This document shows positions 1 through 64,000 of a stretch of 64,000 nucleotides of DNA, one piece after another. The position numbers were made by a program, and so were the translations under genes. A model generated the notes under the pieces. The model saw only the letters and a list, made by a program, of their open reading frames with translations, was not told the DNA's origin and searched no databases. The first letter of the stretch is position 1, and the number at the start of each line of letters is the position of its first letter. Source of the DNA: Klebsormidium nitens (Eukaryota; Plantae; Klebsormidiophyceae); assembly GCA_000708835.1 (NCBI GenBank), contig DF236993.1:186001-250000 (forward strand). Direction: 5' to 3'.

Positions 1-261
1 ATGTTGTGAGCAACAACATGAAAACGGTCTCGCACAGTAGCCAGACCGCGTTCAGCAATCCAGATACCTCAAGCGAAATATGTTCGGAACGTATCTTGGA
101 CAATTGAAGCAGTCGTTTTCCGGAAGAATGCACTGATTAGGTATCCTCCGCAATCTAGAAAGCGCGGCAGCGCATCAGGCAGAAACTCATGGCAAGAGCC
201 CGACGGCCCAATGCTGGGTCTGCTCGAAGGTAAAGTGACCGACTGCAACTAAATTCTCGCT

Positions 262-325
262 ATGTCATTCCAGATGTGACTGTCGTGGAGCACCACTGCA
301 GGGCCCACGTTTCGTGCGGGCTTGA
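262..325 (-). repeat. Degenerate copy of the 3' half of the aquaporin NPA2 exon
   Basis: Translates PARNVGPAVVLHDSHIWNDI versus the authentic [20 protein letters not shown]; the GT donor is not retained. Confidence 0.8.
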
Positions 326-447
326 CCAAAGTTTCTCACCGCCCTGAATCTTCAAATGTCTTGCCTTTGAGGCACGATGAATGACAAACTCGAGGTCGGG
401 CTCACGACGTCGTCAGTGTCCAGAAAGGTGACGTCATGCGGGCTCAC

Positions 448-3400
448 CATGTCCTTCCAAATGTGGCTGTCGTTGAGCACGACCGCCGGCCCGAAGCTGC
501 GCGCGGGGTTGATCGAGACGCCGTCTACGGGGATGAGCGCAATGTGCACCACGAAGATGGAGAAGCCGATTGCCAGGGGCGCGAGGACCTGCCACGTGGC
601 ATCAAAGTATCAATACCTGGTCTTACAGTATGTTCAGAAGTGCGCGCGTGCTGGGATTTTGAGTAGACGTCTTCTACGGGGATGAGGGCAATGTGCACTG
701 CGAAAATGGGGAAGCCGATTGCCAGGGGCGCGAGGACCTGCCACGTGACAGCAAGAGAATAATCAGGGGCAAACAATTGTTTATTTCAGAGCGCGCGCGT
801 GGCACGTGATTTGACGCCGTCGACAGGGATGAGCGCAGTGGGTTCCACGAAGATCGAGAAGCCGATTGCCAGGGGCGCCAGGACCTGCCATGTGGCAGAA
901 AAAGACCGTCCAATCAGTAGTGACTGATGCTTCCGAGCTGCGCGCGTCGATGTGAGGGTTAAAATGTGAGGGTTAGCCGCCACCAAATGTGCGGTTCGCA
1001 ACAGAAAGATGGAGAAGATGTTTGCCAGAGGCGCGAGCAAACGCCACGCGGGCCCTAGGGGCAGCGGCCCAATCATGCGTCGCTCGTCTGTTAATCCGCC
1101 TAGTAGGGGCTTCACAGTAACTGTTTCGTTTCTCTGAGAGCGACATATGTGTCTATTGGTTCAAACCGTTGCATGAGAGCTTCTTTAGCCGGGTTTAAGG
1201 TCACGAGACGCGTGATAAGGATACAACCGCAATGAGGGCAAATCTCTTACGGAGAACCACCCGGAATCGGTTTCGTGCTCGGCCCTAAGCCTGAGACCCA
1301 AATAAGAAAGACCGTAACTTGGATACGCACCGGAGCTGAGGGTAATACATAAATTTAAAACTACGAAGCCGTCTTATCAGCGCAAGGGGCAGCACGGAAA
1401 GAGAACAGATCGGTGGGGCCGCCGGGTAGAAAGTTTGGAGCTTGCTTCCGATTCCTCAATTCGTTCTGGTCGACAAGTCGTATTTGGGAGCAGACACCAG
1501 GACACAGAATGAAGATGGGACCCGCATAACTGACGAGAGTTTTCCCGCAACCCCTGAGTGGACTAAAACTGCCGCCGCTTGCGATTAGCCTAGCAATTGA
1601 CGAAGTCGTCGTTCTCGCTTACCCCTAAATGAGGCGACACCTCGAGGGCGGATCGCTTGGGGTCGGTCGCCGCGAAGATGGTGTAGATGAGCACGAAAGT
1701 CCCGATGACCTCCGCCGAGAAGGCACCACCTACGAAGCAAAGGTTGAAACTCTCAGGCGGCGGCAATTTTGATCCTGGGAACCGTCTCTCGCTTACCCAA
1801 CTATATGTCTTGCCGGAATAGAGAATATTTCCTCGATTGCCCCGCACTTGCCTCGATCGCTTTAGAAGACTTCACGTTCCGCAAGTTCCAATACCTTTTC
1901 AATTTCATAAGGTAGAGACTCGTTACAGGTCACTTGCTTCAGCCAAGCGTCACAGCTCAACTTGGTAAACCAAATGGATCATTGCGCCGGAATCTACGAG
2001 CTTCAAAACTCGAGAAAATTGCTACAATCGACAAGCTCCCTGAATCGTTTGGTGCTTCTGCTCAACATAACATGATAGAAAATCTTCTCCGTACGCGTTG
2101 CTGTGTATACCCTGACCGTTCAACAATTCAGTACAACGACATCCATCCTTTTCGAATTTGACAATAAAAGGCCTTGACACTCAGCACTGTTGGGACGGCA
2201 TTTGACAATAAAAGGCCTTGAAATTCAGCACTGTTGGGACGGCATAAATGTTCGACAATATTAGATTGGAGCTATGAATGACGCACCAACTGTGTAGCCG
2301 CTCTGCACGAAGTTGCAACCGCCATACACCCGGTTGTACAACGGCGTGTTGATCTCCCTGACGATTGCAGCCCCGCAGATTGCTCCCACAACCTGACGAC
2401 AGAGGAAAGAAAGTGTCTCTTGCTCGAGCTGCAAAAAGCCCCCGGCCCACGCAAACCTTCTGACCGTCTGCATGAATGCAACCCCCAAATGTTGAAAAAT
2501 AAATCCAAGGAAGCGAGTCCTAATGCAAGTTTGTAAGCATGAAGCGCTGGTGCCCATTATCGGACGAGCAAGGCAAGGGCCGACTATTTATTTATTATCT
2601 ATTTATTTATTTATTTGCAACTCCAGCTGCATTCATATGTAACTTTTGACTTACAAATTCATAATGACGATTCAACATCATCGGTGATCGATCACTAGGA
2701 CGCCTTGCTCAACTTCTTGCAAGCGTTTAGACCAACGTTCAAGCGATCTAGTGATGCACTTCTGCTGACAAATCCGTAAGCTCAGTCGTTTGCTGACGTG
2801 TCTCTTTCGCGTGCCCAAACGTTGCGCAGACTACCTTCACGCTCTGCTCACTCTCTCTGTCCGCTCGACCAAATTTTCGAATGCATCCGTTTATGTCCAA
2901 TCGTCGCCTAGATCCTAGAAGGAATGAGACACAGAATCAAGCACCTATACATCAGAAGTAAATGCCGTTCCACAAGGTTGACGTGGATTTCTTGATGTAA
3001 ACCGCGTAGATATTTCTAGAAACTAAGGAACGACGGTCTCACTTGGGCGCACATGTACAGGAGTCCCTTGATGACGTCAATTCTGCCCGCCAGGAACATG
3101 GCAAATGTCACCGCAGGGTTAATGTGACCGCCCGACAGGCCCGCGCTCGAGTATACCAACACGAAGATGCTGCAACAAAGGGGGTGTGTGCTGGCGTCAC
3201 TTGAGCATCATGTGACGTTACTATAAGTTCTAGTGTTCGAGCTGCCCTCTTCAAAAAGCACAACCAACCGCGTTGACGGTTCTCGCTACTTATTTGCCTT
3301 GCACATAGAGTAACGAACTACTGAGAGTGAACCCACACGTGTACCGATCGTTGCAGGACCTCGGACTTGAGCACGGAGCACGTACCGACCGCTTTTGCCA

Positions 3401-5125
3401 AGTAAATACGTCTTCAAGCGTGATGCTTCGAGAGTTCTAACGCAGTGCAATTTCCTGCTTCCTCTAATCAAAACAAAAAGTCAGTGGCATCGATTCGGGC
3501 GAGCCGACCGTTGGTCAAAGCCAAGAAGGGAAAAGGACACATAAGCAGGATATGAGCAGAACTGGTCGACACAATAGCCATGAGTGTGGTCGACGTAAAA
3601 CACGCAGGGTTGCAAAGTAGGTACGCAGGTTCCTCACGTGATGCCAAACGCGAAGGCGATGCCGAAGAGCCCGACCCCTCCCGCAAACGTGAAGTTCGTG
3701 AACACGATCGCAGAGATGACAAAGAAGATGAAGAGCCCCGTGGAAAGGAACTCGACGAAGACGTCGCGCCACAGCATGGGGGTACTCAGCGCGCGGGGCT
3801 GCCACACTTTGGAGAGGAAGGTGTGGCGCCGAATGCCGACAGCTTGGAGAGTTTCATGCTGCAGTGGTGAAAGGGAGATAAGGAATGAGCTGGCACAGAA
3901 CTTCTCCAAGTCTGCTGGAGTGTGAGGGATTGATTTGTGGGTTCTGAAGCACAATATGTGGCATCATTTCTATCTTCGAGAACGACCTGATGGGAAGGTA
4001 TCGACATCCTAATCCAGATTGCTGGTTCACCTGCCGCCCTTCAGTGAGGCCATACATTTCACACAGATTGAACTAGAAAACCGTGCTCCTTCTCCTGCTT
4101 CTTTGAGTTCGCATACTTGTGACGAATCTTGCCGCTGAACACCTCGATGTGCCAAAGTCAAGTTGCCAGCTCAGCTTGGAAGAGTCACTGCTAGATTATA
4201 CAGTGCTTCGGAAACACTACGTGGCATGAGTTGTGGAGCCCTCTGACTGCACTACACAAGGGCAGGGAAAACAAACGAAAAGGGAAGTACTGGGTGGAAT
4301 CCTTAAAGCAGATATGTTCGAGTATGTGCAAGCCATTCGATAAATTGCAGCAGTCATTTTGCAATTGCATTTTGTGATTCGCTTTGTGAAGGGCTAGCAC
4401 GTCTGATAGGAAAGAAACTCTCTTGAAGAAACTTGAAAAGCCAGGGAAGGGGCGGTTGTTGAAGCTAATGCATGCTAGTCATTAGTAGATAGATGTCCAG
4501 CCAGTGCAATGTGTTCAAAGGGTACGCTTGAACCCGGAGTAGCCCTGGTCAAGCACAAGTGAAGTGATGTATCAATCAACACAGGAGCCTTGTATGAATA
4601 AGGTCCCCATGCATGTAAGGCTCCCTCAGACAAACATTATATCCACAGGGGAACTGCATACAGCCCAGGCTTGAAAAGCACTCAGTGAAATTTTTTCATG
4701 ACAGCGGAGTGCAATCCAGATTGTTTGTCCTTGAATTGCACCTCAGAAACAGACTTGTCTATTTTGATCAGACGACCCAGCAGCTCAGAACAGTAAGGGA
4801 GAAGCGCTGCATGCACTCACAACGATCATGGCCCCACCATCAATTGACAAAAACCCTGCTCAGAAGAAAGCCACAAATAGGACGCGAAAGAGGAAATGAA
4901 GACACAACAAGAGAGGGGGAGGCAATAGAAAGCACTCACATCTGTTGCGGCCCCTGCATGGACCCCATGGGCCTCCTTGACTGTGAACCCGCTCTCCAGG
5001 TCCACATGGTGTCCACCTGCTGGTGGGGGAGCGCTGACGGTGTTGGCTGGCAAAGAGGATGCGGGAAAGTTGCGCACCGATAGCACGCTGTCTCCTGTAG
5101 CAACGTGCATTCCACTGGACGCCAT
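448..5125 (-). CDS. PIP-like aquaporin (MIP family), multi-exon; last exon not located (probably near or beyond the left edge)
   Basis: Exons 5125-4940, 3858-3638, 3169-3043, 2392-2287, 1729-1623, 588-448 join in frame through GT-AG introns. They give [10 protein letters not shown] (NPA1), [38 protein letters not shown] and [12 protein letters not shown] (NPA2). Confidence 0.93.
670..895 (-). repeat. Two degenerate tandem copies of the acceptor plus 5' half of the aquaporin NPA2 exon
   Basis: TGGCAG|GTCCT(C/G)GCGCCCCTGGCAATCGGCTTC occurs with exon starts at 884, 737 and 588 (spacing about 148 bp). Only the 588 copy continues to NPA2. Confidence 0.9.
2156..2245. repeat. Intronic 44-bp tandem duplication
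   Basis: atttgacaataaaaggccttga..tcagcactgttgggacggc x2. Confidence 0.9.
2585..2616. repeat. (TATT)n microsatellite
   Basis: Imperfect TATT run in an aquaporin intron. Confidence 0.8.
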
Positions 5126-6184
5126 CTTCGCAATTGGTGACCCAGTTGAAACTTGGAATTGTATGGTCACCAATGAAGACTTGTGACTACTGCCGGCAGC
5201 TTAGTGACGTCGCCCTTGAGTGATCAAACACAACGTTTGAAGCTTACACTAACTGGTAAGTTTGGCCCTTACAATACTATATTGATGCAAGCAAGGTGCA
5301 ACAACACAATTAATTCTAGAAGCCAAATGTTGTGAATGAAGGCGAATAAGCTGTGCATCGATTGGACACGGCACTATGCCGGGAACTTCTAAGGTGACAG
5401 TCCAGTGACAGTGAAGAGAGGAGGACTGTCTACAATGCAACAGGCTCTGATGCAAACTCTTGTTTTCTAGCTAGAACGGCCGTGCATGTAGCGTACAAGC
5501 CTGAAGAGGGCCCCGCTACTTCTGCCCGCTAGGATGTAAAACTTTGCCCTTTTTCTTGCAGGGCTTGCTGCAATCAGCAATTGGAATGGATGTGATTGGT
5601 TTCCTGCAAACGCCTCCCACTTTGGCCCTGCTCGTGCTGTGGCGCCACTGCTAGAAAGCAGCTGGTTGCTTTTGGACAGTCGTGCTGGCACTGCAGCTGC
5701 ACGATTGGTTTCAACCCCTGCACTTTCGCGCTTGCTCATGATCGTCATCGTCATCCAAAAGGAAGCAATCTGATCTGCTCATGATTTGCAGCGGCCAGCC
5801 TGCTCCCTTCTACAACTTCAAGTGCGCACTGCACAGTCCAAGCCTTGACACAAGTTCACAAACCACAGGTGTCGGTGCTAGCTGTCCCGGTCGAGATCAG
5901 TTCGAGGAATCTGTTCTGGCAGGAATTGATTGGCCAAAGCAGGCACGGGGTTCACGTGGATACAAGTTCCGCAATGATTGGCAATCAACCCGCATATATT
6001 GCTTCAAAGCGTACGGTAATGGTTCTTGCTGTGAGATCTGTGCTTGAGCCTTTAGTGCAGCTCAATTCTCATCTAAGTTTTCACTGACTCTCAAGTTTCA
6101 GAGCTGGTTGTAGCAATTGCACATCTCTTGAGGGCGTTCAAAATGCTTCATTGCGCTTGAAAGACTGCACGAAGAGCTACAATT

Positions 6185-9100
6185 ATGGCTCAAAAACGCA
6201 AGTTTCAAAAGGGTGGGAAGAATCAGAAGCAAAAGGAGGCTTTCGGGCAAGGCAAAAAACAAAAGAAAGCCTTTGAGAGAAAGAAAGGTAGGCAAAGTCC
6301 GCACCACCACCATCGAGACAGTTGGACCCAACCCTTCTTTTAAGTGGAATCTTTGAGCTGGCGCAATCGTGCACTTACTCGCTAAAGGAAAATGCTGAAG
6401 GAGTGGCAGCTTTGCAAAAATGAAGTCACAGTTTATGATTCTTTTAAAGATATTTAAAAAACACCAGCTTTTGTGTACAAACTGGCAGTATTGTGTACAT
6501 GTACCTGAATTGACCATGTAGATCAGCACACGGGCAGGACAAAAAACTGCCGAATCACCAGGAAACGCAGTGTCAGCGTTCACGAGACTCTAGTAATGCA
6601 CACAAAAAAACAACGACGTGCAAGACTTTATATTGACTTGGTGTTGAATTGCTGCAGGCGCGCCGACGCCCGCGCCTGCCCCCCCTTCCAGCAGCGACGA
6701 GGAGAGCGGGGATGAGCTTCCTGAGCTGGCGGGGGGTGCGTCTGCTTACCAGGCGCTCCTCAGCCAGCTGCACTCGTCAGGGGGGCGTAATGCGCAGGCC
6801 ATGCAGCAGAGGTGCGTTACAGGGGTGGTGTAGTTTGTCTTCTTGATGCCCACAGTGGTTGTGAGCCATAAGTGATCTCTCTTGTGGCATATCCCGCTTG
6901 CAATGTTATCAAACCTTATTTTCTATGACGCAGTTTCTCCATTTGCTTCCTTTTTAGTATGTAGGGTCATATGAAGTTCGAGAGCGGTACAATCCTGGGA
7001 CAGGAAATCATGGAGTCCGCAGATCAATTGCGCTTGAGAGGATTTGGCATCGGCAGAGTTTCTGCTTCCGCCCTAGTCAGGGCTCCAATCTGCAGATGTA
7101 GAAAAGGTAAAGGGAGTTGAAGAAACGAAATTATGGAGACATTGAAACCTGTAAAACTGAACCCTGCAGGTTGAAGGAACAGCAGGGGGGAGACACAGAT
7201 AGCGAGTCCGAAGAGGACGTTCCTCAGGGGGAGGAGGAAGCCGACGACGATTCGGCAGAGAGCGAATTAGGCCACGATGAGGCAGGGAATGAGCTCGATG
7301 AAAGTGCATTCCTAGACGATCTGGGGAGCGGTTTAGAAGATGGGGAAACAGGCGATGAGGGGAGTGAGGGTGAAGAAAGTGAGGGTAAAGAGAGTGAGGG
7401 GGATGAAAGTGAGGGGGAAGAAAGCGGAGGCGAGGACGAGAAAGCAATGGATGGGGTTGGTAAACAGGATGGAGAAGGCTCGGATGAAGACACCGAAGCT
7501 GGAGGGGAAGACGTTGGGGTGGAGAGCGATGAGGATGATGAGAGGGGGGGGCCAGAGAGTGATGAGGAAGAAAGGCGGGCGAGTAACGGGGATGCAAGCA
7601 CGAGCGCAGTGCCAGAGTGAGTCCTCGTGGCTGTTGTGCCCCGGTGCTTCCGTAATTTCATCTTATCATGCAGAGTTCGTCCGGATTTATGTAGGTCGAT
7701 GCAGGGTTTGAATGCAGACGTAGCCGATCTTTTTGCATCTTTGTGAATTTATTGTGTACTCCGAAATGGATGTGAAGGTTGGGAGATATTGCTCGAGAGT
7801 TCGCTTTTCCCGGGCACGCACTCATGTTGAGAGTTTGTGAACGTTCCGCTTCCCGCAGCCCATTCGAAGTCCACATGGGCCGCCAACTGACCGAGTCCGA
7901 GGTCGCCCTTTTGGGCGAGGGATCCCTCCGCAAGTTCTCAAACTCCGCTCCTGCCGAGGGGCTCTCGGATGCTCAGTGGCTATGCGACCGGGGGGACCTA
8001 CCGGACACTCTTAAAGGCCTGGAGGATGCCCGGTTGAGGCCCCGGTTGGCGGAGCGATGGAGGCAGCTGCGCAAGAAGGCGGGGAAGAAGGGCGACTTTG
8101 ATTCGCCACTCCAGGCGCAGTTCTTCACCTACTGTGAGCGCCAGTGCGAGTGTATATTAAGAGCGGAGCGCCACATTGTTTGACGTTTAAGGGTTTGGAC
8201 GAGTCCGTTCGAAATTGTGTTTGACAGTCCAGCATCGGCTTTGTCGGGGATCCTAGCGCAGCGCTTTTGAATCAGCGCGGTTCGTTCAAACAAGCAGAGG
8301 GGGACTGCATGGAAGGCAGAAGATGATGCGAGGTCGTCTACATGGTGTAATGAAGCGCCATCGAAATAGCATTCCGAGCAATTTGAAGCTAGCAATGCTT
8401 CAGCATCTTAGCAGGTCCGTGTGCGGCGAGCATTTGCGTAGTCCTTGCTATCCACTAAAAAGAGAAGTCCGCACGAGCCCTCAGTTGGGTCACGACGTCG
8501 TCTCGCTTGTTCACAACACAAATTCATTCCTCCGTCATCCTTGATTGCCCTTCGAATCGACTGCCTTCTTTCTCCGACTCTTTCAGTTGGTTCGGCAGAG
8601 CTAGACTGAGGAAGATTGGCCAAGAATGGCGACGAAAATGGTCCCGACAGAAAAATGAGAGAAGACACAATCAAGAAGGCACTAGCAAGTATCAAGATGA
8701 GATGCATGCCAAAGTTTCTCGGCTGCTAAACATCTAGATGCAAGGAATGCTTGAAAGGCAGTCAACTGTTGATTATCAACTCGCTTGAGCATCCTGCGAA
8801 TTAAAGGCTCGGAAACCTTCTTTTCTGCAGGCGCTCACTACCACGACATTTTCCACCACCAGAAGCCCCTCCCGGGGAGTCGGCCCGGGGCGTCCGAGGA
8901 GTCGGACAGCATTTCGGACGCAGTGCTGCTTCACACTGTAAGAACGCCCCAGAGACATTCTAGATACTTTCCTATAGCATGAGTATTGGGAAGAGCTGGG
9001 CCGTTCGGTGTTGGAAGATAGTGCTAGGGAGAGGGTGTTGATATCTAATTTGAACGTGAAGGCAAGGGAGTGCGGGTCTTCTCGCCTTCTGAGGACGATT

Positions 9101-12100
9101 CTGGGCGACGGTTTAGGACTGTGGGGGTTTGGAGCGACCTTACCGGGCAACATTCAATTCGTCACTCCAAGATCGTATAAGTAGTTTTCTTTTTTGAGAG
9201 TGGAGGCGACAATTGCGGTTGGGCAGAATCTGCTGTAACCGCAAGCATTAGAGTCTCAACCTCGGATCAAACCCTTGCCGGGTAAGATTTGACTGCAGCT
9301 ACAACCATTGCTCTGAGTTGTGGAAGCTTATCAATGCATTGCGTTCCTCAGAGCGACAATAGTGTTTTGCCAGTCAAGAGCTCATGAAAATCAACTGACG
9401 CTGTAAACCCCTCGCAAGCACGCTCGCACATTCATTTATTCGTTTGTACCAATCGCAGCTGAACCACGTGATCAAGGCAATCATCGTCGTGCCTATGTGA
9501 GCTCATTGTGACGTTACGAAAAAGGTACAAACCTCCCGCAAGCACGCTCGCGACATATCTCGGCTCGCTTCTGCTGACTGCAGCTGAACCACGTGATCAA
9601 GACGCGCGAGCGCATCGTCAAGAACAACACGAAGCTGCACAAAAAGCCGAGCGCCGACACGGACGCCGCCGGGCGGGAGGAGGGGCCTGCGGACACGCTT
9701 CCGGACGACACGGCGCCGCGGGACCAGGGGTTTACGCGGCCGAAGGTTGGTGCCTTTTACGCAACAAAAGTATCCAGGTCTGTGCGGACCGAATCTGAAA
9801 CGTCTGAGTCAGTATTAGTCTGGTCAGCGGGCCACTGCCACGTGCACTCTTGGTTTGCTCTCAACAGCTGTGTTCGGTTCCGCCGGCCTGCCATTGTTGG
9901 GGTGCCATTTCTGGGTGCACACATCGAGCCGGGACTATAGTGCAGCGGCAGGCTTCCGTCCCCCGCTGCTTATGCTTTCCCGCCACATCCCTTTCGTCTG
10001 TGTGAAAACCAGGTCTGGAACCATTCTTCTCCTCGCGTCCAGTCAGTGCTGTCCGAGGAGGGCTCTGAGCTGAGAGGGGGGTCGCGTTTTGCTTGGTTGA
10101 TGTTGGGGGTGAGAGAGGGGAAGGGACGTGTTTGAAGAGTCAAATGCGAGGAGTTCAAAAGTGGCTATAGAACGAAGGTGCTTCGAGGATCCTTTATCGG
10201 ATACTGTTGGGCGTGTAGTTGCAAATTACGAGTATGTCAGCAACCCGCAGGATCTTTAGCGTGATAGCGGACGACCTCAAGAAACAAGAAACAGAACCAC
10301 GGGGAGATTGCTAGTTTGAGCTTGAAGAAGGACAAGACGGAAAAAAGCTTCAGAGTGACGTCACTCAAAAGGCAGAAGGGGGATGGGAGGAAGAGGACGA
10401 AGCAGCTCCTCGAAGCCTTGCACTCTCTCCGCTCAATCGCCCGATTACGAGCGCAGCTGAACCTTCGTGCGGGGTCATAATTCCCCCCAAGAAACAGCCA
10501 CTTTGTAACTCAGCGCGCGCGTTTTACCTTCCAGGTGCTGATCGTGCTGCCGTACCGCAGCGTGGCTCTCAAGGTCGTCAAGCGCATGCTGGATCTGCTG
10601 CCGCCAGCCCAGAAGGTGAGGTCCGCCGTCGAGCAAAGAGTTGCTAGAGTGTCCGCACTCGCTTGATTCCCCAGCGCAGTCAGGGTTTGCACCGGTCCCG
10701 TGCTTTCCAACGGGTCGAGTACAGGCGGGTGTCTGCTGCGATCCCAGACATTCAATGCCTCACGGAAATGCTGGACCTAGAGTTCTGGAATCTAAGAGTC
10801 TCTTTCTGCCCGGGAAACGCCAGCAGTTCGGGGCGTGCCCAGGCTATCCATCTCACGTCTTCAAAATGTTTCCAGTATTCTGCGTGTATTGTGTGGTTTT
10901 ACTCCTTGACGACCTGTTTTGCTTCTTGCCTCTTTCTGCAACCGATTGAACTTAAAGGAGAGGACCCAGTGCGATTGCCATTCGTTGGGCGTCTTCGGAG
11001 CCAGTTTATTACATTTGTCGTAATAAGCTGTCGTATCATCTCGTTCACACCAGAATGATGATTAGCATTCACGTTGATCCTGAGGAGTGTGCAGTCTGCA
11101 CACCGTCTCAGTCGGGAACGTCGAACGTCAGTGTGGGTTACCCTCCGAGAGTCCCAAGAGCTTCGGTACTAGTCAGGAGGAGACGGCTTGACAAACGGCA
11201 GCAACGTTTGTGCAGGACAGTGTATATCCATTGATCCATCTTCTTGATTCTTTTGAGTGCCCTTCAGCCACCTGTAAGCCGGAGCGTTTTCCTTCCATTC
11301 TGCTCATTGACCATCTCGGACTTTCCACTAAACCCCAGGTTATCGTCTCAGATTACCGTGGAGCACGAGGCGCGCTTTCTGGACGACTTTGGCGTGGAGG
11401 AAGATGAAGAGGCGGAGGCGCTGCTACAAAAGGCTAAGAAGCAGAAGAAAGGTGCGCGAGCATCTCTTGTGCGCTCTTATATACGGGCCCCCGTTCGTCC
11501 AGTACGTAGTGCATGAGCTAAGCGGACGGTGAGTTGCATTTCAGTTGACGGGTTCGAAGCTGCGCACTTTTCCAGCAAGGATGCCACGGAGAGGCGGAGG
11601 CGCTGCTGCAAAAGGCCAGAAAGGGGAAGAAAGGTGTGCGAGCATCTCTTATGCTGTCTATATGCGGGCCCCAATACGTAGTGGAAGAGCTAAGCGGACG
11701 GTCTGAGTTGCTTTCTAATCGACGGTTCGAATTTGCGTGAATCGTCCGGCAAGGATGTTGTGAAGAGGCGGCGGCGCTGCTGCAAGGCCAAGAAGCAGAA
11801 GAAAGGTGCGCGAGCTAGGTAGTTTACCTAGCCTTGGTTTCTGCTTGCAAAGAACGGCCGCACAATCGCCATTCCGTATGGTAGACGCATGCCACTTGTT
11901 AACGTTTCATACCTGCTTATATTACCTGCTTGTAACCATAGACGAATCTGTGACTCTCTTTTAAATAAGAAGAGTTTTCATAAGTTGTTCCGATGTGCTG
12001 AAGGGCGGAATACCGGCGTAGCAGCGCGCTCTGTTTGGCGGCAACATTGAGCATTTGACTTCTCAACCGTACGCCATCTTTCAACGTTTTCCAAGTTTAT

Positions 12101-15100
12101 TGCCAGGTGACGACTCCATGGAGGCGGCTGACGCAGTGCTGACGGGAGCCAAGCCAGCGGAGCACCGCGCGCTGTTTGGCGGCAACAACGACGACCACTT
12201 CCGCATCGGGCTGAAGCTGACGCGCAAGAGCGTCAAGCTGTACGCCGACTTCTACACCTCTGACGTCATCGTCGCGTCACCGCTCGGGCTCACCACGGTA
12301 CGCTCTCCTCCTTCCTTTTACTCTTTTGCAGATGGTCGTCGTTTTACTGGCCGTTGATGCAGCAAAAGCAGTGTGTGCGGGGTTTCTTCCCCTTGAGGCC
12401 GGTTCTTTCCTCGCCATCCCCTTTCTTGTTTGCTACTTCCAGAAGCAAGGTGAAAGGTATAAATCGGTAAAAAGTGAAAGGATCTTGAGCACCAAAGTGC
12501 CTATTCTGTTGCTTTCAGATAGCGTCCGATCTTGCAACGTTCCCGATGCTAAAAGAGACGCAATATGCAAGCGCGGCACGTCTACCTGCGGTGCGGCTTG
12601 CCTCAGGCCTTCCAAGGATTTGCAAGTGCACCGGATTTTTACCGACATTCCTGCGAGCAACTTTTGCGGCTTCGTTGTCCCGTTGCCATCTGGAAGATAC
12701 GTTTGTTTCCGCTCACTAAAATTGCGCCCACTTTAACTCAAGTATGTCCGAATTGCAGTCTTGGTTGGACCCACTTCTCGGACAAGCAAAGTTTGCTGGC
12801 CTCGGATCGTGTTCTGCAGGCGTTGATTTTTGACATAGTGGGAGCCTGACGGGCGGTTTGCATAGGATCAGATCAGTCTCGGTCTGAAAGCCCCAGATTT
12901 ATTGCCATTCCCAAATTTGGGTCTAACTTTGGATCTTGGTTGGCTCTGCTCGTGCAGAGGATTGCCGAAGCCGAGGGGGATAAAGACGCTGACGTGGACT
13001 TCCTGTCGTCCATCGAGGTGGGCGCTTTTTCTAAGCAGAGCAAATCTGTTGCCAAGCATCTCCGAGACGGCTTGAGACCTTTTAGAAGTGGAGGCTCTCG
13101 TTTGGCTTTGCGCTTCGAACCTGCTTGACGGTCAGTTCTAGAGGACGAGTCTCCGAGTATTTCTCACAGCTCAGAGCAAGGCAGTACCAATCATAATTCC
13201 GCCCATTTCCCGAGATAGTTTCAGACGACGAGTCTCTTGCGAGTATATTTCAAGTCCCACAGCAAGGGAGCTAATATCACAATTTTGCCCCTTTCCCGAG
13301 ATACTTGAATGCAAAGTTGATCAAAAATGTTAAGACCTCACCAGAAACAAATCAAGAAGCTATAAGAGGATACGTGACTTTCGCCGCTGGCAGCTGGGGC
13401 AAAAAGCCGCCGCTCGGGCAAAAGTGCACTGGCATTGGCCGAGGAAAGAGGGAAAGCAAACACTGTTGGACAAAGCTGGTTCCTATTCCAACCTTGAAAC
13501 GGCCTTTCGTTTTGGGAACCCCGCTGTGTGCGCAGTCTTTTCTACCCTTGCGCTCTTTTCTTTCGGGCGGATATATCTTTAAAGACGACAAGGCTAGCAC
13601 CTGTGATTAGCGCTTTCTGTTTCCCCATTCGCCAGTCGAGGCCAAAGTATCACCAATCGCTTGCACTTTCTGCAGTCTGCGAGTCTAAGCAGGCACAAGT
13701 GCTAAGAAAAGGGCGTTTGATGTTTCCTTTACAAGCAAGGCTGAAGTCCCAGTTGACCGTTCGATCTGCTGACGTCACTCCTCCCGCTTACAGATCGTGC
13801 TGGTGGACTACGCTGACGTCATCTACATGCAGAACTGGCAGAACCTGGTCCTCGTGTTCGAGCACCTCAACCGGCTGCCCACCAAACAGCACGGGAGCGA
13901 TCTGATGCGCACGCGCGAGTGGTACCTCAACGGCTGGGCCAAGTTTTACCGCCAGACGATTATTCTCGGTGCAACCACGACTGCCGGTATGATCTCATTC
14001 TTGATGTTTCTCTCCCTCCCTCCTTTATACTCCTCCTTTCTTTGATGTTCCTCCTGAAGAAAGCAATATTATAAACGCCTGACACCTCAACGGCTGGGCC
14101 AAGTCTTACCGCCAGACCATCATTCTCGGCGCGACCACAAGTGCCGGTAAGATGTTCTTTTCACAATCCTCTTGAGTCAGGTTTTGAACAGGTTTGTAAA
14201 TTCCTGCCTCAGATGAGCGTGAGTCTGTGTGGCAAAGCGCCTCAACATTAGACCAAATCTTCTCCGTTTGATAGGTTTCAAAGCTTTGACGACGCAAATG
14301 GCCCTATCGTGGAGTTGAGAACCTGCACCTTACAGACAGTGGCAATGATTTCGTTCCCTAAGCATCTCATAGACACACCTGAAAAAGGCACACCATGGCT
14401 TCCGCACTCTTTCTGAATAGACTTCCCGTTCGATACCAACCTTTTTGAGAGAACCACCCTCAACCGCACATGTTATTTTTCTCAGAAATGAACGCGCTAT
14501 TCCACCGGCACTGCTTCAACGCCGCCGGTCGCATCAAGCTGAAGGCGCAATCCCCTGGGGTGCTTTCTAAAGTCATCCCCCGCGTGCGCCAGCTGTTCGA
14601 GCGAGTGCCATGTGGCAGCGCCGGATTGGCCGACGACGCGCGCTTCGACTACTTCACGAAACAGGTGCGCTTGGGAGCTTTCATGAGAGGCGCGCCCTTC
14701 CTAAAGTTTCACGCAAATGCAATTTTCGTTCATCCAAGCAAGCTGTGTGCTTTTAGAAAGCCAGAAGACGTGCGCTTGCGTTGCGCTGAAATCGAGGCGA
14801 GACTGCGTGCGCTGACGTCAGTCAGGGACTTGCGGCGGTGCTTGGGTGCGTTTTGGAGGGGTTCTGCTTTGGAGAAAGGTTTCAGCGGGGCCCTCTGACT
14901 TGAAACATTGGGTTTGCAAGCATCAGACCGTCTGAAGTTGTTGACATGAGTACTTACATGTACACGCGCTCTTTTCTCTCCTTGCCACCCATGTCAGCGC
15001 CACGAGGCGTAACGAACAGTTTGAAACACCTTCGCCTCGCTCCTTCGGTCTCCGACAAAGACGTCAAAGGAAGTGCCTAGGACTCCAGATTTGCGAAGAA

Positions 15101-16333
15101 GAAAGTTCTGACTGCGGATTCTGTCGACCATCGCAACAGTTTTTTCTTATCTCCAGATTTGGTCAAACAGATTCGCACAGGAGTTCTTGGCTGCTAACCA
15201 ATTTCATTATGAGACTTAAGCTTAGGTTGTGAAACAATTAATCGGGCTTTAATCCTGTTCCAAAGCTGGTTCCCGGCCAAGTCCGGCCATTGGACATATA
15301 ACCACTATCTAACCATCCCTTAACCATCCATGGCTACGGGCCAGAAACCCCTGTGATCTGACCACCTTGCAAATCCGCGTTTGCAGGTGTTCCCCCGCAT
15401 CAAGGACTCGGTCCAAGGCGGTGTCCTCATCTTCACGCGCTCCTACTACGACTTCGTCCGCCTGCGCAACTTTCTGCGCACGCAAAACGCCTCGTTCGCC
15501 GCTTTAGGCGACTACACGAAACAGAGCGACATCTCGCGCGGCCGCGCGTGGTTCTTCCACGGGAAGCGCCAGTTTCTGCTGTACACGGAGCGCGCGCACT
15601 TTTACCACCGGTACCGGATCAGGGGGATCAAGGACCTGGTGTTTTACTCCCTCCCGGAGTACCCAAACTACTATGCTGAGGTGAGGTTCTTGGGTTGGGG
15701 GGTTTTGTGGTTTTGTAGCGGTGGAAGGTCAGTTGTTTCGCGTGGATGTGGAGATGATTTTGAGTGGGTTGGAGTCTGGTCTTATGAAAGAGGCCACAAA
15801 GAAGGTCGATGATTTGTTGGAAAAGTTCAAGGTGTGGTCGATGTGAGCCCTCCAAAATTTTGTGTCCGCTTTTACCCCTGCTCGATCACAGATTCCAAAC
15901 CGTGCTTTCTTACGTATCAGCTTATCAGTTCACAGCGTAACGCTCTGGCAGATCTGCACGCGAATGGAGACGTGGCGAGATTTTATGAGCAAACGATGAA
16001 GTATCCATGAAGTGTCCATTCTGCTTGCCAATCCGTTCCGTTCCGTTTGCAGCTTCTGAACCTGCTCGAAGGAACGGACGCCCCGACCTGCACCGCCCTC
16101 TTCGCTCAGCACGGGGATAATCTAGAGGTGGGTCACGCGTAACCCTGTCCAGAGCGCAATCAGAAATGTAGGGCGATTTTGCACTTGGGCGAATCTTCGT
16201 CTCCGAGAAAAGCTTCCCTGCGGTTGATTTCGCTTGAACCAGTCACACTGCTGTGCAGTTGGAGAGGATCGTCGGGACTTCGCGCGCGCGCAAGATGTCC
16301 AAGTCTGAGAACAAGACCTTCATGTTCTGCTAA
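6185..16333 (+). CDS. UTP25: U3 snoRNA-associated protein 25 (DEF/NOF1, DUF1253)
   Basis: Exons 6185-6287, 6658-6811, 7170-7616, 7859-8133, 8831-8937, 9584-9745, 10535-10615, 11352-11451, 12107-12297, 12958-13017, 13794-13986, 14486-14664, 15387-15680, 16053-16127, 16259-16333, with consistent phases. Motifs: [75 protein letters not shown]; long acidic N-terminal region. Confidence 0.95.
9408..9490 (+). repeat. Echo of the UTP25 acceptor at 9583/9584
   Basis: cgcaagcacgctcgc...GCAG|CTGAACCACGTGATCAAG is repeated about 125 bp upstream of the real junction. Confidence 0.85.
11412..11815 (+). repeat. About 2.3 copies of a ~175-185-bp unit spanning the UTP25 donor at 11451/11452
   Basis: gcggaggcgctgct.caaaaggc..agaa...gaagaaaG|GTG.GCGAGC recurs at about 11412, 11595 and 11767. 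Confidence 0.85.
13144..13303. repeat. Intronic ~83-bp degenerate tandem duplication
   Basis: gacgagtctc..gagtat...agcaagg...cccgagata x2. Confidence 0.8.
14084..14151 (+). repeat. Echo of the 3' end and donor of UTP25 exon 13794-13986
   Basis: cctcaacggctgggccaagt.ttaccgccagac.at.attctcgg.gc.accac...tgccG|GTAAG. Confidence 0.9.
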
Positions 16334-17501
16334 GCCACTGCACGGGAATGGTTGAGAGATGTACGCTTCCCGATCCGCTGCCAGACCCCGCGGCGTCGGT
16401 GGGAATTATTGATGCGAGAATCCCAGTTGGATTTTCAGAAGCCGGATTCGGCGGCGAACTTGTGTACCAGCACAAACGTTTCCTTAATGGATTCCATCAA
16501 TGATTGAGGAAACAGGAGCGAGAATCAGAGAGATTGTCTCGGAACAAGATCCTCCAGAAGTGGTGCATACGTGCATCCAATTGAAAACTAAATCAGGCGC
16601 TGTCGAGAAGCCACAAACGGAATCCATATATCTGGCATGTGGTACAAAATGCAAAGATTGCAGTGCCGGCGCCAAACGTCCGGCAAGTCTGTCAAGTGGA
16701 TGAAGGCTTCTCATGCTCTCGTACAGGCCGTGTTGTATGAATAGAGTGTAAGTTGTTCTAGCATGGCTCAGTAGGTACCGTACGCCATGCATGTGCCAGA
16801 CAAATGCATGCAGGCTGGCTAATGATATGCAATTTTTGGCGGTTGCGGTATTCAACGTCTATTCGACAGGGCCACAGCCGCACTTAGTAGTGAGTTGCCG
16901 TGTGGTTGATTGTGACCGCGGCGTCCTCATTTTCTGGATTTATAAGATTATGATTAATCGAAAATGACTATATACCATATCGCGCTAGGGTTGAACAAGT
17001 ATTGAAGGCCTCTGCAGTCTGTATATAATTCAGAGCAGCCGACTCAGCAGTGCGCGTCATTCATGTATGGGCAGTATAACAGTCACAGGTCGATTTTTGC
17101 ACGAAAATACAGATGGTGTGCCTAGTAATACGGCCACTCATACAGTTACATGCCATGATGCAGATTGGGCCAAAGTGCATGAATTGTACATCGAAGGCGG
17201 CCCTTGAATCACCATGACTAAACCTGTGACATCGCATCGAGGCTTGCAGATTGAATAGTCGTCACCTCATCCGCATCCAATCCGGACGCAAACATACACG
17301 GGATACAATGGTCGTACACCCCGTTCGTATGGTTATTTCAAACGACCAATTTCTGTCTGCCTCGGGGCATCACGTCTCTCCAAGACTATTCCCATCCGTG
17401 ATAAAACACTCGTGCCTTAAAACTGGTGCTCAGCGGTCAGAACACCCGCAGGGTTTTCCCGTTCGTACATACAAGCATAGACGACTTGCATGTTTGTCCG
17501 C

Positions 17502-24021
<6,520 letters not shown>

Positions 24022-25264
24022 GATGGAGAACGCCCTTTACAAGAGTTCAGACAGCGCTCTTCTCTGTAATTTGTAAAGCAAGAAACTGTCTTCTCACTGT
24101 CAGTGTCAGACAGAATGTGGGCAGATGCTGATCAAATAAGCTAAAGCTGCAGAGGCTCCCGGTCCCCCCAATACAGGATGGCATTATCCAGAGAACCCCT
24201 TTGGAGGTGTTCAACCGCCGATGAGTTTCATCGACGGTTAAAGATCTTGCCTTTATACCACGTGGTATACTTTTTGTTTGAAATCGCCAGAAGGGGGGTG
24301 CAAGCAACATGACGCCTGCAGCTTGCTCCTGGAAAGAAAGCTCAGGCCTTTTCTTCTCGTTTCAAGCAAGGCAAGAAGCGCCCCATCTTGAGCAGACGGG
24401 CCAGCAGCTTCATTTCATGGGCATGGTTGATTGAATTGTGTGGCCCGATCATGTCCATTGTGGCTGCGAGATTGTCCGCCCGCTCAGGCACGCATCTTGC
24501 TGGCAGCATTGTGCACGACGTGCACAGCAGTGCAAGCCGCTGGTACGTGATGCATCTTAATTTCAACAAAGTTGTCGCTGCGCAGGCAAAGATCTGGAAC
24601 CTGTGCTCTGCTCAGCATGGTTAGAGAGTGAACCTTCGAGGTGTTAGCTTGAAAGCAAGGCTTTGCCCTGAAAGATCTCCAGCCACCAACAGTTCACTTA
24701 GCTCCTGAGTAACCTGATTGCAAGATTGATTAAGTACGTGGATTACTCTTGCAAGTAAGGGATCCAGACTGCGCGCTGCATTGATTCCCCGATTCTTTTG
24801 GTCGCAGGATTCAAAAGCACTTGCCTAGATTCTACAACAGCACTGCTAGGTCAGCCACCAGATCAGTCCCTGTGAGAGCTCCTGTCAGTGGTACCTTCTG
24901 CATTTCGAGGTGGTAAGCTTCTGCAACACCCCAGTTTCAAACCAGGATTCAAATCTAGTGAAAAGGTTGTGCCAATGCACTTCCAGTTTCGCAGACTGCG
25001 ATAAGATTGTCTTGTCTTTGAGTATGAGCTCAGCCCCACGATGCAAAGAAAGTTGTGGAGACCAGTGTCTTCAAGTTTTTAAAAAAAAGGAAAGCTTAAC
25101 AGCAGTAAAACACGAAGGGGACCAACTTCTGTGCATCAGCGCTATCACAGAAAGATCTCACTGTGCTAACGCCACCCTACTGTTCTAGCAGGCTTGTGCG
25201 ACGGACAGAGAAGAAGCTCATCAGATTCAGAGGGGCCTCCGAGTCAACAGAAGCCAAAGCAGAG

Positions 25265-27117
25265 ATGGCCACTCAAACTGGAGGCCTTGTCGCTACTCAT
25301 GGTCCTGATGATTGCATCTTCTGCAAGGTAAGATTGCTTTATTAGCAATTGGAACGTCTGGAGTCTTCAAAAAAGGTCCAATGATCCTCCAAACTTCCCT
25401 TTCCCTCAAAGGCAGAGATGGTCGATGAAGTTCTGGCCGGCTTGACGGCGTCATCATCTGTCCGTCTGTTCCGACCAGGTTCTGATACCCAAACCAGCTC
25501 ACACTTGAATGTCACTTTCTCTTGCAGATTATCCGAGGAGAGCTGCCCTCTTATAAGCTGCTCGAGACAGAGCATGCTGTTGCGTTCCTGGATGGTTTCC
25601 CGATGCGGGAGGGGCATGTTCTCCTAGTCCCTAAGATACATATATCCTTCTGTGCAAACACACGGGGTGCGGAGAAGTTAAAATCTTAAAGCAGTAGACG
25701 CGTTTAGGCTCAACCTTCTCAAATATTCCATGAGGGGGTCTGTACGTGCCTGGTTTTCGATTTGGAGGTGTATGAAACCTCGAAGGACCACTCCCATTCG
25801 ACTGGGAACGACTTACTGCAGCTTCACCGTAGAGAACTGGAACTCTGTGATCTCCAAAATTGTGTTATAGTTTGAGGCTCTAGTAGGCTGCCAGCTCAGC
25901 AAGCTCTGTAAGCTCTCTCGAAGTTGAGTTTGTTAGAATTCGAAGCTTCGTTCAACTTCGGAACTCTGTTAAGGTTCGAAGGTCGTGTGAGCCTGAGGTC
26001 AGAATACTCCACTCCAAAGCATTTCTGACAGCAAGCCCCCACTTCATCCTTGACTTTCGCGCACGCTCCCTTCATCACGGACCTCTCTCCGGAAGATGCA
26101 GCGCAGTCGCTGAAAGAGCTGCCTCGCGTTGCCCAGGCCGTGCAGAAGGCATACGGTGCTGAAGGCATCTCAGTAGCCCAGGTGAGGAAGGCTGCCTTCA
26201 ATCGAGGGCACCACCGGTCGTAGGCCGTGCCCTCTCAGACAGTTTTTTCCGCTTCTTGCGCACTCTTCGCCCTCAAACCTCCTTTCCCGCTTCTCCGTGC
26301 AGCTTTGCAAATCATTTCCTTTCTTCTCGATGCGGTTTGTTCCGGGACTGAATTGCATCACAGAAGCGCAAAGAAACGGGCGCACAGGGTCAGATGAGCG
26401 AGGAACTAGATCGAGGATCGTTTGCGGCTCTGACCGAGCGAAGATCTGTGCAGAATAACGGAGCGCCAGCGGGGCAGGTCGTCTTCCACGTCCACTTCCA
26501 CATATTCCCCAGGGAACAAGGAGACGGTGAGACAACCGCCCCCGAACGGTTTACTATCCTGCCAACGCGGATCTATGACTTCGGGCTCAGATTTTGACGT
26601 TTTCCTGCTATGAAAGCAACCAGAACGGCGAGCTTACAGTCCATCCTCTTGAAGGTTCAACCTGACTAGGTTGTAACCGCTCGTGTCTAGCCGACATCTG
26701 GTACAAGCTTAGAGGCACGTTTCGGCGACTGCGTTGATGTCAGATTGTGAAGGCGGCTGCGAGGCCGAGTTTCTGTGGAGATCTAAAGATTGTGCTAAGG
26801 GTCTTTCAGAATTTGTCTGCGTCCAGTGGGAGATCAACATTCTTGTCCCTTTCGCGTGCGGGGTCCGGTTGTCGGCAGACCACATCTCTCTACCCTTCGC
26901 TTGTCCTAGAAACGATCGAGGGAGGTCGCTACTTATGAATCCACTGCCGTGTCATCGGAGCAGCTTCCCCGTTTTTGTCGATGGGATTTCGTGTTCACTG
27001 CGTGCTCGCGTGATGTGTGCTCGTGCAGGGTTGTTGAAATGGTCACAGGGGTCAAAGAGCATGCTGGCTCCGGATGAGGCCAAGCGGGTCCAAGAGAAGA
27101 TCAGGAAGCATGTGTGA
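25265..27117 (+). CDS. Histidine triad (HIT/HINT3-like) nucleotide-binding hydrolase
   Basis: Exons 25265-25327, 25528-25641, 26065-26181, 26454-26526, 27029-27117 give DCIFCKIIRGELPS, AFLDGFPMREGHVLLVPKIH, QNNGAPAGQVVFHVHFHIFPR (HxHxH triad). Confidence 0.93.
25642..26064 (+). other. U12-type (minor spliceosome) AT-AC intron
   Basis: 5' ATATCCTTC; branch TCCTTGAC at 26047-26054; terminal AC at 26063-26064, 11 nt from the branch A. Splicing restores KIH|APFITDL in frame. Confidence 0.9.
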
Positions 27118-28130
27118 ACTGGCCGCCGTTCGAACCTAGTGTACTAAGGAGTTCAGAAACCGCAATTGCCTATTTATTGACAGGAGCAGCACGGCGCTCA
27201 AGGAATCAAACGGCTTTTGTATCATGAGCGAGCAGTGCCAGTAGCCTAATTTGGACCGGGAGTAAACGTAGAGATTGTGAGTGGAAACCGAATGTAGCAA
27301 AAGTCTAGATACGAAGGCCGCTGTATAGAGCTGTACACATACCAGACTTGAAAGGATCCGGGGACCAACATTCATGACGTATCTACGGTAGGCTTAACAT
27401 GCATGGAACGTAAAGCCATCGGCCCACGTACGGCAGGCATGAAATTGCCATGGTGGCGGCGCCATGCACACGACGGTAGAAATCTTCTGGCACAACATGC
27501 ATGCGATCAGGACGCAAGAGCGCACCTTCCAATGAGTCAAGGTCTCTATATGTATGTATGCTGATGCATACGCACTGATACGTTTATGCATAAGCAGGCT
27601 CACGTTCTGCTCAACATGCTGTAAATATGCCCTGCAGTCCAGCTCCATGACACGTACCATTTGGGTATGCCTTGTCTCACCCAGCGCTCCACATATGTCA
27701 CCGAAATCTACAGGATGATTTCGTGCAGAAATCATAGGCGGGTATGTCTACTGAGTATCGTCCGTACGATTTGCCTCGAATTCGAAAAGTGCATTTCAGC
27801 ATACCGTCCCTTTCAAAATCTATCGCCTTTTCATCTAGTTGCAGCGCACAAATCCACCGTTTTAAGATAGTCACTGCCTAATTGGAGTATTCTTGTTCGA
27901 ACGGTCAGATTGAGCCAGGATCTTATGTATGTTCTCATAGCCCCATGCGTATCCAAAGGCGATGTATCGAATTCAAAAACTACAGTATCTTGTTCCGTGG
28001 AAGCACAACACGATGGCCGCGCCCGACCCACCCAGTCAACCAGCTTGCTTGACGCTGGTCACAAAGTGACGCTATTGACAAGTGGACTCTCGACCGCGGT
28101 CATTCAACTGGCCCTAGACTGTCTCGCTGG

Positions 28131-30085
28131 CTAATAACCCCGTCGAAGGAGCTCGTTTGCTAGCGACTCCGTCGCGGCCGCTGCCTTAGCTGCTGCCGCT
28201 GTTCGTCCATTGTAGCTGCAAGGGCACGACTGGTACATTGGGAGGGATGTCCGAGCAGACGGGCAAAGCTGCGTATAATCTTTTTCGCAGACTCAGACTC
28301 TCACTTAGCGCTCAAATCTAGATCGAAGTTGTGGATACGACGCGAAGTTGTGGATTCAGATGCATAGCGCATCACGGAGCGGAAAGCCTTTCAGTTAGAT
28401 CCACGACATTTCGATCTTTTGACGTACGTAAGTTGCCTGCCCTGATGGGCAGCAGCTTTCCAGCAAAACCAGGTCGAAATAGCTAGGAAGCGGAGATGAC
28501 GTAAGAAGGGTTAAAGTCACCACTTTTCCCGGTGTTGTGAAGACGTGATGTCGAGGTTACGTAAAAGTAGAAACAAGGATCGCACATGTGGCAACTCTAA
28601 ATCTTGGTCGCTAGGAGCGGACCGTCTCCCGAAGTCCTTGAAGGCAGTCCCCATTTGATCCTGCAAATTTGCAAGCAGGACAGCAGAGAAGCAGACAAGC
28701 AGAAAAGAAGCAGAAAAGATAAGCGTACGGCGACGAGGAAAGCTGGAAACAAGAAAGAAAGCTCACGCGCCCAAGACGACGGTGCTTCCCGTGGGGACCA
28801 GTATCAACCCGGCGCCCGTGAGGCTGCTGACGCTCCTCGCGTGGTATAGTCGCTCAGAGGTGTTCGTCACAAGGTCTATAGAAAAGAGAGAGGAGCTTTC
28901 AACGTTACTCAAGAACCAGTAAAAAGGCTGCTGAAATTTCTGGCTTGATACAGTCGCTCAGAAGGTTGTCACGAGGTCCTAAAAACCATACACGACAAGA
29001 GGAAGGAGCCTCAAAATTACTCAAGAACCAGTGAAAAGGCTGCTGACGTTCCTGGCGTGTTCCAACCGCTCAGAGGTTGTTCGTCACAAGGTCTACAGAG
29101 ATACAAGAGAGGGAGAAGCCTTCAGGCATAATCCGTGTAAGGATTGAAAGAAGTGGTTGGTACGAGGTCTACAACGACAAGAGGAGGAACACTCGAGAAC
29201 GAGTTTGTGAGAACGAACCGAAAGCGTTGGACACAAGGTCTGGAAGGGACGAGGGACGAAAGGGCCACCAGAGTGTTTAAAGGCACGTGTCTGGAATGAT
29301 CGGCAAAAGAAGAAGGTTGTGTGCAATCGCTCGGCTACAGGTGTCCCGCCTGCTGCTCTCAAGCAGGAAAGGTGGAGCCAGAGAGAAGATTTGAAAGTAC
29401 GCTGCAAGGCCAATTGAAAAGAGGAGAGGACCTTTAAGCGCGCACCGAAATAAAAAGGCGTCCGAAATGGATCTATCACTTGATAGCAGCATTTCAACCC
29501 GCATGCATGCGTCTAACTAACAAGCTGACGACGTACAATCTGATGGAGGGTTTTGAATGAGAAGCAAGTGAACGACGTGGAGTTGCGACGGCGAAAGCAG
29601 AGACCAATTCTTAGAACGCATCGTGATCACAATCTGGGTATACGCGAAGCGGCTACTAAACAGTTTCACCAAGAAGCCTTGCAAGTGGAAGGGCATGGCG
29701 AATTTATCATTTTTAAGGGGAGGGCCAAGTAGCAGAAGAAGAAACGCAGAAATCGGACGGAGATGAAACATCATCCTAGCTCAGGTTCAAAGCTGCCATC
29801 ATGATCAGAGTGCTCTGCTCGCTGAACAACATTGAAAAGATTGCCCTGGTATCCCCAAAGTCAAACCACTGTCAAACCAATTTGTCAGAGGCCTTGTCAC
29901 AGGAAGTTAGGACCTTGTCAACGTCAAGGGTTTGCCAGAATTAAGGACATGAAGATTTGAACAATAGGCACTCACACTGCTGATTAGCCACTTCCAAATA
30001 GTCCTCGTGGAGGTGCTCCTCTGTCACCGCAGAGATGATGGAGCGTGCGCTAGCGAGCTTAAGCGTCAGTCCCTCCTGAGCGTGA
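28131..30085 (-). CDS. Divergent profilin-like protein (three 3' exons; 5' exons unresolved)
   Basis: Exons 30085-29976, 28875-28767, 28215-28131 have strong polypyrimidine-AG and GTGAG sites and compatible phases. Product: HAQEGLTLKLASARSIISAVTEEHLHEDYLEVANQQYLVTNTSERLYHARSVSSLTGAGLILVPTGSTVVLGAYNGRTAAAAKAAAATESLANELLRRGY*. By eye it follows the profilin pattern GxxLxGxxY...GxxxVxTxxxxxxGxYN...ExLAxYLxxxGY. Confidence 0.65.
28822..29260 (-). repeat. Degenerate ~105-112-bp tandem array copying the acceptor and 5' part of exon 28875-28767
   Basis: On the + strand the units start at 28822, 28926 and 29038 (ggctgctga...gctcaga..gtcac.aggtc), with weaker remnants to about 29260. Confidence 0.85.
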
Positions 30086-32372
30086 CTGAGACAGAAAAGA
30101 AGGGACGGAGTTTGAGAGTTTTCAAGAGCAAATTCACCCCTTCAGATGCTACCGTAGCAAAGGGCACGGGGTTTTTTGCGAGAAAGGACCTGAACTTTGT
30201 TCACACTCTTCTCTACTGAACACAGTAATGATCATCAACCTGTCGGCCCTGCTGTGAATTGTGACCCTTCATTGTGAGATCTGAAGTGGGGCGCAGATTC
30301 CTTACATTCATGCACTCTCCGCTCCTTTGTTCATGCTGAGTGAAAGGAGTTCCTTTGCACCCACTGCGCAATATGGTCCCTTATGCCTACATTCTGCCAC
30401 CACTTCCTGACAACTCCCATCTGATACTCGGCATACAATTCTCTAGATTTCGGTCCGGCGGCAAAATTTTTGTTACATTTCTCTGTGCTTGACTTTTCTT
30501 GATGCTGAAGCAGGTCCCCTACAAATCTAATAGCAGAAAGAAACAGCGGCCCCATTCCGAAAGAAACAGCAGGCCCCTGAAAGGGTATGATTGCAACCGA
30601 GAGTAGGCTTGCCCCTAACTCTCTTGACACTAGTGAACCCCAGCAATCTCATTAGGAGCATCTTACTAGTTTTGCAGCTAATCTCCCAGTTTTGTCACTG
30701 CTGGTTGCTGCAATGGCGGGGAACCACAAGTGGCCCACCATGAGGCTGCATAACTATCAAGCGGTTGGGCCATTGCCATTTGGCTTCCAGCAAAATGATG
30801 GGCCAGGAATCTGCACTGCAATATCAACATGGATACAGAAGACTGCTTTAACCCTGCCATCAATAACCAATCATCTGGGACTACCACCATCTGAGACGGC
30901 CCTTGCTGCCCTCGCCTGTTCTGCGTATTCAGATGCTGAACTGGTTAACAAGCGGCAGTCGATACGTGAGCACTATCCTGCTTAAATAATGATGATTAAG
31001 CAGCGGCTTACACAACATTTGCCAACTTTGTTGTCCTCTCAGGGTCCAGGTTCAGAATTGCTGCTCCCTGCAGAACCTTCTCTGTAGACCAATGGCAGAC
31101 TGTCAGACTTTCAGAGCTCATTCGCCGCAGCAGAAATAGTAATGGAGCCAGGCGCGAGGTCTCTCGCAGAAAGAGAATAGAGAAGCGCTGGGTTAAAAGT
31201 CACATGTTGATTCAAAGCTTGCAAAGCGGACCAAGAAAACTCCTTGCTAGTCCTTCTGGAGTCTTCTTGACCACTTATGGACGGCTGACCTATCAGGGCA
31301 TCTGCTCAACCCGGAAGTAATGTCATTCACCTGGCCCAACGTTGGCTGTTGACCAAACATTCCAGATCCTTTGTACTGCGGAGCTTTCCCCGCCGCCTGA
31401 CATCAGCGCGTGCGCTGAGACCAACTCGCGCTGAGCCTTGAAGAAGCATTCAACCAGCTTTAAAGAGTCAACACAGCCGGCATTGAAGATCGATCCTCTG
31501 AAGATGGTGAAGTACCTTTTAATCTCCGCTCTCACATGCGGAAAGCCATGCCCTTGCATGGAAGCTCATTGCTTTCGAAAAGGGTCAGACAGCAGTTAGT
31601 TCTCAGCTCATGAGTCTGGGTTTACGATGCGTTGTGTTTGCTCAAACCCAGTCGGTCCGCTTCACCGGGTTGCATACAGACCTAGGGTTACCTACGGTAT
31701 TCAAAATCATTCTACGTCCCACAGACTACAGCGCCGGAATGCATGGCGGAGTCCGGTACCGGCCGGTTTCGCAGTCGGTGGGTTTCAATCCTCAAACCCA
31801 GTACGGTTAGCTGCGAAGCAGAGGATGATCCCTCTGCCTGGCTGAATCATGTCCTCCACACAGAAGTATACCCATCACCTGTACTTATGAGTTTTAAACG
31901 CTTCCATTCAATTCCAACGGCCATGTCATGCAGGTATAAATCACCACTAGATTTGTGCGCCACATCATCCGACAATGTCACAGCCACATACACTTTAAGT
32001 GCCTGACGCAAAGCATGTTTGAAAATCATTATGTACGATCAAGTACGCAGCATGTGCATGCAAACCTACTATCATGCAGCCATGCCAGATCGATAATGTC
32101 CGGGCTGATCTCCGCCAATGACCCATACGTACTTAAGGTCGGCGGCAATATTGTGATCGTGAAGGTTACAATATGCAGCAACCAAGGTAGCTGTATGGTC
32201 TGCCGCATTGTGCATTGTGACGCCACCATCCGAGAAACTCAGGACTCTCCGAGGCGTCCACTGTATATTGGGGGCATGGCACAATGTTTTCTGTCAGCGG
32301 ATGGACGATCAAGCCCGCCTCAATGCTTATCAACTCTCCCAACGAATGCCACCTCCGTAAGTGATCCCCGTG

Positions 32373-35300
32373 TCATTGAGGACCTTTCTTTCCGGGCCCC
32401 ATGGGAGGTGAAGCTTGCACAATCGGGTGACCGCCCCCGGCGCCAGGCAAGACTTGCATGTGAGGGGGCCCTGGGTGCATGTGGGGGTGTTGTTGGTAGG
32501 GGCCCTGCTGAAGGTGGGGAGGCGGCGGCTGGCCGGGAACAAAAGGAGCCCCGAAAGGCATCCCTTGCTGAGGGGGCATCCCGCCTGCGAGCAGGCCAGG
32601 AAGAAAGGTGTGGATTGAAGAGGATTAGCCAACCCCTTCTCCAAAAAATGCTGCGAGAAAAAGACCTTGTTCTGGCCCTTGTTCAAGCAAGCACGCCTCC
32701 GAATCTGTTCTCAGAGCGAATGCGACATACAGCGCGACTCAATCCCAGCGCTTGGTTTTTGAGCTTGTAACATTGAAACGGACGGATCAGCTGTCTTCAC
32801 AAGCACCGAACCGCAGCGCCCGCGCAAAGGGGCAGAGCGCCGCATCCTCTTGTAACACGCCAGGACAAGAACAAAAGCCTTGATGTCGATGTTAAAGAAC
32901 GAGATTCGTGTCGACTGTGACGCACGCTGTACCCAAAAGTTCCCCCCGTCGAGTACGATGAAAGCCGTCCAAGCACTTCAAGCTCAATCCAAAGCAACCG
33001 AAATTGACCAGAGAAATGGCAGCAATTTGACATGCTTCAAGGGGGAGTCCGAAGCCTCACCCCTGATCTTTTGTTGTTGGGGCGACTGCTGCTGCTGAGG
33101 TGGCGGCTGCTGAGGCTGTCCGGGGATGGGGGGCTGCCCAGGGATAGGAACAGGCTGGCCCGGCATCTGCAGGACGGCACGTGTCCGATCAGCCATAAGC
33201 CATGATCGCGTCAGACATAATTGATGGCCCCATGATCGACAGGTGGCGCCCAGAATCAGGACGCAGTTGGAAACATGGAGTTCGACGCAGGTTCAGGTTG
33301 AGAACAAATGCGAAATCTAGACCATATCCTACTTCGGATTGACGAGCAACTGAATACACGCCAAAATCCACATAAGCAACAGCGGTCCAGAGCAGATTGC
33401 TACTTAGCGGTTTAACGAGCTGCCAAACCCGCATATCCTTCCACCGGTCAAACAGGAGTCCAAAGCATATGCGACTCAGGGGATCATAAGCAGTACAAAG
33501 CATACGCTTTCCCCGCAGATGGATCCGCTTCACTCACGTATTGAGGGCCCATGATGACGGGCATGAGCTGTCCGTTGGGCATCCGGACGAACTGCTGGCC
33601 CGGCTGCTGCTGCGGGAACTGCTGCACCCCGGGGTACTGCATGAACGCGGGCTGGCCGGGCTGCATGGGGGGGCCCTGGGGGAAGCCCATCTGCTGCTGG
33701 TACATCGGCTGGGGGGGGGGAGGGGGAGGACAAGAATGAGCAGTTGGTTTGAGAAAAGATTCTACAGAGCCGTTTATTGCTGGACTAGGGGTGAGGGGTA
33801 GGGGGTGACACGAAGGTAACAGGTGTTCTATAGTTGGAGTTGCATCAAAGTTGACGAGAGACGAAGGGGAAAAGGACGGAGGTTGGCAAACTTGCTTCTC
33901 AACAGCGGTTCAGACAGACCGGGAGTGATAACTGCGGAGTGATATCTGAGCTTTTGACCGGGAGAGAGCTGCTGCTGGACACATTGGCTGAAGAGGAGGT
34001 GTAAGGGAGAGGTCAGCAGATTTAATCTGGGGGGGTAAGGGGGGAAGGGGACGCGTTTCTGAAGACGAATTTGGATAAAAACCTGATTCAGGTTGCAGCA
34101 CCGACTGACGTCTGCCAAAACCGGCGAAAGCAGCCGCAGTGACCAGAGCGCTCAGCGAGTGGGAACTGCCATGAGTTGCGCATGCTATCTGCTACACCTT
34201 ATTCCGTTGCTGGTCTTTCCAACATCCATACAATATCAGGCTCGAGCAGAGACTGAAGGCTTCGCAGGAGAGCAGACAAGAGTACTTGGATCCACGGCAG
34301 CGCAATAAGCGCACAACGGCGAAAGAAGGAAAAGTGCCATTTCTCACCTGCTGCTGCCCCTGCGCCGGGCGCATCCCCGGCTGGCCCGGCATCATCGGCT
34401 GCCCCGGCACCTGCCCCCCGGGCACAAACTGCGGCTGCTGAATAAACGCCCCGGGCTGCATTTGCTGCATCTGGAACTGGTTGTACTGCCCCGGTTGTTG
34501 CATGAACTGGCCCGGGGGAACCCCCTGGGGGGGCATCCCTTGGTGCATGAAGACCGGTTGCTGAGGGGGCTGCTGCTGAGGGGGGGGATGGTGGTGGGGG
34601 GGGTGCTGGGGAGACGCAATCGGACGGTTGGAGTAGTGGGAGGAGGCGCTCGAGGGGCGGCTCCCGGGGACGAACTCCTTGGCGCCCGGATTGAACTTGA
34701 ACTCCTGTAGGGAGGAAGCGGTGATGTATAATAAGGAAGGGAAAGGAAGGGGAGTGGGGCAGGGAATCGCTCTAACCACTGCTTCAGTTAGCAAGGCCGC
34801 ATCTCGGAACAATAGTGGGTCTCGCACCTCTCCTAGTGAGATCAGTGCCCGGGGACAAAATTAGGAAACTCTGATTACAATTAGGACATCTGCTGTAACG
34901 GGACGAGGCACGTTTGGTTTTCAGACTGTTTTTGCGCAGGATCCGCACAGGTTTGCCGTCAATAACAATTCGGCGCCTACGGCATTGCATAGGGATGCGA
35001 CTGATCGCAAACATGATGTTTGGGCATGTTGGAAACGACTGTGGTTGCCACTGCTCTCTATAGGTAGAAAGTGGCAGGATCAAACTAAGACCACTTCAAA
35101 AAGCTCAGAGAGGTGGCGACAGTATCACTTAAACTTTATACGTTGGCAAGACAAGAATTGGCACCCCTACAGAGTGCCCCATTTGCTCTTGAAACAGACA
35201 CAACCAGACGCTGCAGAGCTATGTCCGTACTCCAAAAGGATCACTGCCCAAGCGATAAAGCTCAAAACAGAAATCAAAACGGCGCCATGAAGAAGAGCAC

Positions 35301-38300
35301 CGATTTGGCACTGCTCTCCTTGGGCGCTAGCTCACGGCTGGGATCCGCGAAAAACAGAATTAAACCTCTTTTTGAGCACCTTACCTTTGCATTGGGGTTC
35401 AGCTTCGACTTAGCGGGCGTGGCCCCCTCGCCCCCGGAAGAAGTCACGCTCGCCGCTTCCGATGTAATGCTTCCCGCTCTCGACATCGGGCTGGAGGGCT
35501 TAGATGGGGTCGAGGGTTTCGAGGGGATCCCGCTGGACGTGCCACTTGGCGCATCGGGTTTGGAGGGTTTGGGCGGCACAGGGGAGGAGGGCTTCGCGGC
35601 AGGGGGTGCCGAGAGGGGCTGCTTGGAGGGGGGCTTGAGCACTGCGGGGGAAACGATTGCTAGAGTCAGCTTTGGAGGCGTGAACGATCGGGGGTGGATA
35701 AGGCGCTTCAAGTCTTGCGCAGCTTAACCCCGTTGTGTCTAGTGATGGGTTCGTCATAGAAACCTCCGCCCTTAACAAGTCTCGATCATCTGAAAACAGC
35801 GCTGGATTTGGTCCAAAACAGGACTCACCTATTGCGTGGACCCAAATTCTCTGCTTCCTGCTGAACGAAGTGTCGACCATGATGACAGTCACATAATCGA
35901 AGCGTTTACTTCTGGAAGTAAATGGTGCAAACCTTTGGTACTGTCGGAAACAAAGCGTTGCTGACGAACAAACCTAAAGCTTAAGCAACCAGGTGGACTT
36001 TCAATTCTACTACTCAGCACCGCTTTCCTAGAACCAGCGCATACCATCTCCGTTCCCTCACATGAAGGAACCCACAAAACAAATAATTCTGTTCAACAAA
36101 AACGTGTAATCAATCACCAAATCCAACAGCTTCTGAGCCGCACTAGTATTCTCGTCAAGCGCCAGCCGAGATGCAGGTTCGCGCACAAGTCAGCACTCGG
36201 TCTAGCAGAGTCTGGTCAACATTAATCGGCTGAGCAACTCCCTATCGTGAGCAATTTCATTCCATTCCTACCGAAAGCAATCCCCTTCCACTCTCTATCC
36301 AAAAGCGATTTCATTCCACTTCCTACCGGGAGCAATCTCATTACTGTCTATCCGGAGCAATCAAAAGCCTGATTGCAAAAAGCACGTGCTAGTCCCCCTC
36401 ACCTTTGTCTCCTGGTGGCGCCGCCTGCGCCGTTGCCGCGGCCGCGGCCGCAGCTGCCGCCTTTTGTGCGATGCTTGCAGGCGACTGGGCCCGCTGCTTG
36501 CGCGCTTCCGATGCCATGGCGTCACTCTTTCTGACGTCACCACTGGGCGAACTCGTCCGACTGGTGTGCTCTCTGTGCTTGGCACCGGACCGAGAGTGCT
36601 CTCCCGGGGGGGTCTCCTGGGCCGTGGGGCGACCCCCCTCGGGCTGGGACGGTGTTCGGGGGACACGGGGGGAGCCCATGCGGGGCGATCCCTCGGCGTC
36701 CTTCTTGAGACCCTGAGGACAAGGCGAGGTTGTTGACTGAGACGTAGAAGCATAGCGGCTCCTCGTTTGGACCAAATACTCCGGACAGATGAAGACTGAA
36801 GGGATTGACAGACCTCACATCAAGGGCTTCTGAAATGGGGATGCAATGGGAGCCTCTTATCGTGAAATACGCAGCCTCAACTCTGGACAACGCGTTGCTT
36901 CTCCAAGGATGAGTCCTACAGACGACCAGCAGAATGGGGAAGATGTCCGTAAGCAGACAACCTCGAAAGCTCCATCAAAAACCTCAAGACTCGAGATGCA
37001 CGCCGGGATCCATCAGAAACTATTGATGACTGGGCAGGCAATTCCCTGGCTCCCTGTAGTCTTGCAGAATTAGTAATTATCGAAAACTCTTAGGTTGCCA
37101 TTGCCTACAGATAATGAAAGGGAGATGCCTCACCTTCCCGTAGGTCTCGGAGAAGGAGCGCAGCTCGTTGGTCTGGTGGTCGCGCGCGTCCTTGACCATC
37201 TGCGCGCTGTCCCCCTGAATCGACTTCTTGAACTCGTGGAAGTCCCTGCCGAGAGCAAAAGATGGCGTCAGCTGATGTCAGCAAATCGGAAGCTCCGCCT
37301 ACTAAATCCTACGTACCCAACTGCAGACTCTCGGGAAGAATTCCAACTCTGAGCCCGGTTATGAGGACGTTTTGGGGGTGACCGCTGGGAGCTTGCCAGA
37401 AAACACTATGAAAAGCAAACCCAGTGTGGTGTACGGCGAACTAGCCCCGAACGAGAATGGTGTACACAAACTTTGCAGAAGTGATGGAAACCTGTTTTTT
37501 ATATGACCCAAGAACCTGGCGGATGTGAAAAGTTCTGCGAGGAAGCAGGAGGAAGCAGGAGGAACGAGGAAGCAGGAGCAGGAACACGCAAAAGGGGCCA
37601 GAGTCCTTGAAAAGCAGCAACTCCAGGGGAATCACTTGGCTGATGACATTCAATTTACCGAAGACTTCTTCCGTAATAAGGATTCGAGTCATCTTCGACG
37701 AAGCAGACGAGAGAGAGGAACAAGAAGGAAGCAGACGAGAGAGAAACAAAAAGGACCTGCGTAGTGTAGCCCAAAGTTCAGATAAGTGATACAGCAGACG
37801 AGGGAGATAGAAAGAGAGCAGCTGAACGGAAAAGACAACCAACAATAAGCGGAGGCCGGCTTACTTGAGCACTTCCTCAGTGACGTGGGGAATGGTGGGG
37901 TCGAGGTTGAGGGCCTGGATAGCGGGGTCGCCAGCAACCAGGGGCGACGTGAGAGGGGAGCGCCGGCCCACGGGGCTGCCGTATGGAGATCCACTCTGAG
38001 AAGCAAGCAAGACAAATCTCACTGGTGTAACATGCGGAATGCGTGCATACTGAGTGCGTTTTCCCACCCTGACGAAATGCACGCCGTCCTTTCCCACAAT
38101 CTGGGTCACTACCAGGTATCGAGCCTACAGAACGACCGATCTTAGCAGCTAAAGGGATCGTATACTGCGAAAGATGTCACAAACCCCGAATTCATGCACG
38201 CACACGAGCCTCCTGATCCAACGCCGCAAAGAAAGCTGCAGCCCCGTAACAACCCGTGAAAACATCAGCAACTGGACACTCTGCACCTTGCGGCCTTCGC

Positions 38301-41300
38301 TTCTTCCTAGTAGCATCCTAACATGCTTTCATTTCGGGCGTCAAATCAGCACCAACGAAGATCCGCCCAACGAAGATCCGTCCCACTACTAGACAACGTC
38401 AAGGGACAGCCGAGGGAGATGGGAGCTCACCTTGGGCACCTTCTTGGTTGTCGGGACGTGCAATCGCAGCTGCAAATGCTCCTTGAACAGATCCGATGGC
38501 TCGTCCGGGCTAGACCCGCCCTCCCGAAGCTGCCTGCTGCCGCCCGACTGCAAGAAGAAACCACGTGGCAAAGCGTCACGACACAAACCTCTTTGACAGT
38601 CTTGCTTTGCTTTCCTTTCACACGGTAGCACGGATCCCGGAGGAATTGGAAGAAGTTTGTTTTAGCAATTGGGAAAGATTGACGGAGCAGGTGAAAGCGG
38701 AGCTCACCCCTAATGAACCTGAATGCAAAGAGATATGATTGAATGTAGACAATGACTATTGAGACCGTCCTGACGATCGATTCAATCAACATTGCCAACC
38801 GTTTTGCCTACGTCTTTCTTCCCGTGCCTAGGACTCTTCGTACTGATATGCGAGCACAGACGGACAGAATCACCCACGTGCTCGTCTCTGCGTCTGCAGG
38901 CCCGCCGACGTCTCGCCATTCCGGTCATACATTGCCTCCCATCTTTCTCACGGCTCTCGCGTCCTTCAGCTTGAAAGCTTTCGAAAGCAGGCAGAGACAG
39001 GAAACACCAGCCCTCCCGCGGGCAAAGAGAACAGTGAAGGGTGAAATCACGACCCACCTGCTCGGTGTTGCCGTCCGCCGGCCCAACGTCCCCAAACGTC
39101 TCATCGTTCCGGTCGTCGATGCTGCGGTCGTGCTCGTCCTCGTTGGCCTGCGCGTCGTTCTCGCCGCGGAGGACCGAAGAGAAGCGCTCCTCCTCGCCCA
39201 GGGCCTCGATCTCGGGGGCCGCCTTTTGGCCGCGCTCCTGCAACCAGGAGGATGTAGAGCATCAGCTTGCGTGTTCTCGTAAGGGTGCGCGTCGACCGCA
39301 AACATCTTGGCCTCCAATGTTGCCTTTGTAGTACCGCCAAGTAGGAGGTACGATACTTTTCATGCCGAAATACTGCTCTAGAATGTACCCTTTTAACGAC
39401 GTGGATCTAAAGGGACCATGCATTGGCTCGAGAATTTGGAAAGCTTTTAGCACGTTTTCGGTCGATGCGAACCCTGATTCGAGGTGCAGCCTTCAAATCT
39501 CGTCTGGTTTAGCGGGTCGCCTTCTGCCGCGCTCCTGTCCCTTCTGCACAACTTTGAGCTCCAAGCTTCAAGGGGATGCAAGAAGGCCGCGTCAGAGCAG
39601 CAGGGCCTGGTCCGCTGATGATCCCAGTGGTGAAAAAGCTAGTGATCCGTGGAAAAGCAGGCCTTACCTCCGCCAGATGCGGATTCTTCGACGTCGACTG
39701 CTCAATCTCCCGCGCGATGCGGGCTGCCTCACGCTCGCGCTGCCGGGACAGCGCGTCGTTCCCCTTCTCCAGCGGCGTCGTGTAGAAGTTCTCGTCGAAT
39801 GTCGTGCGCACGCCGAAGAGCTCCCGGTTGGTCGCGAATTGGTCCCAGCGTCTGCGGTCAGATCAAACAGACGTCACTATTGAGGTAGAATGGATCAAAA
39901 TGCTCTTGCAAAGCCCTCGATACAAGGAAGAGCTTGATCAGGAAAGCCAGCTGAAGAGTGAGTGCAAAGACGATGGGAGGCTTTCAGGAGCACAAGGCGA
40001 AGAGCTGGTGAACTGCAAAACAACCACTTGCAGACACACCAACAAAATCGACCCCGACCAAACGGCTCACCGATACTCGCCCTCTAAACTCCTCTTCTGA
40101 AACAATACACGACCACCTCCACCAAGTCTACCATCATGATGAGACCATTCAAACACCTCCGTTCTCAGCTCTTTGCACGCCCCAGGGAGCCTATCGCTTC
40201 AAACTGTGGCCCCTTCCAATCTGCTCACCCGCTGCCGCTTCCGCTGCTTCCACCGCTGCCCCACGGCCCGCTGCTCGGCCCCTCCAGTCGGTAGTCCGCC
40301 GGCCGAACATCCGATGCTTCGGGCTTCCAAGGCTTGAGCTCCCGCCCCTCGAAGCTGGCGCGCCGCCGCGAGATCCCGGTGTCAGTGATGACGTCATCAA
40401 GGCCGCGCAGGCTGCCATTGGTGAGAGCGTCGCTGGATAGAGGGACTTCCTGCAAAGGAAAAAACGTCGGCGGTAAAAAGGGTCGTTGTAGTTCGGAGGG
40501 ATTTACAAGAAGCTGTCAATGATTGTTCAAGTCCAGGATGATCGAGTACGAAAGCATTGGGTGGTTCTGCTAGAATGATGCCTCCGGATACGTGGCAGTG
40601 TGATGTCGAGATATCACTGGCCACACGGATACTTCACTGATCAGGGCATTCGCAAACATGACACTGGCAAAGAAAAGAAATCATCTGGTGAACGCAGCAT
40701 GGATCATCGGTGTCAAAGGGCTGCCCCCATGCTTCTTTAGCCCCCACCTTTGCCACAATCTGCACAAAGTCCCCATGGTGAATGTACACCGTTTTCATGG
40801 GCGGCTTCCGAGACGCTTCCCTCACGGCATCCGACTTTGCAATCGTCCTCCCGTCCTTGCCAACCTCGCGCACGAGCCGGGCCATTTTCAGCACCACGCC
40901 TGCCAGACACAAGCCGGACGGATCAGTCAAAAGGGATGTGCAGGAACAACGTGTTCCCTATTGCTCGACCATGGTTGACACATGAAAGAAATCATATAGT
41001 TGTCACACTAAATGTTGGCAAGGTATGTGCGCAGGGTAAACCCCGATCTTTTGGTACAGGACTTGTCGCAGAAGGGTCCTTATTGACATGATTAATTCCA
41101 GAGGCGTGCCGAGATTCCCGTCAACCAAGGTGCGGAGGCAATCACAAATTGCATGTTTGAAATCAGAAGACATTCATGTTCCTGCGGATGAAATGACGCC
41201 AAAGCTTAGGAGGAAACATGCGCATTAAGTGCTTACCCCACCTTCTGAAGGGTGGTCACAGTCTGCAACAGAAAGCTTCCCCTAATGCTACTGACCCTGA

Positions 41301-42038
41301 CGCAAAGACACCGCTAATGGTCAAGTGATCTATCTACTTTGTTTCTAACCTGCTGGCTCTGTATCTTGAGATTATGAGCGGCAATTGCACGCCCCGTTCG
41401 TGCACATTATGCTCAGAACGGAGGACCATTGAAACAAAAACTTCTTTGACATATCTGTTTGGGCGGCGGGCCACGAGACTTGAGCCCCGCCAGAGAGCTC
41501 CTGAACACATCCGCATAAGCGACAACCGGCAGTCATCTGATTGCAAGTAGAGCATAACCAAACCTCTGACCCTGAACTATTTGGTCAGGGACCTGGCGCC
41601 TCCAAAACTACATCACTCACCAAACTCCCTCCCTTCCTCTGCTTCTCGTGTGTGGAAGATGCCCTGAAAAACGGCCCCGTCCGTTTTCTGCACCTCCACC
41701 GTCTGCCCCACCAGGCACATCATCAATTTGTTGAAATCCTCCTCATGCCCCCCCTCCCGGCGGCCCCCCGCAGGACTGCTCCGCCCCACGGATCCCCCCC
41801 CCCTCGGACCCATCCCATTCGACCTGCCATCTGCACCCCCCCTGCCGTGGCCGTAATGTCCGCCTGATCCCCCCCCACCATGTCTGAGGGGCGCCGGCCG
41901 GTAGGGTTCTGGACGGGGACCCGTGCTGTCCCTGGTTTTGTCGGCAGGTAGACCAGAGTCACTGCTTCTCCGACGACCGGTGACGGGGCCAGAGGGGTAT
42001 GCAGGGCGCTGGGGGGTGGTCGCGTGCTGCTGGCTCAT
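32373..42038 (-). CDS. ATXN2: Ataxin-2-like / CID3-4 PABP-interacting RNA-binding protein
   Basis: Exons 42038-41621, 40899-40748, 40449-40229, 39851-39668, 39237-39058, 38547-38431, 37995-37865, 37245-37134, 36712-36403, 35641-35385, 34704-34348, 33708-33538, 33166-33061, 32584-32373. LSm domain (LVGQTVEVQKTDGAVFQGIFHT), LsmAD (WDQFATNRELFGVRTTFDENFYTT), tandem PAM2 (SKLNPNAKEFKFNPGAKEFVP), Q/P-rich tail. Confidence 0.93.
36250..36362. repeat. Intronic ~26-bp minisatellite (4-5 degenerate units)
   Basis: (g/a)agcaat.tc.ttcca..(t/c)ct(a/c).. units recur. Confidence 0.7.
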
Positions 42039-43903
42039 GGTGGCGTTAAGTTGGTGGGACTCTGCAAATCAGTATGCTTAAACTTGGTGAGTAACAAGCG
42101 ACACTGCTCAATGCACCTGACCAAAGTCGTAATCAATCAAAAGACATCAAGGTCCATTGCAGCGGCTAAAATTGGCAGATCAAGGAAACTGGAAGAAGTG
42201 CTAGCTCACACTGCAACAGGGAATTGATGAAGGGCCAGCGCTCTGACTTGCATTGCATCCTTTCCGACAGGGCAGTGCAACAATTCAGTGAAAACAATGG
42301 ACCTGGTACATATTTGCGCCTTCGAAGTTTCCAGACTTAGCGCTGATATTAGCTGTCAAGGCTTGCAGGTTTTTCTACTTCGGAAGCGTTCTGCAGATCA
42401 AGTAGGCAAACATGGTAACAACATCAAACATCTCAAAACATCTCAGAAGGATTAGACTGGCTTACTTCACACATTATAAGGCCTTAAGACAGAGAGAGAT
42501 AGCTAGAGAATATCTTGAATCAGATGTCAAGGGTGCAGTTCGATAACAAATGTTGCGCCTCTCCAACACATTCTTCAAAATCTGCCATTTCGAAGCAGGT
42601 CGTTTGTTCAATCGCATTCGAGCACTCCTCCAAAATTTCAAAAGATTCAAGCAGATGCAGCCAAAACAGAAAGTGCACTAGGGTATGTGTTCAAATGCAT
42701 TCGAGCCTCCTCCTAGCGTTATGTCCAACCTTTCTTCGCAAAAGTTAGGGTTATTCCCACCCAGCCCAGGCTCTCGAGACGTCAACTCTGGTAAAACCCG
42801 GCGCATTCAACCAGGGTGTGCTGTTCTAAACGTGGTAAAGGTTTTCTCCAAGCAACAGCAGCACTTGAGGGTGGACATGTCTGACCTTGCAGATGATCAC
42901 TCCAAAACTAACTGATCAGTATCAGTAACAAAAGATTAAGAAGGAAGGCAATGATTCTTTTCTCACCGACTCAACGCAGCTGGGGCTGAAAATTGGGGAG
43001 GACAGAGCAGGACAGCTTTGTGTTCAAGGTCTGACCAAACAGGTTGTACACCCAGATGTAGACGGATGTGCACCAAACTTGAACTGAAGCACCCGCGCGT
43101 GACCTGACAGGACTGTGTCTGATTGACCGGTAAGTGTACAGCTCTGCAAACACTGTGGATCAATGAACGGCGCTTCACACAACTCGATACAAATGCCGTC
43201 TGCGCTGGCTGCACCAGTGTAAGCTCCCCAAGTCGAAGCTTCTTTTCCCAGACAATCCACCGTCAGATATCGTCAGACAGCGTTTTGAGGAAGTCAAGCA
43301 AGGGGTGTGCAGGACCTGCAAGCGACCTGCCCCTGAGGAGCGACTCCTGAGGAACAACCTGCAGCAGACACTCATAGGATGCGCTCGTTTGAGGGGAGAT
43401 CGGAGGAAGGAAGGGTGGGTTTTGCTCTTGCCATAGGAAGACGTGCCCTTGTCAATGCAAGCTGGTCAGGCTTATGACATTCAGGGGAACCCTAGAAATG
43501 ATCAGCTCCGAACGGAAAGCGGAGTTACTTGCAGCCGTGCAATGCTTCATCGACGGCTGTACATGCTCAAATGGCAATGAACGCTGGTTCTTCGAAGGCG
43601 GTCCGATGAGTCCAAAGGGTGATCGACGGGCTGTGTCGCCCGTGTTTTCAAGCTTCCCGCCAAAGGTTTTTGACTCGATTCAAAGATCGACAGAGTCTCC
43701 AACTCCAAGTTGTGATTCACAGCGCCTGCCTTGTCGCTGCGCCTGCTTTGACCCAAGACATTCGCAATTCGTTTCAAGAGCTTCGGGAGGGAATGTTGTT
43801 GACCAGATGAGGGCGTGTGGCTGGCGGCCTGAGCGGAAAAGAAGTGTTGAACACGTGCGGTCCGTTTAATCACACAGCCTCTGAGACCGATTGCTCTGCA
43901 AAG

Positions 43904-44962
43904 ATGAAGAGGCGAATGGATTATACTGAAGACATTTTTGCTGCGTTGTGGAATCGGAGCTCTAAAAGGAGGCGGGAGCATTACGGTGCTTCCAAGGATG
44001 AAAGCGAATCAGAGGGGTCAGAGGATGATAGTCAGTGGGAGGGTTCTGATGGATGCCAGTCTAGCGGCAGCCAGTGGGAGGGCTTGGAAGAAGACGAGAG
44101 CCAGTCAGAAGGTTCCGAGGATGCAAGCGAGTCAGAGGATTCAGAAAGCGGCACCGGAGCATGGGACTCGCTTGGGGGCCACTTTTATCTTGGAACGTCA
44201 GGCTGGCAATTTGCTGATTGGAAGACCAACGTGTATCCTGCAACGGTGAAGAAGAAGGACTGGTTTCAGGAGTACAGCTCTCATCTCAACAGCGTCGAGG
44301 AGAACCGCTCGTTCCAGAGTATCCCCTCTGAAGCCAGCATCCAGAAGCTGAATGAGCAAGCGAACGGAGTGAGAGGCTTCAAGTACGCGCTGAGGTTCAG
44401 TCAGTACGGCACACACACCAGGAAGCTGCTCGATCCGAAGGCCACAATTGGGAACTTTGCTTACAACTTGCGAGCCCTGGGAAAGCGGCTGGGTCCGGTC
44501 TTGGTGCAGTTGACGCGCAACTGGAAGATGAACCCCTCTGATTCTCCCGCCCGGCTGGACGCTTTCTTGAGGGCGGCAAAGCCGAAGTGTGCCAAGTGGG
44601 CGATGGAGCTGCGGCACGAGTCCTGGCTATGTGAGTCCATCTACAGCGTCTTGAGGCAACACAACGTCGCTCTGTGCATCCATGACAACGTCGACGTGGA
44701 GGAGCACCCGCAGATGCTGACAGCGGACTGGACGTACGTGCTGTTCCATGGCCCAAGATCTGAGAGCACAAACACGTGGAGCGAGGGGTATGAAAGGAAG
44801 GAGCTACAGGCGCGAGCTAACTGGATTCGCAAGGTGCTCAAGCAGTACAAGGACGTCTATGCCTACTTCCGGAACCACAACGAGGGCCACGCTTTCCATG
44901 ATGCTCTGAAGCTGCGGGCAAGAGTTCTCCCGCTGAAGGAGAGCAAGTCCAAGAAAAGATAG
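43904..44962 (+). CDS. DUF72 (YecE/UPF0759-like TIM-barrel) protein with acidic N-terminal extension, intronless
   Basis: Uninterrupted ORF (ATG at 43904; frame open from 43817) with LGTSGWQFADW..VYP, EYSSHLNSVEEN, LGPVLVQL, AMELRHESW, TADWTYVLFHG, DVYAYFRN..GHA, which is the DUF72 motif order. Confidence 0.88.
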   Translation: MKRRMDYTEDIFAALWNRSSKRRREHYGASKDESESEGSEDDSQWEGSDGCQSSGSQWEGLEEDESQSEGSEDASESEDSESGTGAWDSLGGHFYLGTSGWQFADWKTNVYPATVKKKDWFQEYSSHLNSVEENRSFQSIPSEASIQKLNEQANGVRGFKYALRFSQYGTHTRKLLDPKATIGNFAYNLRALGKRLGPVLVQLTRNWKMNPSDSPARLDAFLRAAKPKCAKWAMELRHESWLCESIYSVLRQHNVALCIHDNVDVEEHPQMLTADWTYVLFHGPRSESTNTWSEGYERKELQARANWIRKVLKQYKDVYAYFRNHNEGHAFHDALKLRARVLPLKESKSKKR

Positions 44963-46088
44963 TTTGTGCAAGATGTGAAGATGCGTTGTACTGTTCGTTG
45001 GATTCACTAAGAAAACGTTCAATAGCCAACTTGAGACTACACAAAATGGTCAGCTTTTGGAGTCTTGGAGGGATGAGTGTGGCAGTGGCAAAAATTGGTT
45101 GCCGGTGAGCTTTCAATGATATGGAGAGCACGAGTGCTCATGTACCCCGTCAAAGGCTAGTAGACTGGTTGGTGTACAGTAGCTTTTTGTAGCCATTTTT
45201 TACTGCCAGTTGTAGAGTAATACGGTACGCTGCTTTTGAGACCTCTGTATTTTAAGTACTGTCGGTCAAGTACACCTGATGAGAAACTTCGTCCATGGCC
45301 TTTATTACCAGCTTTCCTGAGAGGCCAAAATACCGATCCGTGCAGTGGATGAAGCATGCATCATGGTCACCTCACTCTCATGGGTTGACGTTGTGGTTGG
45401 ATGCAAGCCATCCGATCATGCCGAAAGTCTGTTGGCAGACCGGACCTTGATTGCAACTATGGCGGCTTGAATCGCCATGCAGACAGCAAGATAAATCTGT
45501 TCAATGCAGTACCACGTCGACATGTTTACACTCATACGCATGGTTGGAGATTGAATAAGCAATGCCATACACTTTTGATGTAAATTCATCCAGTATACAG
45601 TATAAACGTGAGACCAGTGACTGCAGCCTGCACATGTCATGCAGCTGCGGCTCCGGCTGTCATTTCATGGATGTTGAGGCAGCTTCGCGAAGCGACATGG
45701 AGCAGCCGGGCACAAAATGACATGTGCATGCATACAATGGTCATTGGTTTCATACACGTGCGAGCCGTCTGGCCCTCCGAGCCCTTATGATGCTTCAATC
45801 ATTTCAAAACTTTGCAACCATGCGGGTGACTACCATTCTATAAGTGCATATGATTACCATGCACCCACGCAATAGACTGTGCGCAGCTGACAATGAGTGG
45901 ACTTTAGTTGAAAGTGAAGGCAAAGGTTACAGAATTGCCTACAATGGCCGGACAAGGAGCCTCGATCCTTCGAACATAAGAGATTGCATACAGGAAAGCT
46001 CAACAGATGATTATCGTCAAAAGAACAGAGTAAGCTTCCGATCAGATCCGCAACTGCTGCAATTCAGGAACCAGTGAAAGTACAGCAA

Positions 46089-49000
46089 TCATGCGTTATG
46101 GACAGCCACATTCTGCCCTGACTCCACCACTTTGTTGATTGGCACCCTTTGCCTCTGTTCCACATAAGCTGTGGGGAACCATCCAGCCCTTCCTTTGCAC
46201 TCTCCTTCCGACCAGCCCGAATCCGACACCTGCAACAATCATGGCTCCCCTAGTTCAAAGTCCAGCATTTCAACATTTTTTGACCAGACAGTCATCCAGC
46301 GCAAACCAGGATTTACTGGAAACTCCAAGCAGACTCGTAGAAAGGCGGGTTGCCTTTTCAACGAAAACATGCTCACAAACTTTGAACCTGGATTGCCCCT
46401 GCAGATTTGCGGTTCATCGGGCGAGCAGACAAATGCGTGTGAGACAATGGCGAGCGGGCCCGGAACTCTTACCTGCCTGACCACCACGAAATCTCCAATT
46501 TGCAAGCTCAACTCGCTGTCGGATTCGGCTTGGAAGGCATGCATCGCCTGCGCGGCAAAGAATACAATATTTTTGTTGTTCGCAAGACTCTCAAGTGACG
46601 AGGACCAAGAAGTAAAAACGACATTGAGAGACCCACGAAGCTAACGAGGACTCCACTCTAGATGCAGTCGTAAGACCGTCGGATGCTACCAACAAAAGCA
46701 AGCACGACCCAACTGAGGGATTCCACCCAGACTCCTCATCCAACTTTTCAAGAAGGAACCGAAAAGGGGACCCGTTCGCACGTACCAGCTATGATTTGTC
46801 GGCTCAATTTCGTTTGGGGAGAAGACTTTGTTCGCATCTGCTCAACGAAGACTAGCTACACGACTGACGTTCCTCTGCTCTTTGAAATCGCAGAGCTTCA
46901 TCAAGATGCATCTGTCCCAGACATTGTGTAAGTCCGTCTGAAGCGGAACATGGCAGCATGAATTGGTCGGTAACAACGAGATCTGCTTCACGAAGGGAAT
47001 CGGCAAGCCTCACCTCTGCAAGGAAGTAGAGCGCCTTCTGCGAGCCTGACGGCTTGCCTGCACCCCCGGACGAATCACCGTGGAACGAAGCTTCAGCATC
47101 ACCGCTAGGGGTGGGGGGCGCCGAGTCGCCCTTCTGCCTCTCTGCCATAATCTGCAGAGTGTACCGCCACGTCAATATGAGTGCCTGAGCACTTGAGCGG
47201 GCCTTTCACAGTGAGAGCGAGGTCGCAGGAAGATGTGTCGAATTTCTGGAGACGTCTTCCAATCCGATTCTGCGAATTAAGCTTGCGGAAGACTGTAGAT
47301 CGAAAACGATTCAGCTGACCTATGACAGGCTCTCAAGCGACCAGTTAGGTCAATTCTCTTACATAAGGAAAATCTGACGTCACTGATACGGAATCCACTC
47401 TTCCCTACAGGCTTTTTGTTGAAGTCGCTTTCCTCGAGCATCGGTTTACATTCAAAAGCCTGGCCACACAGCACTTTCGACTGATTCCACACCTGGCTGT
47501 AAACCTGGTCCAGCAGGCTTGCACACGTGGCATGGTACTCCTTCTCCGAGCGCACGGCGTCGATGAGCCGTTGCAGCGTCACCCGCTGCTGCTGCGTCTC
47601 CACGGAAATGAGCGAAGACGCAGCCTCCTTGCCAAGAACGGCCATCGCCGCCGTGAGGTCCTGCATCTTCTGCTCTGCCTCACGGAGCTTCTTAGAGGCG
47701 TCGTCTGCGCTGCCCCCTGCGCTGGCGCGGTCGGAGCGCCGCTGGACTGACCCGGCCTGTTTGACCAAAAGGAGAGTTGGTTGGATCTACAAACTGCTGC
47801 TTTGATCGGATTGGCTGAGCTTCGACAAGTGGTTTCACGGACTGCTGCTTTGATTGGGTAGTTGCTTGGACTGCTGAACTCACATACTGCTATCATGATT
47901 GAGTTGGCTACTGGGACTAGTGACGAGATAGTTGCGAAGGAGCACTTGCTGCACAGCTTCGGAGCAGGGCTGGAACTGAACGTCTAGAAGGAAAGTGCGC
48001 ACTCTGCCAGGCTCATTGCGGTTGCTAAAGCTCAGCGTCGGTGAGTTCGGGTCACTCTGTGTTGCTAGAACCCGACTTGATTTGGAGGCCAGATTGTCCA
48101 AGTTGTGCGCCTTTGGTAGAAGAAAGACAATGACGGTGCTGACGATACAAGAAGATCCAGCAACAATATGCAGGGAGACAACCAACCTCTGGTAGCTGTG
48201 GTTGCGACGAGAGGCAAAATCAGAAACTTGATACACGGCATTCTGATGAAAACGGCAGGTTGTCTCACCGTCTGTACGGCCTCGTCTCGCAGCTTTTCGT
48301 ATCTCCTGTAGAGGTGCCTTGCATCTTCTAGAGGGGCTCCACTGATCATGGCTTTCAAAGGGTCCCCAACCTGCACATACCAGTCCAGTGGTCAGAATCA
48401 AGAATAATCCACAACAAGGCATAAATTGCACAACAAAGTCCGCAGCCAAGTACAAGTTTGCTGATCCCATTACTTCTTTCGAAGCTCCTGGAAAGCTTCG
48501 CTAACAAAAAGATACTGGTATCAACTTGAGCGGGAAGGAAACAGTACCACTGTAAACTTCCAGCAAGAGCCTGCTTGAAGCAAATGACAGGGTCAAACTG
48601 AGGTGTTGAGGCGGTTGGCAAACTCACGGTTGTGGCCAAAGCACGGTGGAAGGATTCCCGCTCCTTCTCAACATTGACCCTCCCATTTGAGTAGTGCAGA
48701 GCAGCGCGAGCAAGGGTACTGTTTGGAGCGGGCCCCTCCACCGCATACTTGCGGCAGTCATCACCCAACCTGGCGCCTATCTCCGAGTACTTGGCACCGC
48801 TCGCCACCAGGCCGTCTACGCCCTTGACAATATCCTTTTGGAAGTGCTGCAAAGTAAAGGCAACCGTCAGCGGACACCTTGGAGGATGTGTTCAGCCTAT
48901 GTAGCTCTCAAGAGGGCAACTTCACTCAACTTGTGCAACCAATACATCTAGATCAGTCCTGCCTGGACAGAAGGGGCTTCCACACACAAGAAGAGTGCTG

Positions 49001-49478
49001 TGCTTCCAGCTGGTGGACTCTGTAAAGCAGCGACAGTGTGATGCTCGCCTTTGTGTTGGTTGTTGATGCGTTCAGCCTTTCCAGCTGCTGGTGCCTCTGG
49101 AGCTCTGCTTCATCTGTGACAACCGCATTGCTGCCTTCCTTGGGGGCAGCAAACTTGCCCATTACAGCCTACAGCAAGCAGGAGAGTGACTTCAGTCCTG
49201 ACAGACAACCACCAACATTGCAATCACAGTATGTCATCTGTAGAGGTTGATTCTTATCTTTCACTTCATCCAGCAGATGTCCTCGAACGGAGGCACCATG
49301 TACTCGCAAGTTTCTTGCAGATACATACCCGCAGAGTAAAAGCACATGACCAGTAGACTTCCAACCAGATGCAAAGACGACTCAAAAAGATACATGGTTG
49401 GTCTCAGCTTTTACTCACCGCCTGCTGCTTTGAAACTTCGCTCCCAAGCTTCTGGGCATGCTTACGCAGGAAATCCAT
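46089..49478 (-). CDS. SH3P2: Plant SH3P-type N-BAR + SH3 protein
   Basis: Exons 49478-49419, 49168-49049, 48846-48628, 48370-48269, 47756-47493, 47151-47014, 46547-46473, 46229-46089. Motifs: MDFLRKHA, DEAELQRHQQLERL, HFQKDIVKGV, GAPLEDARHL, LGKEAASSL, ELSLQIGDFVVVRQV..SGWSEGECKGRAGWFP. Confidence 0.95.
47779..47880. repeat. Intronic ~46-bp degenerate tandem repeat next to an SH3P acceptor
   Basis: actgctgctttgat.gg.t..(c/t)tg recurs 2-3 times. Confidence 0.7.
48847..49048 (-). other. GC-AG intron
   Basis: AAG|GCGAGC donor. Joining gives TNTK|HFQKDIV, matching the SH3P family alignment (STRAAK-HYQRDIV). Confidence 0.8.
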
Positions 49479-50180
49479 GGTCCTGCAATCCAGCCAATGC
49501 CAGTGACTCCTTAGTCCTCTGAAGATGGTTGAGGCAGGGCCCCTAAAACAAGCAGGCTTACAAAGAATCAGGAACTCGTGCAGACTACAAATTATCAATG
49601 CATGACGACTTCACGCCCTCGGAAGTTGTTTCGAGGATGACGCTCACCTTAGCAGACTCGGGAGAATGCAGATCAATCGAGCCGGTTGCTGGAGGGGAGG
49701 CTGTGCAGATGGAGTGCTCAAGAGAGATTTCCACAATGTGCTTGGTACTGCTCCCAAATGCCTGGATCGTACTTGGTCGTCAGGCGCTTGTGACGGACCC
49801 TCCACCAAAGCCTCAGAATCAAAGCGCCCCAGCAGAGATGAGTGCCCAGCCTGTTTTGAATGTGAGAAAAACCCACGGTTCAGATTTCCGTTAGACAGAC
49901 CAATCAGCCAGTTCTTCGACGTCGGGTGGTGGACATATGTTTCGACATGTGGTTCCCCGCTGTCAAAGTTTTTATCTTGTCGAAGTCTGTTGAGGTGGCC
50001 TGGCCACCCACTTAACCTTAACCCAGACACGTGAAACCCTAATCTGCGCTCTTGCAGCTGTTGTTTGCACAGTCATGCAGACTCGTCACTCTCTCTGGAG
50101 GCAGAACGCTTTTGGTGTTTTGTTCACCTGACGCCTCCCTTTTCAGAAAGTTCCTTGCAGCATTGTCTCCACATGGCATC

Positions 50181-50564
50181 ATGGACGCCCTCAAGACGAC
50201 CTTCAGCAAGGGGGTGGACTTCTTGTTCCTGCTGTTCGACCTCCTCCGGGCGTGGTGGAGTTTGACATACTTGTCATATGTCTGGATCATCAATGAGCTA
50301 TGGGCTGTCACAGCGGCATTGGGGATCCTCGTGACATCCACAGCCGCAGTTTGCATTGCAGTCTGCATAAACTGGACGTTGGAGATCATATCGGCACTTC
50401 TAGGGATCACCTTCTCATTTGTCTACGTTGGAGCGGTTGCATTTTGCGCATGGTGCCTCGCAGTGGTTGCTGTGTGCTTGTACCCTTTAGTTAAAACGCT
50501 CCTGCTCATGAGGAAGCTCGCTCAGATACTGCTGCGGTGTACAAAGGCACTGGTGACGGAATGA
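50181..50564 (+). CDS. Small hydrophobic (2-3 predicted TM) protein of unknown function, 127 aa
   Basis: ATG-started ORF divergent from SH3P, with long hydrophobic stretches; no recognisable family. Confidence 0.4.
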   Translation: MDALKTTFSKGVDFLFLLFDLLRAWWSLTYLSYVWIINELWAVTAALGILVTSTAAVCIAVCINWTLEIISALLGITFSFVYVGAVAFCAWCLAVVAVCLYPLVKTLLLMRKLAQILLRCTKALVTE

Positions 50565-52903
50565 CGCCTGCCAAGCGACTCCACTACACGTAGGTGAGCA
50601 TCTGCACTAAGACTAGAAAATCAAGGGTGGACAGTCAGAGCCAGACTGGTGTAGCGTCTGCCTTGACTATCTATGCCAGTATCTCAGCCAGAGATATTAC
50701 TGGCAAGACCATGAGTTCTTTCATAACTCATGGCCCAGACATCCTATTTTTGGGTCAGGTTTTTCAAGAACTTTTGTTGGTAGGCGTACTTCACGGTAGT
50801 AAATTCAGAGAAGAGCCCCCAAAGCCTCTCTCTTTTGCATACGTTTGTAGCACATGAGGTGGCAAATGTAGTTCGTTCGCCCCCAGTTTCAACAACAACC
50901 AATAACAATAACAATATCAATATCAATCTGAACAATCTGAACCTAGTTTGGCAGTCAACCCAGCATTTGACATGCCCTTCTTTCAATTTTGTTGTGCTCC
51001 AAAGCTTGTTCTTTTCAGACCGGTCTTGTCGAGTTGGCTTGCAGAAGCATTTTCAAAAGAGTAGCATTAGACAACAGAACGTGCGAACTAAGTGGATTCA
51101 AAGAAAGGACGACAACGATCCAAGCACACCTTCTGCAGGGCTACACTTTGTATATATGTCAAGTGGAAACCTGCTGTGGTGCTCACGCTACTTTGAAGGA
51201 CAGAACATCCGGACCGCAACCGGTGAGCGCACCATCTTCCAGTATCTACCTTGTGGTAGATTGCGCGGCTCAAGGCAGCAGTCCTATATGTTGAAGATGG
51301 AAGCCGTACGAGAGAACCAAAAACACAAGCTAGATTGATTGCTAGGTTGATCTTTTCAACCTAGAGTCTGATAGAGTCTGCTTGTATTTCCTTCTCAAAT
51401 GGGTCCTCTTGTTTCCTGGAACTTTGTCCAAGAAAGGTGGAGAAGGAATTGAACGGTTGGTCTAATCAGGTATGTTTGTTCAGAACACCAACCTTTGTTT
51501 GCGACTTGAGTTTGTCCATCGAAGAGCTATGCAGCCCAATCCCTAGTCCGAATCAATGGTAAAGCCTCTTCTTACTTTTCACTGGCCACGAGGTTTAGAC
51601 AGAGACATTGCTCCTCGTAATGGTGACCTCATGGCAAGTTCCATGTTTAATCATAAAGTCGTCAATCCCTCCTGATTGTGCTTGCAGGTGATCAGGTTCT
51701 GCCCGACTTCCAAGGGTATACTCCTAAGATTTGTGTCGAGCTCTCTTTATTCATCATGACGCATTTGCTCAAGTTGCGGCGCTGAAGAAACATGGGCCAA
51801 TGAATTGGTAAAGCCACTATCCAATGCATTGAGAGCTGTATGTGTCTGGACAGCAAGTCTGCCGTGCAAGTGACAATGTCAGGCAGCTAGTAGCCTGCAA
51901 TTCTATAATAGTATCCTAGATGAGGAAGATGATCAGACAACTAGCAACCATATAAGAATGACATGACGGCCCTTGACTGATGACACCGGTAAGATTAGTG
52001 GAAGAATCAGGGCACTCACTCAGTCCGTTCTTATCTTCCATTGCGTCTTCCACAGGTGTCAGACCGCAGCGCGCCGAACATGTACATGATAGCTGTTCAG
52101 CTTTAGTATAATTGATAGCAGCGTCTACTTTGCAGTAAGCAAACTCAACATGCCATTGATGTACTCGAATAGTGTGGTTGTGTCATGTGCCATGGGTCAT
52201 ACGCTCTGGCCGGGCCCTGAAAGCATATGTTGATGGATTCTCGAGAATCATGCGCCAGCAGAATATTACAAGGATTCTCACTTCGAATATGCGTTTCGAG
52301 CGCGCAGAGCCTGCCAGCAATGGCCTGAGATGTAGCGTGTTATAAAACCACGCTAGCTGCACAGTGGTCGATCTTTCATGTATCCGACATATGCGGAATA
52401 CGTATAAAGCTCAATCATGATATGACTTTGTTTCAACGCATGGCGGCAGGACAGTAACAACAATTTATACACTGATTGAACATGATCAAAATCAGTGATC
52501 GAGGAACTTGCAGCTGTGTTCGACGACAACCAAACGCGCACAGATTGACAACATGCCGAGCTGTTGTAACACATTGTCAGAAGAATCCGTCGTGTACCGC
52601 TGCCACTGTAAGAATACACAAGGAGGAAGGTAAAAGTACCTGGTTTTGCGAGCTCCTAGCTCAAAAGCCTAAGGCTAACTTGATTGTACACAAGCCGCAT
52701 CTTGTCCACCTGTGTCGAACCTCCAAAAGAAAGCCCATCATAGCAGCATCAACTATAATCAGTTTGCTACCTAGGACCTTTTTGCTACCTAGCTTGGTCA
52801 CGCCTCAATAAGACGCACACTCGCATGCATCTCATGGGCTTCGTCACTACCGCATGCGAGGAGAATGTTCATCAGATTAGTCTAGCCAGTAACTTTGGAC
52901 GGG

Positions 52904-55900
52904 CTAGGCCGCAGGCCAAGGCCGGTTTGCCACGTTTGCCTTCACCATCCCCTCCGCTTTCAAACTCTCCCCCTCCTCAATCTCCATCGGCGTCCGGTTG
53001 ACGACGTACTCAATAAAGAAAACAGCAAGCGGGACGGCAATGAGCAGGCCCCAGACCCCGAGCGTGTGCTCCGCAAACACGAGCACCGCGAGCACCAGAA
53101 GTGGATGCAGCTTCAAGTGGGCTGCGAAGAGTCGGAAGAGCCGTGTCAAACTTTGCGATGCCAATTGGCTGTCGATAAGACAGGAAACAACATTGTAAAA
53201 GGGCCGTTTGTCAACACACTTAATCGGTAATTTCATGTGAACGAACCGGGCATCCACCATGATAGGGAGGAATGGAAGCGAGCGGGAACGGATGGGGAGA
53301 GGGAGGCGACAAACAGATGGTAACAAGAACAAGAGCGGGTTTTTGTTGCAGAGAGTTATGATCTTCAAAAGCTCGGCTCGGCCCGAGTTTGAGAGAGGCA
53401 TCCCTCGAAAACAGGCAGATGAGCGAACCGACTCGCATCCTGCCTCAAAAACAGAGCGAAACCGCGAATGTTCGAACGGCCACCGCTGGGGTTGCAAAAG
53501 TCAACGCTAAACTTCCTTCAACCAGTGAGAAAATTCATCAATCACCCGTTGCTCAGGCCGCTCAAACTTCAGTGCGGCCCGACATGACTGGACTCATGTG
53601 TAAAGAGCGGTGAGTAGTGGCCGCTTGAGAGTTTGTTGACCTGATTTCTTTCTCGACGGCTTCCCCGACGACGTTTACGCAGGCAGCCAGAATCCAGGTC
53701 GACTCTTATTGTCGCATGCGTTCACCAGAAATCGCATCTTGCTAGCGGCCCTAAAAACAGTTTGTTGCAACTAAAGGCGCGAAGCATGGTCAAGTTGGGT
53801 CATTTACCTGAATAGATGACGGGGTTCAACACGTACGCTTCTATGGCATGCGTGACGACCACCATCGCAATCACTAGAAGCAGCTGAAAGGCACCGTACC
53901 TGCACAGACAAGGGAGATTGTGTCAGCCTTGCACATTCCGTGCCGAGTCCAAGGAAACATTACGAAGTAAAGCGAGGCTAGTCGAAGAGGTGATGAAGGA
54001 TCACCCTGGCGCTACGGGCTCGTCAGATCAGTCCCAAGGACCACGGACTAGACTCTATACTTCAGTGGTGTATCCGTGACGCACAAACAAACGGCAACTC
54101 AAGTGCTCGTTATACGTGCGTACACAAGCAGAGAGCAAGGCTTTCGTGCACGCCTTTTTCTGCCACGGAAAATTTAGCGCCACGGAAACTCGTGCGCCTG
54201 AATCATGCGGTCGCTGCAGGACGGCTGACAAGACCCTCTTTTACGTTTTGGACGCGAGGAAGATCTGTCTCTCAGTAACCACCACTTGCCCCAAGACTCC
54301 GACGAAACTGGATATGACGCTGTTTGAGGACAGCATGTCCTTGACTCGAGGCTAAAAAGGCAACGAATCTACTTTGGAGCCGTTGAGGAAAAGCAGTGTG
54401 CCAGCGGTTCGCATCAACGATTTAACACATGACTCCAGACCGCCCACTCCGCGAGCGCTCGCGACTCCTTCTGCCAGGGCGACGAGGCCGATGAGGATGG
54501 TGGATAGAAGAACGCAATCAACGCCACCCTTCGTTTCGAACAATCCATTTGAATGCTGTTGAAACAAACCCTTCTGTGCTGATTTTGCACGAGCGGTCGA
54601 CACCACTCCAAACCGCCACTTTGCAAACGTTTTGCGACTTACTCTGCTAGTGCGACGAGGCCGATGGGAATGGTGGACAGGAAGACGCCGGCTACGGGAA
54701 CAAAGGAGCAGATGAAGACTACGATGGAAAGGCCCAGAACTCCGGGGAGGCGCAAAAAGAGACAGCCCAGCCCGGTGAGTAGCGTATTGACCACCGCGAT
54801 GGCGGACTGCGCCTGGAGGGCCTTGCCGAACAGCCGGCCGAAGGTGGCCACCTGCGAGGGAAGCAAAGGCATGGGGATTCGTTTTAGAAACCGAAAACAG
54901 TCTGCTTTCAAGAGGTAATTGACACGATAGCCGCTTCCCAGCACTGGCAGGCTGGGTTGGATTCTGCGAAGCTGCCGAAGAAGATGGCTACTTGAGAAGG
55001 AAGATGAGACATCAGAACTTTCCAACCGAAATGATAACGGCCCGCTTCTTCACGGTGCTCACCAGTTGGGCCCTTCGAACTATGTGAAGGGAAAATGAAG
55101 GTAAAGAGAAACTTGTCGGCCACAATCGGAAGGAGGCAAGGCGCCGAGATTCTTTCCAGAAACTCAAGACGGGGGCTTCCATCAGGTTACTGCAGCGGAT
55201 AGCCTTTTCAAGAAGCGACAGCGACGTAAGGAGACGGGAACTCTTTACTAATGCGCTGAATGTGAATACACGAACAACCAGCAGTGGGCCAGCTTTCCAG
55301 ACGAATGCAGCGAAAGAATTTGCCTGGAACCGACAGAAGCGTTTGAAAGCTTCTGTTCTTCTTTGCTAAGCCGCCCATCAGATAGGTCCGCATCTGCAAG
55401 GCTGACGACGAACCTCCAAAGATCGGGATTAAGGAACGGAGAAAGCAGCAAACTGCTCTAAGTGGAGGTTAGTGGAACTTACGGCCGGTGCGATCTCCTC
55501 ATACACGGCGGAGAGTCGGGATTCGCGGAGCGATTTGGCGCCCCTTTGGAGGGTGGGGAGGTCCCAGACGATCATGAAGGAGAAGAGCAGGCTCACAGCG
55601 CACTGCACACGATGACGTCAGAAAATGCTCTGTCACAGTTTGCGACCGAGTTTTGTTCGCAGGAGAACAAGGTCGCCGAAGGCTGAGGCACAACACAGGC
55701 TCAAAGGTAGAACGTGGTTTTGTGGCGGCCGATAAGTACGAGAGCTTACCTGCGGACCTCATACCAGTGGCAAGGCTTCAAGTGGTCACATGGATCGGAA
55801 GAAAAGAATACGTCCGCATTCTGGGCCTTTCCAATCCCAAGTAAAGGTGGCACTTGCGAGTACTTGGAATGGAGATGGGAGGCTCGAGACTTGGAATTAT

Positions 55901-58821
55901 TGATCGATGAAAACTCCTACGAAGCTGCATCGCGATACAGAGGTCAACCGAGCATGCCCGCGCCTCCCGGCATCCTGCTCATTGCCTCTGAATCGAGCGC
56001 TGATCTCCTCGTTCCATCAACCACGGCAACGCAACTCTTACTGCCGAACCACAACTAGCGGTTTGCTCAACCTGCTACCTTTGGGAAGACAGAAGGTGAT
56101 TCGTCTCACCGACAACACGAAGCGGCTGGTAGCCGTTAGGGCGACCGTGATGGACTGGATCAGCACACCCGAGTAGTCCTTTACCACACGCTCCAGGGCC
56201 TTGGACCGCGCGGCCCGGTCGCCGGCAACAGAGATGTCCTGTGGGAACGCGCCTTGATTTTGCGACTGTTTTGCGACGGTCTTTACCCGCAACAAAACCA
56301 GTCTTAGCGAGTGGGAGGATTGCATGGATTGTAAGGGTCCGCAGATGCGGCGGACTGCTTATCTTCTCACTACGAAGAACATGTCCCCATCGCTGATACA
56401 TTTAACCCATGAAGGCTAAACCTTGAGAATGTAAATCGTACAATAACGGTATCCGCTAATTCGGTGATGTAAGCGTTTGGCAACGTTATGAAGGAAGCTT
56501 GTGTGCATTACCGTCCGAGATGACGTACTGATCTCCTGGTAGTCGTTACTCAACGGCTACCGACTCGATTGTGAAAACGATTTTACCACTTTACATTACG
56601 CCATCTTTGACGAACACGAATTGCATAATATAGAGGAACATGTGGGTGTCTAGGACGGGTTGGAAAGCGATGACCGTGTTTGAGAACCCTTAAACGATTT
56701 TCCACTTTGTGAATCTCTCTTGGAAACAGGCTAAAGAACCACCGAAATAGCAGTCTGGTACATTCGAGACGGCAGATGGCAACGGATCTGCGTCAGCCGA
56801 CTCACCAGAACTTTGTGCTGAGCGTCCGTCGGGTTGAAGACCATTAGCAGGAAGCGCTCCACCTGCAACGTAGGCAAGCGGTGAGCGAAAGCCAGGTACG
56901 ATCCTTCTGATACTGCAACTTGGACATAAAATCAGACGTTCTCAACTCTGCCAGGCATTGAGTGAACCACTTCCAAACGATTTCCAGCTATATGTAGCTT
57001 CTCAACTTTGAAACGAGATAAGAATCCTGGGAGTTCTCAAACGGAATTGGCTGAAAAAGATCACCTTCTCATTCTGCTCACCTGCTCAACCACGTCCTCC
57101 CCAACTATGACGCTCACTTTGTCTGAGAATAGATTGTACGGGTTTTCGTTTTGCTGCACGCCACCAACAAGGACAGCACGTCATCAACGGTCGCAGGATC
57201 AGAATACGTTCAAATCTTGCATCATTGCCGACAAAGGTTTACCCTTTTTGAAGCTACTCCACCCCAAGAGACCCTCCTGAGATCCACAATCGTTGAAGAA
57301 GGGTCTTTGTATTCAAAAGTCAAAGACCAAAGAAGGTGGTGGAATATCTCAGTTGAGAAAAAGAATCTGCCTTTTCTTTCTGGATCAAAGTATCGAACTT
57401 TGGTAGATGCTTCTTTGGAGTCCTTACCTGGATCCTGTTTATGATGTCAGCGGCTTCGTGCATCACCCTCGGCACCGCAAAGACGCCGATCGTGACGAGG
57501 AGCGACACGATGACGGCGTACATGATGACCACGACTAGTTTCCGCCGGCCAGGCAGGACCTTCTCCACTTCAGCCACCAGAGCGTTGCCAATAAATGCAA
57601 GGATGAATGTTCCCATGGAAACCTGCAGTGTACGGCAATCTTACTTTTTGGCCGGACTCCAGAAAGCAGATTAAACATGTGGACAAACCAAGTATGGAAG
57701 TGAGATGGCTCCTTTGCTTGCTTCATGGTGCGGTGAGTTGATAGCCGCCTAGTTGTAGGTCAGGAGCTGGATTCCTTTTGGGCTTATGATACACAGTCCA
57801 AGTGCAAGCTTTCTTGTTCATGTGAGCAGTCTTGTTTGAATACAACGATACTTCACGAGGCTATGAACATGCTGATCCAGATTTCTTGCTGTTGCCTTCG
57901 CACTAGAAATGGAGCGCAGTGAGACAAATATCCCAGAAGATTGTTAAGCATCCAACATTGATTGCCTCTAAGTGAGCAAATGGCTATCCTGTACCTCACG
58001 GGCACGCTTGATGAAGGAAGATGTAGAATCCAGACTACCAGTGATTCAAAGATCCAAAAGTACAAGACCTCCAACGGCCCTGGAGACCAACCAAGGCACT
58101 CACCCCAAGGAACGCGCGCATCTGGTATGATGCCCCAATTACGATGGCCCAGATTGCAATCTTCTTCACCGGCAGCTCTTGCAAGACTGATGTGAAGTTG
58201 CTGAGAGTTCCGGAGGGGGCATCCAGTTTTGCTTGGAAGGTGACGGCGGTCGGGTTAGAGCTTGCGGGGCTGTTCGTGTCTGTGACCTACAGACAGCACG
58301 TCACATGATGATCAAACAGTAGGAATTTTAAGTCAAAGACGTCTAGAGGTCAACGACTGCGCTGTCACCCCAGGTTATGTTCATCTGTTTGAGCCGAGGT
58401 TTTCACAGGTTGCGTGGAGAAAGCTAAGATTCGTCTGCATTTGCTTGTGCAGACTTCCAAGCAATTTGTGGGGAGAAGAGGAAGCAACAAAGAAAGATAA
58501 CCTCGACCTTGCTGGAAAAACTCTGCTGGAAAAACTCTGGGTGTTACGGGTCCCCAATAAGCGCATTACCTGTGCTCGTATTGTACAATGCTTGTGCTTT
58601 TTGTTCTGCCTCAGCGGAGAGCTCCCAAGCCCGTGTATCCGTGCACTTCTGGCTCTTTTGAAAGATTGAAAAGAACGGCTAGCTTGCAAATCCTGTATGA
58701 AAGGCTGCCGGCCAAGAGCATTGGCTGAGATGCTTGTAGATGGTCGTCCTGATTCGCCCCCCGCATTTGAAATTCCAAAAGGGAGTGCTTGGCTTCCGCC
58801 AAGCACCGTCTGTGCCGCCAT
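52904..58821 (-). CDS. AI-2E (PerM/TqsA-like) family transporter with probable plastid transit peptide
   Basis: Exons 58821-58570, 58286-58104, 57622-57428, 57153-57082, 56862-56806, 56238-56110, 55602-55483, 54851-54643, 53899-53808, 53121-52904. Motifs: FGKALQAQ..IAVVNTLLT, VFICSFVPVAGVFLSTIP, EAYVLNPVIYSAHLKLHPLLVL, GVWGLLIAVPLA. Confidence 0.9.
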
Positions 58822-60210
58822 CAGAAAGCCCCTCTTGTGCTAGGGAAGACCTGGGAGCAATCTGATGCTAGTGAAGGGTCAATCCTTGCTATAGTGCAAT
58901 ATCAACTTCATGCTTGACGCTCAACCGATCAGTGGCACACAAGCGACAACGCTCAGAATCTGTCCCTTAGCTCTGCACTGACAGAAGGCTGGATAATACA
59001 CCCTTTGGAGAAGCTCAGGCTTGCATGCATTCCGTGCTACCCAGCATTATGCTGCACATTCGTTGACATCTGGTCATTAAAGTGCTGATCAAACATTTGA
59101 CTGGCTGGTTCCACGACCAAACCAACGCAGATGCAAACTCAGTCGCTACACTTGGTGGTGACGTCTATTGAGGCGAATGCTGTGGGTCCACCGCTCTGAA
59201 CCGGAAGGGCAGAAGAGGGAGACACCCTTTGCTGCTTTGCCTGCGCCGCCAAATCGCCTCTGCTGCAGTTGGCCTGCACCAGCTCCCTTCCCACTAGCCT
59301 GTTCCTGGCACTGATCACAGATTCTTGTGGCTGACAAGGACGATTGCCAGGTGTCCTCCACCGGAATCCGTCAGTTTCTTAAAGGAATTCCGCCGGAATG
59401 GAGCTGAATCAGCCTTTACCGGACTGTGTCAGTGTCATCGCAACCGTCCGAAAAGGCCTGCGGCCGTGAACTGTTACCAGATTACTAGTCATATGGTCTT
59501 AATTTCCTTCAACCTAGATGCGACGCCATTGGAAGGGCCTTGACAATGTGGAGAGGACGCCACATGTTGGCTCATTGCGCACAGATTCATCATCTTTTCT
59601 TTGGCCAACCGCTTGTGCCCTGATTCTGCATGGAGGGGGTGGATAATGTGCAGTAGTTTATTGAAGTGACGGAAAGCCATGAACGGGACGCCTGGCACAG
59701 ATTGCTTCACACACGATTGTTTAGCAAGTTAGACGCATATCCGAGCTTTGTTTCAGTGGGTGAAGAAGGTGAGCATCCGACACTAGCTTTGGGTGTGCTT
59801 GAAACGAGTCAGTGTTTCGTTGAGTATCACTACGGGCAAGAGAGGAAAGGAGTGTTGCCAAAGACGACTTTTTGTCAAATTTCAACAGATTTGAAAGTAT
59901 CTCTCACCTGGATTGTAGCTTCGCCCCACCATCATTCGTGCTGAAAGATTCATTCAGATTCCCTCCTTGAAGAAACTTCTGCAGCATGCCACCATCAAAT
60001 CGAAGCACACCACCATCTCATCAACAGTACCCGACAAACACCTGCATTCTGGCAGCCAGTTGGAATCCATGACGGTCAATTGTCCAAAGACTCTTTATAT
60101 CTTGTTGAACTCAATCTGCATAGGTAAGAACATTTCATGTTGAAGCGCTGACTCGCTCCAAACTCACAGGATGAACGCCTGCCTTCGGACACCCAATCAT
60201 ACGTTGTCCG

Positions 60211-63200
60211 ATGTCCGTGGTCACCGTACAACTAGGCCAATGCGGGAACCAGGTTGGGGGTGCACTCTTTGACGTGCTAGCAGGGGAGGCCCTCTCTGCA
60301 AGCCGGAAAGAAGAGCCCGAGGCAGAAACGTTTTTTCGGCGGGGCAAAGGGGGGACGCAATGGGTTGCTCGAGCAGTCCTGGTAGATATGGAACCCAAGG
60401 TGAGGTCTGGGATTTGAAGCTGGTTCATCTACTGAGCGGGTGGACTGTGATGGACGCAGAAGTTGCTTCTTAATATTGAGGATGAGGGTGGCTCATTTGA
60501 GGATATTCCTGGCGAAAGCGGTGCCTGCCTCTATTCTCTACTCCTTGGACTCGATTTTGCCACTCAAGACTTTGTCTAGACGTCCTTCTTTCTCTGCAAT
60601 CACAGAGGCGTCAAAGCATCTGTAATCAACACAGCAAAGTGATTTAGCTCTCCGCGCCATTTCCGTACTGTATATCTGGTTCCCTGTCAAGAGTTCATAT
60701 TCTTCAGATGGTTGATCTGCAGGGGCAGCTCACTTTGAGGTAATGCACAAAGGACATGTCAACTCAAGGTGGGGCAACTCAACAGTTCTCTGCGACCTTC
60801 TTGGCCACAAAAGTCAGAGAGACATTGCAGCAGGGTTTCAAATCACCACGTATCGAACTTGGGAAGCGCCTTGCAGCGCCTGACTTCATCACAACCAAAC
60901 CTCCCAGGCTTTGGCTTCCACGGTTCGTTCGGCCCGCGCATCCAGCGGAGGCGTTTGGGGCTTCGACGAGGGACGGCTCTTCTCACGGGAGAGTGGCTCA
61001 GGCAACAACTGGGCCCGGGGTTTTCACACTCACGGTCCAGCCTGTCGAGACGATATACTGAACCTGGTTAGGAAGGAGGTAAGCATACGCTTGACCTACG
61101 AGTATACGGAGACTGGCGGATGCGGCAATCAAGCACCTTGCGTCTGATTGTGAGTATTCCTACAATTCTTTTCGGCTGGCACTCATTGAAGGTGCGCAAT
61201 CAGCAAAGTGGTCTGATTATCCTGGTATGGTCTTGCGGGGGGCCGAAGCTATAATGTCCTTTTGTTGTTCTGATCGTCGAAGTTGTTGCCTCGCCGTGCC
61301 TCAGGTGGAAGAGTGCGATCGCTTCGGGGGCTTCCTTACGCTCCAGAGCGTTGCGGGAGGCACGGGCTCTGGGTTAGGTATGCTGTCTGCCAAAGTTCGG
61401 TACACCACTTGATCACACTAACTGTTGGGTAGCTGTCGCTAGTCAAAGTTCCTCACGCGCAATCTTGTCCATCTCAGTTCTTTCCATTTTCGCAACCGGG
61501 TTCCTGAATATACCTGCTTTTTCTAGATGCTTCCGTTTGTCGTGGGCTCTCTTTCTTAGTCAACCTCGTTGCTCTTTATCCCTTGTCTTCGTCCCCTGCT
61601 AGCTTTCGGCGTCGACATTATGTTCCGGCTTTGAATCAGCACGCCTCCAAAAGCCCTTCCACATTCGGCAACAGCAAAATCAGCACGTCTCGCTAAGAGT
61701 TTGTCTTTGACTTTTGTAGGGGCATACGCGGCGGGTTGTCTACGAGACGAGTATCCAGCGAGCCCCCTGTTGGGCCACTGCGTGTGGCCGCACGAAAGCG
61801 GGGAGGTGCGTCAGGCGGATGTCTCCCAATCACTTTCACAACTGAACATGTCAAGATTGCCAAAGGCTTCGAGTAGGAAGAATTGTCCGTTAATATTTTA
61901 TGTGCTTGGTTCATATGGTAAATATTGGTTCAAAAGGATTAATCATATCGAACCCGTCATGATTGCCAGAAGGCTTCTAGTAGGAAGAATTCTCCGCCAA
62001 TCTTTTGTGTGCTCGGTTCGAAAGGACTATCTCACCGTAGACTCCTTTTTCGAAAGAAAAACTCTCGTTTGTCGTACAGTGACATTCCTCAAAATGTCCA
62101 CGCCGGCCCTGAAAACCCTCTTGTCTATCAGTGGCTTTACAAACAGTCGCTTTCTAGCTGTCTCCGTGCACAGAAGCGACTCCGGATGCTTTCTTTCTGT
62201 TTCCACAGGTGATCGTGCAGAGCTACAACGCGATGCTGACGCTGCCCAAGCTAGCTCAGGTAAGGCGCTTTCCACCAATCTCTTTCTACCTTCCCGAACG
62301 CTGGCCTTCTTTTCACTGGTTTGAGTCGTTCGGTAGGTAAAAGCTCTCACGAACTTTCGCAAAAGTCGTCTCGAAACTTCAAGGTTGCGTCCTTCTCTCT
62401 GTCAGCAACCCAGCCCAATTTGTGCCTGCGCACCCTTCTATTGAGTCTCCAGGTTGAAGCAGTTTACCAACTAATTTCTAAAGGCAAGTCGAGGAGTCAC
62501 CTTCTGATCCCTAAAAGACTGACGTTCTCTCCATCTTTGAGCTTAATAATGAAGACTTCGGTTTGCTACTCAGGCGGCTGACGGCGTAATCCTGGTGGAG
62601 AACGAGGCCCTCACCGCCACGTGTCGGCGGCTGCTCAACATCTCCCGGCCGTCGTACACTGACCTCAACTTAGTTGCCGGGCGCGCTCTCGCATGCGTCC
62701 TCCTCCCTGCGCAGTGGCGGTCCGAGGTACGGAAACCACGTGGCAAACGCTTCTCGTCAGGTTGTCGAGCTTGTTCGGGCATCAAAGAAGATAGTTGGCA
62801 GTATTGTCCTCTGTTCTCGGGGAGAACCACGGCCGTGACTTTGGTCGTCCACAAGCTTCTAAGGTCGAGCTTTGCGTTTGGTTGGGGCCGCCGCTTCTTT
62901 GCATTGGTGCGTACACCGAGTGCGTTCGCAACAGTAGAGGAAGAGCTTCTGGGAGTTTTTGACAGCCTACCAGAACCATAGCTGAGTTGGATTCTCAGAT
63001 CTTACTTGCAACTTTCAGGTACTAGGCCAGACGCGTCCTCATGTCCGCTCAATCCTCGCGCCTTTTTTTCAAGACAAGTATGAGGCGTCGGCGATTCCCG
63101 CTTCCGCCCCCTGTCAGAACTTCGTCAGTATCGTGCTGACACGAATAAGTAACGTCGAAGTGAAAGCAAGAGACTGAAGAGCTCTTCTGAGGGAAGTCTC

Positions 63201-63634
63201 TGCATCTTCTCATCCTATTGCCAAGAAGCGTTACGGCCAGCCTCAGCCTTTCGCCTTCATCACTCAGGTCATTTCGGTGGGCGTGGGCAATTTCCACTGC
63301 GCCCTCTATAGGGCCTCGTCGCTGGTGTGCGCACAACCAAGCGATATCGGAAAAGAGGGGCAAAGAAACGAGAAACTCGTAGAATCGTTTTGCGCCTACT
63401 CCTCCTTTCACTTACACCCATCATGCCCGCTCTGATCCTTTTTCCCTCTCCACCCAGGCCGACTCGGTGGGCGTCGGCGGTGCCCGCTTCCGCCCCCTTT
63501 CGGACCTGGTGAGCGCAGTGTGCGCGCACCCCCACTACCCCCTGCTCAGCCTGCGCGCGCTGCCCCAGATCCCGCCCGCCTCAGTGGACTTCACCACGTT
63601 CACGTGGCCCAGCCTGGTCAGGCAACTGCGTCAG
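60211..63634 (+). CDS. TUBD1: Delta-tubulin (5' part; gene continues past the window)
   Basis: Exons 60211-60399, 60908-61078, 61305-61377, 61720-61805, 62209-62259, 62574-62726, 63458-63634. Motifs: [73 protein letters not shown]. Confidence 0.92.
61853..62020. repeat. Intronic tandem duplication (~60 bp, spacing ~107 bp)
   Basis: gattgcca.aaggcttc.agtaggaagaatt.tccg...tt.tgtgct.ggttc x2. Confidence 0.8.
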
Positions 63635-64000
63635 GTGCGTTTAATCGGAAAGCATTCTCCGGCCCCTTAACTCGCACCCAAGATGTTGTTTTCGTCGGAC
63701 TTTTTGATACTACTGTAACCCCAAAGTATGTTGTCGATTTCCGCAAGTTTCGCACCTAATGAATCGCAGACTGGCCGTGCAACAGTTGGGTGCGACTTTT
63801 AAGGTGCCCGAGTCGAGTCTTCGTGTTGCGCGATGAGGACATCTCTCGCTTGATGAGAACACGTCACTGCCTTATCCAGGATGACGCGGCCTGGCTCGAA
63901 CCTTTGGCATGACAGACGTTTCGGTTCGCGGCCCTCCCTGTTAAGTTATCCTGCTGAAGTATCGCGTCTGTCTGCAAACTTGGATGGATAAGGCGCTTCG

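Follow-up and report, generated by a model that had tools for sequence, protein, structure and literature searches.

A divergent DUF72/YecE paralog with altered conserved residues in the streptophyte alga Klebsormidium nitens

Introduction

DUF72 (YecE, Pfam PF01904) is a very large protein family to which the searchable literature assigns no function: we found there neither a biochemical function nor a nuclease activity for any DUF72 protein, and no functional or plant-specific study of DUF72, YecE or PF01904, horizontal gene transfer in plants included. Genome context and fold are the only pointers available, and both suggest DNA-damage processing. The crystal structures of DUF72 proteins are without metal ions, and a published analogy with UVDE concerns the groove that would hold DNA and the residues that would probe lesions; an in-silico Tm1631-DNA model assigns phosphate or lesion contact roles to Lys72, Arg191, Asn239 and Tyr48 of Tm1631 (PMC3828134).

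Here, we describe a nuclear gene of K. nitens that is a divergent streptophyte DUF72/YecE paralog, which we call DUF72b. With a canonical copy and a selected, active-site-remodeled copy in one organism, K. nitens offers a natural experiment on this family.

Results

An open reading frame on the plus strand (43817-44962) encodes 381 aa when opened at a mechanical GTG start, and is the larger of the two ORFs of at least 220 aa in the window, meaning the whole 64-kb stretch of DNA analyzed. Translation probably starts at the ATG at 43904, giving 352 aa; the public model KFL_000440340 begins at the identical methionine, and the two proteins match at 100%. Pfam DUF72 matches the encoded protein with an E-value of 5.9e-51 (174 bits, cut-off 25.3; profile positions 1-216 of 217), and DUF72 structures are its top structural relatives, in keeping with the DUF72 identity originally given to this reading frame. 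Judged from its sequence, the protein is a member of PF01904 by homology, with an active site that appears noncanonical. Its score against NCBIfam PRK10302, the E. coli YecE equivalog, is 38.7 bits, far under the cut-off of 412, which rules out that identity. GC3 is 0.70 over the whole gene and 0.75 in the domain, bearing out an earlier description of its codons as GC3-rich.

RNA-derived contigs from four studies cover the gene (X1, 43721-45323; X4, 43706-45296; X9, 43697-45128; X11, 43730-44033 and 44013-45281), starting between 43697 and 43730 and ending between 45128 and 45323 depending on the assembly. These contigs show no differences from the genome and no splice joints, while both flanking genes, on the minus strand, are spliced, with CT..AC joints in their RNA contigs. 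The DUF72 gene is thus expressed and intronless, and the original picture of a large intron-free gene among multi-exon neighbors holds at the RNA level. The intron that KFL_000440340 places across residues V156-Q202 is unsupported, and the public gene model is corrected here (Table 1); the same segment is also kept in aligned orthologs. Contigs of the spliced upstream gene, likewise on the minus strand, end at 43405-43483, with its 5' end facing the DUF72 transcript start, and the gap between the two may act as a bidirectional promoter.

Table 1. Features of the K. nitens DUF72b locus (positions within the window; aa, residues from the ATG at 43904)
Feature	Positions	Strand	Basis and remarks
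Putative bidirectional promoter, ~215-bp gap	43484..43696	.	Contig ends on both sides
Unspliced transcript, ~1.6 kb	43697..45323	+	RNA-derived contigs from four studies, collinear with genome
Two short uORFs in 5' leader	43793..43869	+	Read from sequence
uORF, ATG 43793, 5 codons	43793-43810	+	Sequence reading; stop 43808-43810
uORF, ATG 43807, 20 codons	43807-43869	+	Sequence reading; stop 43867-43869
Probable coding sequence, stop codon included, 352 aa	43904..44962	+	First in-frame ATG; protein begins MKRRMDY
Basic/helical N-terminal segment, aa 1-29	43904..43990	+	Sequence, AF2; MKRR and KRRREHY cluster, NLS-like
Acidic Ser/Glu/Asp-rich tract, aa 30-88	43991..44167	+	Composition, AF2; predicted disordered
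SQWEG copies, aa 43 and aa 56	44030-44044, 44069-44083	+	Sequence; SQSEG at aa 66
DUF72 TIM-barrel domain, aa 94-340	44183..44923	+	Pfam match, AF2, Foldseek, conservation scan
141-nt stretch, aa V156-Q202, intron in KFL_000440340	44369..44509	+	Retained in four RNA assemblies
Basic C-terminal tail, LKESKSKKR	44933..44959	+	Sequence; KESK[SP]KK[RQ] conserved in orthologs

The best solved relative in a PDB sequence search was Tm1631 (1vpq), and the AF2 model has a block-mean pLDDT of 81-98 across the DUF72 domain. Foldseek returned 1vpq (E 5.8e-16, TMt 0.82, rmsd 3.0 over 258 columns), with 1ztv and 1vpy next. SacUVDE (4gle) was recovered at an E-value of 5e-6, and UVDE and endonuclease IV gave TM values of 0.46-0.54; the fold analogy to these enzymes drawn in the original prediction is therefore backed by Foldseek as well as by the literature. 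Pfam and PDB sequence searches hit DUF72 only, with no match to UVDE or endonuclease IV, and we rejected membership in those families for want of sequence homology and of the trinuclear metal-binding His/Asp/Glu set, DUF72 structures being metal-free (PMC3828134).

Across 307 other DUF72 proteins, 99 positions are at least 85% conserved, and the K. nitens protein departs from the consensus at 27 of them. Ten substitutions (Y103F, Y138Q, W149L, K164R, P204T, P205R, R231K, R280L, N323R and D325H) occur in none of the 307 relatives; K164, R280 and W149 are 100% invariant in other DUF72 proteins. Most substitutions are common to four Klebsormidium orthologs. Every altered motif listed in the original prediction proved real when measured against these homologs: VEINNTFY has become VEENRSFQ, ALKFS ALRFS, QLPP QLTR, YxRFHG YVLFHG and YFNND YFRNH. 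Retained are GTSG, E132, N134, H171, Q202, E235, R237, H260, D261, H268, Y278, H282, Y296 and N324, so that a Glu/Glu/Asp/His core (E132, E235, D261, H171, H260, H268, H282) is kept. Mapped to Tm1631 through sequence alignment and the residue lists in PMC3828134, six of the nine residues of the putative active-site set (Glu42, Asn44, Lys72, His79, Gln114, Glu143, Arg145, Arg191, Asn239) are kept (E132, N134, H171, Q202, E235, R237) and three are changed (K164R, R280L, N323R); in Tm1631 terms, Lys72 becomes Arg, Arg191 Leu and Asn239 Arg, with Tyr48 becoming Gln. The partition between kept Glu/Glu/Asp/His and replaced Lys, Arg, Asn, Tyr and Trp residues suggests a separation of core chemistry from specificity positions.

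Both termini extend beyond the barrel. The basic cluster near the N-terminus, KRRRE[HY]Y, is unchanged in five of five orthologs, and AF2 places a helix at residues 7-26 with low to moderate confidence, followed by pLDDT below 50 across residues 26-64. The acidic tract contains 22 D/E, 16 S and a single K/R among its 59 residues, and is in frame and conserved in the four related loci, with dN/dS of 0.15-0.48 in deep pairs. The eukaryote-style acidic extension and basic KESKSKKR tail noted originally are therefore present and conserved in orthologs. What had been called an SQWEG-repeat N-terminus stands as an acidic tract with a recurring peptide motif, but not as a DNA-level tandem repeat, none being found in the tract by Tandem Repeats Finder.

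A paralog, whose presence in the same genome the original prediction had left to be looked for, was found on another scaffold: KFL_002210160 has canonical motifs, 48% identity to DUF72b, residues 5-526 in one exon and a GC3 of 0.78. In a careful maximum-likelihood search with a mixture model, DUF72b is sister to KFL_002210160 in a Klebsormidium clade (n = 7, support 96/95), and this pair groups with gymnosperm, fern and lycophyte DUF72 proteins (92/92). A quick tree splitting Klebsormidium from land plants was discarded when this search joined them. The stem of the divergent copy is about four times as long as that of the canonical copy (1.28 vs 0.32). An AU test failed to reject a topology that joins the canonical copy to land plants with DUF72b outside (p 0.39). 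Outside Klebsormidium, the best matches are metagenomic or bacterial (45-46% identity), with land plants at 38-42%. The gene is syntenic in other Klebsormidium-like genomes, and in one of them (L002) it is flanked by neighbors with exons 77-88% identical. No shared operon was found among the bacterial neighborhoods of three close homologs; a Mut7-C gene adjoins one of the three.

Orthologous loci were compared between K. nitens and four relatives (L002, L003, L004, L005), with nonsense codons left out of the dN/dS counts. Over the domain, dN/dS is 0.12-0.21 at a dS of 0.43-0.58 in deep ortholog pairs, not near 1, and the gene is transcribed, which answers the original concern that it might be silent and unconstrained. 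Within the close L003/L004/L005 group, dN/dS is 0.41-0.94. Premature stops are found at three of the four loci outside K. nitens (TGG to TGA in L002; TGG to TAG in L003, where it falls in the GTSGW motif; CAG to TAG in L004), all within the first 30% of the coding sequence. None of the five loci carries a frameshift, K. nitens and L005 retain a complete ORF, and an intact 390-aa ortholog exists. The stops in three related genomes imply that the gene may be dispensable, and we infer from these null alleles that it is non-essential.

Discussion

The explanation that best fits these data, and that we consider rather probable, is that DUF72b is a transcribed duplicate whose remodeled barrel is under selection, which binds nucleic acid in the nucleus and which is not essential. 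Replacements at 27 of 99 conserved positions were fixed along the long stem, and purifying selection then kept the new state.

The original prediction proposed acquisition from a bacterium or giant virus, and a direct, fairly recent gain of this kind, independent of the plant DUF72 genes and later domesticated, seems to us very unlikely. In its favor, most DUF72 proteins are prokaryotic, sisterhood with the canonical copy is not imposed by the AU test, and metagenomic and bacterial sequences exceed land plants in identity; however, a fourfold longer stem would itself yield lower identity to plants, no viral relative is among the best matches, and the maximum-likelihood tree places DUF72b beside the canonical copy inside the streptophyte clade. 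The intronless state is not specific to the divergent copy either: the paralog's coding region is uninterrupted too, so a lack of introns, even where most genes of the genome have them, does not alone constitute evidence of recent transfer. A host-like GC3, close to that of the paralog, and synteny across several Klebsormidium genomes, which makes the gene old within the lineage, point the same way. The same uninterrupted paralog bears on retroposition, in which its mRNA would have been reverse-transcribed and inserted beside the bidirectional promoter before diverging. A single-exon coding region amid multi-exon neighbors, a paralog on another scaffold and a transcript start ~215 bp from a neighbor's 5' end, whose promoter could be borrowed, would all fit, but with parental residues 5-526 in one exon the absence of introns is uninformative, and the N-terminal extensions of the two copies have no detectable similarity (E > 1). 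Any poly(A) remnants or target-site duplications would be eroded at dS above 0.4, and we regard a retrogene as quite unlikely. DUF72b looks like a lineage-restricted, fast-evolved local duplicate rather than a fresh bacterial or viral import. Vertical inheritance in green plants with canonical motifs, the alternative raised originally, holds for the family but not for this lineage-restricted copy. The streptophyte DUF72 clade as a whole may go back to an ancient bacterial source; in non-flowering streptophytes this clade lies very close to bacterial sequences, and we found no mention of it in the searchable literature.

Another alternative is decay: DUF72b would be a decaying duplicate or dead enzyme, with active-site changes that are losses of function, heading for pseudogene status and only by chance retaining an unbroken, transcribed reading frame in K. 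nitens. The independent nonsense codons in L002, L003 and L004 and the rise in dN/dS among L003, L004 and L005 are compatible with decay, and the loss of three residues invariant elsewhere could be read likewise. Nevertheless, the derived residues are conserved among five orthologs, deep dN/dS is low, no locus is frameshifted, RNA contigs come from four studies, the barrel is modeled with high block-mean pLDDT and the three stops are confined to the early coding sequence, and we judge a decaying duplicate unlikely.

Returning to a selected, remodeled barrel, we draw its mechanism by analogy with the in-silico Tm1631-DNA model because the literature offers no biochemical function for DUF72. By that analogy, the barrel would fold like DUF72 and UVDE and bind a phosphorylated ligand, probably nucleic acid, with its specificity changed or its catalysis lost. 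The Arg lost on strand 7 may be compensated by the Arg gained on adjacent strand 8, a suggestion that draws only on these strands being neighbors in (beta/alpha)8 barrels. Nuclear targeting may be conferred by the KRRR and KSKKR clusters, and the disordered Ser/Glu/Trp tract could serve protein contacts or phospho-regulation. On this view, DUF72b would be a UVDE-like barrel, probably located in the nucleus, that binds nucleic acid with altered specificity or without catalysis.

A more specific reading is a long shot. The conserved acidic Ser/Glu tract, with the Trp residues of its SQWEG/SHWED motifs, might be an acidic-aromatic docking string of the kind by which other eukaryotes attach repair factors to TFIIH p62 or to histone H2A-H2B, with the remodeled barrel reading nucleic-acid lesions or structures without the ancestral chemistry; the protein would then be a Klebsormidium-specific, chromatin-tethered DNA-damage sensor. 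If this is true, DUF72 would gain its first lead to a function.

Finally, we compare DUF72b with known systems. Nearest in the tree are KFL_002210160 and the DUF72 proteins of Welwitschia, Ginkgo, Cryptomeria, Selaginella, Diphasiastrum, Adiantum and Ceratopteris, which are 38-49% identical to DUF72b and, like it, are encoded by eukaryotic nuclear genes and carry N-terminal extensions, though these are not alignable. Unlike DUF72b, they keep VE[IV]NNTFY, ALKFSR, QLPP, Y[VIL]R[FY]HG and YFNND. In KFL_002210160, as in DUF72b, the DUF72 coding region is unbroken, and the two copies have similar GC3. The 4.4-kb span of the Adiantum nelumboides gene, which encodes 374 aa, implies introns. DUF72b differs from other DUF72 proteins in the 4-5 residues inserted behind its HG motif and in being extended at both ends, by 93 aa of basic and acidic sequence at the N-terminus and by a basic tail at the C-terminus, on the TIM-barrel fold that it has in common with the DUF72/YecE structures of Tm1631 (1vpq) and EF0366 (1vpy/1ztv). 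UVDE and endonuclease IV, of the xylose-isomerase-like TIM-barrel superfamily, resemble it in fold only, and the Tyr48 equivalent proposed for UVDE-like lesion probing is Gln in the divergent K. nitens copy.

Gene structure and expression

The DUF72 open reading frame predicted at window 43817-44962 (+) is present; the 64 kb window has just one other ORF of at least 220 aa, and that one is shorter. Its product carries one full-length DUF72 domain (Pfam PF01904, E 5.9e-51, 174 bits versus a cut-off of 25.3) and scores far under the threshold of the E. coli YecE equivalog model. Judging from the sequence, the GTG opening this frame is a mechanical start at which translation is unlikely to begin; counted from the first in-frame ATG, the protein has 352 aa and opens with MKRRMDY, and its numbering is used here. 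The acidic, SQWEG-repeat N-terminus of the original prediction is borne out as an acidic tract with two SQWEG copies, but not as a repeat at the DNA level: Tandem Repeats Finder reports none there, so the "repeat" exists only as a peptide motif.

The DUF72 stretch was found in twenty public runs from seven studies, and contigs from four of these studies were aligned to the genome. In all four, the contigs are collinear with the genome, with no differences and no joints, while the flanking minus-strand genes in the same runs show clean CT..AC joints. These joints indicate that the assemblies are RNA-derived, and the DUF72 gene is therefore transcribed and unspliced, as expected from its description as intron-free. 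The window protein is 100% identical across aligned parts to Klebsormidium nitens gene model KFL_000440340, which places an intron in mid-barrel. This segment is retained in the RNA contigs of all four studies and in all orthologues, meaning that the annotated intron is probably false, or at best represents a minor isoform. Two short upstream ORFs lie in the 5' leader. The upstream neighbor is spliced and runs divergently to the DUF72 gene, the two transcript ends lying about 215 bp apart, and the neighbor's orthologous exons in L002, a locus from another Klebsormidium-like genome, encode LsmAD and SM-ATX domains (ataxin-2-like).

Coordinates of features in the window, in orthologous loci and in the DUF72 protein
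Feature	Position	Detail
DUF72 ORF	43817-44962 (+)	GTG at 5' end
Main ATG	43904	
Upstream ORFs	43793-43869	5 codons (43793), 20 codons (43807)
Annotated intron, KFL_000440340 (305 aa)	44369-44509	141 nt, GTGAGA...GCAG, aa 156-202
RNA contigs	43697-43730 to 45128-45323	four studies
Flanking-gene joints (-)	42061/42967, 46227/46471, 46546/47013, 47151/47493	CT..AC
Upstream neighbor	41834-43483 (-)	orthologous exons L002:1178-3523
Second ORF of at least 220 aa	31955-32770 (+)	271 aa
Orthologous loci	L002:5602-6738, L003:2608-3735, L004:424-1578, L005:2578-3750	
L002 stop	four codons ahead of GGHFYLG	TGG to TGA
L003 stop	within GTSGW	TGG to TAG
L004 stop	acidic tract	CAG to TAG
N-terminal extension	N-terminal 93 residues	basic clusters MKRR and KRRRE, then acidic tract
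Acidic tract	aa 30-88	22 D/E, 16 S, 1 K/R in 59 residues
SQWEG	aa 43, aa 56	SQSEG at aa 66
C-terminus		KESKSKKR
Tm1631 Glu42	E132	kept
Tm1631 Asn44	N134	kept
Tm1631 His79	H171	kept
Tm1631 Gln114	Q202	kept
Tm1631 Glu143	E235	kept
Tm1631 Arg145	R237	kept
Tm1631 Lys72	R164	changed
Tm1631 Arg191	L280	changed
Tm1631 Asn239	R323	changed
Tm1631 Tyr48	Q138	changed

Altered residues on a retained fold

We compared the window protein in an alignment with a set of 307 further DUF72 proteins, in which bacterial and metagenomic entries predominate and the plant sequences are included. It departs from the family at 27 of the 99 positions that are at least 85% conserved, and ten of its substitutions (Y103F, Y138Q, W149L, K164R, P204T, P205R, R231K, R280L, N323R, D325H) occur in none of the 307, among which K164, R280 and W149 are conserved at 100%. 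The comparison also confirms each of the five motif changes named in the original prediction. Most substitutions recur in the four orthologues that other Klebsormidium-like genomes supply (P0001, P0002, P0004, P0343), which dates their fixation to before the divergence of those lineages; P204T is confined to K. nitens, with QLPP still present in P0343. Residues kept are G97, S99, G100, E132, N134, H171, Q202, E235, R237, H260, D261, H268, Y278, H282, Y296 and N324. Sequence search turned up a single solved relative, Tm1631 (1vpq, E 1.6e-15), onto which we mapped residues by hand from an HMMER alignment (PDB number = chain index minus 12) and published residue lists (PMC3828134). Among the changed positions, Tyr48 of Tm1631 is the second tyrosine of a proposed lesion-probing "two-tyrosine" motif (Konc et al. 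2013, PMC3828134).

An AlphaFold2 model from a 106-sequence alignment has a mean pLDDT of 81.7, with block means of 81-98 over the barrel (about aa 90-340); a helix at 7-26 is weakly supported, and residues 26-64 fall below 50 and are read as disordered. Foldseek against the PDB ranks three DUF72 entries first (1vpq, TMt 0.82), followed by the UV damage endonuclease SacUVDE with 6-4 photoproduct DNA (4gle, E 5e-6) and then same-superfamily sugar isomerases/epimerases. Model and matches together argue that the DUF72 fold is retained. In the model, position R280 belongs to strand 7 (E276-281) and N323 comes directly after strand 8 (E317-322); as these strands are adjacent in a (beta/alpha)8 barrel, the Arg lost on strand 7 and the Arg gained by strand 8 may be compensatory.

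Origin of the divergent copy

A second DUF72 gene of K. nitens, KFL_002210160 (P0006, 526 aa), has canonical motifs and 48% identity to the window protein. For the canonical Klebsormidium domain, the three best matches are of gymnosperm type (Welwitschia and two Ginkgo-like clusters; 57-60% identity), and land-plant DUF72 proteins occur in Adiantum, Ceratopteris, Cryptomeria, Selaginella, Diphasiastrum, Welwitschia and Ginkgo. The clade in gymnosperms, ferns and lycophytes (P0068, P0119, P0121-P0127, P0157, P0328) is well supported; none of the best 120 matches of any search was an angiosperm or bryophyte sequence, and literature searches found no paper describing a plant DUF72.

In an IQ-TREE phylogeny (LG+C20+F+G4 PMSF, 85 rows, 250 columns), the five divergent orthologues form one clade (100/100, stem 1.28), which is sister to two canonical Klebsormidium proteins (96/95; stem 0.32), and this Klebsormidium clade is in turn sister to the land-plant clade (99/99) with support of 92/92. 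A quick tree had separated plants from Klebsormidium, and is superseded by this more careful search, which joins them. An AU test did not reject a tree grouping the canonical copy with land plants to the exclusion of the divergent copy (p 0.39), so the duplication may predate the split from embryophytes.

The original prediction proposed a horizontally acquired or retroposed gene. GC3 is 0.70 over the whole gene and 0.75 over its domain, versus 0.78 in the paralogue. Residues 5-526 of the paralogue (locus L001:4001-6398) fall within a single exon, so the absence of introns is common to both Klebsormidium copies and is neither a sign of fresh transfer nor diagnostic of retroposition. The annotated first exon of KFL_002210160 gives only about four residues, and its start and single intron may be annotation artefacts. 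An orthologue in Adiantum nelumboides takes up 4.4 kb to encode 374 aa, implying that land-plant DUF72 genes have introns. Of the earlier interpretation, the domestication-like features and altered motifs stand, but recent transfer is not supported, given that the gene's nearest relatives are the Klebsormidium paralogue and then land plants, and that its GC3 and lack of introns match the paralogue. The best reading of the window gene is that it arose by duplication of a streptophyte DUF72 gene and has been evolving fast. Taken as a whole, the streptophyte clade is placed among bacterial sequences, to which it is 55-60% identical, and an ancient bacterial origin for all of it is plausible.

Selection and probable loss

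Loci L002-L005 are syntenic with the window, with neighboring exons 77-88% identical in L002. Nei-Gojobori dN/dS is 0.12-0.21 for the DUF72 part across all deep pairs (dS 0.43-0.58) and 0.15-0.48 for the acidic extension; these low ratios indicate past purifying selection on both parts, and also support the extension as coding. Unexpectedly, three of the four loci outside K. nitens each carry one nonsense codon, at different sites and with no frameshift. L005 (P0343, 390 aa) is intact and comes from the same JGI metagenome as L003 (3300060284), on a separate contig. Within the close group L003/L004/L005, dN/dS reaches 0.41-0.94. None of the three stops lies beyond the first 30% of the coding sequence (random-placement chance about 0.03, a post-hoc figure). 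Most simply read, the stops reflect repeated recent loss, in which case the gene would be dispensable in some lineages.

Putative function and comparison with known systems

No demonstrated activity for any DUF72 protein was found in the literature searched, and three close bacterial homologues (L006-L008) share no operon. In a Marinobacter genome (L007:5001-6276), a Mut7-C (PF01927) nuclease-domain gene begins 2 nt after the DUF72 homologue, with a DUF488 gene nearby; the Mut7-C link is absent from L006 and L008. Genes for DUF72 proteins are over-represented close to polB2 damage-response genes (PMC11791011), and Tm1631 has been docked on DNA by an in-silico model (PMC3828134). By analogy with the UVDE-like fold, this enrichment and the docking, the family would most likely recognize or process nucleic acid whose backbone is damaged or unusual. 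The window protein has kept the acidic/His core while the contacts made by Lys, Arg, Asn, Tyr and Trp were replaced and the replacements then conserved, a pattern that argues less for simple decay than for an altered substrate specificity or for binding without catalysis. The KRRR and KSKKR clusters, which all orthologues conserve, would be compatible with nuclear import, and the acidic, Ser-rich tract resembles a putative interaction region that is disordered and possibly phosphorylated.

The window gene is a new variant within a known but uncharacterized family. Its interest is modest overall, and its main value is as a natural active-site variant alongside a canonical paralogue in K. nitens. 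Its likeness to UVDE lies at the level of the fold, as also described for DUF72 elsewhere (PMC11791011).
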